Part shown: positions 1-64,000 of the stretch, one piece after another | How positions within the stretch are numbered: the first letter of the stretch is position 1 | Layout: every line of letters starts with the position of its first letter | Source of the DNA: an uncultured Collinsella sp. | GTDB taxonomy: Bacteria > Actinomycetota > Coriobacteriia > Coriobacteriales > Coriobacteriaceae | NCBI GenBank assembly: GCA_902469055.1 | Contig: CABRBC010000009.1 | Coordinates: 16,655 to 80,654 of the forward strand | Direction: 5' to 3' | DNA: 64,000 nt | Program-made: the position numbers and the translations under genes | Notes under the pieces: model-generated | Seen by the model: the letters and a program-made list of their open reading frames with translations, nothing else | Databases searched by the model: none | What the model was told of the DNA's origin: nothing

Positions 1-1271
1 ACGCGCCCGTAAACGACGGCGGCAACTCCACGTTCGAGATACCCGTCACGCTCGACGAGGACATCGCCGTGTCGGCCGAGACCGTCGCCATGTCGACGCC
101 GCACACCATCGACTACACGCTCCACTTCGACTCATCCACCATGAAGGAGAAATCGGGCGACGATGCAAGCGGCGGCTCCCCTGCGGGAACGGCTTCAAGC
201 GCCGCGGCCGACTTCCACAACGCTGATTTGGGCTGCGGCTGGGAGCCGACGGGGGCGCTTCAGCTTGAATACGCCAAGCACTTCACTGTCGACGAGTTCG
301 AAGGCGGCTTGCGGCTTATCTGCGTTTCGAACGGGGAGCGCTTCCTCGTGGTGCCGCAAGATGCGAAGGTACCTGACGGGTTGAGCTCCGACATCGCGGT
401 CATAAGACGCCCCGCCGACAAGGTGTACCTCGTGTCGTCGGCGACGATGTGTCTGGTCGACGCGCTCGATGCGAACGACAATATCTTAATGTCGGGCACG
501 AAGGCCGACGATTGCTCGGTCGCGGGCTTCAAAAGCGCGCTCGAAAGTGGGGCGATCGCCTACGGCGGCAAGTACAGCGCGCCCGACTACGAGCGAATAT
601 CGGCCTCGGGCTGCACGCTCGCCATCGAGAACACCATGATCAACCACACGCCCGATGTGAAGGAAAAGCTGCAGAAGCTCGGGCTCGTCGTGCTCACCGA
701 ACAGTCGTCGAGCGAGCCCGAAGCACTCGGACGCGTCGAGTGGATTAAGCTTTTCGGCGTCCTGTTCGACAAGGAAGAGGAGGCCGCGCACCTGTTCAAC
801 GAGCAGAAGGCCCGCGTCGAGCAAACGTCGGGGCTCGCGTCGTCAGGTAAAACCGTGGCGTATTTCTACATTAACTCGAACGGGGCCGCCGTCACGCGGC
901 GGAGGGGCGACTACGTGGCGCAGATGATCGAGCTCGCAGGCGGCAGCTACGCGCTCGATGACGCACAGACGGCGTCGACGTCAGGTTCGTCAGTAACGCT
1001 CGAAATGGAGCGCTTCTATGCGACGGCGAAGGATGCCGACATCATCGTCTACAACGGCACCATCGACGAATCGGTTGCCACCTTGAGCGACTTCGTAAGC
1101 AAAAACGCGCTATTGTCGCAGTTCAAAGCCGTGAAGAACGGCAACGTCTGGGTCACAAGCGCCGACATGTACCAGCAGATGACTTCTACCGCCGACATTA
1201 TCGACGAACTGCACGGGGCGTTCACCGGCGATGATGCGAGCGACTTCCATTATCTGAGGAAGCTCGGCTAG
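1..1271 (+). CDS. ABC transporter substrate-binding protein, iron-siderophore/cobalamin (FecB/BtuF-like) family. The 5' end is probably outside the window.
   Basis: ORF 69..1271 (GTG at 69) stays open in frame back to nt 3, and no signal peptide is visible, so the N-terminus is likely missing. Translation has type III periplasmic-binding-protein character (DKVYLVSSATMCLVDAL..., C-terminal helical lobe). It is followed immediately by FecCD permease and ATPase genes. Confidence 0.7.
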   Translation, partial: APVNDGGNSTFEIPVTLDEDIAVSAETVAMSTPHTIDYTLHFDSSTMKEKSGDDASGGSPAGTASSAAADFHNADLGCGWEPTGALQLEYAKHFTVDEFEGGLRLICVSNGERFLVVPQDAKVPDGLSSDIAVIRRPADKVYLVSSATMCLVDALDANDNILMSGTKADDCSVAGFKSALESGAIAYGGKYSAPDYERISASGCTLAIENTMINHTPDVKEKLQKLGLVVLTEQSSSEPEALGRVEWIKLFGVLFDKEEEAAHLFNEQKARVEQTSGLASSGKTVAYFYINSNGAAVTRRRGDYVAQMIELAGGSYALDDAQTASTSGSSVTLEMERFYATAKDADIIVYNGTIDESVATLSDFVSKNALLSQFKAVKNGNVWVTSADMYQQMTSTADIIDELHGAFTGDDASDFHYLRKLG

Positions 1272-1275
1272 CACC

Positions 1276-2316
1276 ATGAGAAGCCGGCTTTCCATGGCAT
1301 ACGACGAATCGGGACGCGCCGCGCGGTGTCGCGTCGTGACGGCGCTACTCGCTGTTGCCCTCATCGTGCTCGTCGGGGCCAACCTGTGCATCGGGAGTGT
1401 GCTCGTGCCCGCAGACCACATCCCCGGCATCCTTTCGGGCGGCGCGGCCAATTCCATGGAAAGCCAGATCATCTGGGAGATTCGCCTGCCGCGCGTGCTT
1501 TCAGCCGTGCTTCTCGGCGGGGCACTTTCGCTCTCCGGATTCCTGCTGCAGACGTTTTTCAACAACCCCATCGCCGACCCGTTCATCTTGGGCGTCTCCT
1601 CGGGCGCAAAGTTCGTCGTCGCGCTTACGATGATCGTACTTCTGGGCGCGAACCAGGCCATGTCCTCGCCGGCCATGGTGGCCGCAGCGTTTCTGGGCTC
1701 GCTTATCACCATCGGCTTCGTGCTCCTCATCGCACGGCGCATAAGTTCCATGGCCATGCTGATCGTGGCGGGCGTCATGGTAGGATACATCTGCTCGGCG
1801 GCGACGAACTTCCTCATCGCCTTCGCCGACGACCAGTCCATCGTGAACCTGCACAACTGGTCTTTGGGTAGTTTCTCCGGTTCGAGCTGGGACGACGTCG
1901 CGGTCATCGCGGTCGTGGTGATCGCCATGAGCGCATGCGTATTCGCGATATCGAAGCCCCTTTCCGCCTTCCAGCTGGGAGAAGCCTACGCGAAAAGCGT
2001 CGGCGTGAACGTCGCACACTTCCGCGTGGTGCTCGTCCTTCTAGCGAGCATGCTCTCCGCCTGCGTGACCGCGTTCGCTGGTCCGGTGTCGTTCGTAGGC
2101 ATCGCGGTTCCGCATCTCGTGAAGTCGGCTCTGAGGTCGTCGAAGCCCATCCGCGTGATTCCCGCGTGCTTCTTAGGAGGCGCCATCTTCTGCGCGGGCT
2201 GCGATTTGATCGCGCGCACGCTGTTCTCCCCCGTCGAGCTTTCCATCAGCGCCGTCACCGCCATCTTCGGCGCGCCGGTGGTTATCGCGCTCATGTTGAA
2301 GAAGCGGGTGAGGTAG
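1276..2316 (+). CDS. ABC transporter permease, FecCD/BtuC family
   Basis: 346 aa, multi-TM, typical FecCD motifs (ILLGGALSLSGFLLQ..., PVSFVGIAVPHL). Starts 5 nt after the substrate-binding-protein stop. Confidence 0.85.
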   Translation: MRSRLSMAYDESGRAARCRVVTALLAVALIVLVGANLCIGSVLVPADHIPGILSGGAANSMESQIIWEIRLPRVLSAVLLGGALSLSGFLLQTFFNNPIADPFILGVSSGAKFVVALTMIVLLGANQAMSSPAMVAAAFLGSLITIGFVLLIARRISSMAMLIVAGVMVGYICSAATNFLIAFADDQSIVNLHNWSLGSFSGSSWDDVAVIAVVVIAMSACVFAISKPLSAFQLGEAYAKSVGVNVAHFRVVLVLLASMLSACVTAFAGPVSFVGIAVPHLVKSALRSSKPIRVIPACFLGGAIFCAGCDLIARTLFSPVELSISAVTAIFGAPVVIALMLKKRVR

Positions 2317-3537
2317 ATGGGGAAATTTGTGCCGCGGCCCAAAACGCTCCGAGCGGAGTCGAACCTCGAAACCCCGGTCGAAACGCAGGCTGACGGAGCG
2401 CCGCTTTTCCGCATAAGCGACCTGTCGGCGGGCTACGACAAGAAGGTCGTAGTCGAAGGCGTCGATCTGGAGGTTCGCGCGGGCGACGTCGTGGCACTCA
2501 TCGGGCCGAACGGCTCGGGCAAGTCGACCATCTTGAAAACCATCACACGCCATCTGGCACCGCTTGCCGGCGCGGTCGAGCTCGACGGGCGGGAGATTTC
2601 CCGATGGAAGACGGCGGAGTTCGCAAGGAGCCTTGCCGTTATGCTGACAGATCGCCCCCGGACCGAGCTCCTCACCTGCCGCGATATCGTAGAGGCGGGA
2701 AGGCATCCCTACACCGGGCGAATGGGCACACTCTCGCCCGACGACCATAGTCGGGTCGACGAGGCCATGAAAACCGCACATGTGGAAGAGCTCGCCGAGC
2801 GCGACTTCATGCAGATAAGCGACGGGCAACGCCAGCGCGTCATGCTCGCACGCGCCATCGCGCAGGATCCGCGTGTGCTCGTGCTCGATGAGCCCACGTC
2901 GTATCTCGATATCCGCTACCAGATCGACCTGCTGCGAATACTTCGCCACCTTGCGAAATCGCGGAATGTTGCTGTCATCATGTCCATCCACGAACTCGAG
3001 CTCGCGCAGAAAAGCGCCGACAAGGTGATTTGCGTGAAGGACGGCCGGGTCTTCCGCGCCGGCGCACCCGAGGACATATTCACGCGCGAGACGATTGGCG
3101 AGCTCTACGGCCTTAAACATGGCACCTTCAACGAGCGCTTCGGCAGCGTGGAAATTGGGCGCCCACACGGCGATGCGCACACGTTCGTCATCGCTGGCGC
3201 AGGTACGGGGTCGGCTGTGTTTCGCCAGCTCATCCGACAGGGCAAGGCGTTCTACGCGGGCGTTCTGCACGAAGGGGACATCGACTGCGAGCTCGCGCGC
3301 GACCTGGCGACGGAATGCGTGGCCGAGCGCGCCTTCGAGCCGATCGGGGATAAAACCATAGCCCGCGCCAAAGAGCTCCTCGTCCACTGCGCGCGCCTTA
3401 TCGTGTGCCCCGCCGCCTTCGGCACCATAAACGCCCGCAACGCAGAGCTCGTCGAGTTTGCACGCTCGCATGGTATCGAGGTCATGCGAGCGTGCGAAGG
3501 CGCATCGGAGGATTCCCATTTGGAGTGGGAAGAATAA
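2317..3537 (+). CDS. ABC transporter ATP-binding protein (FecE/BtuD-like) with an extra C-terminal domain of about 140 aa and unknown function
   Basis: Walker A GPNGSGKST, signature ISDGQRQRV, Walker B VLVLDEPTSYLD. The start overlaps the permease stop. The canonical ATPase ends near ...ELYGL at about aa 265. It is followed by an extension containing a Gly-rich IAGAGTGS motif. Confidence 0.85.
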   Translation: MGKFVPRPKTLRAESNLETPVETQADGAPLFRISDLSAGYDKKVVVEGVDLEVRAGDVVALIGPNGSGKSTILKTITRHLAPLAGAVELDGREISRWKTAEFARSLAVMLTDRPRTELLTCRDIVEAGRHPYTGRMGTLSPDDHSRVDEAMKTAHVEELAERDFMQISDGQRQRVMLARAIAQDPRVLVLDEPTSYLDIRYQIDLLRILRHLAKSRNVAVIMSIHELELAQKSADKVICVKDGRVFRAGAPEDIFTRETIGELYGLKHGTFNERFGSVEIGRPHGDAHTFVIAGAGTGSAVFRQLIRQGKAFYAGVLHEGDIDCELARDLATECVAERAFEPIGDKTIARAKELLVHCARLIVCPAAFGTINARNAELVEFARSHGIEVMRACEGASEDSHLEWEE

Positions 3538-3649
3538 ACTGGACTTTCTTTTAAGGATCCTCAGGCTACAGCTCCTACGCCGGCGAGGTCTACAAGGCAC
3601 CGGAGAACCTCGTGAACAGGAATTTCCACGCCGACGAGCCCAACTAGGC

Positions 3650-4288
3650 CTAATCCAAGCGAGATTCCAGACTCGACAGACCATTGAGAGTCAGATCGTT
3701 GGCGACCTCAGAGACGCGCTCGATGGGAACCGAACCGTCAGACAGCGCCCACGTGCGATAGATACCGATAATACCCGACAGCAAAAACGCCAGATAGTAG
3801 TCGAACATCTCGTCCTTGAGACCTTGAGGCAGCAGATCGCGCTCGGCAATCTCGTGCTCGAGCGGCGCACGAAGACGAGCCATGAAATCATCGAGCGGAA
3901 TATTCTCGATCAGCTGACGATTGAGCACTAAGTTGTTGCACAGTGCCTCATTAACGGTTTTAAAGAAGGTCGCCGCCGCGCCAAGAGCGCGCTCGCTGGT
4001 GTCACCGTCCATAGAAGCAAGCGTTTTCTCGACCGAGTCGACAATCATCTCCACCACATCGACGGCAATGGCATCGAGCAGGCCGTCAACCGTACCAAAG
4101 TGAACGTAAAAGGTCTTGCGGTCGACATTGGCCTCGCGCGCGATGGCACTCACCGTAATGTCTGCCAGCGGCTTTTCCATGAGCAGGCGCTCGAAAGCCG
4201 AAAGGATGGCATTACGGCTGCGAATGATGCGACGATCAAGACGCGGTTTGCTGGTTGCCATGGGCGTGTCCCTTCGATATGCAAGCAT
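3650..4288 (-). CDS. TetR/AcrR family transcriptional regulator
   Basis: N-terminal helix-turn-helix (ILSAFERLLMEKPLADITVSAIAREANVDRKTFYVHF), about 200 aa, helical C-terminal domain. Confidence 0.8.
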   Translation of the reverse strand: MLAYRRDTPMATSKPRLDRRIIRSRNAILSAFERLLMEKPLADITVSAIAREANVDRKTFYVHFGTVDGLLDAIAVDVVEMIVDSVEKTLASMDGDTSERALGAAATFFKTVNEALCNNLVLNRQLIENIPLDDFMARLRAPLEHEIAERDLLPQGLKDEMFDYYLAFLLSGIIGIYRTWALSDGSVPIERVSEVANDLTLNGLSSLESRLD

Positions 4289-4377
4289 TCATCAACAGAT
4301 GAGAGATAATCTACGTAAGAGGATTATCCCCCATACAGCACAAATATGCCCTGCATCATGAAGAACGCACGACTGCC

Positions 4378-5751
4378 CTACTGCGACTTGGGATGCTTCT
4401 TCTTATTGAGTGCCGACGGAGATACGCGAATACCATCGCCTGTCTGGCGCACATAGGCTTTATGAGCCGGCTTAGCGGTCCCAGAAGCCTTCTGAGCGCG
4501 CTTCTTGGGATCAACGGTAACAGCATTCGTGGGGTGCGGCATAGTGGGCGCAGAGGGCGTCTGAGGCGTGCGGCCGAGCTTGCGCATCACACGATCCCAG
4601 CGCGCATGGATGCTCTCGTTGTGGGCGCTCTTAAGTCCCAGCAGGGGCGCAGCCAAAATGGTCGGCGCAATAAACGTAATGAGGCGCCACAGCAGATAGC
4701 CGGCGGTCGAAGCCGACCCAAAGAAATGACCCAAGAACAATGCAAAGCCGCCCTCAGCGCCACCAGTTCCACCGGGCAGGGGGACCGCAGAGCTCAGCAG
4801 CTGGACAAAGGCGCTCGCGGCCATGACCGAGAAAAAGTCGACCTCGTGGTGGCCAAAGGCAAGCATCAGGAAATACGGCACGAGGTAGAAAAACGCGAGT
4901 TGCAGCATGGTGATGACCACCGTGAGCAGCATGGAAGAAAAATGTCCGGCCGAAAGCTTGAACTTCTCGGAGAAGGAGTAGATCTCGCCATCGACAAACG
5001 TGCGCCATCCCTCGATCTTAGTGGCCGAGACACCAATGCGCTCAAGCCAATTGATGATGCAATGGGCGACGCGCGTGACGGTCTTAGGCATGAGCGCGAC
5101 GGCGAAGATGCCCAGCAAGATGCAGCAGTGTCCACCAAAGCTAAAGACGCACAGCAGCGTCATGTCGCCATAGCGCTCGGCAAAAAACGGCATGCGAGCA
5201 AGCAGTAGGATAGCGCCCCAGGCAACGAGGCCAAACTGGTACACGATAAAACGCGTGAATTGCGTGGCGCCGGCCTCGCCCACGTTTTGGCCGGCCTTGG
5301 TCAGGCGATAGATTTGAGCCGGGGTGGAGCCCATCATCATGGGCGTCAGGTTACCAAAGAAGATGCCACTCGCCTCGACCGAGATCAGGTCGCGGATGCC
5401 GACGGGCGAATTGGGATCGAGCCAGACGGCGATCGCATAGGCCACAATGCCAAAGAACAGGTACATGAACATGCAAAGACACGCGACAACGAGCCATGAC
5501 GCCTGGACGCTCGACATAGCGGCCCAGAACTGCCCCATCTGCCCGGTTACCACCAGATAGACGATATAACCTACCAGCACGACGCCGATAAAGATGGCGC
5601 CGCGGCGTGCGCTCTTATTGTCATCTCCGCCCGAGGCCTCAACCTCGACCTGGGGCTTAGACGTATGCTGAGAGGACTCCGTCATGAGACTCCTTCTAAC
5701 AGTCAAAATATCTTGGATATTGTACCCGTAAGGGCCATAGGCAGAACGCAA
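4378..5751 (-). CDS. Integral membrane protein, UPF0104/lysylphosphatidylglycerol-synthase-TM-like (flippase-like) family, with a Pro/Lys-rich C-terminal tail
   Basis: 457 aa with many predicted TM helices, a GGTGGAEGGF motif and a basic low-complexity C-terminus. Family assignment is by resemblance only. Confidence 0.55.
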   Translation of the reverse strand: MRSAYGPYGYNIQDILTVRRSLMTESSQHTSKPQVEVEASGGDDNKSARRGAIFIGVVLVGYIVYLVVTGQMGQFWAAMSSVQASWLVVACLCMFMYLFFGIVAYAIAVWLDPNSPVGIRDLISVEASGIFFGNLTPMMMGSTPAQIYRLTKAGQNVGEAGATQFTRFIVYQFGLVAWGAILLLARMPFFAERYGDMTLLCVFSFGGHCCILLGIFAVALMPKTVTRVAHCIINWLERIGVSATKIEGWRTFVDGEIYSFSEKFKLSAGHFSSMLLTVVITMLQLAFFYLVPYFLMLAFGHHEVDFFSVMAASAFVQLLSSAVPLPGGTGGAEGGFALFLGHFFGSASTAGYLLWRLITFIAPTILAAPLLGLKSAHNESIHARWDRVMRKLGRTPQTPSAPTMPHPTNAVTVDPKKRAQKASGTAKPAHKAYVRQTGDGIRVSPSALNKKKHPKSQ

Positions 5752-5804
5752 AGCTCTGGTTCAAACGGGAATTGCAGACGGTTGTTTGAAAATAAAAAAA
5801 CCCG

Positions 5805-5836
5805 GCCTTCCATAGGAAGTCCGGGTATCAGATGCG
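5805..5836 (-). terminator. Rho-independent terminator downstream of the tRNA-Glu tandem
   Basis: Minus-strand reading: cccggacttcctatggaaggccggg hairpin followed by TTTTTTTATTTTC. Confidence 0.55.
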
Positions 5837-5913
5837 TGGTAGCCCGTACCAGATTCGAACTGGTGATCTCCGCCTTGAGAGGGCGGCGTCCTAAACCGCT
5901 AGACGAACGGGCC
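5837..5913 (-). tRNA. tRNA-Glu (anticodon CUC), copy 1
   Basis: Reverse complement is GGCCCGTTCGTCTAGCGGTTTAGGACGCCGCCCTCTCAAGGCGGAGATCACCAGTTCGAATCTGGTACGGGCTACCA. It has a 7 bp acceptor stem, the Glu-type GTCTAGCGGTT D arm, anticodon loop CUCUCAA, a GTTCGAATC T-loop and an encoded CCA. Confidence 0.85.
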
Positions 5914-5935
5914 ATAAGCCTCAGCAGAAAAGAAG

Positions 5936-6012
5936 TGGTAGCCCGTACCAGATTCGAACTGGTGATCTCCGCCTTGAGAGGGCGGCGTCCTAAACCGCTA
6001 GACGAACGGGCC
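5936..6012 (-). tRNA. tRNA-Glu (anticodon CUC), copy 2, identical to copy 1
   Basis: Exact duplicate of the 77 nt tRNA, 99 bp downstream in direct orientation. Confidence 0.85.
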
Positions 6013-6139
6013 ACATGACATCTGCACTGCCGTGCTGCGAGGAAATATATTACGGGACAAAAAACGTCAGCGCAAGAAGAAATTCCAAATTGCCGAAAAA
6101 TTGTCGGCAGGTTATGGAATACGCAGGTAAACTTGGTAG

Positions 6140-7534
6140 CTAATTCAAGTTGAGATGAACCAAAAGAGCTTCGCGCTCGTTGGGAATATCGTCTTCGATC
6201 ACGGCGTCGAGGGCGGAGTTGAGAAGCTGCCCCAGTTCCGGCCCGGGCTTGACTCCAGCACGGATCAAGTCGCCGCCGTTGATGGCGAGCATCTTGAGCG
6301 TATAGGGCTCCCCCGCCCTCAGCAGCTCGTGCGCCATCGCGCGCATCTCCTCAATCGTCTCAACGTAATAGAAGCACGACGGGGCCTTGCCAAGTGTGTC
6401 GGCACGCTTAAGGTCCATGAGCTCGTCAATCAGGCGGGCCGTGTCGACGCCCTCACCCGAAAGCGCGCGCATCATATTGAGCAGACAGGAGCGCTCGGGG
6501 CGCAGCGGCTTGTCATGGTATTTGATGAGCAGGCACACGTCGCGCACCAAGTCGTGCGAGAGCGCCAGGCGATCCATAATGACGCGCGCCTTCTTGGCGC
6601 CGAGCTCGGGATGACCGTAGAAGTGTCCGCTACCGGCATGGTCGACCGTGAAGCACTCGGGCTTGGACACATCGTGCAAAAACGCCGCCCACATAAGGCT
6701 CGACGAGAGCGCGACGCCGTCACACAGCGCGAGCTCCCCCGCCACCGTCAGCACACGGGCGATATGCACGTAGACGTTAAAAGCATGATAGACACTGCGC
6801 TGATCAAACCCGCGACCCGCTGCCAACTCGGGCACAGCGGCACAGATGAGCTCGGGATAGCGAAGCATCGCGTCTCCCCCATGACCGGTCGAAAGAATGC
6901 CCTCGAGCTCAATACCCACACGCTCACGCGCCACGGCATTGAGCAGCGGCGCGCACTCGGCAAGCGCACGCTTGGTCTCGGGCTCAATCATAAAGTCCAG
7001 ACGGCAGGCAAAGCGCACCGCACGCAGCATGCGCAGGGCGTCCTCGTTAAAGCGACGCTTGGGATCGCCGACAGCGCGAATCAGCTTGCGCTCCAAGTCA
7101 CCCTGGCCGTCGTAGCGGTCGACAAGCCCGCGCTCGGGATGCCAGGCCATGGCATTGACGGTAAAGTCGCGGCGCGCCAGATCGTCCTCGAGCGAGGCAG
7201 CACGCTCCACACTCTGGGGATGACGACCATCGGTGTAAAAGCCATCCAGACGGTACGTGGTGACCTCGATACGCTCGCCATCGGAAATAGCCGTGATTCC
7301 GCCAAATTTAATGCCCGACTCCACAACCGCGATGCCGGCGGCCTCGAGCGCCGCTTTGGACTCCTGCCACAGGCCGCTACAGCACATATCAACATCGTGG
7401 CTGGGGTACCCCATCAGGGCGTCGCGCACCCAACCGCCCACGTACCAAGCCTCAAGACCAGCCGCCTCAAGCGCGCGCAGGACGCGCAGGGACGCATCGG
7501 ACGGTTGAGTACCGTTGAGCGAAACATTGCACAT
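6140..7534 (-). CDS. cca: CCA tRNA nucleotidyltransferase (poly(A) polymerase head domain plus HD domain)
   Basis: GGWVRDALMG and DVDM nucleotidyltransferase motifs. The C-terminal HD domain has FLHDVSKP and HFYGH. Confidence 0.8.
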   Translation of the reverse strand: MCNVSLNGTQPSDASLRVLRALEAAGLEAWYVGGWVRDALMGYPSHDVDMCCSGLWQESKAALEAAGIAVVESGIKFGGITAISDGERIEVTTYRLDGFYTDGRHPQSVERAASLEDDLARRDFTVNAMAWHPERGLVDRYDGQGDLERKLIRAVGDPKRRFNEDALRMLRAVRFACRLDFMIEPETKRALAECAPLLNAVARERVGIELEGILSTGHGGDAMLRYPELICAAVPELAAGRGFDQRSVYHAFNVYVHIARVLTVAGELALCDGVALSSSLMWAAFLHDVSKPECFTVDHAGSGHFYGHPELGAKKARVIMDRLALSHDLVRDVCLLIKYHDKPLRPERSCLLNMMRALSGEGVDTARLIDELMDLKRADTLGKAPSCFYYVETIEEMRAMAHELLRAGEPYTLKMLAINGGDLIRAGVKPGPELGQLLNSALDAVIEDDIPNEREALLVHLNLN

Positions 7535-7629
7535 GCCTATGGCCTCCTGCGACTATCAAATTGGCTATCGATTGCGTCTGCAAGAAGTCTAGCAAGAAAC
7601 AGCCTCCACTGCACACGCAAGTCCGATAA

Positions 7630-7664
7630 ACAAAAACGCATCCGTCCTAGTCTAAGACGGATGC
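7630..7664 (-). terminator. Rho-independent terminator after the PfkB-family kinase gene
   Basis: Minus-strand reading: gcatccgtcttagactaggacggatgc hairpin then TTTTTGTTTAT. Confidence 0.5.
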
Positions 7665-7698
7665 GAAATAATCAAACTATTCAGACAAGGTGCCGGAA

Positions 7699-8631
7699 CT
7701 AGCAGACCTGGCGAACCTCGATGTGCTTCTTATATTCGTCCACCTTGGCAAAATCACCCAGACCGGGGCACTCGACCACGTTGGCGCCAGTGGCCATCGA
7801 AAGGCGCAGGGCGTCCTCGACGCGCTCGGGGGCGTCGTGCCACACGGACAGGAAGGCAGCGAGCGAGGAATCGCCGGCGCACACAGTCGACAGCAGCTTG
7901 ACGTCGAAGGTGCGGTTGGCAAACCAGATATGCTCGCCGTTGGAGAAGTACGCACCGGCGCCACCAAGGGTCAGCAGCACGTTCTTGGCGCCCTTGGCGT
8001 GCAGCTCGGCCATAGCGCCCTTGACGGACTCGTCGTCGCCACCGCTCACCTTGATGCCAAAGATGTCAAGCAGCTCGTCGTCATTGGGCTTGATCAGCAG
8101 TGGCTCCAGAGCAATGAGGTCTGCCAGCTGATGGCTCGAGATGTCGAGGACGAACTCGGCCCCCTTGGCCTTGACACGGCGCAGGACCTCGGCCAAGAAG
8201 CCCTCGGAAGTGTTGGGAGGCAGCGAGCCGCTGATGACCAGGCAGGTCATGTCATCGAGCGAATCGATAAGTTCAAACATCTCCTGCTCGTTGGCCTCAT
8301 TGATGGCGGCACCGGCATTGACCATGTTGTACTCGGTGTCGGGACCGGCGTTGAGGAACACATTGACGCGCGTAATACCGTCGGTCCACACGGGCTTGAC
8401 GGGCACGCCCAGGGCCTCGGCGCCCTTAACGATAAACTCACCCGAGAAGCCGGCGAAGAAACCCAGGATCGTGGTGTCGACACCATAGTGGTCAAGCGTA
8501 AACGAGACGTTGAGGCCCTTGCCGTTGGGCGTGTAGACGGCATTGCGGGTACGCGTGACGGTATTGGCAGTAAGGCCGTCGCAGGCGATGTTGTAGTCAA
8601 TGGCGGGATTTGCAGTGAGCGTGTAAATCAT
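7699..8631 (-). CDS. PfkB-family sugar-phosphate kinase (1-phosphofructokinase / tagatose-6-P kinase / PfkB paralogue)
   Basis: MIYTLTANPAIDYN... N-terminus and GG/NxxE-type PfkB motifs. RBS AAAGGA lies 6 nt upstream of the ATG at 8631 (the ORF track starts 5 codons earlier). Separated from the upstream paralogue by a terminator. Confidence 0.8.
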   Translation of the reverse strand: MIYTLTANPAIDYNIACDGLTANTVTRTRNAVYTPNGKGLNVSFTLDHYGVDTTILGFFAGFSGEFIVKGAEALGVPVKPVWTDGITRVNVFLNAGPDTEYNMVNAGAAINEANEQEMFELIDSLDDMTCLVISGSLPPNTSEGFLAEVLRRVKAKGAEFVLDISSHQLADLIALEPLLIKPNDDELLDIFGIKVSGGDDESVKGAMAELHAKGAKNVLLTLGGAGAYFSNGEHIWFANRTFDVKLLSTVCAGDSSLAAFLSVWHDAPERVEDALRLSMATGANVVECPGLGDFAKVDEYKKHIEVRQVC

Positions 8632-8762
8632 GAATGTTCCTTTCACGAAGCAACGTGTTAATGAAAGTATATTCCACGCATCGGTAAAAGGCTAGGACAA
8701 CTCGGCGAACGGTGTGGAAGCGATGAAGTACGGCGGGACCCCTCTCCCCCGCGGCGGAACAA

Positions 8763-8792
8763 AAAGGCGCCCCAGCCGAAACCGGGGCGCCA
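8763..8792 (-). terminator. Rho-independent terminator downstream of fruK
   Basis: Minus-strand reading: ggcgccccggtttcggctggggcgcc hairpin followed by TTTTTGTT. Confidence 0.5.
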
Positions 8793-8819
8793 CATGCGAA
8801 CGAATATGTCGCGTTTCGA

Positions 8820-9752
8820 TTACTGACGATCGAGCTTGCGGACAGCAACGCGCTTGCTGTACTCGTCGACGTGACCGAAGTCGCCGATGCCGACGGACTC
8901 GGCAACGTTGGCGCCGGTGGCCATAGCGAGCTTCATGGCCTCCTCGACGTTGTCGCGATCCCTGTACCACTTGTGCAGGAACGCAGCGAGGGTGCAGTCG
9001 CCGGCGCAGACAGAAGAAACCAGCTTGATGTTGAACTCACGCTTGGCGTACCAGATGTCCTCGCCGTTGGAGAAGTAAGCGTCGCCGCGGCTACCACGGG
9101 TGAGCAGCACGTTCTGAACGCCAGCGTCGTGAGCCATCTTCATGGCAACGCGGACCTCGTCGTCGGTGTCGACCGGCACGCCGAAGATGGCCTTCATCTC
9201 GTGATGGTTCGGCTTGATGAGCAGAGGCTTCTTGTGAGCGAGCTCCTTGAGCTTGTCGGAGGACAGGTCCAGGACGACGTCGGCGCCACGAGCCTGAGCG
9301 TGCTCCATGACCTTAGCCAGGAAGTCAGGCGTAGCTTTGGGAGGAACGGAGCCGGAAACGATCAGGCACTCGAGATCGCCCGCGGTGTCCAGGATGTTGT
9401 AGAGCTCCTCCTGGTGCTGCGGCGTGATCGGAGCACCCGGGTTCAGGATGCCGTACTCGTGCTGGCCATCGTTGACGTAGGTGTTAATGCGCGTGATACC
9501 GTCGGTCCAGACCGGGCGGCAGAGGCAACCCAGGTTCATGACCTCCTCGACGATGAACTTGCCCGTGAAGCCGGCGAAGAAGCCGAGCGCGACGGTGTCG
9601 ACGCCCATCTTCTTAAAGGCGAAGGACACGTCGAGGCCCTTGCCGTTAGCCGTGTAGCTGGCCGAGCCGGTGCGGACGTTCTCGTCGGGCTCGAGCGGAG
9701 AGCTCGAAACCGTCATGTCGACAGCCGGGTTAGCGGTTAGCGTGTAGAACAT
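8820..9752 (-). CDS. fruK: 1-phosphofructokinase (PfkB family), last gene of the ptsHI-fruK unit
   Basis: MFYTLTANPAVDMT... It is 74 bp downstream of ptsI on the same strand and paralogous to the ORF at 7699..8631. Confidence 0.8.
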   Translation of the reverse strand: MFYTLTANPAVDMTVSSSPLEPDENVRTGSASYTANGKGLDVSFAFKKMGVDTVALGFFAGFTGKFIVEEVMNLGCLCRPVWTDGITRINTYVNDGQHEYGILNPGAPITPQHQEELYNILDTAGDLECLIVSGSVPPKATPDFLAKVMEHAQARGADVVLDLSSDKLKELAHKKPLLIKPNHHEMKAIFGVPVDTDDEVRVAMKMAHDAGVQNVLLTRGSRGDAYFSNGEDIWYAKREFNIKLVSSVCAGDCTLAAFLHKWYRDRDNVEEAMKLAMATGANVAESVGIGDFGHVDEYSKRVAVRKLDRQ

Positions 9753-9826
9753 TTACAGTACCCCCTGTATATGTGAGGGCCGCGTGGCCGGCCCATTCCA
9801 ACCACGCGGTTACCTCTGATACCAAA

Positions 9827-11530
9827 TTAGCGAGCTGCGGACTCGAGCAGTGCCTTGACCTCGGCGGCGGTGTTGCAGGCGAGCGCCTTCTCGGCGAGCT
9901 CGTCGCACTCGGCCTTGGTCCACTGGCTGATGGTCTTGCGGGCGCGCAGGATCGACGGAGCGCTCATCGAGAACTCCTCCAGGCCCCAGCTGATCAGCAG
10001 CGGCTCGAGCAGCGGATCGGCAGCGGCCTCGCCGCACATACCGACCATGATGCCGGCCTTCACGCCGCTCTCGATGATGTTCTTGAGCGAGCGGAGCACG
10101 GCGGGATAGTACACCTGGTACAGGTTGGAGATAGTGTCGTTGCCACGGTCGGCGCACATGGTGTAGCCGATCAGGTCGTTGGTGCCGATGGAGAAGAAGT
10201 CGGCAACCTCGGCAAGACGGTCTGCGAGCAGAGAAGCGGCAGGCGTCTCGACCATGATGCCGACCTCGATGTTCTCGTTGAACTTGCGACCCTCTTCGGT
10301 CAGCTCGGCCTTGCACTGCTCGACGAGCTCCTTGACAGCCAAGACCTCCTCGACGCAGGTGACGAGCGGGATCATAATCTTGACGTCACCGAAGGCGCTA
10401 GCGCGCAGCAGAGCGCGGAGCTGGACCTTGTACTGGTCGGGATTGGCCAGGCAGTAACGCACGGCGCGGAAGCCCATGAAGGGGTTGTCTTCCTTGACCA
10501 TATGCAGATACGGAATCTCCTTGTCGCCACCCACATCGAGCGTACGGATGATGACCGGAGCACCCTTGAGCGCGCTGGCGACCTTACGGTAGGCGTTGAA
10601 CTGCTCCTCCTCGGAAGGAAGCTCGGCAGAGTCCATGAACAGGAACTCGGAGCGGAACAGACCGATGGCCTCGGCGTCGTGATCGAGCGCGTTGGGCACG
10701 TCATCGGGGTTACCGATGTTGCAGGCGATGATCTTTTTGATGCCATCGGCAGTCACGGACGGCTTGCCACGGAAGGCCTCGAGGGCTGCCTTCTCGGCAG
10801 CGAAGGCCTCGGCCTTGGCGGTGTAGGCAGCGAGCGTCTCCTCGTCGGGATCGGCCTCGACGATACCCTTGCCACCGTCGACGACGACGGTCATACCGTT
10901 GCGCAGCGCGGTGCAGCTGTTGGAAACCGAAAGGACAGCCGGGATCTCGAGGGCACGCGCAATGATCGCGGAGTGCGACGTGCGGCCACCGGTCTCGGTG
11001 ACGATACCGGCAACGTGGGCCTTATCGATCGTGGCGGTCATGGACGGCGTGAGGTCGTGCACGACAACGACGGTGTTCTCGGGCAGGACGGAGAGGTCGA
11101 CGACCTCCTTGCCCAGCAGCTCGGCCAGAATACCGGTGCGGATGTCGGCGATGTCGGCCGCGCGCAGACGGAACATCTCGTCGTCCATGGACAGGAACAT
11201 GTTCTCGAACATGGTCGAGGTGTCCATGAGCGCCTGCTCGGCGCAGGTACCGCCGTCAATGGCGGCGTTGATGGCGTCGGTCATGCCCGGGTCCTGAGCC
11301 AGGACAATGTGTCCGCTCATGATCTCGGCCTCGGCCTCGCCCACCGTCTCCTTCATGTGGTCGGCCTGAGCCTGGGTCTTCTCGCAGAAGACCGAAAGAG
11401 CGGACTGATAGCGCTCCTTCTCTGCTGCCGAATCAGCAACCTCGTGCGGCTCAAACGTCAAGTCGGGATCGACGGCGACCATGACGGTGCCGATACCGAT
11501 GCCCTCGGAAGCGTTGACTCCCTGATACAT
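9827..11530 (-). CDS. ptsI: Phosphoenolpyruvate-protein phosphotransferase (PTS enzyme I)
   Basis: Full-length EI (N-terminal ...GIGIG..., PEP-utilising domain, C-terminal ...MCGE...). Start taken at MYQG with RBS GGAGAGAGG (the ORF track extends to 11584). Confidence 0.9.
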   Translation of the reverse strand: MYQGVNASEGIGIGTVMVAVDPDLTFEPHEVADSAAEKERYQSALSVFCEKTQAQADHMKETVGEAEAEIMSGHIVLAQDPGMTDAINAAIDGGTCAEQALMDTSTMFENMFLSMDDEMFRLRAADIADIRTGILAELLGKEVVDLSVLPENTVVVVHDLTPSMTATIDKAHVAGIVTETGGRTSHSAIIARALEIPAVLSVSNSCTALRNGMTVVVDGGKGIVEADPDEETLAAYTAKAEAFAAEKAALEAFRGKPSVTADGIKKIIACNIGNPDDVPNALDHDAEAIGLFRSEFLFMDSAELPSEEEQFNAYRKVASALKGAPVIIRTLDVGGDKEIPYLHMVKEDNPFMGFRAVRYCLANPDQYKVQLRALLRASAFGDVKIMIPLVTCVEEVLAVKELVEQCKAELTEEGRKFNENIEVGIMVETPAASLLADRLAEVADFFSIGTNDLIGYTMCADRGNDTISNLYQVYYPAVLRSLKNIIESGVKAGIMVGMCGEAAADPLLEPLLISWGLEEFSMSAPSILRARKTISQWTKAECDELAEKALACNTAAEVKALLESAAR

Positions 11531-11581
11531 TCCCATTCCTCTCTCCGTGTCATGTGATAAAGCGTTTTGCCATATCCATGA

Positions 11582-11618
11582 CAAAAGAGCGCAGTTACCT
11601 TACAACAGGTCACTGCGC
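11582..11618 (-). terminator. Partial terminator/attenuator hairpin between ptsH and ptsI
   Basis: Minus-strand reading: gcgcagtgacctgttgtaaggtaactgcgc hairpin then TCTTTTGT, lying between the ptsH stop and the ptsI start. Confidence 0.4.
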
Positions 11619-11663
11619 CCCCAAATATGAACTTAGTTGTTCAGCATGCGACCCGTTTGAGTT

Positions 11664-11927
11664 CTACTCGCCAAGACCGCTCTTGATGAGCTCGATGGCA
11701 GCAGCCAGAGCCTCGGCCTCGTCGGCGCCGTCGCACTTGACCTCGACCTCGGTACCGCAGGGGATACCAGCAGCCATGAGGGCCATCGGGGACTTGCCGT
11801 TGACCTCCTTCTCGGGGGTGACGACCGTCACGTCACAGGCGTACTTGCCCATGGTGGAGGCGAACAGACCAGCCGGACGCATGTGCAGACCCTGAGGATT
11901 AACGAGGGTAGCCTTCTCAGAAACCAT
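11664..11927 (-). CDS. ptsH: Phosphocarrier protein HPr
   Basis: 87 aa with the active-site His15 context GLHMRPAG and the Ser46 context GKSPMALM. RBS AAGGAG upstream. Confidence 0.9.
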   Translation of the reverse strand: MVSEKATLVNPQGLHMRPAGLFASTMGKYACDVTVVTPEKEVNGKSPMALMAAGIPCGTEVEVKCDGADEAEALAAAIELIKSGLGE

Positions 11928-12065
11928 AGTTGACTCCTTTTTTGTGTTTAACCCCTGTCATGTATGTGGCAGGAGTCAGATTCACGACGTTGTTTATATT
12001 AACTCACATCAAACGGTTTTTCATTATGTTTCGGACGAATTGTTGGACAGATGTGTTTGTCGTCC

Positions 12066-12217
12066 GCTTGCTCGCCCACAGGGGGCCGGGCGCGGCCAGT
12101 GAGATTTCCTGCTCTACAGTCCTGCTCGCACGAAGAGCACATTAAGTGCTCTTCGGCTCGTGCGGAACTCGCGATAAATCTCACTGGCCGCGCCCGGCCC
12201 CCTGTGGGCGAGCAAGC
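12066..12217. repeat. 152 bp palindromic element with perfect 40 bp inverted-repeat arms, a 72 bp spacer and a nested 10 bp palindrome
   Basis: Left arm 12066-12105 (gcttgctcgcccacagggggccgggcgcggccagtgagat) is the exact reverse complement of the right arm 12178-12217. The spacer holds cgaagagcac-attaa-gtgctcttcg. Non-coding: the two ORF-track peptides here mirror each other because of the palindrome. Confidence 0.9.
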
Positions 12218-12321
12218 TGCAGAAACTCGGTCGGTCCAGAGCAATATCGTGCGAACGGAATTCTGGCTAATGATCTGTTCGCGACAAAGACTCGATAGGT
12301 AGCCCCCTCTATGCCCTTTTG

Positions 12322-12393
12322 TAAGTTGCGGTGAAATAGGGACTGAATTTGGGGTTGAATCGTTTAAACAGTCCCTATTTCACCGCAACTTAT
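12322..12393. repeat. Small inverted-repeat element, copy A (24 bp perfect arms, 24 bp spacer)
   Basis: taagttgcggtgaaatagggactg ... cagtccctatttcaccgcaactta. A related copy is at 46061..46130. Confidence 0.85.
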
Positions 12394-12475
12394 GGGAGGG
12401 ATAGAAAAAGGCGGAGGCCCTGGAGAGAGACTCCGCCTTATATACAGTGGGCGATGTTATTCGCGTACCGTGGAA

Positions 12476-14479
12476 TTAGACCAGACGAGCGTTGATCGTC
12501 TTGGCGATCTCGGCGGCGTCGGTGGAACCCTTGACGGTGGCACGGAAGTCCTCGTCCATGAGCGCCTCGGCGACCTTGGACAGGATCTTGAGGTGCGTGG
12601 TACCGGCCTGGGCACCGGGGATGAGCAGGGCGATAGCCACGTTGACGGGAGCGCCGTCCATGGTGTCCCAACCGGTCACGCCGGACTCGTCCTTGACGAC
12701 GATGACGGCAGCCTCGGTAATGGCATCGGACTTGGCATGCGGGATGGCGAAGCCCTCCATCATGCCCGTGGTGCCCTCGGCCTCGCGGGCCAGGAAGGCG
12801 TTCATCACGGCGTCGGCGTCGCTGGCGATACCGGCCTTGACAGCCTGGTTGGAAACGAAGCTCAGAGCCTCGTCACGAGAAGCGAAGTCCTCGGCGACAA
12901 AGACATTCTCGACCTTCACGAAGTCGGCAGCCTCGGCCTTGGGGGCCTCGACGGCAGCGGCCTTGGGGGCCTCAACGGACTTGGCTACAGGAGCGGCCTT
13001 CTGATTCTTCTCGAAGTCGTACTTCTTGAAGGCCACGAACAGGATACCACCGACCACAGCGCCGATGAGGATCGCGAGGACCCACAGCGGACCGTTCTCG
13101 ACAACGGGCAGGACCAGGAAGCCGCCGTGAGGCGCCGGATCGTGAACGTTGAAGAAGATGGTCAAGATGGAAGCGATGGAAGAACCGAGCATCATGATGG
13201 GCATGACGGGCCAGATGTTCTTGGTCATGAACGGAATGGCGCCCTCGGTGATGTGGGTGCAACCAAGGATGAGGTTGACGATACCGGCGTCATGATCCTC
13301 CTGGCTGAAGTACTTCTTGCCGACAACGACGGCGAAGGTGGTGATCAGCGGCGGAACGATGCAAGCGGCGGAGACGGCAGCCATGAAGTTGGTGCCGAAG
13401 TTGTAGGTCTCGGTGCCGACGCCAGCTTCGAGAGCGGTACCGAGCAGGAAGGTACCAGTAGCGTAAGCAGCCTTGTTGACCGGGCCGCCCATATCAAAGG
13501 CGCACATGCAGCCGATGGCCAGGCCAAGGATCACCGGACCGGAGTTACCGAGGCTCTGCAGGAAATCCATCATACCCTGGTTAATGGCAGCCATGGGGCC
13601 GGAAATACCGAGCATGACCAGGCCGACGATGGCGGTAGAGCACAGCGGATACAGGAAGATTGCCTTCAGGCCATTAAGGCTCGCGGGAATTTTAGAGAAA
13701 ACCTTCTCGAGCAGCAGGATGACATAGCCGGCGAGGAAGCCGCCGACGATGCCGCCCAGGAAGCCGAAGCCCACGCCGGCGCCACCGGCGTCGATCATGC
13801 CGGTCTCGGCGTTAACAGGCAGGCCCTGGATGGCAATCATACCGGCAACGAAACCGGGGACGAGCGCCGGGCGCTTGCCGATGGATTCGGCGATGTAGGC
13901 GGAAAGCACCGGAACCATAAGGTTCATGGCGATGCCGCCGATGATCTTGAGCATCGCAGCAAAGCTGTTGTAGTCGGCAGCCGTCGAATCAAAGGACGTG
14001 ATGCCCCACAGGAACGAAATGGCGGTCAGAACACCACCGGCAACGACGAAGACCAGCATGTGGCTGACGCCGTTCATGAGGTGCTTGTAGATGACGTGGC
14101 CGATGGACTCCTTCTCCTCGACCTCGTCCTCGACATCGGCGGCAGCGGCAACCGTGTCGTCGCCCTTGGCGGCGAGCGCGCGGTCGATCAGCTTACCAGC
14201 AGCCTCGACAGACAGGGCCTTGGAAACACCAACGGAAACCATGGGCTTACCGGCGAAACGCTCAGCCTGGACATCCTTATCGGCTGCGACGACGACGGCC
14301 TTGGCACCGGCGATCTCGCTCTTGGTGAGCTCGTTCTCGACACCGACCTGGCCATGAGTCTCGACCTTAATGGTCAGACCGCGCTCGGCAGCTGCCTTCT
14401 CCAGCGCCTCCTTCGCCATGAAGGTGTGCGCAATGCCGGTCGGGCAACCGGTCGCGGCGATGATGTCAAACTTAGCCAT
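12476..14479 (-). CDS. fruA: PTS fructose-family transporter, fused IIB-IIC-IIA
   Basis: N-terminal IIB (MAKFDIIAATGCPTGIAHTFMA), large IIC membrane domain, C-terminal IIA (AIPHAKSD). Start at MAKF with RBS AAGGAGG (the ORF track starts 24 codons earlier). Confidence 0.9.
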   Translation of the reverse strand: MAKFDIIAATGCPTGIAHTFMAKEALEKAAAERGLTIKVETHGQVGVENELTKSEIAGAKAVVVAADKDVQAERFAGKPMVSVGVSKALSVEAAGKLIDRALAAKGDDTVAAAADVEDEVEEKESIGHVIYKHLMNGVSHMLVFVVAGGVLTAISFLWGITSFDSTAADYNSFAAMLKIIGGIAMNLMVPVLSAYIAESIGKRPALVPGFVAGMIAIQGLPVNAETGMIDAGGAGVGFGFLGGIVGGFLAGYVILLLEKVFSKIPASLNGLKAIFLYPLCSTAIVGLVMLGISGPMAAINQGMMDFLQSLGNSGPVILGLAIGCMCAFDMGGPVNKAAYATGTFLLGTALEAGVGTETYNFGTNFMAAVSAACIVPPLITTFAVVVGKKYFSQEDHDAGIVNLILGCTHITEGAIPFMTKNIWPVMPIMMLGSSIASILTIFFNVHDPAPHGGFLVLPVVENGPLWVLAILIGAVVGGILFVAFKKYDFEKNQKAAPVAKSVEAPKAAAVEAPKAEAADFVKVENVFVAEDFASRDEALSFVSNQAVKAGIASDADAVMNAFLAREAEGTTGMMEGFAIPHAKSDAITEAAVIVVKDESGVTGWDTMDGAPVNVAIALLIPGAQAGTTHLKILSKVAEALMDEDFRATVKGSTDAAEIAKTINARLV

Positions 14480-14703
14480 GTGTCCCTCCTTCTTGAGTAC
14501 AGCGCCCTCGGGCGCTCCCCTACACGCGCTTCGATGCGCGTTTTTCCACAACTGAAAGATACCAACCTACCGTCCGCGTGAGAAGAGACAAGGCGCAATT
14601 CTCCGGTGAAAGGTTCTTTCATAACCGTAAACGGCAAGTGAAAGTTTACCATCAACACTTGAAACGGCAAGGTGTATCTTGTAATTGAAAATGCCCGTAT
14701 ACT

Positions 14704-15609
14704 ATGGCATTGCAAATCAAGTTAGATTTTCAGGCCAACCAGGAGCCATCCATGACCGATAGTAGCAAAAGCGCACTTTCCCTCATTAGTACCCACCAGG
14801 GATACAGCGAGTCCGAGCAGCGCATTGTCGACTATATATTGGAGCACCAGTCCGAGGCGCCACGCCTCACGGCGGCTCAGCTCTCGCGCGCTGCCGCCAC
14901 GTCCGAGGCGACCGTTTCGCGTTTCTGCCGCAAGCTGGGCTTTGGCAGCTTCCGCAGCTTTCAGTTTTCGTTGGCGCGCGACTTAGAGAGTCAGCGCAAC
15001 GAGGGCCTGACCGACGAGGTCTCGCTCGACAACATGGAGCAGAGCCTTAAAAATATCCTCGCCGCCAAGGTGAGTGAGCTTAATGCGACCATCGACGGCA
15101 TTGATCACGACACGTTGGCCGCAGTTGTACACGCGCTTAAGAACGCCGGCGTTATTGAGTTTGCGGCCGTAGGCAACACCAACGCCGTCGCGCTCGACGC
15201 GACGTTCAAGTTCTCGCAGCTGGGCCTGCGCTGCATGGCGAGCACCATTAGCGAGACATCAATCGGCTTTGCGCTCACGTTACGCCCGGGTGACGTCATC
15301 GTGCTAATCTCAAACTCTGGCAAATCGCGCCGACTGAATCGCATGGCAAAAGCGGCTCGCAACTGCGGCGCAACCGTAGTCGTCATCAGCAGCGATAGCA
15401 AGTCTCCACTTGCGCGCCTCGCCGACTACACCTTTAATACCGTCAATCACGAAGCGCTGCTGACAACGGGTGACTTCGCATTCTCCAAGATGAGCGCCAC
15501 GATGATCATAGAGGTCATCTACAACTTCCTGCTGCCCGAAATCGAGGACGCCCGAGAGCATATCAGCTACTACGAAGAGCTCATCCAACCGGATAAGGTC
15601 GTGGAGTAA
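14704..15609 (+). CDS. RpiR/MurR-family transcriptional regulator (HTH_6 plus SIS domain), divergent from fruA
   Basis: N-terminal helix-turn-helix (AAQLSRAAATSEATVSRFCRKLGFGSF) and a SIS sugar-phosphate-binding domain. The true start may be MTDSS at about 14752. Confidence 0.8.
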   Translation: MALQIKLDFQANQEPSMTDSSKSALSLISTHQGYSESEQRIVDYILEHQSEAPRLTAAQLSRAAATSEATVSRFCRKLGFGSFRSFQFSLARDLESQRNEGLTDEVSLDNMEQSLKNILAAKVSELNATIDGIDHDTLAAVVHALKNAGVIEFAAVGNTNAVALDATFKFSQLGLRCMASTISETSIGFALTLRPGDVIVLISNSGKSRRLNRMAKAARNCGATVVVISSDSKSPLARLADYTFNTVNHEALLTTGDFAFSKMSATMIIEVIYNFLLPEIEDAREHISYYEELIQPDKVVE

Positions 15610-15618
15610 AACGCGAAG

Positions 15619-15651
15619 TGGGACAAAAAATTCAGTCTATTTTGTCCCACC
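15619..15651. terminator. Bidirectional terminator-like hairpin between the convergent RpiR regulator and recN
   Basis: gtgggacaaaa-[11 nt loop]-ttttgtcccac gives an 11 bp perfect stem. No strong U-tract on either side. Confidence 0.4.
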
Positions 15652-15668
15652 AACACCGCTGATACGAC

Positions 15669-17297
15669 CTAACCTCGAGCTTCTTCAAGCATCTGCTTGG
15701 CATGCGCCAAGCTCGCCTCCGATTGATCGCCGCTCAACATGCGGGCGATCTCGGCGGTACGCGCTTCGCCGGTTACCTCGTCCAAATGCGTCTGGGGAAC
15801 ATCGCCCGGTTCCTTACTGACAACATAATGTTTGTCGGCCATGACCGCAACCTGCGCAAGGTGCGTTACGACGATGACCTGATGAGTAGCGGCAAGATCG
15901 GCCAGCACACCAGCAAGAGCACGAGCCGTAGAGCCGCCGACACCGGCATCGACCTCGTCAAACACCAGCGTAACGACACCGTCCGCGTTACCGAGGACAA
16001 CCTTACTTGCCAACATGACGCGGCTGAGCTCGCCGCCCGACGCAATGCGGCGCAGGGGACGTGGAGTCAAACCGGCACCGCTGCGGTATAGCAGCTCGTA
16101 GCTCGAAGGACCAACGGGCGTCCACTCAGCACGGGGAAGATCACGCGACTCCCAGACGAGCTCGGCGCCGCCCATCTCCAGGCGAGCCATCTGGCGGCAA
16201 ACCTCGTGGCAGAAGCGCGGGGCCGCCATATTGCGAGCGCGCTTAAGTGCCTTGGCAGCAGCAAACAACTCGTGCTCGGCGCTCCCGAGTGCCTCACGCG
16301 CCTTTCTGATCTGTTCATCGCCATCATCGACCAGGGACAGCAGCTCTTGCGAGCGATCGCGCATGGCAAAAACATCGTCCATGGTAGGACCCCACTGACG
16401 CAGCAGGCCCTTGAGGTCGGAATACCGCTCACGCATGCGAGCGAGCTCGCGCGGATCGAAGGCGACGCCATCGCGATAGGCACGAAGTTCGTTCGCGCAA
16501 TCCTCAAGGGAGATACAGGCATCCGAAAGCAAATCGGCAATGTCGCCAAGTTTGCGATCGACGGAAGCCATACGGGAAAGTTCTGCCACGGCGCTGTTCA
16601 CGGCATCGAGCGCTCCCCCTTCAGAGGCAAGCGATGCATGGGCATCATTAGCTGTGGCAACCAGTACCTCGGCATGTTCGGAGCGCGGCAGCAGTTCCTC
16701 GAGTTCCTCATACTCGCCCGGTTTGGGGTCGACCTCGCCGATGCGCTCGAGCGCAAAGCGCGCTTCCTCGACGCGGCTCCCCTGCGCACGCGAGGTCTCT
16801 TCGACACGTCGAACCTCCTTAGCGGCAGCACGCGAAGCCTTAAAGCAGGCGCGGTAGTGCTCGAGCGCCTCGAGTGCAGGGCGCCCTGCCCAGGCATCGA
16901 CCATCGCAACATGATGCGCCGGATCGAGCAAGCGCTGGTGCTCGTGTTGGCCGCACAGATCCATCATCACGCCAACGCGCTCCGAAAGCTCGCGCACACT
17001 GGCGATGCGGCCGTCAATCTTCACGCGGCTGCGGCCCTCGGCGGAAAGGCTGCGCTGTACGGTGAACCCTTCCGTGTCGTGCGGCCCGTCGAAGAGTCGT
17101 GCCTCGACGCTCGCGAGCGCCTCGCCCTCGCGCACCGTCGACGAATCCGCGCGCTCGCCCAAAATAAGTTTGAGGGCCGAGAGCAGCGCGGTCTTGCCGG
17201 CACCGGTCTCGCCGGTCAGGACAGTCAGGCCGGCACTCGGCAGCAGCGTCGCCTCGCGAATGAGCGCAATGTTAGAAACCTGCAGCTCATCGATCAT
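15669..17297 (-). CDS. recN: DNA repair protein RecN
   Basis: N-terminal Walker A GETGAGKT, long coiled coil and C-terminal SMC-like signature region. 542 aa. Confidence 0.9.
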   Translation of the reverse strand: MIDELQVSNIALIREATLLPSAGLTVLTGETGAGKTALLSALKLILGERADSSTVREGEALASVEARLFDGPHDTEGFTVQRSLSAEGRSRVKIDGRIASVRELSERVGVMMDLCGQHEHQRLLDPAHHVAMVDAWAGRPALEALEHYRACFKASRAAAKEVRRVEETSRAQGSRVEEARFALERIGEVDPKPGEYEELEELLPRSEHAEVLVATANDAHASLASEGGALDAVNSAVAELSRMASVDRKLGDIADLLSDACISLEDCANELRAYRDGVAFDPRELARMRERYSDLKGLLRQWGPTMDDVFAMRDRSQELLSLVDDGDEQIRKAREALGSAEHELFAAAKALKRARNMAAPRFCHEVCRQMARLEMGGAELVWESRDLPRAEWTPVGPSSYELLYRSGAGLTPRPLRRIASGGELSRVMLASKVVLGNADGVVTLVFDEVDAGVGGSTARALAGVLADLAATHQVIVVTHLAQVAVMADKHYVVSKEPGDVPQTHLDEVTGEARTAEIARMLSGDQSEASLAHAKQMLEEARG

Positions 17298-18147
17298 GAC
17301 GGACTCCGTAGAATACGCGGCTCACCGAGTTATAGAAGCTCTCGGGGCCGTAATCCAGCAGCAACACATCTCCGGGCCCGCGGCGCACCGCCACGCTCTC
17401 AACGGTGCCATCGCAGGTAATAAACTGTCCATCGATAGCAATCGCCGGAACGCTCGGACGATCATCAGACATAAAGATTTCGACGACATCACTCGGCGAA
17501 GTCAAGAAGGCACGGGCCTGAATGGTGTGCGGCGCAATGGGTACGCAGACCATGCCCGTATAGTCGGGGCTCACGATGGGGCCACCGGCACTGAGCGCGT
17601 AACCCGTAGAACCAGTCGCTGTGGACACGACCACGCCGTCGCCACGCAGGCGATCGATATGGTGGCCGGACACCGTGATGTCAAACTCGACCATATCGGA
17701 CAGGGGGCCGCGCGTGAGCGCCATGTCGTTGAGGGCGAACGTGCGCACGACATCCTTCGTGCCATCGTCACGCACGGACACGATATCCGCGGCGATGGTA
17801 GCGCGACGGCTCACATGCAGCTCGCCGGACAGGGCGTCGCTCACAACCTGCAAAATGTCGCGCTCCTCGGGACTCGCGGCCGTCAAAAAGCCCAGGTGAC
17901 CATAGGAAAGACCGAGGATAGGAATCTCGCGATGGTTGAGGATGCGGGCAGCGCGCAACAACGTACCGTCGCCGCCGAGCGTAATGACCAGATCGGAGCC
18001 GTCAATATCAGGCGTGCTCTGAATCTTGGATCGCTGGTCGGCAGCCCATGCGACCTCATAGCCCTGGCGCGTCAGCCAAAGCTCGAGCATCAGGCCGCTC
18101 TCGACCGCCTCTTGCTTGTAGTAATTGGGAACCAGAAAGACCTTCAT
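17287..18147 (-). CDS. nadK: NAD kinase
   Basis: GGDGT motif (LVITLGGDGTLLRAA), 286 aa. Its 3' end overlaps the recN start by 11 nt. Confidence 0.85.
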   Translation of the reverse strand: MKVFLVPNYYKQEAVESGLMLELWLTRQGYEVAWAADQRSKIQSTPDIDGSDLVITLGGDGTLLRAARILNHREIPILGLSYGHLGFLTAASPEERDILQVVSDALSGELHVSRRATIAADIVSVRDDGTKDVVRTFALNDMALTRGPLSDMVEFDITVSGHHIDRLRGDGVVVSTATGSTGYALSAGGPIVSPDYTGMVCVPIAPHTIQARAFLTSPSDVVEIFMSDDRPSVPAIAIDGQFITCDGTVESVAVRRGPGDVLLLDYGPESFYNSVSRVFYGVRHDR

Positions 18148-18959
18148 AGCGTTGCAGCTTTCTCGCTCAAAACCGATACCTGGGATTGCAGCTCATCGTC
18201 GGTACGTCCGCCGGGGGCAAATCTCGTGCCGTACAGGAAAAACTCAACGTTTCCCTTGGCACCATGAATGGGCGACATGCACACATCGACCGGGAACAGC
18301 CCCTTGGCAGCAAAGAGTTCAACTGCCGCAACGAGTGTATCGCGGCGCACGGCGGGATCGGTCACAATGCCGCCCTCACCCACCAGCGCCGCCGGAGCCT
18401 CAAACTGCGGCTTTACGAGCGTGCAGAATGCACCCGTAGGCGCCAGGCACACCAGCACCGCATCGATAATGTTCGCGATGCTGGTAAACGAGACATCACA
18501 CACAGCCAGGTCGATGGCGCCGGAATAGCCAAGCTCAGGCAGCTGCGTCACGTTTGTGCGCTCATGCAGCGTCACGCGATCGTCCTGGCGCAACGACCAA
18601 TCGAACTGGGCGCGACCCACGTCCACCGAGACAACGGTCGCAGCTCCGCGCTTGAGCAGACAATCGGTAAAGCCGCCGGTAGAGCAGCCCACATCCAGAC
18701 AGGCAAGGCCCGTCGGATTGATGCCAAAAGCATCAAGCGCACCTTCGAGCTTAAGACCGCCGCGGCCAACATAGGGAATGCACCCCTTCACGTGCAGCGG
18801 CAGGCCTGGGATCACCTTAAGGCCCGGCGAAGTCAAGCGCTCGCCGCCACTCGAGACCAAGCCGGCCATAAGAGTGCGAAGGGCATCCGCGCGATCGGCG
18901 CAGATGCCCTGTGAAATCAGTTCGTCATCAAGACGCACGCGTTTCATGAATGCCATCAA
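18144..18959 (-). CDS. tlyA: TlyA-family rRNA (cytidine-2'-O)-methyltransferase
   Basis: N-terminal S4-like region and FtsJ-like methyltransferase core (VGRGGLKLEGAL..., LDVGCSTGGFTD). 4 nt ATGA overlap with nadK. Confidence 0.85.
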   Translation of the reverse strand: MMAFMKRVRLDDELISQGICADRADALRTLMAGLVSSGGERLTSPGLKVIPGLPLHVKGCIPYVGRGGLKLEGALDAFGINPTGLACLDVGCSTGGFTDCLLKRGAATVVSVDVGRAQFDWSLRQDDRVTLHERTNVTQLPELGYSGAIDLAVCDVSFTSIANIIDAVLVCLAPTGAFCTLVKPQFEAPAALVGEGGIVTDPAVRRDTLVAAVELFAAKGLFPVDVCMSPIHGAKGNVEFFLYGTRFAPGGRTDDELQSQVSVLSEKAATL

Positions 18960-18982
18960 CCATTCGTATCCGGAGATGCGGC

Positions 18983-19222
18983 CTAGCTATCCTGAGATTC
19001 GTTTGCCGCATCCTCATCGTATTCCTGCTCGAGCTTGTCGGCCTCTCGCGGCGTCAGCTCAAACTTGTCGACCATATCGACCGCGCGGGAGCCCAGCTCA
19101 ATCGCTTCGTCAAACAGATCGAGTGAACGCTCCAAGGACGTATCCTTGGAGCGAACGGTAGCGATGATCTGGTCCAGACGGTCCGAGATCTCGTCGAAGT
19201 TGCGGACGGAACCCTCTGGCAT
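18983..19222 (-). CDS. xseB: Exodeoxyribonuclease VII small subunit
   Basis: 79 aa helical protein matching the XseB pattern (FDEISDRLDQII...SLERSLDLFDEAIELGSRAV). Confidence 0.8.
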   Translation of the reverse strand: MPEGSVRNFDEISDRLDQIIATVRSKDTSLERSLDLFDEAIELGSRAVDMVDKFELTPREADKLEQEYDEDAANESQDS

Positions 19223-19224
19223 GG

Positions 19225-19812
19225 CTACTCCTCGACGGAGTCGGCCTCGACGGCCTCAGCAGCGTCCGCATCCTCGGCCAACACACCAGCCTCAGCCTGG
19301 GCAACCGCAACCTTAGCGGCAGCCTCGGCAGCCTGTGCCTCCTCGCGAGCGCGATCCTCGGCCAGCAGCTCCTGGTATAGGTCCTCGCCCGGCAGCTCCT
19401 CGCTGCGAGCGATCTTGCCCAGCACGCCGTTGACGAACGACGCGGACTGGTCGGTGCCATAGGCCTTGGCAAGCTCGACGGCCTCGTTGATCACGATGGC
19501 GTCCGAGACCTCCTCGTCGGTGAGGAAACGCATCTCGTAAACGGCGATACGCAGCAGATTGCGGTCGGCACCGGGCATGCGCATAAGATCCCAGTTCTTG
19601 GCAACGGAGCGCAGAGCGCAGTCGATGCGGTCGATATGCTCGTAGGCACCGCGGCACAGCTCCAGCGCATAGGGGTCGAGGGGACCCTTCGAGATCAGGA
19701 AATCACCCTCGAGGACGCGCTCGAGCGGGCTGTCCGTGGCCTCGGCCTGGAACAGCAGCTGCAGCGCCTGACTGCGGGCAAGCGTACGCCCGCGATAAAC
19801 CTTAAGGCTCAA
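19225..19812 (-). CDS. nusB: Transcription antitermination factor NusB with an Ala/Glu-rich acidic C-terminal extension
   Basis: NusB core (ARSQALQLLFQAE..., NRIAVYEM...) of about 140 aa plus an acidic tail of about 55 aa (EEAQAAEAAAKVAVAQAEAG...). Confidence 0.85.
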   Translation of the reverse strand: MSLKVYRGRTLARSQALQLLFQAEATDSPLERVLEGDFLISKGPLDPYALELCRGAYEHIDRIDCALRSVAKNWDLMRMPGADRNLLRIAVYEMRFLTDEEVSDAIVINEAVELAKAYGTDQSASFVNGVLGKIARSEELPGEDLYQELLAEDRAREEAQAAEAAAKVAVAQAEAGVLAEDADAAEAVEADSVEE

Positions 19813-19815
19813 AGG

Positions 19816-20178
19816 TTACTCCTTGGGGAAAACGAGGCCGTCGATGCAAACGTCAACACGCTCAACCTCAACGCCAACCTGGGCATCGATGGCAGCGACC
19901 ACGGCAGCGCGAACGGCCTCGGCGAGTTTCTTGAACGGATAGCCAAAGAACACCACGACACGCACGGTGAGTGCGAGCTTGTCGCCAACGACCTCGGCCT
20001 CGACAGCCGGCTCGGAAGCCGGGACCTTGGACGAGAGCATCATGGAGACAAGATTAGTGGCAAGGTCCTTGACGCCAACGGAGGCGATGCCCTCGACATC
20101 GGACACGGCGCGCGAGACGATGGCGGTCAGAACATCGGGCGAAATGCCGATGCCGTCAATCTTGATTTCCTGGGGCAT
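19816..20178 (-). CDS. Asp23/Gls24-family envelope stress (alkaline shock) protein
   Basis: 120 aa. ...IASVGVKDL... and VRVVVFFGYPFKKLAEAVRAAV are typical Asp23. Confidence 0.8.
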   Translation of the reverse strand: MPQEIKIDGIGISPDVLTAIVSRAVSDVEGIASVGVKDLATNLVSMMLSSKVPASEPAVEAEVVGDKLALTVRVVVFFGYPFKKLAEAVRAAVVAAIDAQVGVEVERVDVCIDGLVFPKE

Positions 20179-20202
20179 GAGTCCTCCTAGAAGAGTTGGT
20201 TG

Positions 20203-20766
20203 CTAAACGCGGGAGACGAACTTGCCGTCGCGGGTGTCAACCTTGATGACCTCGCCCTCGTTGAGGTACATGGGGACCTGGATGACAGCGCCGGTGTCGA
20301 TCGTGGCCGGCTTGGTGGAACCCTGGACGGTATCGCCCTTAAAGCCCGGGTCGGTCTGGACGATGGTGGTCTCGATGAACATCGGCGGGGTCACGCCCAT
20401 GAGCTCATCGTCGGCGAAGAGCAGCTGGCAGATGTCATTCTCGCGCAGCCATTTGGAGTTCTCGCCCACCATGTCCTCGGGAACGGGAACCTGCTCATAG
20501 GACTCATTGTCCATGAAGATGTAGTCGGTACCATCGTTGTAGAGGTACTGGAACTCACGGGTGGTGAGCATGACGCTCTCGAACTTGGTGCCGGCGTTGC
20601 AGGTGTTCTCGACGACGCGGCCGCTCTTGATGTCGCGGGTCTTGTAGCGCACAAACGCGCCGCCCTTGCCCGGCTTGACATGCTGGAACTCGACGATGGT
20701 GTAGACCTTGTCCTTAATGCGGAGACCGAGGCCGTTCTTGAAGTCGGCGGTAGAAATGGTAGGCAT
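20203..20766 (-). CDS. efp: Elongation factor P
   Basis: MPTISTADFKNGL... KPGKGGAFVRYKTRDIKSG with the conserved Lys loop. The ORF track adds 11 upstream codons. Confidence 0.9.
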   Translation of the reverse strand: MPTISTADFKNGLGLRIKDKVYTIVEFQHVKPGKGGAFVRYKTRDIKSGRVVENTCNAGTKFESVMLTTREFQYLYNDGTDYIFMDNESYEQVPVPEDMVGENSKWLRENDICQLLFADDELMGVTPPMFIETTIVQTDPGFKGDTVQGSTKPATIDTGAVIQVPMYLNEGEVIKVDTRDGKFVSRV

Positions 20767-20851
20767 AGCGACCTTTCTTGTTATGGGCAGAACGCACAAG
20801 CGTCCAAATTACATACGACCGAAATTATACACTTGCAGACGGCGCCTGCAG

Positions 20852-20895
20852 CGAGCGCATAAAAAGAGAACGCGGGGCGCCCGAATCATTTCGGA
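20852..20895 (-). terminator. Rho-independent terminator downstream of the M24 aminopeptidase gene
   Basis: Minus-strand reading: ggcggggcgtccgaaatgattcgggcgccccgc hairpin then TTCTCTTTTTAT. Confidence 0.5.
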
Positions 20896-20925
20896 CGCCC
20901 CGCCCCAAAAATCTATCGAAATGGG

Positions 20926-22056
20926 CTAGCAATCGATGACGTGCAGGTCGTGCGGGGTCTTGGTGAAGGGCTCATATCCGTTCTCGGTGACGACGCCGTA
21001 GTCCTCCAGGCGCACGCCGCCCACACCGGGCAGGTACACGCCGGGCTCCATGGTGACAACCGAGCCGATCTCGATGGTGTTCTTGCTGCGGTTGAAGTTG
21101 GGCAGCTCGTGGATGTCGATACCGACGCCGTGGCCCAGGCCATGATTGTAGTAATCGCCATAGCCGGCATCGCCGATGATCTTCTTGGAAAGCTTGAAGA
21201 TGTCGTTACCCTCAACGCCCGGATGGATGGCGGCGACGCACTCCTCGTGCGTGCGGCGCACGAGCGCGTACAGGTCGAGCTGCTCCTGCGTGGGCTCGCC
21301 CATCACGACGGTGCGCGTCATGTCGGAGCGGTAATCGCAGTAGCCCGCGCCGTAATCCATGAGAACGAAATCGCCCTTCTCGATCACGCGATCGCTCGGC
21401 ACGGCATGCGGGTTGGCGGTGTTGGGACCGCTCGCCACGATGGAGCCGAAGGCAAGGCTGTCGGCGCCGTTGGCGAACATAAAGTTCTCGAGCTCGTTGC
21501 GAACCTGCTTCTCGGTCATACCGGGCTTAATAAAGCCGAGCATATGCTGGAAAGCGGCATCGGTGATCGACTGCGCATGGCGCATAAGCTCGATCTCCTC
21601 GGCATCCTTGATGGCGCGCGTCTTGCGAATGTCGTCGTGCATCAGCGGCAGCATGCAGGCAACGGAGCGATCCTCCAGGCCGCGCTGAATACCCTGGTAG
21701 AAGTTAATCTGCATATCGTCCTCGACAGCGCAGACGCGGCACTTGTTGGCCGCGATTTTGCCGGCGACCCAACCGGGGATGGTGCCCTCGTCCATGTCGT
21801 AGACCCAGGGGCTGCCGGCGGGCGTGTTCTCCTCAAAGCTGTTGAGGTAGCGCGAGTCGGTATGGAACAGGCACTGGTCGGCCGTAATAAACGCCGCGTG
21901 CGGGAACTCGAAGGTGTAGTCGAAGACGCCCTTCACGCCCGTAAGCCAACGAAGGTTGGCCTCGTCGCGCACCACGATGGCGTCGTAGCCACGCTCGGCC
22001 ATCAGGGCACGGACACGCTCGATACGACCGGCAGGACCGGCAGCAAACTCAGACAT
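20926..22056 (-). CDS. Xaa-Pro aminopeptidase / M24-family metallopeptidase
   Basis: Creatinase-like N-terminal domain plus the M24 pita-bread domain with [13 protein letters not shown] and metal-ligand residues. Confidence 0.85.
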
Positions 22057-22188
22057 GCAGTTTCCTTTCTTGTTGTCTCTATATAGACGGGACGGGTCTC
22101 AACCGAACGACGGAATCGCATGCGATCCGCAACCGATTGAAAACCCGCCCCTCAACATGATACGAAAGACAATGGATGTCAATAAATC

Positions 22189-23296
22189 TTAGAGAAGTTC
22201 TTTGCGTGAAGCCAAGTAGGCGTGAGTATGGCGCTCAAGAACCTCGTCCTCAACGCTCGTTAGACGAATGGCGCCGAGTGCCGCGGGCAGCGGCAACATG
22301 CTGCGGTTCGAGCGAGCGAACTGCTGCTTGCGGAACTCCTCGATATATACGGCAGGCTCCAGATCGAAGGCAAGTTCCTCGATACCAAAGTCCTCCAGGC
22401 AGTCATCGACCTCAAAGACGTAATCGATATCGAAGTCGCAGGCATCATGTGCTAGGCGCGCCTCAAAGCGCATGCCCTCGGATAACAGCTGATAGGCAGG
22501 AACCTGCGAAGCAGCATCGCCCAAGCAAGCGCGCAGAGTACGCTCCCCCGTCTTGCCAAAATCGAGCGCATGGCGGGCGCTCGGGTTCGTGGCCATCAGT
22601 ACGTCCTTACGGGCAGTCTGAGACCATTGAACTGCATTGACGAGCGCGACCTCCTCGCCCGCGAGAATCTCAGGAACGGTCTCAGTAAACTGATTCCAGC
22701 GGGACTTGCTGCTCGAAAGCATGGTACCAACAAGTACCACATAGCCGAGCTTGAGGTACTCGGGGTCCGCCTCGCGAACAAGGTCGAGGTCACACACGAC
22801 CAAGCCCGGCTCAGGACGGAACGCGATAGCGGGAAGCGCATTCGACGACGAGGCGACGAGCGGCTTCATGGTCGTCGCGACCGTGAGCATGGCGTCGAAG
22901 GTCGTCGGCAGCAACGCGCACTCGGTGCGGCCGCACCACTGATTGGCACACCAGCTAACAACCGAGCAGGTTGCGGCATCGCCAACGGCGACAACCAGAT
23001 CGTCACAGGTAATGCCATTGGCAGTCAGGGCGCCAAAGATAGCATCGGCATCAGCAAGCGTGGCACCAGCAGGCGAAACCTCGAGGGGAAGCTGTGACAT
23101 GACAAAACCGGCGTCGACCAGCGCATGTTCGACGACCTCACCAAAACGCTCGGATGTGGCGTCGTTCCAAACGACCATCGCGCGCTTAGGCTTGCCCACA
23201 GCCGAGGCAAACATGCGCGACAACTCATCGAACGCGCCCAATCCGACACGGACATCGACGCTGCGGTTTTGGAAATTGATCAGTTGACGGCGAATC
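22189..23296 (-). CDS. aroB: 3-dehydroquinate-synthase-like protein (divergent AroB)
   Basis: About 370 aa with a DHQS-like fold signature, placed immediately downstream of aroK with a 4 nt ATGA overlap, which is the classic aroK-aroB pair. The Gly-rich NAD loop is not conserved. Start taken at MIRRQL. Confidence 0.55.
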
Positions 23297-23828
23297 ATAG
23301 CAGCCCACGCTCCAAAAGCATCTCGGCACAAAGGTAGGAAACGTCCTCGAAGGACTTGTTGCGAATATCAAGGGTAAGGTCGGCGGCCTGGCGATACAGC
23401 GGACGGCGATGCTCAAACAGGCGCGCAGCATGCTCGGGCGAACGGAAATCGGGGCGCGTGTCGGACCGACGAATCTGTCGAATCGAATCCTTGAAGTCGC
23501 CCTCGAGGTACACGCACGTACCCATTTCGTGCATCAGTTCAATATTCACCGGCGTTTCGACGATACCGCCCCCGCACGAAACCAACAGGCTGCGCTCGCT
23601 TTGGAGCGAACGGAGCGCCGAGGTCTCAAGCTCGCGAAAACGATCCTCGCCCTCGGTCTCAAAAATCTCGGTAACCGACTTGCCGCAACGGCGCACGACC
23701 AGACGGTCGGTATCGATAAAACGCCGCTTGAACATGGTGCCCACGTTGCGCGCAAGCGTCGACTTGCCCGCGCCCAAAAAGCCGATAAAGAAGATATGGT
23801 CGCAGCCGTGTTTGATGTGCTGGGACAT
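23295..23828 (-). CDS. aroK: Shikimate kinase
   Basis: P-loop GFLGAGKST and DTD motif (FIDTDRLV). 177 aa. Confidence 0.85.
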   Translation of the reverse strand: MSQHIKHGCDHIFFIGFLGAGKSTLARNVGTMFKRRFIDTDRLVVRRCGKSVTEIFETEGEDRFRELETSALRSLQSERSLLVSCGGGIVETPVNIELMHEMGTCVYLEGDFKDSIRQIRRSDTRPDFRSPEHAARLFEHRRPLYRQAADLTLDIRNKSFEDVSYLCAEMLLERGLL

Positions 23829-23836
23829 GACGAGAC

Positions 23837-24346
23837 CTATTCCTCGCAGGGAAGGTCGCGCAGGGCCCGGCGCTCAAAGATACGGAAGATCTGCGTATAC
23901 CACAGGTCCTGCGTCGCCTGCGGCTTTACCAGGATGGTATCGACGCCGGCGAAGTTGCCGCTCCACACGTCCGTGTAGAGCTGATCACCGATCAGCACCG
24001 CCTCGCCGGCTGTGGCGCCGAGGCGCTTAATGCCCGCCTTGAGGGCAAACGGCGCCGGCTTCATGGCGTGGCTGATGGCCTCGAGTCCCAGCTCGCGTGC
24101 AGAGCTCATGACCTGGTCGCGATGCCAGTTGTTGGACACCATGCACAGCTTAAAACCCTTGGCGCGGGCGGCGTCGAGCCAAGCGGAAACCGCGGTGGGA
24201 ACCTGCTCGGTGTCGCGCGGCACGAGGGTGTTATCGCGATCGAGCAGAATGGCGCGTTTACCGTCGGCCCACAGGGTATCAAGGTCGATGCGATCGACCG
24301 AGGCAACGTATCGTTTGGGGCTAAAAATCCTCATGATCAATTCCAA
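23837..24346 (-). CDS. YqeG-family HAD-IIIA phosphatase
   Basis: DxD motif LLDRDNTL, ...MVSNN..., GDQLYTDV. The start may be MRIF at 24334. Confidence 0.7.
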   Translation of the reverse strand: MELIMRIFSPKRYVASVDRIDLDTLWADGKRAILLDRDNTLVPRDTEQVPTAVSAWLDAARAKGFKLCMVSNNWHRDQVMSSARELGLEAISHAMKPAPFALKAGIKRLGATAGEAVLIGDQLYTDVWSGNFAGVDTILVKPQATQDLWYTQIFRIFERRALRDLPCEE

Positions 24347-25770
24347 GACTGTTGATGCTCTTCGTAGGTTTGCGAGAAGTACTCCTCGTCCTGCGTAATG
24401 TAGAAATACAGGTCCTCGGAGTCGGTCGGCTCAAGCGTGGCCTTGAGTGCCTCGAGCGACGGAGAGCAGATGGGCGTGGGCGGCAGACCCTCGTGTTTAT
24501 AGGTGTTATACAGACTATCGCTCTGCAGGTCGTCGGCGGTAACCTCGCCACCGGTGACATACATCATGGTCGCATCGCTGTTGAGATAGCGCAGACCGTC
24601 GAGCTTGCCGGCAAGGCGGTTGTAGAAGACCGAGGCCACGTGCGCACGTTGATCGGCGTTGAGGCCCTCGCGCTCAACGATAGAGGCCAAGTTGACGATG
24701 TCGTAGTCGGACATCTCCACGCCGTAGCGTTCCTTGATCTTGGCTTCGCAGCTCGCAAAGTCAAGCGACTTGTACTCGGTCTTAAACTGATCGAGCATGG
24801 CGCGAATCACGTCATCGGCCGTCGGCGAATCGCCCAGCGAATAGGTCTTGGGGAACAAGAAACCCTCGAGCGAATCGTTGGCGGCGCCCTTAAGGAAGCT
24901 ATAGTCGTCAACGTAGTTGGAGGCCTTGGCCTGGTTGAGGAAGTCTTCCTTAGAGATGCTGTCGTAGGCCTGGGCCACACGGTCGGCGACTTGATCGACC
25001 GTTAGGCCCTCAGGGATAGTCAGCGCATTGGAGCCCGCGTTGGGGCCTTCCATGAGCTGCTGAACAACCTTGGTCGCATCCATGAGTGTGGTGAACGAAT
25101 AATCACCAGGCTTGAGAGACATATCGGCGTTGAGCTTTTTCACCGCCGCATAATAATCCTTGGGATTTTCGACGATATGATTCTCGGAGAGAATCGAAGC
25201 GATGCTGTCACCCGAGGCACCATCGGGAATCGTGATAGTAACCTGCTGGCCTGCAACGACTTTCGCACCCTCACCGCCAAAGAAGCCCTTGACGGCTGGC
25301 ACGACAAAGAAAACGATCGCGACAAGCGCAAGCACGGCGACGACGCCACCGATAATCATAGGCACCGGGGAGCTTTTCTTTTGAGCACCGCGACGAGCAT
25401 GCGTGTTGTAGCTCGAGCGGGTCGCCGGAGCAACGCCGTGGGAACCGAGAGCGTGATGCGAATGCGACTGGGGGGCCTGCACTCGCTGGGTAGATGCCTG
25501 CTGCTTAAAGCGGGTGCCGCCTGCAGGCTGGGCCGTACGAGCAGTGGGCTGCTGAACCGCGTGAGAAGCCGAATGCTGAACCGAACGAGCAGAAGGCTGC
25601 TGACCCGTCCGTTGAACAGGTTGGGCCGAACGAGAGAAGGACTGCGCCGGGCGCGCGGCAGGCTGAGCTGCGCGCTGCGTCGGCTGTGCCGGACGCTGGC
25701 CAGGCTGGGCAGGGCGCGACGCCGGCTGCTGTGTACGATTCGGCTGGCGCGGATCGGAAGCACTAGGCAT
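24337..25770 (-). CDS. mltG: Endolytic murein transglycosylase MltG (YceG-like) with a long Gln/Pro/Ala-rich low-complexity N-terminal tail
   Basis: C-terminal YceG domain (...YNRLAGKLDGLRYLNSDATMMY...GLPPTPICSPS...). A single TM follows about 150 aa of RPAQP-like repeats. RBS GAGGAGG lies before MPSASDP, and the start overlaps the ruvX 3' end. Confidence 0.85.
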   Translation of the reverse strand: MPSASDPRQPNRTQQPASRPAQPGQRPAQPTQRAAQPAARPAQSFSRSAQPVQRTGQQPSARSVQHSASHAVQQPTARTAQPAGGTRFKQQASTQRVQAPQSHSHHALGSHGVAPATRSSYNTHARRGAQKKSSPVPMIIGGVVAVLALVAIVFFVVPAVKGFFGGEGAKVVAGQQVTITIPDGASGDSIASILSENHIVENPKDYYAAVKKLNADMSLKPGDYSFTTLMDATKVVQQLMEGPNAGSNALTIPEGLTVDQVADRVAQAYDSISKEDFLNQAKASNYVDDYSFLKGAANDSLEGFLFPKTYSLGDSPTADDVIRAMLDQFKTEYKSLDFASCEAKIKERYGVEMSDYDIVNLASIVEREGLNADQRAHVASVFYNRLAGKLDGLRYLNSDATMMYVTGGEVTADDLQSDSLYNTYKHEGLPPTPICSPSLEALKATLEPTDSEDLYFYITQDEEYFSQTYEEHQQSWN

Positions 25771-26191
25771 GCGAAACCTCCTCGTTTTTACGATCGAGCC
25801 ACGTCTGCAAAAACAGGCTGGCGGCAATCATGTCGATCTTGCCCCTCATCTGCTTTTCGTTGAGTCCCTGCTCGCGCAGGATACGCTTGGCCTCTTGCGA
25901 GGACAGACGCTCGTCCTCAAACTCCAACGGAAGATCGAGCTCGTCGGCAATCTTTTGCGCCACAGCGGCAACGCGCTCGGCCTGAGGGCCGGGCTCACCG
26001 GCCATGGTCAGGGGACGTCCGCTTACCAGGATGTCGGGCTCATAGTCCTCAACCAGGTAGCGGAACGTCTTGGCCATACCGGTGACCTCGGCAGCCGGAA
26101 GCACCTTGACAGGCATCGCCATCTTGCCATCACGGCTCGAGACGGCGATGCCAATCCTGGTCTCCCCTATGTCCAGCGCGAGCGCAACCAC
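25763..26191 (-). CDS. ruvX: Holliday junction resolvase-like RuvX (YqgF)
   Basis: ALDIGETRIGIAVS..., RNase H-like fold, 142 aa. Confidence 0.85.
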   Translation of the reverse strand: MVALALDIGETRIGIAVSSRDGKMAMPVKVLPAAEVTGMAKTFRYLVEDYEPDILVSGRPLTMAGEPGPQAERVAAVAQKIADELDLPLEFEDERLSSQEAKRILREQGLNEKQMRGKIDMIAASLFLQTWLDRKNEEVSHA

Positions 26192-26208
26192 AGTGACTTC
26201 TTAGATTC

Positions 26209-28866
26209 TTAGGCGCCGAGCGCGGTCTTAGCGGCCGCGAGGGCATCGGCGATGCCGGCAGCATTCTTGCCACCGGCCTGGGCCATGTTGGGACGACCGC
26301 CACCGCGACCGTCGACCAGACCCGCGATCTGCTTGATCACGTTACCGGCGTGGAAACCGGCCTTGACGGCGTCATCAGAGCCGGCAGCGAGCAGGGCCGG
26401 AGTGCCCTTCTCAGTCACGCTGGCGACGACACAAGCGACAGGGCCGGCGACCTTCTGATGCACGGTATCCCATACGTTGCGCAGGTCGGCAGCCTCAAGG
26501 CCCTGGAGCTCAGCGACAACGAGCTTATAGCCGTCGAGCTCGACGGCGCCCTCGATGGCGCTGGAGATGGCGTCGGAGGAGCCACCGGTCAGAGCCTTTT
26601 TGAGCTTATTGGACGTCTCGCGCAGCTCGGCCTGCAGGTTCTCCACACGAGCGGGAACCTCATCCACGCGGCACTTGAGCGCAGCGGCGGCGGCGTCAAC
26701 GAGTGCCAGGCGGTCGGCCATATAGTCGAGGGCACCCTTAGAGGTCACGGCCTCGATACGGCGGACATTGGAGCCCGTGGAGGACTCGGAAATGATCTTG
26801 AACAGGCCGATCTCGGCGGTGTTGGCAGCGTGTGTGCCACCGCAGAGTTCGCGGGAGAACGGCTGGTCCTCAGCGCCCACGGAGACAACGCGGACGACGT
26901 CGCCGTACTTCTCTCCAAACAGAGCGACAGCGCCGGCAGCCTTAGCCTCGTCGATGCCCATGACACGGGTCACGACCGGCTTGGAAGCGAAGATCTGCTG
27001 GTTGACCAGGTCCTCGACAGCCTTGAGCTGCTCGGAGGACAGGGCCTCGAAGTGCGTAAAGTCAAAGCGCAGGTGCTCGGGCGTCACCAGCGAGCCGGCC
27101 TGGGAGACGTGCTCGCCCAGGACCTGCTTAAGGGCGGCGTCGAGCAGGTGCGTGGCGGTGTGGTTGCGGCGCAGGAAGCCACGGCGCTCGGCGTCGAGCG
27201 CGGCGGTCACGGTAGCACCGACGGCCAGCGTGCCCTCGGCAATGTGGGCGACGTGAGCATACAGGCCGTTGTGGTTCTTGGTATCGGAAACGGTCAGCGA
27301 AACGCCCTCGGCGGAAAGCTCGCCGGCATCGCCCTGCTGGCCACCCATCTCGGCATAGAACGGAGTGCGGTCGAGAACGACCTCGACGTCCTCGCCGGCG
27401 GCAGCGGACTCGACGGACTCGCCGTTGCGCACGATGGCAACAACCTTGGCGCCCTCGATCGCATCGTTGTCATAGCCGTCGAACTCAGTCGCGGCGACCT
27501 TGTCGGAAAGCTCGACCCAAACGTCGTTGAAGCTGCCCCAGGCGTCGCCTTTGGCATTGGCGCGGGCGCGGGCCTTCTGGTCCTCCATGCAGGCAGTGAA
27601 GCCGTCCATATCGACATCGTGGCCAGCGGTGCCGGCGATCTCGACGGTCAGGTCGATGGGGAAACCAAAGGTGTCGTGCAGCTTAAAGGCAACGTCGCCC
27701 GGAAGCACAGCGCCCTCGGCAAGCGCTGCCAGGGCCTCGTCCAGGTAAACACGGCCGTTGTCGAGCGTCGTGGAGAAGCGCTCCTCCTCGGAGGCGACGA
27801 TACCCTTGACGAGCGCGACGTTCTTGAGCAGCTCGGGATAGGCCTCGCCCATCTGAGCGTTGACCTCGTCGATGAACTTAGTCAGGAAGGCGCCCTCGAT
27901 GCCCAGAAGGCGACCGTGGAACACGGCACGGCGGAGCAGGCGACGAAGGACGTACTCGCGGCCCTCGTTACCGGGGAGGATGCCGTCGGAAATCATAAAG
28001 TCGACGGCACGGGAGTGATCGGCGATGATTCGCAGCGAGCGGCTGGCACCGGAGTAATCGTCGGCGTCATAGGTCTTACCGCTGATCTCCTCGCCCAGCT
28101 TGATGAGATGCTGCATCAGGTCGCCGTCGTAATTGGCGGTCTTGTGCTGCATGATGGCGGCCATGCGCTCCAGACCCATGCCCGTATCGAGGTTACGGTG
28201 TGGCAGCTCCGGCATGGAGCCGTCCTCCTGGCGGTCGTACTGGGTAAACACGAGGTTCCAGAACTCAAGGAAGCGGTCGCAGTCGCAGCCGGGCTTGCAG
28301 TCGGGGCTACCGCAGCCGACTTCCTCGCCCATGTCAAAGTAGATCTCGGAGCACGGACCGCAGGGGCCGGTGGGGCCAGCAGCCCAGAAGTTATCGTCCT
28401 CGCCCAGGCGAGAGATGTGGTCCTCGGCAACGCCCAGAGAGCGCCACACGTCGTGGGTCTCGTCATCCTCGGTAAAGACGGTAAAGTACAGGCGGTCGAG
28501 CGGCAGCTTGAACTCCTTGGTGATGAGCTCGAAGGCCCAGGCGCAAGCCTGCTCCTTGGAGACGCCGCCAAAGGAGAAGTCACCGAGCATCTCGAAGAAC
28601 GACAGATGACGGCCGTCCTCGCCGATGCAGTCGATGTCGTTGGTGCGGACGCACTTCTGGCAGGAGATCGCGCCGATCTCCTTCATGGTCTTCTTGCCCT
28701 GATAGTACTCCTTAAACTGGTTCATGCCAGCGTTAGCAAGCAGCAGCGAAGGATCGTCGGGTACAAGAGACGAAGAAGGATAGAGCTTAAGGCCGCGCTC
28801 CTCAAAGAAGTTGAGGAACTTAGAGCGAATCTCGGCCGTTGTCATTGACGGGTAGTCAGCACTCAT
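26209..28866 (-). CDS. alaS: Alanine--tRNA ligase
   Basis: Class II core, editing domain (HxxxH...CGGTH) and C-terminal DHHA1-like domain. Start at MSADYP with RBS GAGGAG (the ORF track is 30 codons longer). Confidence 0.9.
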   Translation of the reverse strand: MSADYPSMTTAEIRSKFLNFFEERGLKLYPSSSLVPDDPSLLLANAGMNQFKEYYQGKKTMKEIGAISCQKCVRTNDIDCIGEDGRHLSFFEMLGDFSFGGVSKEQACAWAFELITKEFKLPLDRLYFTVFTEDDETHDVWRSLGVAEDHISRLGEDDNFWAAGPTGPCGPCSEIYFDMGEEVGCGSPDCKPGCDCDRFLEFWNLVFTQYDRQEDGSMPELPHRNLDTGMGLERMAAIMQHKTANYDGDLMQHLIKLGEEISGKTYDADDYSGASRSLRIIADHSRAVDFMISDGILPGNEGREYVLRRLLRRAVFHGRLLGIEGAFLTKFIDEVNAQMGEAYPELLKNVALVKGIVASEEERFSTTLDNGRVYLDEALAALAEGAVLPGDVAFKLHDTFGFPIDLTVEIAGTAGHDVDMDGFTACMEDQKARARANAKGDAWGSFNDVWVELSDKVAATEFDGYDNDAIEGAKVVAIVRNGESVESAAAGEDVEVVLDRTPFYAEMGGQQGDAGELSAEGVSLTVSDTKNHNGLYAHVAHIAEGTLAVGATVTAALDAERRGFLRRNHTATHLLDAALKQVLGEHVSQAGSLVTPEHLRFDFTHFEALSSEQLKAVEDLVNQQIFASKPVVTRVMGIDEAKAAGAVALFGEKYGDVVRVVSVGAEDQPFSRELCGGTHAANTAEIGLFKIISESSTGSNVRRIEAVTSKGALDYMADRLALVDAAAAALKCRVDEVPARVENLQAELRETSNKLKKALTGGSSDAISSAIEGAVELDGYKLVVAELQGLEAADLRNVWDTVHQKVAGPVACVVASVTEKGTPALLAAGSDDAVKAGFHAGNVIKQIAGLVDGRGGGRPNMAQAGGKNAAGIADALAAAKTALGA

Positions 28867-28937
28867 AGAGGGAATCTCCTCGGTTTCACATCGAAACAGT
28901 TCAAACGTAACGATATTACCATCCCACCGCGCAAGTG

Positions 28938-28970
28938 CAAAAAAGAGGGCCGGCACAATGCCGGCCCTTC
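28938..28970 (-). terminator. Rho-independent terminator downstream of the AI-2E transporter gene
   Basis: Minus-strand reading: aagggccggcattgtgccggccctc hairpin then TTTTTTG. Confidence 0.55.
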
Positions 28971-29018
28971 AGCGAAATTGCATGTTAGCGCGTATGAATA
29001 TTAATCCGAATTACCCCG

Positions 29019-30428
29019 CTAGTTGTCATCATCGTCCATGGAGCCGTCGATGCCGGTTTTGGTATCGTCGTCCGAGTTGGAGTCATCGTCCTTGGCAAAG
29101 GGGTTCTTGAAGAAGCCCGTGGCATCGGGTTGCAAACCCGAGAGCTTGATCCAGGGATTATCGAGCTCGGGTTTGGGCATGGCCTGGGCCTCGGGCGCGG
29201 TCTCGTTGCCGATGAGCTCGGACTCGTAGATGAAGGTGTCGTCGCCGAGCGCGTCGTAGGCGGCGACCGGGTTGCCATCGGCATCGCGGTACGGTGTGCC
29301 CTTAAACACGGCGCCGTCATAGGCCACAAGCTGGCGGCCGGTCTCATTCTCGAAGTAGTACACGAAGATACCCTTGAGGGCCGCACATAGCGGGATGGCA
29401 ATAATCATGCCGATGGGGCCCATGAGTGCCGAGCCAATAACGAGCGCCGTGAGGCTCATGATGGGATGCACCTGCACCGAGCTCTGCATAACCTTAGGCG
29501 AAATCACGTTATCGGTGACGTTTTGCGCGACCATCGTCACGATGAGCGTCCATAACGCCAACATGGGACTGAACATGAAGCCGAGTACCGTGGCGATTGC
29601 TGCGCTCACCCAGGGACCGACGACCGGAACCAAATGCATGATGCCGGTAAAGATAGCCATGAGCGCCGCATACGGATGACCGATGATCAAAAAACCGATA
29701 AAGGCGAGGAAACCACCGCAGATGGACGTCACGACCATACCGCGCATGTAGCCGCCGACAGAGCGAGAAAGGATGGCGACCATAAAGCGGTACGAGGTCT
29801 CCTTCTCCTGACCGATGATGGTGCAAATCTCGTGATGCATGCGAGGGTAGTCGCAGGCCATCCAGTAGGCAAGCACCAGACCAAGGAAGATCACGAACAA
29901 CTGCGAGGCCGTATTGGTGATGAGCGGGAACACACCGCGACCAAGCTCGGCAGCAATCTGAGACACATACTTCGATGCCACGGTAACCAGGGACGAAAGA
30001 TTATCGTCCAAATACTCCTTGAGCGGCGTGTTGTTGAGCGTCTTGGCATGCGAAATCATCTCATTGAGATCGCCACCCGCAACACGAAGCTGCTCGGGCA
30101 GGCGGCTCAGGACTTCCATGATCTGACCAAAGAGAATCGGCGACAAGATGCAAACGACACCGACGAGCACGGCAACAACAACAATAAGCGCGATAAGCGA
30201 ACCGATGCCGCGATTCACGCCATGGTGCTCGAGCCAGTTGGTGATCGGGGACATCACAAAAGCAATGATGGAGCCGACGGCAAGAAACTCAATAACCGGT
30301 GCCAGGATGCCCATAAGGTTAAAGATGACAGCAGCAATAACAATGCAGCCGACAACAGCCCAAATGCGCAGCGTCAGAATGCGGGTGTCGCGCAGCACGC
30401 GATCGGTTTGTTGGGGGTGCTCACTCAT
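29019..30428 (-). CDS. AI-2E (PerM/UPF0118) family transporter with an acidic C-terminal tail
   Basis: 8-TM AI-2E topology with an Asp-rich C-terminus (DDDSNSDDD...DDDDN). 4 nt overlap with the sigma factor gene upstream. Confidence 0.8.
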   Translation of the reverse strand: MSEHPQQTDRVLRDTRILTLRIWAVVGCIVIAAVIFNLMGILAPVIEFLAVGSIIAFVMSPITNWLEHHGVNRGIGSLIALIVVVAVLVGVVCILSPILFGQIMEVLSRLPEQLRVAGGDLNEMISHAKTLNNTPLKEYLDDNLSSLVTVASKYVSQIAAELGRGVFPLITNTASQLFVIFLGLVLAYWMACDYPRMHHEICTIIGQEKETSYRFMVAILSRSVGGYMRGMVVTSICGGFLAFIGFLIIGHPYAALMAIFTGIMHLVPVVGPWVSAAIATVLGFMFSPMLALWTLIVTMVAQNVTDNVISPKVMQSSVQVHPIMSLTALVIGSALMGPIGMIIAIPLCAALKGIFVYYFENETGRQLVAYDGAVFKGTPYRDADGNPVAAYDALGDDTFIYESELIGNETAPEAQAMPKPELDNPWIKLSGLQPDATGFFKNPFAKDDDSNSDDDTKTGIDGSMDDDDN

Positions 30429-31216
30429 GAACGAATCATCACTCCGTCGGGGTCGATCTTGTCCTGAATCTTCTTAAGCGTGCGGCGCAGCAGACGCGAA
30501 ACCTGCACCTGAGAAATACCCAGCTTCTTGGCGATCTCGATCTGTGTCATGCCCTTCACAAAGCGCAGCTCGATCACCTCGCGCTCGCGCGGCGAGAAAT
30601 CACGGATGGCTTCCTCGATCACTAGGCGGTCATCGGTAAAGTCGAGCTCGTTGTCGTCGTCGGCGTAACGGTCGAGAATCGAGGGGGCATCGTCCGAATC
30701 GGACGCACCAGGAGCCTCGATGGGCACCGAGGTATAGGCCGAAGACGATTCCATGGCCTCCAGCACCTCATCGACCGTCACGTCCAAGTACTCAGCGATC
30801 TCCTCAACCTTAGGCGAGCGCTGTAGCTCGTTGGTGAGCTTATCGGTAGCCTGGTTGACCTTGGCCGAGAGCTCCTGCAAGCGACGGGGCACGCGCACGC
30901 TCCAGCCCTTGTCGCGGAAGTGACGCTTAATCTCGCCCAAGATGGTAGGCGTGGCAAACGTGGTGAACTCGAGTCCGCGCTCAGGGTCAAAGCGGTCGAT
31001 AGCCTTGAGCAGGCCCAAATAACCAACCTGCATCAGGTCATCGAGCGGCTCGCCGCGGTTCTTAAACTTGTTGGCAAGAAACCTTACCAGGTTCATGTGG
31101 GACATGACGAGCTGCTCGCGTGCGTCCGGGTCACCGGTCTCTTTATAGCGACGAAACAGCTCGCGGGTTTTCTCCTTGTCCCAAGCGGTCTTACCGCTCC
31201 GGGAACGTTCGGTCAT
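30425..31216 (-). CDS. Group-3 RNA polymerase sigma factor (SigB/SigF/SigG family)
   Basis: Region 2 (DLMQVGYLGLLKAIDRFDP...FATPTILGEIKRHFRD), region 3 and region 4 helix-turn-helix (MTQIEIAKKLGISQVQVSRLLRR). Confidence 0.85.
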   Translation of the reverse strand: MTERSRSGKTAWDKEKTRELFRRYKETGDPDAREQLVMSHMNLVRFLANKFKNRGEPLDDLMQVGYLGLLKAIDRFDPERGLEFTTFATPTILGEIKRHFRDKGWSVRVPRRLQELSAKVNQATDKLTNELQRSPKVEEIAEYLDVTVDEVLEAMESSSAYTSVPIEAPGASDSDDAPSILDRYADDDNELDFTDDRLVIEEAIRDFSPREREVIELRFVKGMTQIEIAKKLGISQVQVSRLLRRTLKKIQDKIDPDGVMIRS

Positions 31217-31217
31217 A

Positions 31218-31595
31218 TTAGATATCCGCCTTGAGGTCGAGGGAAAGCGTCAGGGGCGCCGTAGTCTTTTCGTAGGAGTCGCACACGCTCGCGAGGATGA
31301 GCTCGGCATACACCGCAGCCTGGTCGTCTTCATCGACCGTAGCCTGGTCGCCAAAGGTAATAGTCATGCCAACGTGGGTCTCATCGACATCGAATTTGAT
31401 GGTGATGTCATCGCAGTCGACCGCGGTGCAACCAAAGATGAAAGCCTCCTCAGCAGCCATGCGGATGTCCTCGATGCGATCGACAGACATAGAGCACAGG
31501 GCACCAACGTTGGCTGCCGTCATGCGCACAAGGCGAGCGAGACGCGGGTCACCGGCAACGGTCAGCGTGATAGGGCAGTTTGCTTCGCTACTCAT
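31218..31595 (-). CDS. Anti-sigma factor, RsbW/SpoIIAB-like HATPase fold but truncated; the kinase N/G boxes are not recognisable
   Basis: About 125 aa. The N-terminus aligns in pattern with RsbW (ITLTVAGDPRLARLVRMTAANVGA...DRIEDIRMAAEEAF). It lacks the ExxNAxxH and GxGL boxes. RBS GAGGAG lies before MSSEAN, and the gene sits immediately upstream of the sigma factor. Confidence 0.5.
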   Translation of the reverse strand: MSSEANCPITLTVAGDPRLARLVRMTAANVGALCSMSVDRIEDIRMAAEEAFIFGCTAVDCDDITIKFDVDETHVGMTITFGDQATVDEDDQAAVYAELILASVCDSYEKTTAPLTLSLDLKADI

Positions 31596-32175
31596 CGCAG
31601 GACTCCTCAGAGGTCTCGGCAGGCGTATAGGTGTAATACTGAGCCGGCTTGGATACAGACTTCTGACCATCATCGTCGCCCGCGGCGGCCTCGTCCTCGC
31701 CAATTAGGACGCGCTCGGTAGGCTGCTCGGCCTCCGCAGCGGCAGCGGCGAGCTTGCGATCGGCGTCGGCTGCAGGAGCCTTCACCTTATTGAAGAGCTT
31801 CTGCACAGCACCGGCGGCAGAGTCGGTCACGCTCGACACAGCATTGCTGGCCTCGGCCATGCTGCCCGTAACCTCGGAAATGTCGCGAACCACGGCTTCG
31901 ACCTCTACGAGATTGGAGGTAAGGGCATCAACTGCCGTCTTGCTCGACTTAAGCAGCGGCTCCATCTGGGCAAGCGCCGGCGTAAGCTCATCGACAGCGC
32001 CATCGAGCTTTGCCACCACAGGCTGAGCCTCGGCGATGGTGTTGTTGAGGTCGTTCACGGTCTTATCGAGCGAGTCGACAACATTGCGGGTCTTGCGCAG
32101 GGTAAGCGCGAGCTCAGCGATGGCCCACACGCTGGCAACGGCGAGCAGCAGCAGGGCGATTTGAATGGGACTCAT
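31588..32175 (-). CDS. DUF948 (YtxH-like) general-stress-type protein with an N-terminal membrane anchor
   Basis: N-terminal TM (IALLLLAVASVWAIA), helical Ala/Glu-rich body and acidic C-terminus. Overlaps the anti-sigma start by 8 nt. Confidence 0.55.
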   Translation of the reverse strand: MSPIQIALLLLAVASVWAIAELALTLRKTRNVVDSLDKTVNDLNNTIAEAQPVVAKLDGAVDELTPALAQMEPLLKSSKTAVDALTSNLVEVEAVVRDISEVTGSMAEASNAVSSVTDSAAGAVQKLFNKVKAPAADADRKLAAAAAEAEQPTERVLIGEDEAAAGDDDGQKSVSKPAQYYTYTPAETSEESCDE

Positions 32176-32275
32176 ACAAGCCTCCCGGAAGAATCGAAAT
32201 ACAGACGCTTTTCATGGTACCCCAAAGGGGACCGAACATGCCAAGAGCAGCAACGTGGGACAAAATTATCAGCAG

Positions 32276-33643
32276 CTACCTCGGTGCATTCCCGCTGCGG
32301 TCGCGTTCGCTTTGCTCTACGCGCCACTCTTCCCAGCCGCGCCCGGCAGGCTGCCAAAATGCACCGCGTTCCAAGCCTTCGGGCAAATAGCGCTGATCGA
32401 CCCAGCCTTCGGGATAATCATGTGGATACTTATACACACCGTATTCATCGCTGCCCGGGCGATGGCGATCGCGCAGATAACTCGGCACCTCGCGAAGCCC
32501 ACTAGAATGGATATCGGCCAGCGCCGCATCGATCGAAGCCTCACACGCGTTGGATTTTGGCGCCAAGCACACATAGAGTGCAGCCTGAGCCAGGTTAATG
32601 CGGCACTCGGGATAGCCAATGACCTCGGCAGACTTAAACGCGGCATGCGCCACCAAAAGCGCCTGCGGGTCGGCGTTGCCAACATCCTCAGAAGCGTGAA
32701 TCATAATGCGGCGAGCGATAAACTTAGGATCCTCCCCAGCATCGATCATGCGCGCGAGCCAATAGATCGTGGCATCGGGGTCACTACCGCGCATGGACTT
32801 GATGAACGCACTGATGATGTCGTAGTGCATGTCGCCGTTTTTGTCATACGTAAAGCCGCGACGCGGGTTGGCAATCTTCACGTCATCCACGGTGATGGGA
32901 TAGCGCTCCCCCGCCGCAGGCGCTGGCGTTCCCTCGGTATCGGGACGCGTGACGGCAATCTCGCTCGCAAGCTCGAGCGTCGTGAGCGCCGAGCGAGCGT
33001 CACCCGCTGCCAGCGTGCAAATGGTCTTGACCGTATCCTCATCGGCCGAGAACTTTCCGTTCAAGCCCTGTGGTGCCTCGAGCGCACGCTCAATAAGCGT
33101 GGCGATATCCTCATCCTTCAGATGTTCAAGCTCCACCACGCGCCCGCGCGACAACAGTGCCGAGTTGACCTCAAAGTACGGGTTCTCTGTCGTAGCGCCA
33201 ATCATAATGACGGTACGGTTCTCAACTGCATGCAGCAGGGCATCCTGCTGCGACTTAGAGAAGCGGTGAATCTCATCGATGAATAGAATGGTGCGGCGGT
33301 CGTACGTATTCAGGCGCGTCTTGGCCTCATCAATCACACGACGCAGGTCCTTCACGGTACCCGTGACGGCGCTGACCTCAACAAACTCGCTCTTGGTATG
33401 GTTGGCGATAATGTGGGCCAGCGTCGTCTTGCCCGTACCGGCAGGCCCGTACAGAATCACGCTCGAAAGCACGTCGTGCTCGATCGCGGCACGCAGCCAT
33501 GAACCCTTACCGACGGCCTTTTGCTGGCCCACGTACTCGTCGAGCGAATTGGGGCGCATGCGCACCGCAAGCGGCGCATTCTGAAAGGAACGCTCGCGCG
33601 TCGAAGCAGAAAAAAGGTCGTCCATAGCCATCCCGTGTATCAA
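32276..33643 (-). CDS. rarA: Replication-associated recombination protein A (AAA+ ATPase RarA/MgsA)
   Basis: Walker A GPAGTGKTT, Walker B ILFIDEIHRF and a C-terminal MgsA helical domain. The true start is probably a few codons inside (MAMDDLF). Confidence 0.85.
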   Translation of the reverse strand: MIHGMAMDDLFSASTRERSFQNAPLAVRMRPNSLDEYVGQQKAVGKGSWLRAAIEHDVLSSVILYGPAGTGKTTLAHIIANHTKSEFVEVSAVTGTVKDLRRVIDEAKTRLNTYDRRTILFIDEIHRFSKSQQDALLHAVENRTVIMIGATTENPYFEVNSALLSRGRVVELEHLKDEDIATLIERALEAPQGLNGKFSADEDTVKTICTLAAGDARSALTTLELASEIAVTRPDTEGTPAPAAGERYPITVDDVKIANPRRGFTYDKNGDMHYDIISAFIKSMRGSDPDATIYWLARMIDAGEDPKFIARRIMIHASEDVGNADPQALLVAHAAFKSAEVIGYPECRINLAQAALYVCLAPKSNACEASIDAALADIHSSGLREVPSYLRDRHRPGSDEYGVYKYPHDYPEGWVDQRYLPEGLERGAFWQPAGRGWEEWRVEQSERDRSGNAPR

Positions 33644-33685
33644 TCAAAAACGTTTTCCACTAACAGTATACCGAATTAATACGAA

Positions 33686-34933
33686 CTACCGTTCGTTAAT
33701 ATAGGTACGGTGCGGAAACTCCAGACCAGGGAACAGCTTGCTCGTCAGCTCGCAGAAATAACCGTCCGTCATGCTCGCGATATAATCCACCACGGCTTGA
33801 TCCTTGTCGTCCTGCCAGGCATAGGTGCGATCATAGTAGGAAAGCTGCTGCTCAATGCGCGAAATATGGTGCTTAAAGATGTAAGAGGACTCGTCGCCAC
33901 TGTTTAGATCCCACAGGCAACGGTCGTAGAGCTTTACGAACGCCTCGCGCAGCTCCGCCTCGGAATCGCCTTCGATACCGCCCTTGCTATAGATCTTCTC
34001 GTAGTTCTCGCGCTTGGCTCGGCGAATTTCCTCAAACAGGTCCTCGCTCATCTCGATGCGCGGGTTACCATAGCTGTGCTCAACGATATCGATGGAGGCA
34101 TGCGTGAGGATCCAACTGTTGTAGGCACCGCCCCGGCCATCATCAAAAGCGTCGGGTGACAGCAGGCCCGCCGCGATCGCATCCTGACGGTCACGACCGA
34201 CGTAGGCAAGAATATCCGAGATGCGAACGACGCAGCCCTCGAGCGTCATGGGACGCAGATGCTCAATTGCGCTATAGCCCGTGGCAATGCAATCCTCAAC
34301 CGTCTGGTCAAACTGGTCAAAGGAGCCCATGTCCGAGAGCTCAAACTCGCGCTGCTCGTACTCGCCGTTATGGCATAGCACGCCGTCGAGCGTCTGGAGC
34401 GACACGTTGCGGCCATACAACGCGTCGAGCACGCGAACCGACTGCACGTTATGGAAAAAATAACGCCCCGTACGCTCATGATAGATATCGTTGAGGAAGC
34501 GCTCGCCGGCATGGCCGAAAGGCGTGTGTCCCAAGTCGTGACCCAGGCCAATCGCCTCGATCAGATCGCAATTGAGCCCCAGGGCGCGACCGATATCGCG
34601 CGCAATGCGGGAGACAAGCTGTACGTGCAAACCGCGGCGTGAAAGATCATCATTGCTACGGAAGCTAAAGACCTGCGTTTTGCCTGCATAACGGGTGTAC
34701 GCCGGAAGATGAAGTATCTTTTCGGTATCGCGCATAAACGCCGGACGCATAAGCGTGCCTTTGTCGGCGGCGCGATCAATACGACGAATGACCTGATCAT
34801 CGTTGCAACGATACGGGTTGACATAGCCCGAAGCACGATCGGCGGCAATGCGCTCGACAAGCTCGGGCGACAACGCCGAGGGAATACGGTCCATGCGCGC
34901 CTTAATGACGGCCGTTTCTTGATTAGATTCCAT
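33686..34933 (-). CDS. dgt: dGTP triphosphohydrolase-like HD-domain protein
   Basis: HD motif GLGHDLGHTPFGHAGE. About 415 aa with the start at MESNQ. Confidence 0.8.
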   Translation of the reverse strand: MESNQETAVIKARMDRIPSALSPELVERIAADRASGYVNPYRCNDDQVIRRIDRAADKGTLMRPAFMRDTEKILHLPAYTRYAGKTQVFSFRSNDDLSRRGLHVQLVSRIARDIGRALGLNCDLIEAIGLGHDLGHTPFGHAGERFLNDIYHERTGRYFFHNVQSVRVLDALYGRNVSLQTLDGVLCHNGEYEQREFELSDMGSFDQFDQTVEDCIATGYSAIEHLRPMTLEGCVVRISDILAYVGRDRQDAIAAGLLSPDAFDDGRGGAYNSWILTHASIDIVEHSYGNPRIEMSEDLFEEIRRAKRENYEKIYSKGGIEGDSEAELREAFVKLYDRCLWDLNSGDESSYIFKHHISRIEQQLSYYDRTYAWQDDKDQAVVDYIASMTDGYFCELTSKLFPGLEFPHRTYINER

Positions 34934-34964
34934 GGCATGCTCCTTAAAAAGGATGCGCAATCGG

Positions 34965-35387
34965 TTACAAAGTGCAGCCCACGACCTCGATTATGGCAAA
35001 AATCGGCACTAAAAACGGGAGCAATGGCAGGGAGCGCGATTTTGCGAAGAGGCAGGAGAGGGCCAGGGCCAGGAGTGCGACGGCAAATGCCACGATGCCA
35101 CCCATAGGGTCGAGCGTGCAAAGCGCGAAGAGCGCCTTGGCATCCCCCATGCCGATGCCCGGGATTTGGCGAAGACGACGCCAGAAGGACTCACTCAGCA
35201 CGAGAGTAAGATACACAATGACGGCAAGGCCCGCGTGGTCAAGCGCCGTGTTAACGCCCTTGTCGAGCCAAACGCCCGCAAGCGCCGCCACGGCACACGC
35301 GCCGGCAAGCTCATTGGGAAAGCGTCGCTCACGGGCATCAATCGCCGCGCCGGCAAAGATGCAAATCCAAAACGGGATATAGACCAT
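34965..35387 (-). CDS. Type IV prepilin peptidase, A24 family (short TadV/CpaA type)
   Basis: Catalytic Asp motifs AIDARERRFPNE and GMGDAKAL, four or five TM helices. Start MVYIPFW with RBS GAGGGGG. Confidence 0.65.
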   Translation of the reverse strand: MVYIPFWICIFAGAAIDARERRFPNELAGACAVAALAGVWLDKGVNTALDHAGLAVIVYLTLVLSESFWRRLRQIPGIGMGDAKALFALCTLDPMGGIVAFAVALLALALSCLFAKSRSLPLLPFLVPIFAIIEVVGCTL

Positions 35388-35466
35388 CGAAACCCCCTCA
35401 ACTGAGCGCTCAGATGCAAATACCACCACAAAGGTCCTATCCCCTTTGTGGTGGTTTTAATCGTGG

Positions 35467-36762
35467 TTATTTGGCGCCTTGCATGACCTCGTCGAGGGTA
35501 ACGTTGACGGCGTGCTGTGTCGGCACCCAGTCGACCTTCAAGAACAGCGCGGCCACCGTGATGGGGATATAGCTGAACATAAAGATCGGGAAGGTAAACA
35601 GGTTGGTCACCAGACGCCACTTTTGCGCGCAGTGAATATGCTTGTACTCAAAGATGGTCGTAAGCAGCGCCAGGATAAAGAAGGTCTGATACATCATGGC
35701 GAAGGTCATAATGAGCGAAGCGGCGCACGCCTGCATCTCAACTTCGGTAGCCAAGAAACCATGCGAAAGGCCACCCACAATCAAGAACGTCGCATTGGCG
35801 AGCATCGAGATGAGCGACAGCAGCATACCCGGGGCGATCGTCATGAACATGTCGTAGGCGGCAAAGCGATGGTAGCGGAAGGTCGACTTGATCAGGTGCT
35901 TACCGTAAGTAAAGAACACCTGGTAGAAGCCCTTGGTCCAACGCATGCGCTGTTTCCAGGACGCCTTAAACGTCACGGGTTGTTCGTCAAAGAACTCCGC
36001 CGGCGCATAGCCAATGCGAATGCCGTGAATGGCGCAGAACGTGGTGAACTGGATGTCCTCGGTCAGCGTGTGGAACTGCCAACCGCGCATGCCCTCGATT
36101 ACACTAGCGGAGATGAGGTAGCCCGAACCCGAGACGGCGCAAGACGTCTTACAGATGTTGCGCGCGTTGTTGAGAAAGCGCGCCTCGCGCAGATACCACG
36201 TGGCATTAGCCGCCGAGATCCACGAGCTGCCGAAGTTCTTGGAATTGCGATAGCTCGTGACCACATGGAAGCCCTGGTCAAAGGCATCGTTCATTTTGGA
36301 CACGTAATCGCGGGAGATAACGTTATCGGCATCGAAGATAAAGTAGCCTTCAAACGTGTCGGGATACTCGTTAAGGATGCGGTCGAAGCCAAAGTCCATG
36401 ACCCAGCTCTTACCCTTACGGGCAAGATCATTGCGCTCGTAAACAATGGCACCTGCCTCGCGCGCGAGCTGTGCGGTGTTGTCGGTGCAGGCGTCGGCAA
36501 CCACGAAGACCTCGATAAGCTCGGACGGATAATCCTGGTCCTTGATGGAGCGAACGAGGTTGGCAATCACGGCCTCCTCATTATGCGCCGCGATAAAGAA
36601 GGCATAGCGATGGAGTTTTTTGGCCTTGGGAGGCGCGACCTCGCCACGAAGAGCGCCAATGACAAAGAAGACAACCTGGTACAGAAAGCAGACCGTGAGC
36701 AGCGTGACGACAATCTGGTTGAAGATCACGATGGGTGTGTTGGTTTGTAAAAAGGCGAGCAT
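35467..36762 (-). CDS. Membrane-bound processive family-2 glycosyltransferase (PgaC/IcaA/NodC-like)
   Basis: N-terminal TM, GT-A core (D, DAD / FIFDADN) and a QRMRW processivity motif, with C-terminal TM helices. Confidence 0.75.
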   Translation of the reverse strand: MLAFLQTNTPIVIFNQIVVTLLTVCFLYQVVFFVIGALRGEVAPPKAKKLHRYAFFIAAHNEEAVIANLVRSIKDQDYPSELIEVFVVADACTDNTAQLAREAGAIVYERNDLARKGKSWVMDFGFDRILNEYPDTFEGYFIFDADNVISRDYVSKMNDAFDQGFHVVTSYRNSKNFGSSWISAANATWYLREARFLNNARNICKTSCAVSGSGYLISASVIEGMRGWQFHTLTEDIQFTTFCAIHGIRIGYAPAEFFDEQPVTFKASWKQRMRWTKGFYQVFFTYGKHLIKSTFRYHRFAAYDMFMTIAPGMLLSLISMLANATFLIVGGLSHGFLATEVEMQACAASLIMTFAMMYQTFFILALLTTIFEYKHIHCAQKWRLVTNLFTFPIFMFSYIPITVAALFLKVDWVPTQHAVNVTLDEVMQGAK

Positions 36763-36844
36763 GCAGGCTCCCGAGAACGCGTTACGTAAACAACCGTATA
36801 TCTTACCGCAGGCTAATCGAGTTCAAGAAACCACCTAATACTGG

Positions 36845-37858
36845 CTAGACTTCGAGAAGACCGAGCTGCGGGACGATGTCGTCGCCAACGGCCGTGCGAC
36901 CGAGCGAGCGCGGAGCCAGATCGTCGAGAACCGCAGCGAGATCCCACGGCAACTCGTCGCGGCACTCAATGCGCTCCCCCGTCACGGGATGGTCGAACGC
37001 CACGCGCCAGGAATGAAGGAACTGCCTGGTCAGGCCCTGGTCGGCGCGCGCATCGCACTTGCCGTAGAGTGGATCGCCCACGCAGGCGTGGTTGATATGA
37101 CGCATATGCACGCGAATCTGGTGCGTGCGACCGGTAAACAGATGGCACTCAACGAGCGTATAACCATCGTCAAAGCGCGTGGAATCAAAGCGCTCGAGGA
37201 CTTTAAAGGTCGTAATGGCCTGACGGGCAAAGGGGTCGTCCGAAACCGCCATCTTGACGCGGTCGCGCGTAGAACGGGCGATACCGGTATTGATGGTGCC
37301 CTCGTCCATGGCGATGTGCCCGTGGACAAGCGTGATATAGCGGCGGTCGAGCGTACGCGTGCGAATGAGATTTTGAAGCGCGCGCTGGGTGTCGTCGTCT
37401 TTTGCCGCGAGCATAAGGCCCGAGGTATCGCGATCCAGGCGATGCACGATGCCGGGGCGGTCCTCACCCTGCACGGTACCAAGATGATCGATACCGCAGT
37501 GGTAGACCAAGGCGTTCGCAAGCGTGCCGCTCTCGTGGCCGTGGGCGGGATGGCACACCAGCCCGCGCTGCTTGGAGAGCACAATGAGATAGTCGTCCTC
37601 ATAGCGAATGTCGAGCGGGATGGCCTCGGGAATCACATCGGTGGGATCGTGCGGCTCGGGCAGGTCGACCGAGATGCGGTCACCGGCGCGTACGGCATAC
37701 TTTTTTGACAGACAGGTCTCGCCGTTCACGATTACGGCGCCGCCCTCGATCAGATGCGCGCAGGCAGAGCGCGTGGGGCAGCCGTCGTTGGCACCCAGAA
37801 AGGCGTCGAGACGCTGGCCAGAGCAATCGTCGGCAACAAGAATATGGATGTCGGCCAT
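36845..37858 (-). CDS. rluD: RluA-family 23S rRNA pseudouridine synthase (RluD-like)
   Basis: N-terminal S4 domain and catalytic HRLDRDTSGLMLAAKD motif. Confidence 0.85.
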   Translation of the reverse strand: MADIHILVADDCSGQRLDAFLGANDGCPTRSACAHLIEGGAVIVNGETCLSKKYAVRAGDRISVDLPEPHDPTDVIPEAIPLDIRYEDDYLIVLSKQRGLVCHPAHGHESGTLANALVYHCGIDHLGTVQGEDRPGIVHRLDRDTSGLMLAAKDDDTQRALQNLIRTRTLDRRYITLVHGHIAMDEGTINTGIARSTRDRVKMAVSDDPFARQAITTFKVLERFDSTRFDDGYTLVECHLFTGRTHQIRVHMRHINHACVGDPLYGKCDARADQGLTRQFLHSWRVAFDHPVTGERIECRDELPWDLAAVLDDLAPRSLGRTAVGDDIVPQLGLLEV

Positions 37859-38457
37859 TAACGCTCATTCCTTTCGCGAATCTTGCGGGCACGCTCCCCA
37901 CGCTGCTTGGCTTTGCGCTTGGCGCGGGCCTCATCACGGGCATTGAGCTCGGCAGTCGCATCAACCTCGCGGGCCGCGGGACTCAAGAACATGTAGCCGA
38001 AGAGGGCGAGCACAACGCCCACGGTAATGCCGATATCGGCCACATTGAAGACGGGAAAGTCGATGAAGGTGGTGGCAATAAAATCGGTCACGAAGCCAAA
38101 GGCCAGACGGTCGATCGCGTTGCCAATGGCGCCGCCCGCGACCATAGCCATGCCCACAACCTCCAAGCGAGCAAGCTGGGGCGCGCGAAGCAAGTACACG
38201 GCAATGGCGACAATGACCGCAAGCGCCAGCAAAGCAAACGCAACGCCATGCCCCTCGCCCATGCTAAAGGCAGCACCGATATTGCGGACAAATAGAAAGT
38301 CGATCACACCGGGGATAACAGTCACATGCAAAGCGTCGCCCACGGAACGAACCGCAAGCTTGGTCGGCTGATCAAAAAGCAGCACAACCAGCACCACCCC
38401 ACCAGCAACACCTAACCGCCAGCGCAAAGGCGGCGTCATATCCCCAGCACGACCCAA
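37858..38457 (-). CDS. lspA: Lipoprotein signal peptidase II with a basic C-terminal extension
   Basis: Motifs FVRNIGAAFSMGEG and VFNVADIGITVG. The C-terminal tail is Lys/Arg-rich. Confidence 0.85.
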   Translation of the reverse strand: MGRAGDMTPPLRWRLGVAGGVVLVVLLFDQPTKLAVRSVGDALHVTVIPGVIDFLFVRNIGAAFSMGEGHGVAFALLALAVIVAIAVYLLRAPQLARLEVVGMAMVAGGAIGNAIDRLAFGFVTDFIATTFIDFPVFNVADIGITVGVVLALFGYMFLSPAAREVDATAELNARDEARAKRKAKQRGERARKIRERNER

Positions 38458-38564
38458 AGAAATCCCCTACCCTCAAGAACATCGAATTCCGTTTAACACA
38501 AGTAAACATCTTATATTGCCACAAGCAGAGCGCACGACATATCCACCAACGCAAGCGAAATAAC

Positions 38565-38602
38565 CAGCATAAAACGAAAGCGACATTCCGAATAACGGAA
38601 TG
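38565..38602 (-). terminator. Rho-independent terminator about 230 nt downstream of the ileS stop
   Basis: Minus-strand reading: gcgacattccgttattcggaatgtcgc hairpin followed by TTTCGTTTTAT. Confidence 0.45.
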
Positions 38603-38830
38603 TCGCTTAATCGCTTTCGACTAAAAGCGCAAGTCGAAAGAAAGCCTCTAGCTCCAACAATGGAAACGCCGCATTACCGTCGCCAACAGCGAAAACGTCC
38701 CTAAGCGAGCAAGGTGACGTGAAAGAGGAGGGAAGCGTACTTTGGTACGCGATCGACGATTGAACGTCAGATTGCCGCTTAGGGGCGTTTGCAGCGTCGG
38801 TAGGTTACGGCGTTCTACGAACGCCGTAAC

Positions 38831-41632
38831 CTACAGCGCATCAGCGCAGCGCTTACAGATATGCGCGTGGCCGTTGTACTCGCCGACGGTGGTGCGGTAG
38901 TTCCAGCAACGGTCGCAGCACTCGCCCTCGGCAGCATCAATGCAGACGGAAAGCTCTTCGCCCTGGGTCAGCTCAACATCGGAGACGATGTAGAACTCGG
39001 CCAGGTCGACCGCTTTGTCACCAGTCAGCAGCGCGTACATCTCGGCGGGAACGACCGCCTTGACGCGAACCTGCTGGCTCTTGGTGAAGGTGCCGGCAGA
39101 ACGGGCATCCTCAAGGGCCTTGGTCACGGCGCTACGGAGCTCAAGAGAAGCCTCGAGCACGCCCTCAAACTCGTTGGCCTCATCGACCGTGATGGGCGAC
39201 TTGTACCAATCGAGCAGCGCGGCGTACTTCTGGTGATCGACGCAGCCGGCGGGCGCATATGCCATGGCCTCGTCGACGGTGTAGGACAGGATCGGCTGCA
39301 GGTCGCGCATGAGCATCGAGAAGAGCTCGGCCAGCACGGTCTGGGCGCTGCGGCGCTCGAGCGAGCCGGGCTTATCGCAGTACAGACGGTCCTTCAGGGC
39401 GTCGAGGTACACGTTGGAAAGCTCGGTAACCACGAAGTCATAAAGCGCACGGTAGGCGCGCGGGAACTCATAGCTGGCGTAGGCGTCGTCGACCTCGGCC
39501 TGGACCTGGGTCAGACGGGCAACCATGAGCTTGTCGAGCGGCAACAGGTCGGCAAAGGCGACGCCGTCGGTCTCGGGCTCAAACTGACCCTCGAGCTCGG
39601 AGAGCAAGAAGCGCAGCGTGTTGCGGAAACGACGGTAGGCATCAGACGTACGGGCGAGAATCTCGTGGTCGATGGAAACGTCGGAGCTGGTGTCGACCGA
39701 GGCGACCCACAGGCGAATGATGTCAGCGCCCATCTCGTCGCAGACCTTGTTGGGGTCGATGACGTTGCCGAGCGACTTGGACATCTTGCGGCCCTGACCG
39801 TCGAGCGTGAAGCCCTGCGAGACGACCGCCTTGTACGGAGCATGGCCGTTGGCACCCACCGAGGTGAGCAGCGAGCTCTGGAACCAACCGCGGTGCTGGT
39901 CGGAGCCCTCGAGGTACACATCCGCCGGATACTCCAGCTCGGGACGGTACTCGCAGACGGCCTTCCAGGAGACGCCGGAATCCCACCACACGTCGAGGAT
40001 GTCCTTATCTGCCTTGAGATGATGGCCGCCGCACTTGGGGCAGACGCAGGCCTCGCCCAGGTAACTCTCGGGAGCGTCGGTGAACCAGGCGTCGGAGCCC
40101 TTCTCGTGGAAGAGCTTGATGACTGCGTCGAGCGTAGCGTCGTTCATGACCTTCTCGCCGCAGTCGGCGCAAGTGTAGCTGGGGATAGGCACGCCCCAGT
40201 TGCGCTGACGGCTGATGCACCAGTCGGGACGCTGCTCGACCATGGCGCCGATGCGGTTGGCGGCGTGAGCCGGATACCACTTGACGTTCTCGCGGACCTC
40301 TTTGCCAGCCTGCTCGCGCAGACCGGTCTTGTCCATCGAGACGAACCACTGGTCGGTAGCACGGAAGAGCACCGGGTGCTTGCAGCGCCAGCAGTGCGGA
40401 TAGCTGTGCGTGATCTTCTTCTCGAGGACCAGGGTGCCGCGCTCGCGCAGGAACTCGATGATGTGCGGGTTGGCCTCGTCGGTATCCATGCCGCTGAAGG
40501 GGCCACCGGTGCCGAACTCCTCGCCGGTGTAGAACTTGCCGTCGTCATCGACCGGCATGCAAATGTCGGTGATGCCCTCCTTGAGGCAGGCGAAGTAGTC
40601 GTCGACGCCGTGACCGGGCGAGTTGTGGACGATACCGGTACCGTCATCGACACCGACGTAATCGGCCAACAGTGCCACGCCCTCAACACCGTCAAAGATC
40701 GGCTGCTTATAGTGAATGTGATGGAAGGTCTCGGCGGGAACCACATAGGGCTTGCCGTCGACCACAACCGGGGTGTACTCCCAGCCAAACTCCTCGCAGC
40801 ACTTGGGAGCCAGGTCCTCGAGCATGACCTCGGCGCGGCCGTCGTGCTCAACGGCGACGTAGGCGGCACCGGGCTTGAGAGAAACTGCCTGGTCGGAGGG
40901 GATGGTCCACGGCGTGGTCGTCCAGATGATAAAGTCAACCGGGCCGTCGAAGTTCTCGAGGCCGACGGGCTTGGAGGTCATCTCAAAGCGCACGAAGATG
41001 GACGGGCTCGTCTCGTCGGAGTACTCAATCTCGGCCTCAGCAAGTGCGGTATGGCAGTGCTTGCACCAGTGGACGGGCTTGTGACCGCGATAGATCATGC
41101 CCTTGTCGAACATGGCCTTGAAAACCTCGATGTCGGCGGCGTCATGCTGGTGATAGAGCGTCAGATAGGGGTTGTCCCAATCGCCGAGCACGCCCAGGCG
41201 ACGGAAGCCGGCCTTCTGCAGCTCGATGTTCTCGACAGCGAACTTATTGCAAAGCTCACGGATCTTAGCCGTGGAGGTCTGGTTGAACTTCTCGGTGCCG
41301 AGCTTCTCCTCGACCTTATGCTCGATCGGCTGGCCATGGCAGTCCCAACCGGGGACATAGGGAACCTCATAGCCCTGCATCATCCAGTAACGGTTGATCA
41401 TGTCCTTGGAGATCTTGTTCATGGCATGGCCGATGTGAATCGGGCCGTTGGCGTACGGAGGACCGTCGTGCAGCACGAACTTCTTGTGACCCTCGTTCTT
41501 CTTCAGAACCTGCTCGTAGACCTTGTTGTCCTGCCAGTCCTTGAGTCGCTTGGGCTCGGACTTGGAAAGACCGGCACGCATGGGAAAACCGGTCTTGGGC
41601 AGATTCATCGTCTGCTTGTACTCGTTTGCCAC
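38831..41632 (-). CDS. ileS: Isoleucine--tRNA ligase
   Basis: HIGH (PYANGPIHIGHA) and KMSKS (KMSKSLGN) motifs, CP1 editing domain, C-terminal Zn-binding Cys cluster. GTG start. Confidence 0.95.
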   Translation of the reverse strand: MANEYKQTMNLPKTGFPMRAGLSKSEPKRLKDWQDNKVYEQVLKKNEGHKKFVLHDGPPYANGPIHIGHAMNKISKDMINRYWMMQGYEVPYVPGWDCHGQPIEHKVEEKLGTEKFNQTSTAKIRELCNKFAVENIELQKAGFRRLGVLGDWDNPYLTLYHQHDAADIEVFKAMFDKGMIYRGHKPVHWCKHCHTALAEAEIEYSDETSPSIFVRFEMTSKPVGLENFDGPVDFIIWTTTPWTIPSDQAVSLKPGAAYVAVEHDGRAEVMLEDLAPKCCEEFGWEYTPVVVDGKPYVVPAETFHHIHYKQPIFDGVEGVALLADYVGVDDGTGIVHNSPGHGVDDYFACLKEGITDICMPVDDDGKFYTGEEFGTGGPFSGMDTDEANPHIIEFLRERGTLVLEKKITHSYPHCWRCKHPVLFRATDQWFVSMDKTGLREQAGKEVRENVKWYPAHAANRIGAMVEQRPDWCISRQRNWGVPIPSYTCADCGEKVMNDATLDAVIKLFHEKGSDAWFTDAPESYLGEACVCPKCGGHHLKADKDILDVWWDSGVSWKAVCEYRPELEYPADVYLEGSDQHRGWFQSSLLTSVGANGHAPYKAVVSQGFTLDGQGRKMSKSLGNVIDPNKVCDEMGADIIRLWVASVDTSSDVSIDHEILARTSDAYRRFRNTLRFLLSELEGQFEPETDGVAFADLLPLDKLMVARLTQVQAEVDDAYASYEFPRAYRALYDFVVTELSNVYLDALKDRLYCDKPGSLERRSAQTVLAELFSMLMRDLQPILSYTVDEAMAYAPAGCVDHQKYAALLDWYKSPITVDEANEFEGVLEASLELRSAVTKALEDARSAGTFTKSQQVRVKAVVPAEMYALLTGDKAVDLAEFYIVSDVELTQGEELSVCIDAAEGECCDRCWNYRTTVGEYNGHAHICKRCADAL

Positions 41633-41635
41633 GGT

Positions 41636-41950
41636 ACCCCTTTCATGTCATGGGCGCACACGCCCGTTGGGCACCAAAAAAGCGCCCGTCCCTACAAGCT
41701 GGGACGAAGCGCCACAAAACGAGCTGTACGCCCGCAAAAGCTCTTCGTTTAACCACCCAGCTTAGATGCCCTCACCCGCGTATTCGCGCGCTCGCATCCG
41801 TTACTCGGCTGGCCTGTATCGACGACCATCTCGGCGATATCTACTAAGACGAGCCTGTGCGACGCGTCCGTTGGGACCGCAGCTCCGGGGTGATTTTCAT
41901 CGGTCGCATGCACGGGTTCTCAGCGCTCCCCGCTCTCTGCAACATGCGGA
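41636..41950 (-). promoter_or_regulatory. Putative T-box riboswitch leader of ileS with an Ile (AUC) specifier
   Basis: Minus-strand RNA contains a stem I with an AGAGA K-turn-like element (GCAGAGAGCGGGG...CCCCGGAGCUGC). The specifier-loop-like GAUGAAAAUCACCCC carries AUC-A. The T-box-like motif is AAGCUGGGUGGUUAAACG. An antiterminator pairing AAGCUGGG/CCCAGCUU competes with the terminator gcgcuucgucccagcuuguagggacgggcgc + UUUUUU, which lies about 40 nt before the start codon. Confidence 0.55.
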
Positions 41951-42118
41951 CGGCCGACTACTCGTCCCCATCAACGCTTATGCGGAGTATGCTAGCACGT
42001 TCCGCGCCGGCGAAAAACCCTCAACACTGGTTTTATACGTTCGAAATTTCTCGCGGCTGTGGACCTTCTCTAGGAGCAAAATACCTGAAAGCACTTTATC
42101 GAAAGAAAGAAGGTTGCC

Positions 42119-43207
42119 ATGCGCACGATTGGAATGAGTGATTATACCGTTGGCGAGGATTGCTTTACCGAGCTGCCCGCCGCACTGGCCGAGTACGGAG
42201 CGACCAAGGTCGCCATCATCGGCGGCAAGCGAGCCCTGGCTGCGGCGCTGCCGGGAATCGAGGCGGCACTTAAAGGTACCGATGTCGAGGTCCTGGAGAC
42301 GCGCGTCTATGGCACCAACAGTACGCGTGCCAATATCGCCAAGGTCGTGAACTCCCCTGCCTGCCAGGAAGCCGACGTGCTCATCGCATGTGGCGGCGGC
42401 AAGGCACTCGACACCGTCAAGACGGCGGCCATCGAGCTCAAGAAGATCGTCTTTACCGTACCGACGATTTGCTCCAACTGCTCGGCCGCGACCGCCATTG
42501 CCGTTGTCTACAATGACGATGGCTCGCTCGAGGGCTATTCGTACCCCAACCGACCGGCACACATCTTCATCAACCCCAAGATCATCGCCGAGGCACCGGC
42601 AGAGTACTTCTGGGCCGGCGTGGGCGATGCCCTGTCTAAGCAGCCCGAGGTCGAGTACGCCACGAGCGCCGGTAATTTGGAGCACACCGCCGGTCTTGGC
42701 CTGGCACTCGCCCACACCTGCTCCGAGCCGCTGTTTACCTATGGCGTCCAGGGTCTTGAGGACGTGCGCCAAGACCTGTCGACCGAGGCCGTAAAGCAGA
42801 TCGCACTCGACATCGTGGTCAACACGGGCTATGTCTCGAACCTGACCAACCAAAACGATTACTACTACAACTCGAGCGTGGCGCACGCGTTCTACAACGC
42901 CACCTGCAGCATTCCGCGCGAGGGCTCCTACCTACACGGCGAGGTCGTGAGCCTGGGCGTGCTGGTGCTGTTTGCCTATACGGGCGATACCGAGAACCTT
43001 GAGCGCTACGCCGCCTTTAACAAGCAGATGGGGCTGCCCGTGACGCTGGAGCAGGTCGGGCTTTCCGAGGCAGACATCCCGGCCCTGTGCGAGTTCGCAC
43101 ACGCCACCAACGAGTGGAAGCAGGGAAACCCCGAGCCCTTCACCGACGAAAAGTTCGCCGCCGCCATCAAGGCCGCCAACGCCTACGGCCACTCTATCCT
43201 GGCCTAA
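42119..43207 (+). CDS. Iron-containing alcohol dehydrogenase family protein (glycerol-dehydrogenase-like)
   Basis: 362 aa with the GGGKALDTVKTAA nucleotide-binding motif and His/Asp metal ligands typical of the Fe-ADH/GldA family. Confidence 0.8.
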   Translation: MRTIGMSDYTVGEDCFTELPAALAEYGATKVAIIGGKRALAAALPGIEAALKGTDVEVLETRVYGTNSTRANIAKVVNSPACQEADVLIACGGGKALDTVKTAAIELKKIVFTVPTICSNCSAATAIAVVYNDDGSLEGYSYPNRPAHIFINPKIIAEAPAEYFWAGVGDALSKQPEVEYATSAGNLEHTAGLGLALAHTCSEPLFTYGVQGLEDVRQDLSTEAVKQIALDIVVNTGYVSNLTNQNDYYYNSSVAHAFYNATCSIPREGSYLHGEVVSLGVLVLFAYTGDTENLERYAAFNKQMGLPVTLEQVGLSEADIPALCEFAHATNEWKQGNPEPFTDEKFAAAIKAANAYGHSILA

Positions 43208-43219
43208 CCGACCAAAACC

Positions 43220-43256
43220 GCCACAAAGGGGACAAGCACCTTTGTGGCGTTTTTTA
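43220..43256. terminator. Bidirectional intrinsic terminator between the convergent ADH and DUF523 genes
   Basis: aaaaccGCCACAAAGGggacaagcaCCTTTGTGGCgttttttat, with an A-tract upstream and a T-tract downstream. Confidence 0.55.
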
Positions 43257-43709
43257 TTGCCGTAACATGCTCGAGTCGAATTCGCTTGCCGGGATCACAC
43301 GATAGCCGTGACGCAGGAGCAGGTCAACGAAGACACCGTTACCTGTTGTGAGCGTGCCGCTGAAGGATCCGTCGTAGATATGGTCCACGCCGCACGACGG
43401 ACTGCGATCCTGCAAAATGCACGCAACGATCTCGGACGGGCCGCCCGCTTGCTCGCACATATCGAGCGCACGTTGAGCGCCCAGACGAAATTCGCGATCG
43501 ACCGAAATGCCCTCGCAGGTACGAACTTCTCCGTTCACAATCTCGGACGGCTTGCGCGGCGTGGGCAGGCCCCCAAAGACCTCAGGGCACACGAGGAGGA
43601 CCTCGGTCCCCGTGCGCTCGCAAGCCTCGACCAACGCGCGGCGGTAGTTATCGAGCCCGTTATACTTGCAGCTCTCGCCCATCAAGCAGGCGCTCACCAC
43701 GATCTTCAT
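43254..43709 (-). CDS. DUF523 (YbbK/TudS-like) domain protein
   Basis: MKIVVSACLMGESCKYNG... with conserved Cys residues. About 150 aa. Confidence 0.7.
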   Translation of the reverse strand: MKIVVSACLMGESCKYNGLDNYRRALVEACERTGTEVLLVCPEVFGGLPTPRKPSEIVNGEVRTCEGISVDREFRLGAQRALDMCEQAGGPSEIVACILQDRSPSCGVDHIYDGSFSGTLTTGNGVFVDLLLRHGYRVIPASEFDSSMLRQ

Positions 43710-43732
43710 TTCCATCCCTCTCAAGCAAAACG

Positions 43733-43763
43733 CCCCATTTGAGAAAGCTGCTCAAATGGGGCG
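43733..43763 (-). terminator. Rho-independent terminator downstream of ftsH
   Basis: Minus-strand reading: gccccatttgagcagctttctcaaatggggc hairpin then GTTTTGCTTG. Confidence 0.45.
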
Positions 43764-43790
43764 TCGGCGTTTACTGGCTCGGCCGCGGCG

Positions 43791-45698
43791 TTACTGCTGC
43801 TTGGGCATCAGCGGATTCTCGCGCGTGAGGAGGTTCATGAACTCCTCACCCGTGATGGTCTCCTTCTTATACAGATAACGAGCCAGCTCGTGGAGCTTAA
43901 ACTTGTTCTCCTTCAGAATCTGCAAAGCGCGGTCGTGCGCATCCTCGATCAGCTTGGCGACAATCGCGTCCACGCGCTCGGCCGTACCGGGGGCGCAGGT
44001 GAGCGACGTGTCCTGATTGAGATACGCGTTCTGCACGGTACCGAGCGCCATCATGCCAAACTCGTCGGACATACCAAAGCGCGTCACCATATTACGGGCG
44101 AGCTTGGTAGCCTGCTCGATGTCGTTGGCGGCGCCGGTCGTCATCTCTCCAAAGATGAGCTCCTCGGCTGCGCGGCCACCGCAATAGACGGCGAGCTTGT
44201 CCAAGACCTCCTGGCGCGTCGTCAGGAAGCGCTCGTCCTCCTCGACCTGCATGGTATAACCAAGAGCACCGCTCGTGCGCGGCACGATGGTGATCTTCGT
44301 GACCGGCGCAGAGCCCTTCTGGCGAGCGGCAACGATGGCATGGCCGATCTCGTGATAAGAAACGACCTGCTTCTCGTGGTCGGACAGCACCGTGGACTTA
44401 CGCTGTTGGCCGGCAACGACGACCTCCACCGACTCCTCGAAGTCGTCCTGGGTTGCACGCTTGCGACCCTCGCGAACGGCGCGCAGGGCGCCCTCGTTGA
44501 TGATATTGGCCAGGTCGGCGCCCGAGGCACCGGGCGTGGCGCGGGCAATCGCGGTCAGATCGATCGGCGGCTCGGTCTTCACACTCTTGGCGTGGAGCTC
44601 GAGGATGTTCTTACGGCCGGTCAGATCGGGCAACTCGACGGGGATGCGGCGGTCAAAACGACCGGGGCGCAGTAGAGCGGGATCGAGACTGTCGGGGCGG
44701 TTGGTTGCGGCAAGGACAACGATACCCTTGTGGTTATCGAAGCCATCCATCTCGGTCAGCAACTGATTGAGCGTCTGCTCGCGCTCGTCGTTGCCGCTAA
44801 AGCCGCCGCCATCGCGCTTCTTACCGATGGTATCGATCTCATCGATAAAGACGATACACGGGGCCTTTTCCTTGGCCTGCTTAAACAGGTCACGAACCTT
44901 TGCAGCGCCGCGACCAACAAACATCTCAACGAACTCAGAGCCCGAAATGCTAAAGAACGGAACACCGGCCTCGCCGGCAACAGCCTTGGCAAGCAGGGTC
45001 TTACCGGTACCCGGAGGGCCAACAAGGAGAGCACCGCGCGGCAGCTTGGCGCCGATCTCCTCGTAGCGCTGCGGCTTCTCCAGAAAGTCCACGACCTCCT
45101 TGAGGGATTCCTTGGCCTCTTCCTGGCCGGCGACATCCTTAAAGGTCACCCCCACGTCCTTGGAGGCGATCACGCGCGCGCCGGACTTACCCAGTCCGCC
45201 GCCGCCAAAACCGCCGCCGCCAAAGTTCATCGACGGGCCGTCATCGCCCATAGCCTTCTTCATGCGGCGGTTGAGCCACCAACCGATGAGGAAGAAAATC
45301 ACCATAGGAAGAATGAGTGTGAGCAGGTAGTAGGTCATCAAACCCGAGTTTTTATCAGGAACGACCGACTCGAGCGAAGCGCCAGACTCAAGCACGCGAT
45401 CGGTAAAGCCCGCATCATTCGGCACGCCGGTCGTCTTATAGGCGATGTTCTCGTCCTCGCCCTTCTTGGTGTAATAAATCGTATAGTCGTCGGTGTTGTA
45501 CTCGACCTTTTCGACGCTCTTCTTGTCGAGCGCCTTCACGAACGTCGAGTAATCGGTCTCCGTAATCTGCTGCGTGTGACCGATGTTGGGGAACAGAACG
45601 GTCGAGAGCACGAGGTAGACGACGAAGGCGATGAGCACGTAGAGGATCATATTCCGTCTACGCTTGTTGTCATCCATCTCCATCTGCTTGAACTCCAT
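43791..45698 (-). CDS. ftsH: ATP-dependent zinc metalloprotease FtsH
   Basis: N-terminal TM pair, AAA module ([31 protein letters not shown]), second region of homology, HEIGHA zinc motif. Confidence 0.9.
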
Positions 45699-45775
45699 CT
45701 ACTGGGGTTGATAATAGTTTCTAGAATACCCAACCCGAGCGACGATAAACCGACGCCGGGCACGAAAGGACAGAG

Positions 45776-46023
45776 ATGGCATCACTGTAAGTCGGCAAGG
45801 TTCAAATCTATACGGGAGACGGCAAGGGCAAGACGAAGGCTGCTTTGGGGCGCGAGAGGATATCGAGGAACTGATTGCGATAAAGCCCGCCACCACGGAG
45901 CTCGTGCTCACCGGCCGCGGCCTGTTGCCCCTCGCGGACCTCGCCGACCTGGTCACCGAAATGCGACCCGTCAAACACTACTTCGACGAAGGCCTCCTAG
46001 CCCGTCAGGGCATCGAATACTAA
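45776..46023 (+). pseudogene. cobO: Remnant of a cob(I)yrinic acid a,c-diamide adenosyltransferase (CobO/BtuR-type) gene: premature stop, frameshift and internal deletion
   Basis: ATG-GCA-TCA-CTG-TAA, then in the same frame VGKVQIYTGDGKGKTKAALGRE (CobO P-loop). A frame change after about 25 codons leads into a CobO C-terminus-like ...ELVLTGRGLLPLADLADLVTEMRPVKHYFDEGLLARQGIEY*. About 100 central codons are missing. Confidence 0.6.
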
Positions 46024-46060
46024 TTGATTCGTTTTCCGCCAACACCTACAGCTCATAAGG

Positions 46061-46130
46061 AAGTTGCGGTGGAATAGTACTTGTTTGACGGTCCGCAAGG
46101 GCTTTTCAGGAACTATTTCACCGCAACTTA
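46061..46130. repeat. Small inverted-repeat element, copy B (related to 12322..12393)
   Basis: aagttgcggtggaatagtact ... ggaactatttcaccgcaacttat. It shares aagttgcggtg(a/g)aatag and tatttcaccgcaacttat with copy A. Confidence 0.8.
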
Positions 46131-46152
46131 TCAGGGGTATCCGACGGATGAG

Positions 46153-47535
46153 CTAGGCGGTGGCGCGGCCTAGCCAGTTGCCGCTGTGGTGGTAGATGGT
46201 GAACATGGTTGCGGTGATGAGCCAGGTTACGGGGTAAACCAGCAGTAGATGCTCGAGCGACGGATCGAAAGGCATGATCGCAAACACCCAGATCACCCTC
46301 AAGACAACGGTGCCAAAGATGGTGAGCATCATAGGCTGCAAGCTCACGCCGGCACCGCGAATGGAGCCCGAAGCGTTTTCGATAATCGAGAAGATCGCGT
46401 AAAACGGCGCGATGAAATGAAGAATCGTCGTGGTGTACGCCGAAATCGAAGCATCGTCGACAAACAAACGCGACAGCGGACCCGAGAACACCAGCAGCAC
46501 GGCAGACAGGCCACCAATGAGCATAAACGACAGCACGAGCGACGTATGGTAGCCCTTGCGCATGCGCTCGTAATTGCGCGCGCCAAAGTTCTGCGCCGAG
46601 AACGTAGTGATCGCTACGCCGAGCGCCTCGGTCACCATCCAGATAATGCCATCCAGGCGCCCAGATAGACCCCAAGCAGTCGTGACATCGGCGCCAAACG
46701 AATTAACCGACACCTGGATCAACACGTTCGAGATCGAATAGGCAGCCGATTGAAAACCGAGTGGCAGACCACACGAGATCATACTCTTGCAAATACCGCG
46801 ATCGATGCCGAGCTTAGACAGCGAAAGACGCCATGCACCCGGAGCGCGCATCATGCGAAACACGATCATCGTTGCATTGGAGCAAATGGTCAGCGCCACT
46901 GCGATGCCGCAGCCCAGCGCCTCCATATGCAACACAGCGACAAAGATGATATCCAGCACCACGTTAACCAGGCAGCCAGAGGCAATGATCACGGCGGGCC
47001 CGCGTGTGTCGCCCACGGCACGCAGCAGTGCGGTTCCCATATTAAGCAGCAGTGCCGCAACCATCGCGGCAAAATAACAGCGAGCATAGGCCACGCCCTC
47101 GGCCAATAGTTCATGCGGCGTGTTCATAAGCACCAGCATGGGCTCAACGAACACTATGCCAAGAATCGAGAAAACGATACCGCCCACCAGCGCAAGCGTC
47201 ATGGCCGTATGGACCGAACGACTCAGTCGCTCATCATCGTGCTGGCCAAAAAACTGACCCGTGATAACGGCGCAACCAGCGCCAACGCCAACGCAAAAGC
47301 CAATGCAGAGCTCGGTGAGGACCATCGTGGCTTGAATGCCGCCCAGCGCGAGCTTGCCGCCAAACTGACCGACAATATAAGTACCGATAAGCGTGTAGGC
47401 CTGCTGAAAAAACGAACTAAAAAAGATGGGAACGCACAGCGACAGCAGCTGTTGCCAAATGACACCCTGCGTTACATCGATAGCCGTAGATTTCTTAGCC
47501 ACACGCCCTCCCCGCCAGTGTACGTCAAACAACAA
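46153..47535 (-). CDS. MATE-family efflux transporter
   Basis: 460 aa, 12 TM helices in two 6-TM halves, typical MATE N-terminus (...GVIWQQLLSLCVPIFFSSFFQQAYTLIGTYIVGQ). Confidence 0.85.
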   Translation of the reverse strand: MLFDVHWRGGRVAKKSTAIDVTQGVIWQQLLSLCVPIFFSSFFQQAYTLIGTYIVGQFGGKLALGGIQATMVLTELCIGFCVGVGAGCAVITGQFFGQHDDERLSRSVHTAMTLALVGGIVFSILGIVFVEPMLVLMNTPHELLAEGVAYARCYFAAMVAALLLNMGTALLRAVGDTRGPAVIIASGCLVNVVLDIIFVAVLHMEALGCGIAVALTICSNATMIVFRMMRAPGAWRLSLSKLGIDRGICKSMISCGLPLGFQSAAYSISNVLIQVSVNSFGADVTTAWGLSGRLDGIIWMVTEALGVAITTFSAQNFGARNYERMRKGYHTSLVLSFMLIGGLSAVLLVFSGPLSRLFVDDASISAYTTTILHFIAPFYAIFSIIENASGSIRGAGVSLQPMMLTIFGTVVLRVIWVFAIMPFDPSLEHLLLVYPVTWLITATMFTIYHHSGNWLGRATA

Positions 47536-47627
47536 AACGGCAATTTAAGACCAAAGCCAATACCAGCTTAGCACCGACTGGCGGCGACCGAAACACCCCG
47601 AATCAGAGCCTGGTGCGAAATATCTGC

Positions 47628-48575
47628 CTAGTGATACAAACCCGGCTGGTAGTGATACTCATTGCTCACGTGCGGGCACAGCTGCCAAAAGGCGACGGCG
47701 CTCGCCGCGGCCACGTTAAGCGAATCGACCCCGTGCGCCATCGGAATGCGCACCGCGTGGTCACAGCCGGCAATGGTCTTGGCGACCAAGCCGGCACCCT
47801 CGGTGCCCATAAAAATCGCCAAGCGATCAATCTTCTGCAGTACAGGATCATCAAGCGAAACAGAGTCGTCCGTCAACGCCATAGCGGCACACGAAAAACC
47901 GGCATCGTGCAACGCGCTCAGACCATCATGCGGCCACACACGAGCCTCGCTGCCAATGCGCGTCCACGGCACCTGAAACACGGTGCCCATGCTCACGCGG
48001 GCCGAGCGACGGTACAGCGGGTCGCAGCACGTCGGGCTGACCAAAATACCGTCAACGTTCAATGCGGCAGCCGAGCGGAAAATCGCGCCAACATTGGTGT
48101 GATCAACAATACCCTCAAGCACGCACACGCGCACCGGACGATCCCCCGCCGCCTCGACGACGCCGCCCAAGAACTCATCAACCGGAATCTGACGCGGGCG
48201 ACGGAACGCCGCCAGCGCGCCGCGCGTCACGTTAAAGCCCGTCAACTGCTCCATGAGCTCCATGGAGGCCACGAACACGGGAACCGGACCCGCTCCCTCG
48301 CGCACGACAAGCTGGTCAAACAGCGGCATCATCTGGTCGAGCCAGCGCTCGCCCAGAAGAAAGCTCACCGGCTCATATCCGGCGCGCACGGCACGCTCGA
48401 TGACCTTGGCGCTCTCCGCAATAAAGATGCCCTTTTGCGGCTCCAGCACGCAGCGAAGCTCACGCTCGGTCAGTCGCACGTAGGCATCGAGCCGCTCGTC
48501 CTCGAGCGAATCAATTCGCAGAACCTCAACGGCATCAGTCATAGCAGCCAGCCCGCACCCTTCTTTACAGCACAT
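47628..48575 (-). CDS. TrmH/SpoU-family RNA 2'-O-methyltransferase
   Basis: N-terminal substrate-binding region and SPOUT knot motifs (...VGAIFRSAAALN..., ...FMGTEGAG..., ...HGVDSLNVAAASAV). Confidence 0.8.
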   Translation of the reverse strand: MCCKEGCGLAAMTDAVEVLRIDSLEDERLDAYVRLTERELRCVLEPQKGIFIAESAKVIERAVRAGYEPVSFLLGERWLDQMMPLFDQLVVREGAGPVPVFVASMELMEQLTGFNVTRGALAAFRRPRQIPVDEFLGGVVEAAGDRPVRVCVLEGIVDHTNVGAIFRSAAALNVDGILVSPTCCDPLYRRSARVSMGTVFQVPWTRIGSEARVWPHDGLSALHDAGFSCAAMALTDDSVSLDDPVLQKIDRLAIFMGTEGAGLVAKTIAGCDHAVRIPMAHGVDSLNVAAASAVAFWQLCPHVSNEYHYQPGLYH

Positions 48576-48651
48576 CTATACCAAACGAGGCGACGCTAAG
48601 CGCCGCCCCATGCATTCAATCAACCCGATGATACCGTTCACGCCAGACGAT

Positions 48652-49179
48652 TTACGCCTCGATGCGACGATACGTCACGAACTCATAATTGACGCCCTCG
48701 TCACCCTCACCGGCGGCAATCGTCGCGACCCCGCTACGCTGCGCAATCTCCCACGCGGGATCGGCGTCCAAGTCGGGAAAGTACGTGTCCACGGGATGGA
48801 CGCAGTGGTCATGAGTGACCTCGGCCTCCACGCAGTACGGCAAAAACTGCCGATAGACATCGCCGCCACCGATCACCCAGGCAACGAGCTCATCGGCAAC
48901 CGCAGAGAGCGCTTCGTCAACGCTATGCACCACGTCGACGCCCTCGTGGGTAAAGCCCATATCGCGCGTAAGCACGATATTGCGGCGGTTCTTGAGAGGA
49001 CGCCCGCCGGGAAAACTCAGCAGCGTCTTGCGTCCCATGATAACCGGGCGGCCCTTGGTGCAGGCCACAAAATGGCGCATATCGGCGCGATTGGACACCA
49101 CCATGTCGCCCTCGCACCCAATGCCCCAATCGTCACACACGGCGACGATAGCAGATAGCTTACACGTCATGAGCACCAC
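48652..49179 (-). CDS. folA: Dihydrofolate reductase
   Basis: SAIVAVCDDWGIG...RPVIMGRKT...GGG motifs. GTG start immediately after the thyA stop. Confidence 0.85.
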   Translation of the reverse strand: MVLMTCKLSAIVAVCDDWGIGCEGDMVVSNRADMRHFVACTKGRPVIMGRKTLLSFPGGRPLKNRRNIVLTRDMGFTHEGVDVVHSVDEALSAVADELVAWVIGGGDVYRQFLPYCVEAEVTHDHCVHPVDTYFPDLDADPAWEIAQRSGVATIAAGEGDEGVNYEFVTYRRIEA

Positions 49180-50028
49180 CTACACCGCAATGGGAATGTT
49201 CTTGACCTGCGGGCCGTGCTCATAGCCCTCGACGATCAGGTCATCGGTCGTAAACGCATAGAAGTCATGCACATCGGGGTTGAGCGTTACCTTGGGTGCC
49301 GCAAACTGCGGACGCTCGATAAGCTCGCGGACGATATCGACATGACGATCATAGATATGGGCGTCGGCGATCACGTGCAGCAGCTCACCGGGAATCATAT
49401 CGACCGACTGCGCGACCATCATCAGCAAAATGGCGTACTGGCACACGTTCCAGTTGTTCGCGGCCAAAATGTCCTGGCTGCGCTGGTTGAGAATCATGTT
49501 GAGCGTCGGCTTGTCGTCCTGAGGACGCTGCGTCACGTTATAGGTCACGCTATAGGCGCACGGATAAAGGTGCATCTCGGACAGATCGCTAAACACGTAC
49601 GTATTGGTCATAATGCGGCGACTATACGGCGTGTGCTTAAGGTCGTACAGCACACGGTCCATCTGGTCGAAGTCGCCCTCGACGTAATGGCTCTTCTGAC
49701 CAATCTGATAGCCGTAGGCTTTACCGATGGAACCGGTCTCATCGGCCCACTCATCCCAGATATGGCTGTTGAGATCATGCACGTTATTGGACTTCTTTTG
49801 ATAGATCCACAGAATCTCGTCCATGGCAGACTTAAGCGCCGTACGACGCAGGGTGAGCGCGGGGAACTCCTCGCGCAGATCATAGCGCGCCGTGACACCA
49901 AAGTTTTTAATGGTAAAGGCAGGGGTGCCGTCCTCCCACACCGGACGGACCTTTTGGCCCTCGGTGGTGGTGCCATGGTCCAAGATATCGCGGCACATGG
50001 TTACAAACTGCTGATCAGCTTTGCTCAT
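49180..50028 (-). CDS. thyA: Thymidylate synthase (ThyA)
   Basis: ThyA fold motifs including the catalytic Cys context (...HLYPCAYSVTYNV...). Start MSKADQQ with RBS AGGAGGG (the ORF track is 42 codons longer). Confidence 0.9.
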   Translation of the reverse strand: MSKADQQFVTMCRDILDHGTTTEGQKVRPVWEDGTPAFTIKNFGVTARYDLREEFPALTLRRTALKSAMDEILWIYQKKSNNVHDLNSHIWDEWADETGSIGKAYGYQIGQKSHYVEGDFDQMDRVLYDLKHTPYSRRIMTNTYVFSDLSEMHLYPCAYSVTYNVTQRPQDDKPTLNMILNQRSQDILAANNWNVCQYAILLMMVAQSVDMIPGELLHVIADAHIYDRHVDIVRELIERPQFAAPKVTLNPDVHDFYAFTTDDLIVEGYEHGPQVKNIPIAV

Positions 50029-50165
50029 TGACCCTCCTGTCAGTCGCCTATAAGCGAGATTTATTGTAGCCCAGGCGCGCGAGTGTCGAATTGGACACTT
50101 AGTCCGGCACACGCAATGCACGGCAGCGCGGCTCCGCATGCGGCAACGAGGCATCTTAGCCTTTT

Positions 50166-50232
50166 TCTGACATATGACAGAAATGCCTTGCGCCCAACGA
50201 CTAACGCGTTATCCTATTGTTGACATATGTCA
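50166..50232. promoter_or_regulatory. Pair of palindromic operator-like sites, TGACATATG(T/A)CA, in the divergent thyA / DUF134-gene promoter region
   Basis: tcTGACATATGACAga at 50166-50181 and tTGACATATGTCAga at 50220-50234 are about 40 bp apart. The second is a perfect 12 bp palindrome lying 9-20 nt before the start of the DUF134-NifX gene. Confidence 0.5.
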
Positions 50233-50240
50233 GATAAGGA

Positions 50241-51011
50241 GTGTGCATGGCAGGAAGACGCGAAAAACTGCGCCGCGTCGGGATCATCCCCGAATACCGC
50301 GGCTTTACCCCCGATGGCCTGGCCAGCGGTGATGCCATCGACATGCCCGTCGACGAGCTTGAGGTGCTGCGCCTGTGCGACCTGGAAGGTCTCAACCAAG
50401 AGGCGGTCGCCCAGCAGATGGGCATCGCCCGCGCAACGGTGGCGGCCATTTGCAGCCGCGCGCATCGCAAGGTGGCCGATGCGCTGGTCAACGGACGAGC
50501 GCTCGTCATCGAGGGCGGCAATATCGCGTACTCCCCCATCGCCACGACGACGGCCGCATGGCCAGCAAAGGAGGTCGGCACCATGAGGGTGGCAACGACG
50601 TACGACAACGGCAACATCTTTATGCACTTTGGCCGCAGCGAGCAGTTCAAGATCTACGACATCCAGGATGGCAAGGTGCTCAACGAGCAGGTCGTAGGCA
50701 CCGGTGGCACCGGCCACGGCGCCTTGGCGGGCCTGCTTGCCAACGGTGTCGTTGACACGCTCATTTGCGGCGGTATCGGCGGCGGCGCTATCAACGCGCT
50801 TGCCCAAGCCGGCATCACGGTCTATGCGGGCGCCCAGGGCAGCTGCGATGCCTGCGTCGAGGCCCTCATTGCCGGCACGCTCGCACAGAACGGCGAGGCC
50901 ACCTGCGACTGCCATGGACATGATCACGAGCACATCCACGAGCATGGCGAGTCCTGCGGCTGGCCCCGGCACCACCACCCAGACGGGCACGAAGGCTGCG
51001 GCTGCCACTAG
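50241..51011 (+). CDS. Fusion of DUF134 (UPF0251, predicted sigma-70 region-4-like DNA-binding) with a NifX/NafY-like FeMo-cofactor-binding domain, ending in a His/Cys-rich metal-binding tail
   Basis: N-terminal MAGRREKLRRV...ELEVLRLCDLEGLNQEAVAQQMGIARATVAAICSRAHRKVADALVNGRALVIEGG matches the DUF134 pattern. Residues about 120-220 (MRVATTYDNGNIFMHFGRSEQFKIYD...ICGGIGGGAINALAQAGITVY) match the dinitrogenase FeMo-co (NifX/NifB C-terminal) domain. The C-terminus is CDCHGHDHEHIHEHGESCGWPRHHHPDGHEGCGCH. Confidence 0.75.
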   Translation: MCMAGRREKLRRVGIIPEYRGFTPDGLASGDAIDMPVDELEVLRLCDLEGLNQEAVAQQMGIARATVAAICSRAHRKVADALVNGRALVIEGGNIAYSPIATTTAAWPAKEVGTMRVATTYDNGNIFMHFGRSEQFKIYDIQDGKVLNEQVVGTGGTGHGALAGLLANGVVDTLICGGIGGGAINALAQAGITVYAGAQGSCDACVEALIAGTLAQNGEATCDCHGHDHEHIHEHGESCGWPRHHHPDGHEGCGCH

Positions 51012-51067
51012 CGGCAAGCACCTCGTCGAGAACGCGCTTCCACGCGTGCGACAACCAGCGAACAAAC

Positions 51068-51107
51068 GGCGAAGGCCGCCTGGAATACCATCCAGGCGGC
51101 CTTCGCC
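51068..51107. terminator. Bidirectional terminator hairpin (17 bp perfect stem) between the convergent DUF134-NifX gene and ffh
   Basis: ggcgaaggccgcctgga-atacc-atccaggcggccttcgcc. No canonical U-tract. Confidence 0.45.
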
Positions 51108-51127
51108 ATACACGACTCAACTAGTCG

Positions 51128-52603
51128 TTACTTCTTGTTGCGCATCTGCGCTTCCATCTGGCGCAGCAGGTCCATATCGGACTTGGGGCCGCCCGTTCCC
51201 AGGCCGCCCATGCCGCCCAGCCCCATGGCATCCAGACCGGGAATATTGGGCATGCGCATCTTTTTGCCCTTCTTACCCTTCTTGCCCTTCTTGCCGCCGG
51301 CCTGCGCCTGATTGGCCATCGTGCGCATGCGGCCCATCATCTTGTTCATCTCGCCCCACTGCTTCATAAGGCTATTGACCTCGGTGGGGGTCACGCCGGC
51401 GCCCTTGGCAATGCGGGCACGGCGCTGACCGTTGATGATGGAGGGGCGAAGGCGCTCCTCCTTGGTCATCGACATGATGATGGCCTCGTTCTTGTCGAAG
51501 ATGCCCTCGTCCAGGTTGCCGCCCATCTGGTTGAGCGCACGCTGGCCGCCGGGGAGCATGCCCAGGATGCCCTTCATGCCGCCCATCTTCTTGACGGCCT
51601 TCATCTGGTCGAGCATGTCGTTCATGGTGAAGCCCTCGCGCAGCATTCGCTCGGCAGCCTCGAGCTGCTCGGCGTCGGCCGCCTCCTGGGCCTTCTCGAT
51701 AATGCCGACAACGTCGCCCATGCCAAGAATGCGCTTGGCCATACGATCGGGATAGAACGGCTCCAGCGAATCGGGCTTCTCGCCCATGCTCACGAACTTG
51801 ATGGGCTTGCCGGTCACCTGGCGCACGGAAAGCGCGCCGCCGCCACGGGCATCGCCGTCGAGCTTGGAGATGATCACTCCGTCAAAGTCGGTGCGCTCGG
51901 CAAAGGTCGAGACGACGTTGACGATATCCTGGCCGGTCATGGCATCGACGACCATCAGCACCTGATCGGGCTTGACGGCCTTCTTGATGTCCACGGCCTC
52001 CTGCATCATCTGCTCGTCGATCTGAAGGCGACCGGCGGTATCGACGATGACCACATCGCGCAGGTGGTCAACGGCCTCCTGGATGGCACCCTTGGCAATG
52101 TCGACCGGGTGCGCGCCGTCACCGCGGAAGACTGGCACGCCGATCTCGCCACCGAGCGTGGCCAGCTGGTCGGCAGCGGCGGGACGATAGACGTCGCACG
52201 CGGCGAGCAGCGGCGAGCGGCCCTGCTTCTTGAGCAGGTAGGCCAGCTTTACGGCCGCCGTGGTCTTACCGGAGCCCTGCAGGCCCACGAGCATGATGAC
52301 ATTGGGAATGCGATTGCTAAAGACGAGCTTGCTCTCGGTTGAGCCAAGCATCTCGGTGAGCTCGTCGAGCACGATCTTGACGACGTTTTGCGCCGGCGAC
52401 AGCGACTCCATGACCTCAGCGGTCATGCAGCGCTCCTTGGTCTTGGCGACGAACTCCTTGACGACCTTAAAGTTAACGTCGGCCTCGAGCAGTGCCATGC
52501 GAATATCGCGCATGGCCGAAGTAATATCGGCCTCGGTCAGCTTGCCCTTGCCGCGCAGGCGGTCAAATGTGTCGTTGAGGCGATCGCTCAGGGAATCAAA
52601 CAC
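51128..52603 (-). CDS. ffh: Signal recognition particle protein Ffh
   Basis: N domain, G domain (GLQGSGKTT, DTAGR) and Met-rich M domain with a Lys-rich tail. Confidence 0.9.
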   Translation of the reverse strand: MFDSLSDRLNDTFDRLRGKGKLTEADITSAMRDIRMALLEADVNFKVVKEFVAKTKERCMTAEVMESLSPAQNVVKIVLDELTEMLGSTESKLVFSNRIPNVIMLVGLQGSGKTTAAVKLAYLLKKQGRSPLLAACDVYRPAAADQLATLGGEIGVPVFRGDGAHPVDIAKGAIQEAVDHLRDVVIVDTAGRLQIDEQMMQEAVDIKKAVKPDQVLMVVDAMTGQDIVNVVSTFAERTDFDGVIISKLDGDARGGGALSVRQVTGKPIKFVSMGEKPDSLEPFYPDRMAKRILGMGDVVGIIEKAQEAADAEQLEAAERMLREGFTMNDMLDQMKAVKKMGGMKGILGMLPGGQRALNQMGGNLDEGIFDKNEAIIMSMTKEERLRPSIINGQRRARIAKGAGVTPTEVNSLMKQWGEMNKMMGRMRTMANQAQAGGKKGKKGKKGKKMRMPNIPGLDAMGLGGMGGLGTGGPKSDMDLLRQMEAQMRNKK

Positions 52604-52613
52604 TAGTCACTCC

Positions 52614-53531
52614 TTAATTGGACTCGCCCACCAGGGCGCGGCAGAAATCTTTGGCATTGAACTCCTGCAGGTCATCGACCTGCTCGCCCACGCCCACGCG
52701 CAGGATCGGGAGCTTGAGTTTCTCGGCCACGGCCATGGCGATACCGCCCTTAGCCGTGCCGTCGAGCTTAGTCATGATAATACCGTCCAGGCCCAGCGCC
52801 TCGTTAAACTCGAGCGCCTGGTTCAGACCGTTTTGACCCGTCGCGGCGTCGATCACAAGCACGACCGAAACCGGCATGGGACCGGCGGCCATATTGGCGG
52901 CGCGCTTACGGGTCACATTGACCACCTTGGCAAGCTCGCGCATGAGCTCAGGGCTCGTGTGCAGACGGCCGGCGGTATCGATAAGCACCAGGTCGCTGCC
53001 GCGCTTGTCGGCCTCGTCGAGCACGTCGTAGCAAACACTTGCCGGGTCGGAGCCGCGGTCGCGCTTGATGACGGGGACGCCAGCGCGCTGGCCCCACACA
53101 TCGAGCTGCTCGATAGCGGCAGCACGGAAGGTATCGGCCGAACCGATCACGACGTTCTTGCCGCGGGCGGCCATGGCGCTCGCGATCTTACCGACCGTCG
53201 TGGTCTTGCCGGCACCGTTAATGCCCACAAACAGCACGCAGCTCGGCGTATCGGAAAACGGATCGCGCTCGATGGGCACAAAGTGCTGCTCGAGCTGCTC
53301 GGCCAGGGCACGGCGAAGCTGCGGAGCGGTCTTGAGGTTCTTCTTGGCCGCGGCATCGCGCAGGTCATCGGAGACCTTGATAGCGACCTCGGCGCCCATG
53401 TCACCCATGACGAGGGTGTCCTCCAGGTCCTCCCAAAAATCCTCGTCGACCTCGCCGCCAAAGTAGAAGACCTCGTTGAGGGCCTCGCGGCTGCGCTCAA
53501 GTCCGCGCGAGAGAGCATCGAAGAATCCCAT
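52614..53531 (-). CDS. ftsY: SRP receptor FtsY
   Basis: NG domain: GINGAGKTT, DTAGR, GVGEQ... 305 aa. Confidence 0.9.
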   Translation of the reverse strand: MGFFDALSRGLERSREALNEVFYFGGEVDEDFWEDLEDTLVMGDMGAEVAIKVSDDLRDAAAKKNLKTAPQLRRALAEQLEQHFVPIERDPFSDTPSCVLFVGINGAGKTTTVGKIASAMAARGKNVVIGSADTFRAAAIEQLDVWGQRAGVPVIKRDRGSDPASVCYDVLDEADKRGSDLVLIDTAGRLHTSPELMRELAKVVNVTRKRAANMAAGPMPVSVVLVIDAATGQNGLNQALEFNEALGLDGIIMTKLDGTAKGGIAMAVAEKLKLPILRVGVGEQVDDLQEFNAKDFCRALVGESN

Positions 53532-56500
53532 TATGCATTCACGACCTTTCCGGTTTCGCGATCGAGTTTTTGCGAGACGACGCGACTGACGCCGTCGGCT
53601 TGCATCGAGACGCCGTAGAGGACGTCAGCGTCCTCCATAGTACGGCGCTGATGCGAGATAACCAAGAGCTGCGTATCGGAACGCAACACGTCGAGTGCGC
53701 CGATGAGCTTGGACAGGTTGGCGTCATCGAGTGCCGCCTCGACCTCGTCCAGCACATAGAACGGCACCGTGCGCGTGCGGTACACAGCAAAGAGCAGGGC
53801 GAGCGCCGTCAGGCTCTTCTCGCCGCCCGACATGAGCATCATCTTGGTGATGCGCTTGCCGCGCGGCTGCGCCACGACCTCGATACCCGTCTCGGCAGGA
53901 TGCTCGGGATCGGTCATCTCCAGATGAGCCTGACCGCCCGGGAAGAGCATGGCGAAGATCTCGCGGAAGTTCGCATCGACCTTCTCAAACGTCACCAGGA
54001 ACGCCTTGCGCATCTTACGGTCGATAGCCACGGTGATCTTGGTGAGCGCCTTGCGCGCGCTCTCCAGATCGGCCAGCTGCTCCTCGATGTAATCGGCGCG
54101 GCGCTTGAGCTGCTCGTACTCCTCCATGGCAACTTGGTTAACGGGACCAAGGTTGTTGATCTGGCGCACAAGCTGGTTGAGTTCGCGCTCGGCGGCATCG
54201 CGGTCCGTGGGCGCCGGAAGCATGAGCGCTTCCTCGAGTACCGTGGTGCCATCGGCGGTAATGGCCTTAATGGCGGCCTCTACCTGCACCTCGAGCTTGC
54301 CACGCGCGACCTTGAACTCGTTTTGCGCGGCGGAGGCGGTATCGACTCGCTCCTTAGCGCGGGCAACCTCTGCCTTGGCATCCTCGATGGTCTTCTTGAG
54401 CGAAGCGGAGTCCGCCTCCTCCAGAGAGGCCTGGTCACGCAGGCGCGCTGCCCAATCCGACGCGCGTTCCAACAGGGCAGAATAGCGTTCGTGCATGGGG
54501 TCGACGCGCAGGCGCAGCAGCTCGAGCGAGCGCGAAGCCTGGCGTGTTCCGCGGATACGACGGTCGATGCCCTCAAGACGATGCTCAAGGTCGGGCACGC
54601 GGCCCTTCAGCGAACGCAGGCGCTCGCTCGTCTGGGCCAGGCGCACCTTGGCATCGGCGAGCTTACCGGCGGCCTCGGAATCGTCACGGCGAACGCGATC
54701 GAGCTCATCGTTGGCCTCGGCAATCTGGAGACCCAGGTCGCTTGCCTGTGCACGCGCCTCGTCACGCGAACGGGTGAGCTCGTCAACGCGCGGGCGCGCG
54801 GCACGAACGGCCTCGGCAGCCTGCTCGCGGCGCTTGGAGATGCGCACGCGCTCGACCTCGGCATTGTTGGCGCTTTGCTCCAAGCGGCCGATCTCGGAGA
54901 GCAGCGAGCGGCGCTCGCCCTCAAGACGGGCGATCTCACCGGCGGCATCGCCCTCGGCGGCACGGGCCTCCTCGACGGCAACGTTGGCCTCGACGACCTG
55001 ATCCGACACATGCTCAAACACGGCAGCCAGATCGGGCTCAAGCCCCTCCAGCTCGCGAATGCGACGCTTACGCTCCAGAGCACCCGACGCCTCGCCGGCA
55101 TCGAGGCCCACACGCACCAGGCCGCCACAGCTTACGCGGGCGCCATCGGGAGTCACATAGGTCACACCGTCAACGACAGGCGCAGCCAGCGCGGCAGCCA
55201 AGTCATCGACCACGTAATAGCCGCCGAGCAGCGCCTCGACGACGGGTCCGTAGCCTGCACGCACGGACAGACGATCAACCAGGCGGGTACCGGCAGCGCC
55301 CTCAGCGGCGGTAGAGCCGCTCACGCCGCGCGTCACCAGCAGTGCTTCGCCCGAGGCCTTCTTTTGGTCCAGAGCCGCACGACCGGCACGCTCAAGCGTG
55401 GCGGCGTCATCAAACAGCAGCGCATCGATATCGCCGGCGAGCAATTGCTCAACCAGGCCCTCAAGCTCGCGCGGGGCCTCCAGCACGTCGCCCAGACGAC
55501 CCAAGACATCGTCGCCCAGCGCACCCACCAGACGGCTCACGAGCGGCGAGCTGTCGGCCATGCGGGCATCGAGTTTCTTTTGGCTGGCAAGCTCCGAGCG
55601 CACCTCGGACAGCTTGTTGCGCGCCTCACTCTCACGATTACGCAAGTCCTTCAGGGCTGCACGGGCGACCTCGGTGGCCTCACGCGCATCGGCCTGGGCC
55701 TGGCGCGCTTCCTCAAGAGCACCCTCAAGCTCCTCTGCGCGGTTGCGACGGCTCTCGAGCGAGGCCGTGACCTCCTCGAGCTGTTCATCGATCTGCTCCA
55801 GGCGCGAGGCATACATGTTGTCCTCGACCTCGGCATTGCTCAGCGAGTCCTTCACCTTGGCGAGCTCGAGCGCGGCATTATCGGCCACGCGCTGCACATC
55901 GCGTTGCTCGCGCGTGAGCTGCGAAATCTGATTGTCGAGCGCCACGCGACGCTCGTGGAGCTCAGCAGCGGCAGGACCGGCGGCGTCAACGTCCTCCTGG
56001 GCCTGCATGTGCGCGCCGGTCACTTCCTCAAGCTGGGCGCGCGCGTCCTCGAGCTCCTCGACCACACGACGACGCTGATGCTCGGAGCTCGAAATCTGAC
56101 CGCGCATGTCAGACAGGCGCGACACCATGTTGTGGCCCTTTTCCTCGAGCAGGCGCATGTCGGAGTTAATGCGGCCGACCACATCTTGCATATGACGGCG
56201 CTGCTCGCCCAGGTCGCCCACAAACAGGCCCTTTTCCTCGAGCATGACCTGGAGCTTCTCGAGCTCGCGCTCCTTTTCGCCCAAGCGGTACTGCGCAAGC
56301 TCAAGCTCGGCCGCGCCCTCCTTGGAGCGGCTCTCCAGGTCGTTCCACTGCGACTGCAGCGAACGCAGCTCATCGACGGCCAGCATCTGCGTAAGCTCGT
56401 TCGCGCGCGAGGACAACTCTTTGTACTTGCGCGCACGATCGACCTGACGCTCCAGCGGTCGCAGCTGACGGGCGATTTCCTTATTGATGTCGCGGGCACG

Positions 56501-57067
56501 CGTCAGATGCTCGTCCATCGACTTAATCTTTTTGAGCGCACGCTCCTTGCGGCGCTTGTGCTTGGAGATGCCGGCGGCCTCCTCGATGAGGGCGCGGCGC
56601 TCCTCGGGGCGGCTCTGCAAAATGGCGTCAAGCTTGCCCTGGCTGATGATGGAATGCGTATCCTTGCCCAGGCCCGAATCGTGCAGGATGTCCTGAATGT
56701 CCATCAGGCGGCATGGACTCGAGTTGATGAGGTATTCGCTTTCGCCCGAACGATACATGCGGCGGGTGATGGCGACCTCGTCAAAGTCGACGGGCAGCAT
56801 ATGGTCCGAGTTATCGAGCACCAGCGTGACCTCGGCGACACCCACCGGCTTGCGCGCTGACGAGCCCGAGAAGATGACATCCTCCATGGCCTGGCCGCGC
56901 AGCTGCTTGGCGCTCTGCTCGCCCAGGACCCACAGGATGGAGTCGGAGATGTTCGATTTTCCCGAGCCGTTGGGACCGACGATGACGGTCAGGCCCGGCT
57001 CAAACGTCATATGGGCGCGGTCGCCAAACGACTTGAACCCTTTGAGCGTGAGGGACTTGAGATACAC
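53531..57067 (-). CDS. smc: Chromosome segregation protein SMC
   Basis: 1178 aa. N-terminal Walker A GPNGSGKSN, long coiled coils, a hinge, and C-terminal LSGGEKSLTALALLFA / DEVEAALD. Confidence 0.9.
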   Translation of the reverse strand: MYLKSLTLKGFKSFGDRAHMTFEPGLTVIVGPNGSGKSNISDSILWVLGEQSAKQLRGQAMEDVIFSGSSARKPVGVAEVTLVLDNSDHMLPVDFDEVAITRRMYRSGESEYLINSSPCRLMDIQDILHDSGLGKDTHSIISQGKLDAILQSRPEERRALIEEAAGISKHKRRKERALKKIKSMDEHLTRARDINKEIARQLRPLERQVDRARKYKELSSRANELTQMLAVDELRSLQSQWNDLESRSKEGAAELELAQYRLGEKERELEKLQVMLEEKGLFVGDLGEQRRHMQDVVGRINSDMRLLEEKGHNMVSRLSDMRGQISSSEHQRRRVVEELEDARAQLEEVTGAHMQAQEDVDAAGPAAAELHERRVALDNQISQLTREQRDVQRVADNAALELAKVKDSLSNAEVEDNMYASRLEQIDEQLEEVTASLESRRNRAEELEGALEEARQAQADAREATEVARAALKDLRNRESEARNKLSEVRSELASQKKLDARMADSSPLVSRLVGALGDDVLGRLGDVLEAPRELEGLVEQLLAGDIDALLFDDAATLERAGRAALDQKKASGEALLVTRGVSGSTAAEGAAGTRLVDRLSVRAGYGPVVEALLGGYYVVDDLAAALAAPVVDGVTYVTPDGARVSCGGLVRVGLDAGEASGALERKRRIRELEGLEPDLAAVFEHVSDQVVEANVAVEEARAAEGDAAGEIARLEGERRSLLSEIGRLEQSANNAEVERVRISKRREQAAEAVRAARPRVDELTRSRDEARAQASDLGLQIAEANDELDRVRRDDSEAAGKLADAKVRLAQTSERLRSLKGRVPDLEHRLEGIDRRIRGTRQASRSLELLRLRVDPMHERYSALLERASDWAARLRDQASLEEADSASLKKTIEDAKAEVARAKERVDTASAAQNEFKVARGKLEVQVEAAIKAITADGTTVLEEALMLPAPTDRDAAERELNQLVRQINNLGPVNQVAMEEYEQLKRRADYIEEQLADLESARKALTKITVAIDRKMRKAFLVTFEKVDANFREIFAMLFPGGQAHLEMTDPEHPAETGIEVVAQPRGKRITKMMLMSGGEKSLTALALLFAVYRTRTVPFYVLDEVEAALDDANLSKLIGALDVLRSDTQLLVISHQRRTMEDADVLYGVSMQADGVSRVVSQKLDRETGKVVNA

Positions 57068-57077
57068 GGTTCCTCGC

Positions 57078-57803
57078 TTACACGTGCTTCTTATTGAGAA
57101 TCACGCCGTTGGTGGTGTAACCCATGCGGTCGAGCGCTTCGAGCGCGGCGGCTCCCTCGGCTTCCTTCTTTGATGAGCCGGAGCCGCGACCCTGGCGAAC
57201 ACCATCGATCAACACCACGGCGGTAAAGGTGGGCGCATGCGCCGGGCCCTCGGAGCCAACGAGCTTATACGCCGGGGGTTCGTGACCGTCGGCTTGCACG
57301 CACTCCTGCAAAAACGACTTGGGGTTTGCGGGATGCTCGGCACGCTCGGAAGCCAAATGCGGCTTAAGCGTACGATGGATAAACTCCGCTGCGGCATCCC
57401 AGCCGGCATCCAGGTACAGTGCGCCCACGAGCGACTCGTAGACGTTCTCGAGGGCCGAATGCAGGCCGCGCGCACCGGTACCGGTCTCGGAGGCACCAAA
57501 GATGATGATGTCGTCGATGCCCAGCTCGTGAGAAACCTCGGACAGCGTAGCGCCCGAGACAAGCGACACCTTCAGGCGTGTGAGTTTGCCCTCGTCAAAC
57601 TCCGGATAGGACTCAAACAGGGAGCGTGCGACCACAGCGCCCAAAATGGAATCGCCCAAGAACTCAAGGCGCTCATAGCTGGCAGAAACCGGCTGGCCCT
57701 CGACTGCCGAGGGATGCGTAAGGGCCGCACGCAGCAGCACCTTATTATTGAACTCGTGGCCCAGAATTTCCTGGGCGCGCGTAAGTCGTTCAGACAAAGC
57801 CAA
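57078..57803 (-). CDS. rnc: Ribonuclease III
   Basis: RNase III signature ERLEFLGDS and a C-terminal dsRBD. Confidence 0.9.
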   Translation of the reverse strand: MALSERLTRAQEILGHEFNNKVLLRAALTHPSAVEGQPVSASYERLEFLGDSILGAVVARSLFESYPEFDEGKLTRLKVSLVSGATLSEVSHELGIDDIIIFGASETGTGARGLHSALENVYESLVGALYLDAGWDAAAEFIHRTLKPHLASERAEHPANPKSFLQECVQADGHEPPAYKLVGSEGPAHAPTFTAVVLIDGVRQGRGSGSSKKEAEGAAALEALDRMGYTTNGVILNKKHV

Positions 57804-57806
57804 GAC

Positions 57807-58049
57807 CTAAGCCTCCCTGGCGTTTTCGATCGCGTCGACGGCGTCGGCGACAGAGTTAAGCGAGAGCAGAGTCTCGTCATCGATCTCGAGGTTGAACTCG
57901 TCCTCGATGGCCGTAACCAGCTGCAGGCGCTCGAGCGAGTTGGCATCGAGGTCGTCAAAGGTGGTCTCATCGCTAATTTCGGCAACATCGACGCCCAGAA
58001 CGTCAGCAGCGACCTCGGCGATCTTGTCGAAGATTTCGGAGCGGTCCAT
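57807..58049 (-). CDS. acpP: Acyl carrier protein
   Basis: 80 aa acidic 4-helix protein. Ser attachment site in DLDANSLERLQLV. Confidence 0.8.
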   Translation of the reverse strand: MDRSEIFDKIAEVAADVLGVDVAEISDETTFDDLDANSLERLQLVTAIEDEFNLEIDDETLLSLNSVADAVDAIENAREA

Positions 58050-58163
58050 AGCGCTTCCTCTCATAGTGCATGAATACCAAAAGAATGGTACCGCCCGGGC
58101 GGTACCAAGACACGGTTCTGATTCTACCCCACGACGTGCGCCCCAAGACGCATAACGCCGCTG

Positions 58164-59189
58164 TTATAAAACGATACCGTCCATAGAGTTGGCGACATTC
58201 TCGACCAGCCCGGCGCGCACGGCTTCGGCCGCCGCGAGCGTACCGTTTTTAACAGCCTCGACCGAGGTGGCGCCATGGCCGATCAGGACCACGCCGCGCA
58301 GGCCCAGAAGAATCGCGCCGCCCTTGGCGTCGCCAGAGAGCTTGGCCTTAATCTCGCGCATTTGCTTTTTGATGAGCAGCGCGGCAATCTTGGTGCCAAG
58401 CGAAGACATAAAGACACCCTTGAGCTCCTGCAGCAAAAACTTGGCAGCGCCCTCGGTGGCCTTGAGCGCAATATTGCCCGACATGCCATCGGCAACGACG
58501 ACATCGAAGTTACCTGAGGTGATGTCCGTTCCCTCGCAGTTACCAACAAAGCCGGGAACGGCGGCTTTCATGGCCGGGAAGCAGGCCTTAGTAAAGTTGG
58601 AACCCTTCTCGTCCTCGGTGCCGTTGGCAAGCAGGCCCACGCGAGGATGCTCGATGCCCAGGACGACGCGGGCATAAGCACTACCCATCTGGGCAAAACG
58701 TACCATGTCATCGACCTCGACATCGGGGTTGGCGCCCATATCGCACAGCACCGTCAGACCGCCGGCGCGATTGGGCAGTGCATTGGTCAGACAGGGGCGC
58801 ACCGGCTGCTTCTTGCCTTCGGCCTGATACCTAAACGGCGTCACATAGGCGGTGGCGGCGGCGGTCATGGCACCGGTGGAGCCGGCGGAGAAGAACGCAT
58901 CCGCGTTGCCCTTCTTAATGGCGCGGCACGACAGCACGATCGAAGACTTGCGTTTGGTCATCACGGCGCGAATGGGATCGTCATCCATGGCGATAACGTC
59001 AGGTGCCTCAAGGGCCTCAACACGTGCATGGGAAGCTGCAAAGGGATTGACGATTTCGGCGGGGCCAGCTGCCAAGACCTCGATATCGGGATCGGCGGCA
59101 AGTGCAGCCTCAATACCATCGAGAACAACCTGAGGTTTCTCGTCTCCGCCCACAACGTCTACACAAACGCGAACGTTACTCATAAACAT
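58164..59189 (-). CDS. plsX: Phosphate acyltransferase PlsX
   Basis: VCVDVVGGDEKPQVVLDGI..., PlsX fold, 341 aa. Confidence 0.9.
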   Translation of the reverse strand: MFMSNVRVCVDVVGGDEKPQVVLDGIEAALAADPDIEVLAAGPAEIVNPFAASHARVEALEAPDVIAMDDDPIRAVMTKRKSSIVLSCRAIKKGNADAFFSAGSTGAMTAAATAYVTPFRYQAEGKKQPVRPCLTNALPNRAGGLTVLCDMGANPDVEVDDMVRFAQMGSAYARVVLGIEHPRVGLLANGTEDEKGSNFTKACFPAMKAAVPGFVGNCEGTDITSGNFDVVVADGMSGNIALKATEGAAKFLLQELKGVFMSSLGTKIAALLIKKQMREIKAKLSGDAKGGAILLGLRGVVLIGHGATSVEAVKNGTLAAAEAVRAGLVENVANSMDGIVL

Positions 59190-59270
59190 GCTCCTTATAC
59201 AAAAATGGCCGACTCATTGAGCCGGCCATTGTGGTTCCATTTGGAACGGCATCGCATCCAGAGTATACCG

Positions 59271-59451
59271 TTACTCGGTAACGATAACCTCGCGGTCCTT
59301 GTAGAAACCGCAGCTGGGGCACACGTGGTGCGGAAGCTTGACAGCGCCGCAACGGGGGCACGTGGACTGAGCCGCAGCCGAGATCTTCATGTTGGCGGAA
59401 CGACGGGTGTGAGTGCGGATACGACCCTGCTTTTGTTTAGGTACGGGCATA
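59271..59451 (-). CDS. rpmF: 50S ribosomal protein L32
   Basis: Manual translation gives MPVPKQKQGRIRTHTRRSANMKISAAAQSTCPRCGAVKLPHHVCPSCGFYKDREVIVTE*, the L32 pattern with a CxxC...CxxC motif. Confidence 0.8.
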
Positions 59452-59514
59452 GTGACCTTCCTTATGAACTATCCAGTGTGGCGATTACGCGCAAGTAGCG
59501 ATACTACCACAGTT

Positions 59515-60069
59515 TTACTCATCAAGCTTGAGATTCTTCAATGCTGCAAATGGATTTTCCGTGGCAGCGGCCCATTCCGCCTCTGCCTGGGCGGCGCAAT
59601 CGCATTGCTCGACGTTGAGATTGCAGCCGCAAGTGGGGCACAGACCGCGGCAATCGGGCTTGCAGAGCACCACAAACGGCGTGTCCATAACGACCGCGTC
59701 ATTGATGGGCTCACCCAGATCGACGATGCGGTCCTCACCCAGGAGCTCGTAGCCGTCCTCGTAGGCCTCGGGATCCTCGGGCTCCTCAAAGAGATAAAAC
59801 TCCTCGATCTCGCCAGCGATATCAAACGAGGCGGGCTCCAGGCAACGGTCGCACTCGCCGGTGGCGTGCGCGCGAACCATGCCCGTGAGCAAGACACCGG
59901 TACCGGCATTGGTAAAGACAACGTCGTAGTCGATGCCGTCCTGTAGCTGGTACTCCTTCTCGCCCACCGTGTAGGTGGCGACATCGACCTTACCGGTCAG
60001 CGGATACGAATCTCCAGGAAACTCGAGCTGCTCGGAAAGATCGACGGTAACGCTCGGGAACTCAGCCAT
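59515..60069 (-). CDS. yceD: YceD/DUF177 large-ribosomal-subunit rRNA accumulation protein
   Basis: Acidic protein with C-terminal CxxC...CxxC (CDRC...CPTCGC), sitting immediately upstream of rpmF as in many bacteria. Confidence 0.8.
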   Translation of the reverse strand: MAEFPSVTVDLSEQLEFPGDSYPLTGKVDVATYTVGEKEYQLQDGIDYDVVFTNAGTGVLLTGMVRAHATGECDRCLEPASFDIAGEIEEFYLFEEPEDPEAYEDGYELLGEDRIVDLGEPINDAVVMDTPFVVLCKPDCRGLCPTCGCNLNVEQCDCAAQAEAEWAAATENPFAALKNLKLDE

Positions 60070-60575
60070 TACCACTGACCATTCTGCTGGGCGGCACCCT
60101 CGTTGAGCTGCTGACGGCAACGGGTAACGGTGCCGGTCAGGCTCTTGAGGTTCTCCTCCAGGTGCGTAAAGACCTGCTCTGCGTAGTCCTCGGCAGCATA
60201 ACGCGTCTCACGCTCGTACTGCTGGGCACGATCGCGGATGTCGTCGGCCTGCTGCTGCGCAAGGCGGACGATCTCCTGCTCACCGGCAATGGTGAGGGCC
60301 TGCTGCTGAGCGTCGGCGATGATGGAATCGGCCTGAGCGGCGGGGGCGGGGGCGAAAGCCATAAGCTCCTCGCGCTCCTTAAGGATACGGCGGGACTTCT
60401 GCCACTCCTCGGGATAGCTCATGCGGATCTCGTCGAGGATGTTGAAGAACACGTCGGCGTCGATGACCTTGAACTGAGCGTTCTTGCCGAAAGGCGGCTT
60501 GGCTTCCTCGATCAGCCCTTCGAGCTCATCGACCAAGCTGACGATCCTATCGCCAGGAAAATTCTCGCCCGGCAT
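60069..60575 (-). CDS. Conserved hypothetical coiled-coil protein (DivIVA / ATP-synthase-b-like helical)
   Basis: About 168 aa, Gln/Ala/Glu-rich helical repeats. RBS AGGAG lies before MPGENFPG. Sits between coaD and yceD. Confidence 0.45.
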   Translation of the reverse strand: MPGENFPGDRIVSLVDELEGLIEEAKPPFGKNAQFKVIDADVFFNILDEIRMSYPEEWQKSRRILKEREELMAFAPAPAAQADSIIADAQQQALTIAGEQEIVRLAQQQADDIRDRAQQYERETRYAAEDYAEQVFTHLEENLKSLTGTVTRCRQQLNEGAAQQNGQW

Positions 60576-60643
60576 CCGGTCTCCTTTCATAGGTAACATA
60601 TCATCGTGCTAGTTTACCACATGCCACCAGGCAATAAGAAACG

Positions 60644-61141
60644 TCACGAAAAGCGATGTTTGAGCGCTTCGACCACGTTGGACGGGACAAACGTCGATAC
60701 GTCACTGCCGAGCGAGGCGATCTGGCGAACGACCGAGCTCGAGATATAGCCGTACTGCGGCGCACTCATGACAAAGATGGACTCCAGCTCGCTATCCAGG
60801 CGATAGTTAAGGTCGGCCTGCTGCAGCTCATACTCAAAGTCGGTCATGGCGCGCAGACCCTTGACCACGGCCCCCGCCCCCTGCTCACGAGCGAAGTCGA
60901 CCAAGAGGCCGGTAAAGGGCAGGACCTCGACGCCGTCGATATCACCGAGCGCCTCGCGGGCCAGCGCCACGCGCTCATCGAGCATAAACGTGGTGCCCAC
61001 ACCGTTTTTACCCTGCGACTCGGCCACGGCGACGATCACGCTGGGAAAGATGCGGCGGGCGCGGCGGATCACATCGATATGGCCAAACGTGATGGGATCG
61101 AAGGTGCCCGGGACGATCACGCGATTAATAGTGTCACTCAT
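60644..61141 (-). CDS. coaD: Phosphopantetheine adenylyltransferase
   Basis: MSDTINRVIVPGTFDPITFGHIDVI with the (T/H)xGH motif. 165 aa. The rsmD 3' end overlaps the coaD start by 8 nt. Confidence 0.9.
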   Translation of the reverse strand: MSDTINRVIVPGTFDPITFGHIDVIRRARRIFPSVIVAVAESQGKNGVGTTFMLDERVALAREALGDIDGVEVLPFTGLLVDFAREQGAGAVVKGLRAMTDFEYELQQADLNYRLDSELESIFVMSAPQYGYISSSVVRQIASLGSDVSTFVPSNVVEALKHRFS

Positions 61142-61778
61142 GGGCGTCCTCCGGGGATACTGCCTCGTCATTTTCGTTAGCATCAGTGCCGCCGTCCTTG
61201 CTATCGCCGACCCAACGGAGCAGGTCGACCGAGGTAATGCCGTAGCGCTTCTCACGTACAGTCTCAAAGCCTGCCGGATGCGCGCCCGCATCGGCGGCGG
61301 CATGCTCAAACAGGGCGTAAGCGCCAGACGCAAGCATACCCTGCTGAGCCAGGTCCTGCAGCAGCTCCTCGACCGGCTCGGCACCAAAAGCATAGGGCGG
61401 GTCGAGCAGGACCAGATCAAAGGGGCCGCCTGGTACACGACCGCGCGAGGCACTCACCAGCATGTCGCCCGTGACCACGCGCCAACGCGCACGGTCACGG
61501 CAGAGCGACTCGATATTCTTGCTAATGAGCCGCGCGGCGTTGCGATCGATCTCAAACGTCGTGAGCGAGCGGGCCCCACGAGAGAGCATCTCTAACCCTA
61601 AGGCGCCGGAGCCGCCAAAGGCGTCCAGCACGCGGACCTCGTCCAGATCGAAGTCGAATGCCGACATGACCATAGATGCGCACGCCTCACGCACGCGATC
61701 AGTCGTGGGGCGGGTGACATCGCGACCACGGGGCTCCTCGATCTTACGACCGCGCCATTCGCCGCCGATGATTCTCAT
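61134..61778 (-). CDS. rsmD: 16S rRNA (guanine966-N2)-methyltransferase RsmD, with an acidic C-terminal extension
   Basis: LDAFGGSGALGLE... and DPPY (LLDPPYAFG) motifs. Confidence 0.85.
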   Translation of the reverse strand: MRIIGGEWRGRKIEEPRGRDVTRPTTDRVREACASMVMSAFDFDLDEVRVLDAFGGSGALGLEMLSRGARSLTTFEIDRNAARLISKNIESLCRDRARWRVVTGDMLVSASRGRVPGGPFDLVLLDPPYAFGAEPVEELLQDLAQQGMLASGAYALFEHAAADAGAHPAGFETVREKRYGITSVDLLRWVGDSKDGGTDANENDEAVSPEDAHE

Positions 61779-63952
61779 CCTCCGCTGACCTCCTTAATAA
61801 TATGTCGATATCGCATGGCGACCGCATCGCGCAGGGGGCGCGTCGCCACGGAGTCAAGGGTGCAAGCATACCGCAAGAGCTCGACCGCGTCCAAATGGGC
61901 CCACTCGATTAGTTCCTCGTCGGCATCCAGGTCGACAAAGCGCAAAGTCACACCGCCATGCTGGCGATAACCCAGGATTTCGCCCTCGTGACGCAGACGC
62001 AGGTCCATCTGGGCGAGCGTAAAGCCATCCGCGGTTTTTTCGAGCGATTGCAGGCGATCTTGTGCTGCGGACGCGCCGCCGTTGCCCTTGGAGTGCGTCA
62101 TGACCAGGCACGTGCCCGACACACTGCCACGGCCCACGCGGCCGCGCAGCTGGTGCAGGGCAGCCAATCCAAAGCGCTCGCCGTTCTCGATGACCATGAC
62201 GGTGGCGTTAGGCACATCGACGCCCACCTCGACCACCGTAGTCGAGACGAGCACGTCAATCTCGCCACGCTTGAAGGCATCGATAACCTGGTCCTTCTCC
62301 CCCGCCGGCATGCGGCCGTGAAGGCGCTCGACGGTAAGCCCCGGCAACGCCAGACGCAGGCGATCGAGCTCGGTCGCCGTATCGTGCAGCGGCACGGGTA
62401 CGGTTACGCGGCCCTCATCGTCGCGGTCAATACCGGGCACGTCTTCCAGCTCATCGGCCGAGTCACTCGGCTCCACGAGTGGGCAAATCACGTAGGCCTG
62501 CTGACCCTTTTCATGCGCCTCGCGGATGGCGGCATAGGCGAGGTCACGGCTCGACTCGGTGAGCACGCGTGTCGTCACGCCAGCGCCGGGGACAGGCCGA
62601 TGACGGATGATACTCGTGTCCAGATCGCCGTAGACCGAAAGCGCCAGCGTACGCGGGATGGGCGTTGCCGTCATAACGAGCAGATCGGCACCGGGGCCCT
62701 TCGCGCGCAGGGCGTTGCGTTGGCCGACGCCAAACCGGTGCTGCTCATCGATGACCACGAGCGACAGATGCTTGAACGCAACGTTATCCGAAAGGACCGC
62801 GTGGGTTCCAAAGAGGACGTCGAGCTCGCCTGATTCCAGCTGTGCATGGATGCGCTCGCGCTCTGCGGCCGGCGTGGCACCCGTCAGAAGCGCCCAGGAC
62901 ATGCCGGCCTGCGAGAGCAGAGGGCCGGTCTTATCGGCATATTGGCGCGCCAGCACGCCCGTGGGCGCCATAACGCAGGCCTGCGTGCCGCTATCGGCAG
63001 CCACAGCTAGCGCGCAGGCGGCAACGGCGGTCTTACCGGTACCGACATCGCCCAGCAGCAGACGGTTCATCACGCGCCCGCCATCGCACATGTCATGCAG
63101 GATGTCTTGGAATGCGGCCTCCTGCTCGTCGCTCAGCGAAAACGGAAGGGCCTGTTTAAGCGCGCCCAGATGCTCGCCCGCGGTGTGGGCATAGGGCACC
63201 ACATCGACCAGGCCACCGTCGTTGCGCAGACGCAGCGCCAGCTGCAGGTAGAGGCACTCCTCGTAGGCAAGACGCCGGCGTGCGATGTCGCGCTCAGCCA
63301 TGCTCGAGGGAAAGTGGATCGAACGCAACGCGCGGGCATTGCTCATGAGCTTCCGCTTTGCGCGCAGCGGCGCGGGAATCGGATCGAACGGATTGCCGAC
63401 GACCTCGAGCGCGCCGCTTACGATGCGGCGCATCCACGCCTGGCTCACGCCATCGCTCACGTAATGGACCGGCAGAATGGTGCCTGCGGCGCGCCTGTCC
63501 TCGAGCTTTTCAAAGTGGGGCGAGGCCATCTGTTTAAAGCCGTAGGCAAACTCGACCTTGCCCATCACGGCCAGGCGGTCGCCCTGCTTAAGCTGCTGAG
63601 CAATCCAGGGCTGGCGGAAAAAGGCGACCTGCAGCACGCCCGTCTCGTCAACAAGTGAGACCTCAGTCACCTGCATGCGCGGACGCGGCTGCTTTTGGAC
63701 GATACGGTCGACCGTGGCGACGATGGTGCACACGGTACCGATGGGCGCCATCTCGATAGACCAAGAACGGGTAAAGTCGAGGTATCGATGAGGGATATGG
63801 AGAAGGAGGTCCCCCACCGTCCGAATTCCCAGACGGCGAAGGGCCTCCTCACGTTTACCCGAAACATATTTGAGTCGCGCGATATCCTCGTCGAGCGCAT
63901 TGCTCTGGGCAAAGCGCTCCGAGACGCGCGGCACGGAGCACAGCTCGGACAT
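61775..63952 (-). CDS. recG: ATP-dependent DNA helicase RecG
   Basis: Wedge domain, helicase motif I LLGDVGTGKT, DEAH-like VIDEQHRFG, and C-terminal helicase motifs. Confidence 0.9.
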   Translation of the reverse strand: MSELCSVPRVSERFAQSNALDEDIARLKYVSGKREEALRRLGIRTVGDLLLHIPHRYLDFTRSWSIEMAPIGTVCTIVATVDRIVQKQPRPRMQVTEVSLVDETGVLQVAFFRQPWIAQQLKQGDRLAVMGKVEFAYGFKQMASPHFEKLEDRRAAGTILPVHYVSDGVSQAWMRRIVSGALEVVGNPFDPIPAPLRAKRKLMSNARALRSIHFPSSMAERDIARRRLAYEECLYLQLALRLRNDGGLVDVVPYAHTAGEHLGALKQALPFSLSDEQEAAFQDILHDMCDGGRVMNRLLLGDVGTGKTAVAACALAVAADSGTQACVMAPTGVLARQYADKTGPLLSQAGMSWALLTGATPAAERERIHAQLESGELDVLFGTHAVLSDNVAFKHLSLVVIDEQHRFGVGQRNALRAKGPGADLLVMTATPIPRTLALSVYGDLDTSIIRHRPVPGAGVTTRVLTESSRDLAYAAIREAHEKGQQAYVICPLVEPSDSADELEDVPGIDRDDEGRVTVPVPLHDTATELDRLRLALPGLTVERLHGRMPAGEKDQVIDAFKRGEIDVLVSTTVVEVGVDVPNATVMVIENGERFGLAALHQLRGRVGRGSVSGTCLVMTHSKGNGGASAAQDRLQSLEKTADGFTLAQMDLRLRHEGEILGYRQHGGVTLRFVDLDADEELIEWAHLDAVELLRYACTLDSVATRPLRDAVAMRYRHIIKEVSGG

Positions 63953-63963
63953 GGGCAGTTGCC

Positions 63964-64000
63964 TACTCGATCGAGAAGATCACGGGATAGAGCGGCTGCT
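63964..64000 (-). CDS. 3' end of an unidentified upstream gene, partial at the window edge
   Basis: Minus-strand frame ...QPLYPVIFSIE* stays open to the window end. Too short to identify. Confidence 0.25.

Follow-up and report, generated by a model that had tools for sequence, protein, structure and literature searches.

A perfect palindrome between fruA and ptsH belongs to a dispersed Collinsella repeat family with a conserved core and site-specific arms

Introduction

Collinsella aerofaciens is among the most prevalent Actinomycetota of the human gut. The window analysed here, a stretch of Collinsella DNA of 64,000 nt (64 kb), carries a long and perfect palindrome in the fruA-ptsH intergenic region. 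This locus raises two questions: what kind of element the palindrome is, whether a control site of the fructose-PTS operon, a mobile unit or something else, and why its arms are perfect. An earlier reading of the sequence alone had considered a miniature inverted-repeat element (MITE), a terminator or RNase III processing site and a binding array for a dimeric regulator, and had taken the perfection of the repeat as a sign of recent origin or selection.

Results

Geometry and setting of the palindrome

A repeat search placed the two arms at 12066-12107 and 12176-12217, each 42 nt long and 100% complementary to the other, around a 68-nt spacer. The perfect inverted repeat described by the sequence-only reading is therefore real, with arms of 42 nt instead of 40 and a spacer of 68 nt instead of 72. 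The whole unit measures 152 bp, lies upstream of ptsH and is the longest inverted repeat of the window. The 10-bp palindrome described as nested in the spacer is present as well (12131-12140 / 12146-12155, with a loop of 5 nt). When up to 3 mismatches were allowed, the 42-mer of the arm occurred in the window at its own two positions only, and none was expected (0 in 100 shuffles). Folding of the RNA on both strands, which had been proposed as a check, gave predicted energies of -140 and -145 kcal/mol (z about -14 for either strand), and the predicted DNA fold reached -80.6 kcal/mol (z = -14.9). By these models the folding stability is far beyond chance, in line with the earlier judgement that so perfect a repeat is unlikely to arise by chance. 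The element was found at the ptsH site in more than 30 independent assemblies and is thus not an assembly artefact. Its parts are as follows.

12066..12107, no strand assigned: arm 1 of the palindrome, 42 nt, GC-rich; the 3' arm in the core-sense (minus-strand) reading; site-specific "type A"
12176..12217, no strand assigned: second arm (arm 2), likewise 42 nt and the exact reverse complement of arm 1; in the core-sense reading it is the 5' arm
12108..12175, minus strand: conserved asymmetric core of 68 nt that defines the family; minus-strand sequence ATCGCGAGTTCCGCACGAGCCGAAGAGCACTTAATGTGCTCTTCGTGCGAGCAGGACTGTAGAGCAGG
12159..12175, minus strand: 5' half of the basal module, ATCGCGAGTTCCGCACG; near-invariant between sites and retained in core variants
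12108..12129, minus strand: 3' half of the basal module, GCGAGCAGGACTGTAGAGCAGG; CAGGAC(C)TG invariant, with TCC/GGA pairs forming a bridge to the 5' half
12131..12155, minus strand: apical hairpin with a 10-bp stem (12131-12140 / 12146-12155) and the loop 12141-12145, TTAAT on the minus strand

On the minus strand the genes are ordered fruA (PTS IIBCA, 14551..12476), a spacer of 548 nt, ptsH (11927..11664), ptsI, pfkB and pfkB, with an rpiR-like gene and recN as further neighbours, which agrees with the fruA-ptsH location given earlier. The palindrome stands 258 nt beyond the fruA stop and 138 nt ahead of the ptsH ATG, a position that is atypical within the family described below. A consensus scan identified a canonical fruA terminator at 12408-12439, upstream of the palindrome, with the consensus match itself at 12408-12421, and detected no second terminator; between 11600 and 12700 it returned no promoter-like (sigma-70-like) site. 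Intrinsic terminators stand shortly behind a gene and combine a GC-rich hairpin with a U-tract on its 3' side; the palindrome does not conform to this pattern, with no U-tract or T-run after either arm. The stretch from the element to the ptsH ATG is almost invariant among strains and holds a -10-like TAATAT together with an operator-like imperfect palindrome. Judging from this invariant block, ptsH is probably transcribed from a promoter downstream of the element; the element would then stand between the fruA terminator and this putative promoter. The two open reading frames that span the palindrome (11999..12244 on the minus strand and 12051..12302 on the plus strand) had been called mirror artefacts, and so they are: their peptides mirror each other, their GC3 values of 0.54 and 0.61 compare with 0.77-0.83 in real genes, and the arms differ in length between strains by numbers not divisible by three.

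The spacer, not the arm, is repeated across Collinsella genomes

Further copies of the arm had been proposed as the mark of a repeat family. When a 21-nt probe from the ptsH arm was matched against metagenomes, all matches that carried the core or HPr lay at the ptsH locus, while 9 of the 28 matches lacked both and were cut off at contig ends or lay on unrelated contigs. Within the window the arm occurs only as itself, and the arm was accordingly rejected as the repeat unit. It is instead the core within the spacer that recurs. The core pattern CCGCACG-N8-AGCACTTAATGTGC, searched in one genome for each GTDB species, matched at least 120 contigs, nearly all of them titled Collinsella or Coriobacteriaceae; two contigs titled "Methanobrevibacter", one of which has the ptsH site, derive from a contaminated bin. 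Clustering by flanks resolved at least 29 distinct and unrelated intergenic sites. Using nhmmer, 152 cores were found in fetched loci totalling 1.1 Mb, where a stretch of 8 kb often had two or three of them, and a 900-kb fragment of a C. aerofaciens chromosome gave at least 12 core matches in blastn. The units are palindromic, intergenic and roughly 100-165 bp in size. A covariance-model search of the window recovered a single copy, the one at ptsH, whose core scored 102.6 bits on the minus strand and 37.6 bits on the plus strand. Membership of the ptsH palindrome in a dispersed Collinsella repeat family is essentially certain. Since the repeated unit is the spacer, a decision based on arm copies and target-site duplications would have wrongly dismissed the element as a singleton. 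The literature that we searched on Collinsella repeats, inverted repeats, RNA motifs and invertons does not describe the element, and the family is apparently undescribed.

Many of the sequences are short-read metagenome-assembled genomes, in which a repeat of 68 nt can produce mis-joins and chimeras, and among the matches listed about 20 of 120 stand at contig ends. Some of the "recombinant" and "flipped" states discussed below derive from short-read assemblies. L091 and L094, which look like recombinants, and L164, a hybrid, were not used as evidence because they are possibly chimeric, in the case of L164 probably through the core. With at least one contig that looks chimeric, binning and strain analysis of Collinsella should allow for contig ends and chimeras induced by the core.

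Anatomy of the family members

The core of the family is asymmetric and 61-70 nt long. In alignment A2, TTCCGCACG and CAGGAC(C)TG are invariant in the core. An apical hairpin is present as well; the search pattern had fixed this hairpin, which biases estimates of conservation. The basal module can be written as ATCGCGAGTTCCGCACG ... GCAGGACTGT.GAGCAG. Around the core stands an inner stem of about 10-18 bp, partly conserved and TTAAGTTTG-like, followed by a GC-rich outer stem that is unique to each genomic site. Taken together, the arms span 15-49 bp (median 32) with a GC content of 65%, and 98.1% of their pairs are Watson-Crick. Counted outward from the core, the inner arm that different sites have in common measures 3 nt in the median and never exceeds 18 nt. 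RNAalifold recovered the stem, the 3-bp TCC/GGA bridge and the apical hairpin, with changes on both sides at 19 of 28 pairs, and covariation in the apical hairpin was found at alignment columns 46-66 and 48-64. Unpaired nucleotides of the core are conserved too. At the pdf site most genomes have a "mini" core that lacks the apical hairpin, and in the ptsH-site contig L147 this hairpin is replaced by a GGAGGCGCC-ACTG-GCGCCTCC stem-loop on an unchanged basal module. On this comparison the apical hairpin is dispensable or replaceable.

Variation among strains at the ptsH site

The exact HPr protein of the window is found in C. aerofaciens genomes (e.g., CP024160) and is indexed in about 79,000 blocks of a public contig collection. 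Ten strains with identical HPr all had a palindrome at the ptsH position, with at least three unalignable types of arm among them (type A, 42 nt, as in the window; type B, 31 nt; type C, 37 nt), each type being almost perfectly self-complementary. Common to these types are the spacer and the outermost ~11 bp (GCTYGCYYGCC / GGCRRGCRAGC). Where the outer arm varied at this site (GCTTGCTCGCC, GCTCGCCCGCC and GCTCGCCTGCC), the matching partner was present each time, that is, compensation was full. Inner arms and core thus appear to have been replaced between strains at one and the same site. The binding array for a dimeric regulator suggested by the sequence-only reading is not supported by this comparison, as the arms at the ptsH locus differ completely between strains. 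Mean pairwise identity at the site was high in the right flank (0.91), on the side of the ptsH promoter, and in the core (0.90), and lower in the left flank (0.79) and the arms (0.72-0.73). With an identity above that of the left flank and the arms, the core is either under constraint or homogenised.

No family member was found within several kb in relatives whose HPr is 76-92% identical. Collinsella sp. zg1085, for example, has the same fruA-ptsH-ptsI-pfkB-pfkB order with a spacer of 269 nt and without the element. On these comparisons, the ptsH element is restricted to the C. aerofaciens group and is therefore an acquisition of this group. As a control or regulatory site of the fructose-PTS operon it is not ancestral, which makes the practical message for this one locus modest. 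Within the group the element is old at its site and common to many genomes, which leaves recent origin or selection as a poor account of its perfection, and homogenisation of the arms as a better one.

Arms remain complementary while the core is occasionally rearranged

Differences between species within a site are fully compensated, as in GCGTGCCTGGCTG/CAGCCAGGCACGC versus GCGGGTCTGGCCG/CGGCCAGACCCGC. Across 83 distinct elements, 51 mismatches were counted in 2,710 arm pairs, of which 19 were G·T or T·G, 18 were A·C or C·A and 14 were others. If selection acted on an RNA helix, G·U pairs should be tolerated on the transcribed strand. The observed symmetry instead fits fresh mutations that await correction on a DNA palindrome, and the equal rarity of G·T and A·C points to homogenisation at the DNA level rather than to selection on RNA. 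Selection on the stem acting on RNA only received no support from this mismatch spectrum. We infer, with good support, that the arms are maintained at the DNA level.

Rearrangements were observed in several forms. At the ptsH site, the 67-nt spacer of L004 (CP024160) is exactly inverted relative to that of L002 between identical arms and within the same flanks, and L038 and L130 are related by an exact inversion of the same kind. Both orientations of the core occur at three sites, namely ptsH (L004 and L120), upstream of rplC (L117 and L130) and pdf (the mini core of L014), and the frequency of flips between genomes was 2/18 at the ptsH site and 2/10 at the site upstream of rplC. The core of copy 1 in L089 has been palindromised, the reverse complement of its left half having replaced its right half. 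Upstream of rplC the boundary of the palindrome differs between species at nearly constant length, with flank and arm adding up to 91 nt in L035 and 90 nt in L110 (totals counted by hand from the sequences). A deletion between CTGG microhomologies has removed the left arm and core of L142 together with 12 nt from its right arm, which now stands solo.

In bacteria, intramolecular strand switching at quasipalindromes perfects imperfect inverted repeats and flips the loop, and recurrent small inversions of hairpin loops are known in plastid genomes. From this known behaviour of quasipalindromes we infer that both arms may be kept identical at the DNA level by a process internal to the palindrome, either template switching or gene conversion. 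The same homogenising process would occasionally flip, palindromise or delete the core, or shift the boundary of the palindrome. Template-switch correction could thereby account for the perfection of the arms and their compensated changes, and likewise for the flips, for the core that was palindromised and for the deletion at microhomologies. It differs from the present case in being a generic process at arbitrary hairpins, whereas here a conserved multi-copy core is polarised toward genes. As a natural system, the family lends itself to the study of how palindromes are homogenised, how their loops invert and how unstable they are in vivo.

Core orientation correlates with the nearest coding sequence

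The neighbours of family members include valS (at both ends), leuS, pcrA, pdf, thrC/thrB, murB, gyrA, metK, rnj, rplC and others. With gene calls based on ORF and GC3 heuristics and a Pfam check restricted to the right-hand genes, the right end of the element in core-sense direction was no more than 40 nt away from a coding-sequence boundary at 16 of the 29 sites, and the left end at none of the 29. At 11 of these sites the element lies 7-36 nt after the stop codon of a gene reading toward it and precedes a canonical terminator, and at the other 5 it stands 13-23 nt ahead of the SD/ATG of a gene reading away. The pdf site illustrates the former arrangement: the stop is followed by 7 nt, the element, about 150 nt, a terminator and fmt. 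Three of the 5' cases have a -10-like hexamer that ends 2 nt ahead of the stem. The left side typically measures 60-260 nt and often contains a canonical terminator; apart from these frequent terminators and the three hexamers, the left flanks showed no conserved motif that would explain the polarity.

Transcripts of these sites would carry the core in sense in their 5' UTRs and in antisense in their 3' UTRs. What defines the polarity is therefore the position of the nearest gene on the DNA and not the direction in which it is transcribed. The neighbours, being functionally unrelated housekeeping genes, exclude a riboswitch or regulon leader, and the change from sense in 5' to antisense in 3' positions is a further argument against it. 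The polarity suggests an orientation-dependent function or an insertion rule. If functional, it would hint at an unrecognised gene-boundary organisation around core genes, among them valS, leuS, pdf, pcrA and ptsH.

Insertion, mobility and matches to known families

The flanks of the ptsH element read ...TTTGTCGTCC before and TGCAGAAACT... after it, and the direct repeat between them has length 0, so the target-site duplication that the sequence-only reading had proposed to look for at 12066/12217 is absent. Among 665 all-against-all flank comparisons there was no clean empty site, and distant relatives without the element have unalignable spacers or a rearranged locus. All C. aerofaciens-group loci examined at pdf had a full or "mini" element; in a species with a 78% identical Pdf the pdf-fmt spacer is 32 nt long, with nothing alignable to the element. 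No transposase or parent insertion sequence was seen adjoining the copies, and the phage and viral collections (IMG/VR and INPHARED) gave no match. A plasmid origin was rejected: the single "plasmid" match is a mislabelled 900-kb chromosome fragment with recA, ftsK and rny.

A candidate structured element from Collinsella and the human gut has been reported as the Collinsella-1 motif (Rfam RF01700; PMC2864571). The palindrome gave no cmscan match to this motif: at E values up to 1, Rfam 15 returned for the element only spurious miRNA/sRNA matches below the gathering score. At gathering scores, the window and nine family loci yielded two tRNAs and nothing else from Rfam 15.

Discussion

At a probability of about 0.6, the best explanation of these observations is that the palindrome is one copy of a Collinsella-specific palindrome family, that its site-specific arms are homogenised at the DNA level, and that the copy at ptsH is most likely a passenger. 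On this explanation the element would not be a recent insertion, and its stems would be perfect through continuing homogenisation of the arms. The probable passenger status follows from the position of the ptsH copy, downstream of the fruA terminator and upstream of the block with the promoter-like and operator-like sequences; at most, the copy could be a very stable hairpin or cruciform barrier to read-through from fruA. Counting against this explanation are the polarity, which is not predicted for a passive, purely selfish palindrome, and the high identity of the core at the ptsH site. The site-specific arms, for their part, could be copied from the flank or be pre-existing hairpins. An abundant Collinsella repeat family is of greater interest than the singleton palindrome from which the analysis set out.

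The polarity bears on two further explanations. The element may be a structured cis-acting RNA of the UTRs. In that case its long stem would obstruct exonucleases or provide a site for RNase III or for termination, the conserved loops inside the core would bind a protein, and the family would adjust how stable the adjacent mRNA is or how it is processed. This is conceivable, if rather doubtful. The element does abut a coding sequence inside a likely transcription unit at 16 of 29 sites (11 at the 3' and 5 at the 5' end), a -10-like hexamer ends 2 nt before the stem in three 5' cases, the predicted fold is very stable, and both the conserved unpaired nucleotides of the core and the covariation in the apical hairpin are consistent with it. 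Yet a core in sense in 5' UTRs and in antisense in 3' UTRs could not be read in both by one RNA-binding factor, the stems have no excess of G·U over A·C, no U-tract follows the arms, Rfam has no match, the neighbouring genes are functionally unrelated, and the ptsH copy itself sits between a terminator and a probable promoter. Any role of the element at the RNA level would be presumptive. A second idea that takes up the polarity, and one that we consider unlikely, is that the asymmetric core may be what a dedicated trans-acting factor, either a DNA enzyme or a binding protein, recognises; this factor would seed or rebuild long site-specific palindromes as copies of flanking DNA and act polarly on the abutting gene. 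If true, such a factor would explain the end polarity of 16 versus none whatever the direction of the gene, would imply a mechanism of mobility or maintenance unlike transposition with terminal inverted repeats and target-site duplications, and would turn the family into a new class of DNA element at gene boundaries, in a commensal that is abundant in the human gut.

Preferring homogenised passenger copies also means setting aside two classical kinds of element. In an inverton, a recombinase would flip the 68-bp core between the inverted repeats and toggle an orientation-dependent signal for the adjacent gene, much as in fimS or the capsule promoters of Bacteroides, where inverted repeats likewise enclose a segment found both ways. 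Both orientations were indeed found at ptsH, upstream of rplC and at pdf in otherwise identical sequence, between genomes only, and the core is asymmetric with an orientation that correlates with the nearest coding sequence. The arms, as the putative recombination sites, differ at every site, however, so that no site-specific recombinase could recognise them; the flips are rare, the invertible segment is just 36-68 bp long, no sigma-70-like promoter was found in or near it, and there is no invertase among fruA, ptsH, ptsI, pfkB, the rpiR-like gene and recN. Short loop inversions between long inverted repeats also need no recombinase. An inverton is very improbable. Equally hard to credit, if not a little more so, is insertion between fruA and ptsH of a MITE in the classical sense, a transposon that is non-autonomous and ends in terminal inverted repeats. 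Among the roles offered by the sequence-only reading this one nevertheless comes nearest, and what stands of it is the dispersed family: palindromic intergenic units are present in multiple copies, the core fits this part of the description (at least 120 contigs, 29 sites, 12 matches in 900 kb), the partly conserved inner stem of 10-18 bp could be read as short terminal repeats, and in L089 two direct copies bracket an ECF sigma/anti-sigma cassette. Other observations count against it. The repeated part is the 68-nt spacer and not the 40-bp arm, the long arms are not common to different sites as conserved terminal inverted repeats would be, target-site duplication, an adjoining transposase or parent insertion sequence and empty sites were all absent from the comparisons above, phage and viral collections hold no copy, and copies are stable at orthologous sites across many species.

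Placed among known bacterial repeats, the family is a REP- or ERIC-like family of intergenic palindromes with inverted logic, combining a conserved centre with arms that are specific to their site, pair perfectly and evolve fast. The REP/BIME/REPIN elements of Proteobacteria, which are associated with RAYT transposases, have a conserved stem with a GTAG head and a variable loop. They resemble the present family as short multi-copy extragenic palindromes that form stable hairpins in the 3' UTRs and transcribed intergenic DNA of unrelated housekeeping genes, numbering tens to hundreds per genome. In contrast, the Collinsella family has a conserved loop or core on a mostly site-specific stem, and GTAG is not conserved in it, given the variants TGTAGAG, TGTCCGAG and TGCCCGAG. 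The ERIC/IRU elements of enterobacteria and the Correia/CREE MITEs of Neisseria have conserved terminal repeats, with a TA target duplication in Correia elements, which are also RNase III substrates and carry promoters. Both are imperfect palindromes of ~100-150 bp that are dispersed in intergenic regions and co-transcribed with their neighbours, whereas the Collinsella family lacks a duplication and has no common termini beyond about 10-18 bp. From invertons it differs in its 68-bp segment without promoter consensus, its site-varying repeats, its rare flips and the lack of a nearby invertase. Integron attC sites are similar in that they form hairpins at the 3' ends of genes, with conserved structure and much cassette-specific sequence. 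The Collinsella neighbours are core housekeeping genes rather than cassettes, with no integrase context seen, and the arrangement of conserved parts is the opposite one: in attC the conserved boxes stand at the outer ends and the centre varies, while in the Collinsella family it is the centre that is conserved.

Features of the fruA-ptsH spacer

Besides the 152-bp main palindrome (12066-12217), these minus-strand features lie in the fruA-ptsH spacer:

~11985-12045, minus strand: nearly invariant block between the main palindrome and ptsH, containing CATAATGAAAAACCGTTTGATGTGAGTTAATATAAACAACG
12408-12439, minus strand: canonical fruA terminator hairpin with T-run, directly past the fruA stop

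The block next to ptsH, which contains an imperfect palindrome (TGAAAAACCGTTTGA) and a -10-like TAATAT, probably comprises the promoter and operator of ptsH. The stem of the fruA terminator shows compensated variation across strains.

A second family of dispersed palindromes

A second dispersed palindrome family, separate from the one defined by the conserved core, was identified by its 24-nt perfect arms (TAAGTTGCGGTGAAATAGGGACTG) and 23-nt spacer. Its copies in the window and in other loci are as follows:

12322-12392: second-family copy in the window
46061-46129: second-family copy in the window
L027, L035, L076, L080, L085, L093 and L116: loci with second-family copies elsewhere

Across these unrelated loci, and in the manner of REP or MITE elements, it is the arms that are conserved. 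Strains L002 and L004 lack the second-family palindrome in their fruA-ptsH spacer.

Arm composition of the main family

On either strand, main-family palindromes are rich in G+T in the 5' arm and in C+A in the 3' arm; left-arm base counts over all members are 1086 G, 692 C, 577 T and 355 A. Because runs of G (e.g., GGGCGGGGCGG) are common in these arms, a putative G-quadruplex potential was considered.

Paired copies around genes and loss of the palindrome

Downstream of rpoC in locus L089, two direct copies of the whole main-family element (4762-4965 and 6937-7140) enclose an ECF sigma factor gene and a DUF4179 anti-sigma gene. The copies form a 204-nt repeat with 89% identity and a spacing of 2,175 nt, and a single copy occupies the same site in L100. 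Main-family elements may be points at which a cassette is recombined or duplicated. In two other loci, valS is flanked by two members in inverted orientation:

L061, 1500-1598 and 4344-4443: main-family members bracketing valS
L040, 1928-2025 and 4770-4868: main-family members bracketing valS

Each of these members has its right end, as read in the direction of the conserved core, toward the gene, one of them 19-20 nt upstream of the ATG and its partner 19 nt past the stop. A natural case of palindrome loss is provided by the ptsH locus of metagenome contig L142, where a deletion between CTGG microhomologies has removed the left arm and core together with 12 nt of the right arm, and a solo right arm remains at ~5900-5930.

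Chimeric assemblies and a mislabelled record

The common core links arms from two different sites in L164 and L147 (both metagenome contigs) and in L091 and L094; in L164, the GT2/S58 site is joined to the ptsH site. Contig ends were found at ~20 among the 120 core matches listed. The 68-nt repeat is probably the cause of chimeric short-read Collinsella assemblies. Separately, NZ_OY725717.1 (L138; 899,693 bp, C. aerofaciens TSDC17.2-1.1), deposited as "plasmid 6", contains genes such as recA, ftsK, rny, der, lexA and miaA/B and is therefore a chromosome fragment, not a plasmid.

Other genes in the window

Two tandem gene pairs were also observed:

5840-5913 and 5939-6012, minus strand: tandem pair of tRNA genes that score identically
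7699-9752: two tandem pfkB paralogues (1-phosphofructokinase-type), after ptsI

Follow-up and report, generated by a model that had tools for sequence, protein, structure and literature searches.

Within the window, the whole 64-kb stretch of Collinsella DNA that was analysed, the gene under study is monocistronic, with opposite-strand genes on either side: thyA (49180-50031, minus strand) and folA (48652-49179, minus strand) are divergent, and ffh is convergent. The coding sequence and its flanking elements are as follows:

50247..51011, plus strand: coding sequence of the DUF134-NifX-like fusion, 254 aa plus stop (ORF list, MAGRRE homologues, GC3, Pfam)
50236..50241, plus strand: RBS AAGGAG, 5 nt before the ATG at 50247, with GGAG conserved
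51068..51107, no strand assigned: hairpin with a 17-bp stem, in the gap where the fusion gene and ffh converge (RNA fold)

The ORF extends over 50241-51011 (plus strand) and underlies the 256 aa protein proposed in the first-pass annotation. The ORF itself stands, but the most likely start codon is the ATG at 50247, since the 254-aa homologues begin with MAGRRE and AAGGAG is found at 50236-50241; this shortens the protein to 254 aa. GC3 was 0.81 in the coding sequence versus 0.66 in the antisense ORF. Folding of the region 51009-51125 yielded -53.6 kcal/mol (z-score -7.2), and the hairpin at 51068..51107 is likely a bidirectional terminator. Rfam returned no RNA element near the gene, the only hits being two tRNAs at a distance of 5.8-6.0 kb, so that a riboswitch or leader was abandoned as an explanation. 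No nif genes were found among the roughly 40 annotated genes of the window, in line with the nitrogenase genes having been described as absent nearby. The 90%-identity cluster of the fusion protein comprises 5,339 member sequences, and relatives are found in Ruminococcus, Lachnospiraceae and Oscillospiraceae.

Domain architecture of the fusion protein

The encoded protein was divided into the following parts:

50253..50525, plus strand: DUF134 (UPF0251) DNA-binding module, residues 3-93 (Pfam PF02001 and PF04545, AlphaFold2, Foldseek)
50352-50474, plus strand: sigma-70 region-4-like HTH, residues 36-76, whose recognition helix begins G-I-A-R-A-T-V (Arg62)
50583..50903, plus strand: NifX/NafY/ORP/IssA-type domain (PF02579, IPR003731), residues 113-219 (Pfam, PDB profiles, Foldseek, conserved columns)
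50904..51008, plus strand: His/Cys-rich C-terminal tail, residues 220-254 (sequence, pLDDT, family-wide composition)

Both domains named in the first-pass annotation were recovered in the Pfam searches proposed there. PF02001 matched residues 3-93 (E 9.1e-21, 74.7 bits, cut-off 27), and Sigma70_r4 (PF04545) matched residues 36-76 (26.2 bits, cut-off 24.1), which bears out the sigma-4-like HTH; the NCBIfam model PRK04217 gave a partial match (65.9 bits versus a cut-off of 115). The AlphaFold2 model of the N-terminal domain has a pLDDT of 89.2, and its HTH core was superimposed by Foldseek on sigma region 4 and other -35-binding domains with 0.5-0.9 Å over 46-49 residues, at E-values (0.06-0.6) that are weak because the HTH core is short. 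The family motifs are present, namely the N-terminal basic arm M-x-R-x-x-K-x-R-x-[IV] ... P and the HTH signature M-x-[IV]-[AS]-R-x-T-V ... A-R-x-K, with R4, R9, P15, M58, R62, T64, A72, R73 and K75 invariant or at least 90% conserved. Identity as a sigma-70 family sigma factor was rejected: only region 4 matches, regions 2 and 3 being absent, and the ECF sigma superfamily model scored 26 bits versus a cut-off of 42.9. According to a Cys census, cysteines are common in other DUF134 members, and the Collinsella module, its N-terminal arm and the linker contain none; any metal site must therefore sit in the C-terminal half. The literature searched contained no published function for DUF134/UPF0251 (PF02001, COG1342), just as the family had been described at the outset, and nothing functional on DUF5320 or on the operator sequence.

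The second domain was identified through PF02579 (Nitro_FeMo-Co; residues 121-208, E 1.3e-19, 70.7 bits, cut-off 26.3) and carries the conserved motifs H127-F-G, G-H157-G-A-L and L-I-C174-G-G-I-G. Profile searches against the PDB matched TM1816, PH0822, MTH1175, ORP and MJ0327, and Foldseek gave TM-scores of 0.82-0.87 to PH0822/TM1816, with further matches to NifX (9ian), NafY (1p90) and ORP (2wfb). Assignment as NifX proper was rejected on account of the absent nif context, a score of 16.7 bits versus a cut-off of 343.65 for the nifB model, and 21% identity to NifX in 9ian. Likewise, the MrpORP model (NF041136) reached 69.7 bits versus a cut-off of 450, with only its C-terminal 100 profile positions matched and the P-loop domain absent. 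Among relatives of this domain, MrpORP binds a [3Fe-4S] cluster (PMC6345978) and IssA thioferrate (PMC5524996), and others bind Mo-Cu sulfide or nitrogenase cofactor precursors, as cited in these two papers.

The tail consists of 35 residues, 11 of them His and 5 Cys, and runs from the invariant Cys220 to a final C-G-C-H; both its description as packed with His and Cys and the sequence originally quoted for it were exact. It is predicted to be disordered, with pLDDT below 50 from residue 223 of the structure model. Across diverse fusions the last 35 residues contain a median of 12 His plus Cys (minimum 8), the final CH occurs in 53 of 120, and stand-alone NifX-like proteins bear tails of like composition. 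The similar tails across fusions and the invariant Cys220 rule out a frame artefact as the origin of the tail. Inside it, solely the seven-residue patch W239-P245 (nt 50961-50981) is suspect, as its reading frame is locally shifted and then restored in comparison with all relatives, which is seen in this assembly only. ArsR-type HTHs (P0255, P0261) and Mrp/ParA ATPases (P0262, P0176) also occur as fusion partners of the module of NifX-like domain plus His/Cys tail, and a PF02579 domain is joined to FKBP in P0216.

Putative operators, promoter and recognition code

Upstream of the gene, the following elements were delineated:

50166..50181, no strand: putative operator O1, TCTGACATATGACAGA, with 1 mismatch to a perfect 16-bp palindrome
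50188..50215, plus strand: inferred core promoter, with the -35 element TTGCGC (50188-50193), a 16-nt spacer and the -10 element TATCCT (50210-50215)
50219..50234, no strand: putative operator O2, GTTGACATATGTCAGA, with a perfect 12-bp core at 50221-50232, between -10 and RBS

The two palindrome copies reported upstream of the gene, TGACATATGACA at 50168-50179 and TGACATATGTCA at 50221-50232, were both located, and each extends to a 16-mer (50166-50181 and 50219-50234) with the palindrome consensus TCTGACATATGTCAGA; the 16-mers in turn belong to a 26-nt direct repeat with a spacing of 53 bp. The perfect copy had been placed over the -10/RBS area; it does lie between the -10 element and the RBS, but not on the -10 itself. 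O2 overlaps the inferred transcription start, and the centre of O1 falls at about -48 from it. As a scan for sigma-70 consensus promoters did not call the core promoter, it was deduced from blocks conserved among Collinsella (CTTGC, TATYCT) amid divergent spacers. In 56 distinct Collinsella upstream sequences, O1 (at most positions), -35, -10, O2 and RBS are at least 97% conserved, and a 19-nt spacer varies freely; the loci for this footprinting came from a search with a 7-sequence alignment, which returned 77 Collinsella loci out of 80.

The arrangement extends beyond the genus. A YGACATATGTCR-type palindrome directly follows the -10 element in each of the 13 independent lineages of the fusion that were retrieved through protein similarity (Collinsella, L077, L079, L080/81, L082/83, L084, L085/86, L087/88, L089, L090, L211, L212 and L213), and in all of them, including Firmicutes at 44-55% identity, it lies between -10 and RBS. 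In the Firmicutes, the left half of O1 constitutes the -35 element TTGACA, followed by a 17-nt spacer to TATAAT, with O2 abutting the -10; in 15 of 18 promoters, O1 and O2 are 33-34 bp apart. The same operators were also found with stand-alone DUF134 genes, in operons encoding DUF5320, DUF134, a NifX-like protein and two MinD/ParA-ferredoxin ATPases.

Operator sequence and recognition helix vary together, with a handful of lineages per class: the motif TQ..ARTT pairs with TGACATATGTCA in 7 protein-fetched lineages, TH..SRTT with CGACATATGTCG in 5 and TH..SRST with CGGTATATACCG in 3. TQ..ARTT is present in 18 of the 21 proteins encoded beside perfect T-type sites, with three exceptions. Three look-ups of this helix-operator rule were made as predictions and all three came out as predicted; one of the proteins, P0312, carries SRTT although it shares 69% identity with an SRST protein.

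Perfect 16-mers were also searched for in metagenomes, where 22 of 120 closely precede either a DUF134 gene or an operon that includes one (18 fusions, 4 stand-alone DUF134). This search returned no recurrent non-DUF134 target fitting this regulator. Other occurrences of the 16-mer lie upstream of an unrelated small wHTH family and in a repeated element, terminator-like hairpins, IS200-like ends and 16S rRNA. Several of these (the wHTH family, the hairpins, 16S rRNA) would suit an explanation in which the palindromes belong elsewhere, be it to another regulator of the LexA/Cheo-box or CRP/FNR kind, to a control element of thyA-folA, or to chance or a hairpin, and thyA is indeed the divergent neighbour here. 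We regard such an origin as very improbable. The motif tracks DUF134 genes across phyla whatever their neighbour and shifts with the recognition helix, and in the window two sites with up to 3 mismatches to TCTGACATATGTCAGA (O1 and O2) stand against 0.14 expected; scanning of the 64-kb window and of the fetched flanks revealed no other operator. The Cheo box is GAAC-N4-GTTC, and the half-site spacing of the operator differs from it (GAC-N4-GTC); this spacing and the covariation with DUF134 led to the rejection of a LexA/Cheo-box or CRP-type origin.

Control of thyA-folA, raised as a possibility in the first-pass annotation, was rejected as well. The adjacency to thyA is confined to Collinsella, with thyA nearby at none of 12 Firmicute fusion loci; within Collinsella the O1-thyA distance is not conserved and differs by tens of bases between species; and O1 lies well upstream of a conserved TACAAT taken as the thyA -10. 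The proposal that the palindromes are autoregulatory operators, on the other hand, is supported by the footprinting, the conservation across phyla, the enrichment at DUF134 genes and the protein-operator covariation. As shown by these comparisons, the putative site read by the DUF134 module is the 16-bp inverted repeat of consensus TCTGACATATGTCAGA, and its two copies bracket the gene's own promoter, with O2 predicted to cover the transcription start and O1 placed 53 bp upstream in Collinsella.

Regulatory model and alternatives

The fusion can thus be described, as a prediction from sequence, as an autoregulated repressor of the one-component sensor-regulator kind, for which we infer a metal or metal-sulfur signal as well as a direction of response. 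It is probably a negatively autoregulated one-component transcription factor, in which the NifX/ORP half and the tail would bind a metal or metal-sulfur ligand that alters DNA affinity. Reading of an inverted repeat implies a dimer, whose binding would block RNA polymerase, in part because the dimer and sigma region 4 would compete for a -35-like half-site. Domain homology, tail composition, fusion partners and occasional efflux-gene neighbours suggest metal or cofactor sensing, in which a transition metal or metal-sulfur species would be bound by the NifX/ORP-type domain and the His/Cys tail and DNA affinity would change as a result. The NifX-like domain could also serve only for dimerisation or cargo binding.

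The neighbourhood of the fusion gene is mostly unconserved, and the gene usually monocistronic. In L079, a chromate-transporter pair lies 25 bp downstream of the fusion; in L084, a desulfoferrodoxin and a CDF transporter are neighbours; in L214/215, DUF134, a NifX-like protein with a His/Cys tail and a MacB/FtsX-type ABC system are encoded in a single operon. The most likely direction of the response, taken from these three efflux-type contexts only (L079, L084, L214/215), would be release from DNA upon ligand excess. More ligand would then lead to more of the protein that binds it, and the protein would act as a self-limiting sensor and buffer; in relatives, efflux or ORP-like genes on the same transcript would be induced by the same event. 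This circuit would not include the thyA-folA operon.

The opposite polarity, in which the metal- or cluster-loaded form binds DNA, as in Fur, Zur and NikR, and expression rises when the ligand is scarce, would make the protein a scavenger or chaperone and not a buffer for excess. The operator geometry fits either direction, and the tail resembles those of nickel/zinc chaperones; in addition, the L213 relative is divergent from sufC-sufBD, an operon typically induced on Fe-S shortage. Against this, the efflux-type genes are co-oriented and close (L079, L084, L214), which is the usual pattern of ligand-induced derepression, and ArsR-type HTHs, whose family paradigm is derepression, are among the fusion partners of the sensor module; neither point is decisive. 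On the whole we consider this co-repressor mode unlikely.

Rather less probable still is a carrier or storage protein devoid of allostery, loaded with an Fe-S or metal-sulfide cargo like ORP, IssA or MrpORP, in which DUF134 would do nothing other than hold the protein's own concentration constant. The characterised PF02579 proteins are indeed carriers or stores and not sensors (PMC6345978, PMC5524996), the same tail is found on stand-alone NifX-like proteins, and besides the usual monocistronic arrangement, other targets were not detected. However, stand-alone DUF134 proteins are found with the same operators at whole operons, both ORP-like and of ABC-transporter type, which argues that DUF134 is a bona fide operon regulator; moreover, the NifX-tail module has been joined repeatedly to HTHs of two unrelated types, a pattern by which sensor domains are usually recognised.

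Beyond the sensor-regulator reading favoured here for the Collinsella gene, we put forward tentatively, and with some doubt, that sigma region 4 may have given rise to DUF134 as a family of dimeric repressors that has so far gone unrecognised. Reading an inverted repeat of the -35 hexamer, such a family would compete directly with the housekeeping sigma factor, and together with NifX-type domains, fused or alongside, it would form a dedicated sensor-regulator of ORP/NifX-like metal-sulfur systems in non-diazotrophic anaerobes. The Collinsella fusion would then be the minimal form, combining sensor, regulator and ligand buffer, and might respond to Fe-S or thiometallate-type species and not to a free metal ion.

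Among non-nitrogen-fixing anaerobes, PF02579 'NifX-like' proteins and ORP-type clusters have a wide distribution. For the DUF134 family, the analysis provides a putative operator of defined sequence, the architecture of the promoter around it and a simple rule for operator recognition, and the fusion may represent a new family of gut-anaerobe sensors that respond to metals or iron-sulfur species. The fusion protein is abundant in the human gut; if the proposal is true, a new metal/Fe-S sensing circuit would bear on the metal homeostasis of major gut commensals, and a reporter on the fusion promoter would read the intracellular signal directly.

Relation to known systems

Among the closest counterparts are the ORP clusters (Desulfovibrio Orp3/4/5/8/9 and MrpORP). 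The C-terminal domain of the fusion is the same PF02579/IPR003731 'Di-Nase' domain as in Orp8 and the MrpORP C-terminus, and the stand-alone DUF134 operons match the gene content of Orp3/Orp4/Orp8 (PMC6345978). The Collinsella gene, in contrast, stands alone, without a nearby ATPase or DUF5320 partner, and the cysteines of CxHFGHCE, which in MrpORP are the proposed site of the [3Fe-4S] cluster, are missing from its domain, which has the His/Cys tail instead. The Desulfovibrio vulgaris ORP cluster is under the control of sigma-54 and the enhancer-binding protein DVU2106 (PMC4641369), and not of a DUF134 protein.

IssA of Pyrococcus furiosus likewise combines a globular PF02579/IPR003731 domain with an unstructured C-terminal tail, which is thought to hold the inorganic ligand (PMC5524996). 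That tail is cationic, rich in Gly and aromatic residues and contains one Cys, whereas the tail of the fusion is acidic and rich in His and Cys; moreover, IssA lacks a DNA-binding domain.

With ArsR/SmtB proteins, the fusion is predicted to share the layout of small dimeric repressors acting on imperfect palindromic operators over their own promoter, often with co-transcribed efflux genes, and the NifX-plus-tail module occurs on ArsR HTHs in P0255 and P0261. The ArsR/SmtB fold is nonetheless a winged helix, as opposed to the sigma-4-like HTH with extra beta-strands in the fusion, and its metal sites lie within the winged-helix dimer and not in an appended PF02579 domain. The ArsR/SmtB family domain HTH_5 had no Pfam match in the Collinsella fusion and was found only in the separate fusions P0255 and P0261.

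The likeness to sigma-70 region 4 and ECF factors extends to the DNA: TTGACA, the operator half-site, is also the housekeeping -35 hexamer and serves as the -35 in Firmicutes. DUF134 differs by its own N-terminal strands and C-terminal hairpin, and by having an inverted repeat as its putative site. ModE and NikR, finally, follow a logic shared with the fusion: a small DNA-binding module is joined to a domain, in their case one that binds a metal or oxyanion, whose type handles the same ligand in other proteins. The folds of both halves are nevertheless unrelated, and no sequence or structure match to them was found (Pfam, PDB profiles, Foldseek).

The fusion gene and its surroundings

The source genome belongs to the Collinsella aerofaciens group; the closest homologues of the fusion protein are from Collinsella, as are 77 of the 80 related loci. 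The open reading frame was confirmed as real in the ORF listing, and both domains named in the first-pass annotation, DUF134 and a NifX-like domain, were recovered with Pfam. Its length of 256 aa was revised to 254 aa, with the start placed at ATG 50247, because AAGGAG is found at 50236-50241 and 254-aa homologues open with MAGRRE. NCBIfam matches comprised only the C-terminal domain of MrpORP, a characterised PF02579 protein, and a DUF134 model, both under equivalog cut-offs.

Features of the fusion protein and its locus (window positions unless residues are given)
Residues 3-93: DUF134 (Pfam, E 9e-21)
Residues 36-76: Sigma70_r4 (Pfam, slightly over cut-off)
Residues 121-208: Nitro_FeMo-Co, PF02579 (Pfam, E 1e-19)
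50166-50181: upstream operator O1, 16-bp palindrome
50219-50234: downstream operator O2, 16-bp palindrome
50247-51011, + strand: fusion gene
51068-51107: hairpin with 17-bp stem, between the fusion gene and ffh

The tail begins with the invariant Cys220 (C-D-C-H) and holds 11 His and 5 Cys within the final 35 residues. The N-terminal arm of most fusion relatives contains two Cys, and linkers with at least three are frequent among them; both regions are Cys-free in the Collinsella protein, and any metal site must therefore be in its C-terminal half. The concern that the tail is a frame artefact did not hold for the tail as a whole, and only residues 239-245 are suspect. There, the patch W239-P245 (GWPRHHHP; 50961-50981) stands in place of the CGCHGHH[DE]H found throughout the related Collinsella loci and protein clusters, differing from the closest locus (L001) by compensated +1/-1 indels and three substitutions. 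It was absent from every other relative examined, and the exact protein sequence is on record from a single contig, so that the patch may be a strain-specific allele or may stem from misassembly.

The gene is the sole + strand gene amid a run of - strand genes, with thyA, folA, a SpoU methylase and a MatE transporter on its divergent side and ffh, ftsY and smc on its convergent side. As first noted, nitrogenase genes are absent nearby: about 40 further window genes, all housekeeping or transport, include no nif gene. A siderophore/cobalamin-type ABC importer (Peripla_BP_2, FecCD, ABC_tran) is found at the window start (69-3534), where the window motif scan gave no DUF134-type operator. Two tRNA genes with identical Rfam scores lie 25 bp apart on the - strand (5840-5913 and 5939-6012).

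Operators and promoter in Collinsella

The two reported 12-bp palindromes, TGACATATGACA at 50168-50179 and TGACATATGTCA at 50221-50232, were located as the cores of the 16-mers TCTGACATATGACAGA and GTTGACATATGTCAGA, respectively, both of which fall within a 26-nt direct repeat with a spacing of 53 bp. Scanning the 64 kb with up to 3 mismatches to TCTGACATATGTCAGA returned O1 and O2 only, where shuffles predict 0.14 sites. In a footprint of 56 different upstream regions drawn from genomes of Collinsella species, O1, CTTGC, TATYCT, O2 and GGAG were at least 97% conserved at most positions, and the approximately 19 nt separating CTTGC from TATYCT varied freely. We infer that the -35 element is CTTGC/TTGCGC (50188-50193) and the -10 element TATCCT (50210-50215), which would place O2 over the transcription start and centre O1 near -48. 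Four independent sequence-based lines, namely footprinting, cross-phylum conservation, reverse search and covariation, argue that O1 and O2 are functional, and back the proposed autoregulatory reading.

The suggested gating of thyA-folA was not supported. Adjacency to thyA occurs only in Collinsella, the stretch from thyA to O1 varies in length and sequence between species, and O1 is far upstream of a conserved TACAAT near thyA. Nearer thyA, the intergenic region contains an 18-bp palindrome, AGTGTCGAATTGGACACT (50082-50099), within a segment of about 90 bp (about 50070-50160) common to a minority of Collinsella loci only; in most species the corresponding sequence is shorter and unlike it.

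Operators in other lineages and their recognition

Firmicutes fusion orthologues, fetched by protein similarity (44-55% identity) and set among wholly different genes, all had the palindrome at the O2 position, directly 3' of a TATAAT-like -10 and ahead of the RBS; they came from Bilifractor, Ruminococcus, Lachnospiraceae, Oscillospiraceae-type MAGs and metagenome contigs. The usual order is O1 aTTGACATATGTCAg, a 17-nt spacer, TATAAT, O2 TCTGACATATGTCAGA, AAGGAG and ATG; the left half of this O1 is the -35 hexamer TTGACA, and of 18 promoters with two sites, 15 have O1 and O2 33-34 bp apart. Compared with this layout, Collinsella has kept O2, whereas its O1 lies 53 bp from O2 and precedes a -35 distinct from the operator. 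The Firmicutes geometry would be that of a tight repressor, with the -35 occluded by one operator and the start site by the other.

For the reverse search, JGI metagenomes were scanned for the perfect 16-mer, yielding at least 120 stretches. Among the 120 listed, at least 22 lay just upstream of a DUF134 gene or DUF134-containing operon (18 fusions, 4 stand-alone); assuming at most about one DUF134 gene per genome, we estimate that well under one such coincidence would be expected. In environmental contigs, the 16-mer, flanked by extra TGTCAGA/TCTGACA copies, also precedes a 109-113-aa winged-helix protein unrelated to DUF134 (MLEPILGS.NAERVL...RRRPRRRGKPL; weak HTH_29 match only). The ORF is shown at 13 loci (L105, L110-L112, L119, L128, L141, L158, L179, L181, L185, L187, L191), and L202 has the same repeat context; these proteins look like a second autoregulated family on the same palindrome. 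Ten contigs (L093, L095, L104, L108, L139, L142, L151, L171, L199, L208) share the context TTCAGCAAAG[CA]-TCTGACATATGTCAGA-TCTGC, a recurrent element. Copies adjoining an IS200/IS605-type transposase fragment (L172 102-500) and in a short contig end (L134 77-130) are probably unrelated to DUF134.

Operator type covaries with a short motif that opens the recognition helix: TQ..ARTT with TGACATATGTCA, TH..SRTT with CGACATATGTCG and TH..SRST with CGGTATATACCG. The code was tested on three chosen proteins, two SRST (only 59-67% identical to the first SRST example) and one SRTT (69% identical to that same SRST example). The predicted operator was present for all three. Specificity therefore tracks the helix residue and not general relatedness, as expected if the DUF134 HTH reads the operator directly. 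In the structure prediction, the N-terminal domain (pLDDT 89) aligns with region 4, the -35-binding region, of several sigma factors (0.5-0.9 A over 46-49 residues, with weak Foldseek E-values), and the operator half-site equals the consensus -35 element. DUF134 may thus be related to sigma region 4, acting as a dimer and competing with sigma for DNA that resembles the -35.

Related operons, possible signal and known systems

Three stand-alone DUF134 genes found via the palindrome (L103, L186, L192) have the same two-operator promoter ahead, in operons with DUF5320 first and DUF134 second; L103 and L186 continue with a NifX-like protein and a pair of MinD/ParA-type ATPases, which in L103 carry ferredoxin domains (Pfam). 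The Desulfovibrio orange protein (ORP) cluster has the same gene content (PMC6345978) but is controlled by sigma-54 and DVU2106 (PMC6345978, PMC4641369). The DUF5320 proteins (L103 2104-2397, L186 1977-2258, L192 2707-2940) are Gly/Arg/aromatic-rich, a composition resembling, as a resemblance only, the thioferrate-binding tail of IssA (PMC5524996). Among stand-alone NifX-like proteins, the one nearest to the C-terminal half of the Collinsella protein shares 55-60% identity and the same His/Cys tail with it. It is encoded last in a DUF134-led operon (L214 1384-5417, also L215 and L216), after DUF134, a small, Cys/His-containing membrane protein of 94 aa bearing HAHDCVGSDCTVC, the ATPase and the MacB/FtsX-type permease of an ABC system, and a 325-aa lipoprotein; here the operators are the hybrids TTGACATATACCAA and TAGCATATACCAA, and the helix motif is SRAT. 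On this basis, the Collinsella protein is a condensed form of a regulator-plus-NifX-like pair common in anaerobes. In L213 (3098-4786), a fusion orthologue is divergent from sufC-sufBD (Fe-S assembly) across a 166-bp intergenic region.

The PF02579 domain has the fold of NifX, NafY, ORP, MJ0327, PH0822 and TM1816. Among published members, the MrpORP Di-Nase domain binds [3Fe-4S], IssA binds thioferrate and ORP binds a Mo-Cu sulfide cluster, all of them inorganic iron-sulfur or metal-sulfide species (PMC6345978, PMC5524996). ArsR-type HTHs and Mrp/ParA ATPases are further partners of the NifX-plus-tail module, and a PF02579 domain is also fused to FKBP; such modular recurrence is typical of ligand-binding or sensor units. 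Ligand-induced release from DNA is the tentatively favoured response, as the only informative neighbours belong to the efflux type (a chromate-transporter pair, a CDF transporter, a MacB-type ABC system).

The fusion itself is not new, since databases already label it 'predicted DNA-binding protein (UPF0251)/predicted Fe-Mo cluster-binding NifX family protein'; our literature search found no paper on DUF134 function, operator or regulon. The analysis adds an operator, a promoter layout and a recognition code, together with a link to ORP-like operons and the idea of a -35 mimic. As a putative one-component, autoregulated sensor-repressor, the protein would represent a familiar kind of system assembled from unfamiliar parts.
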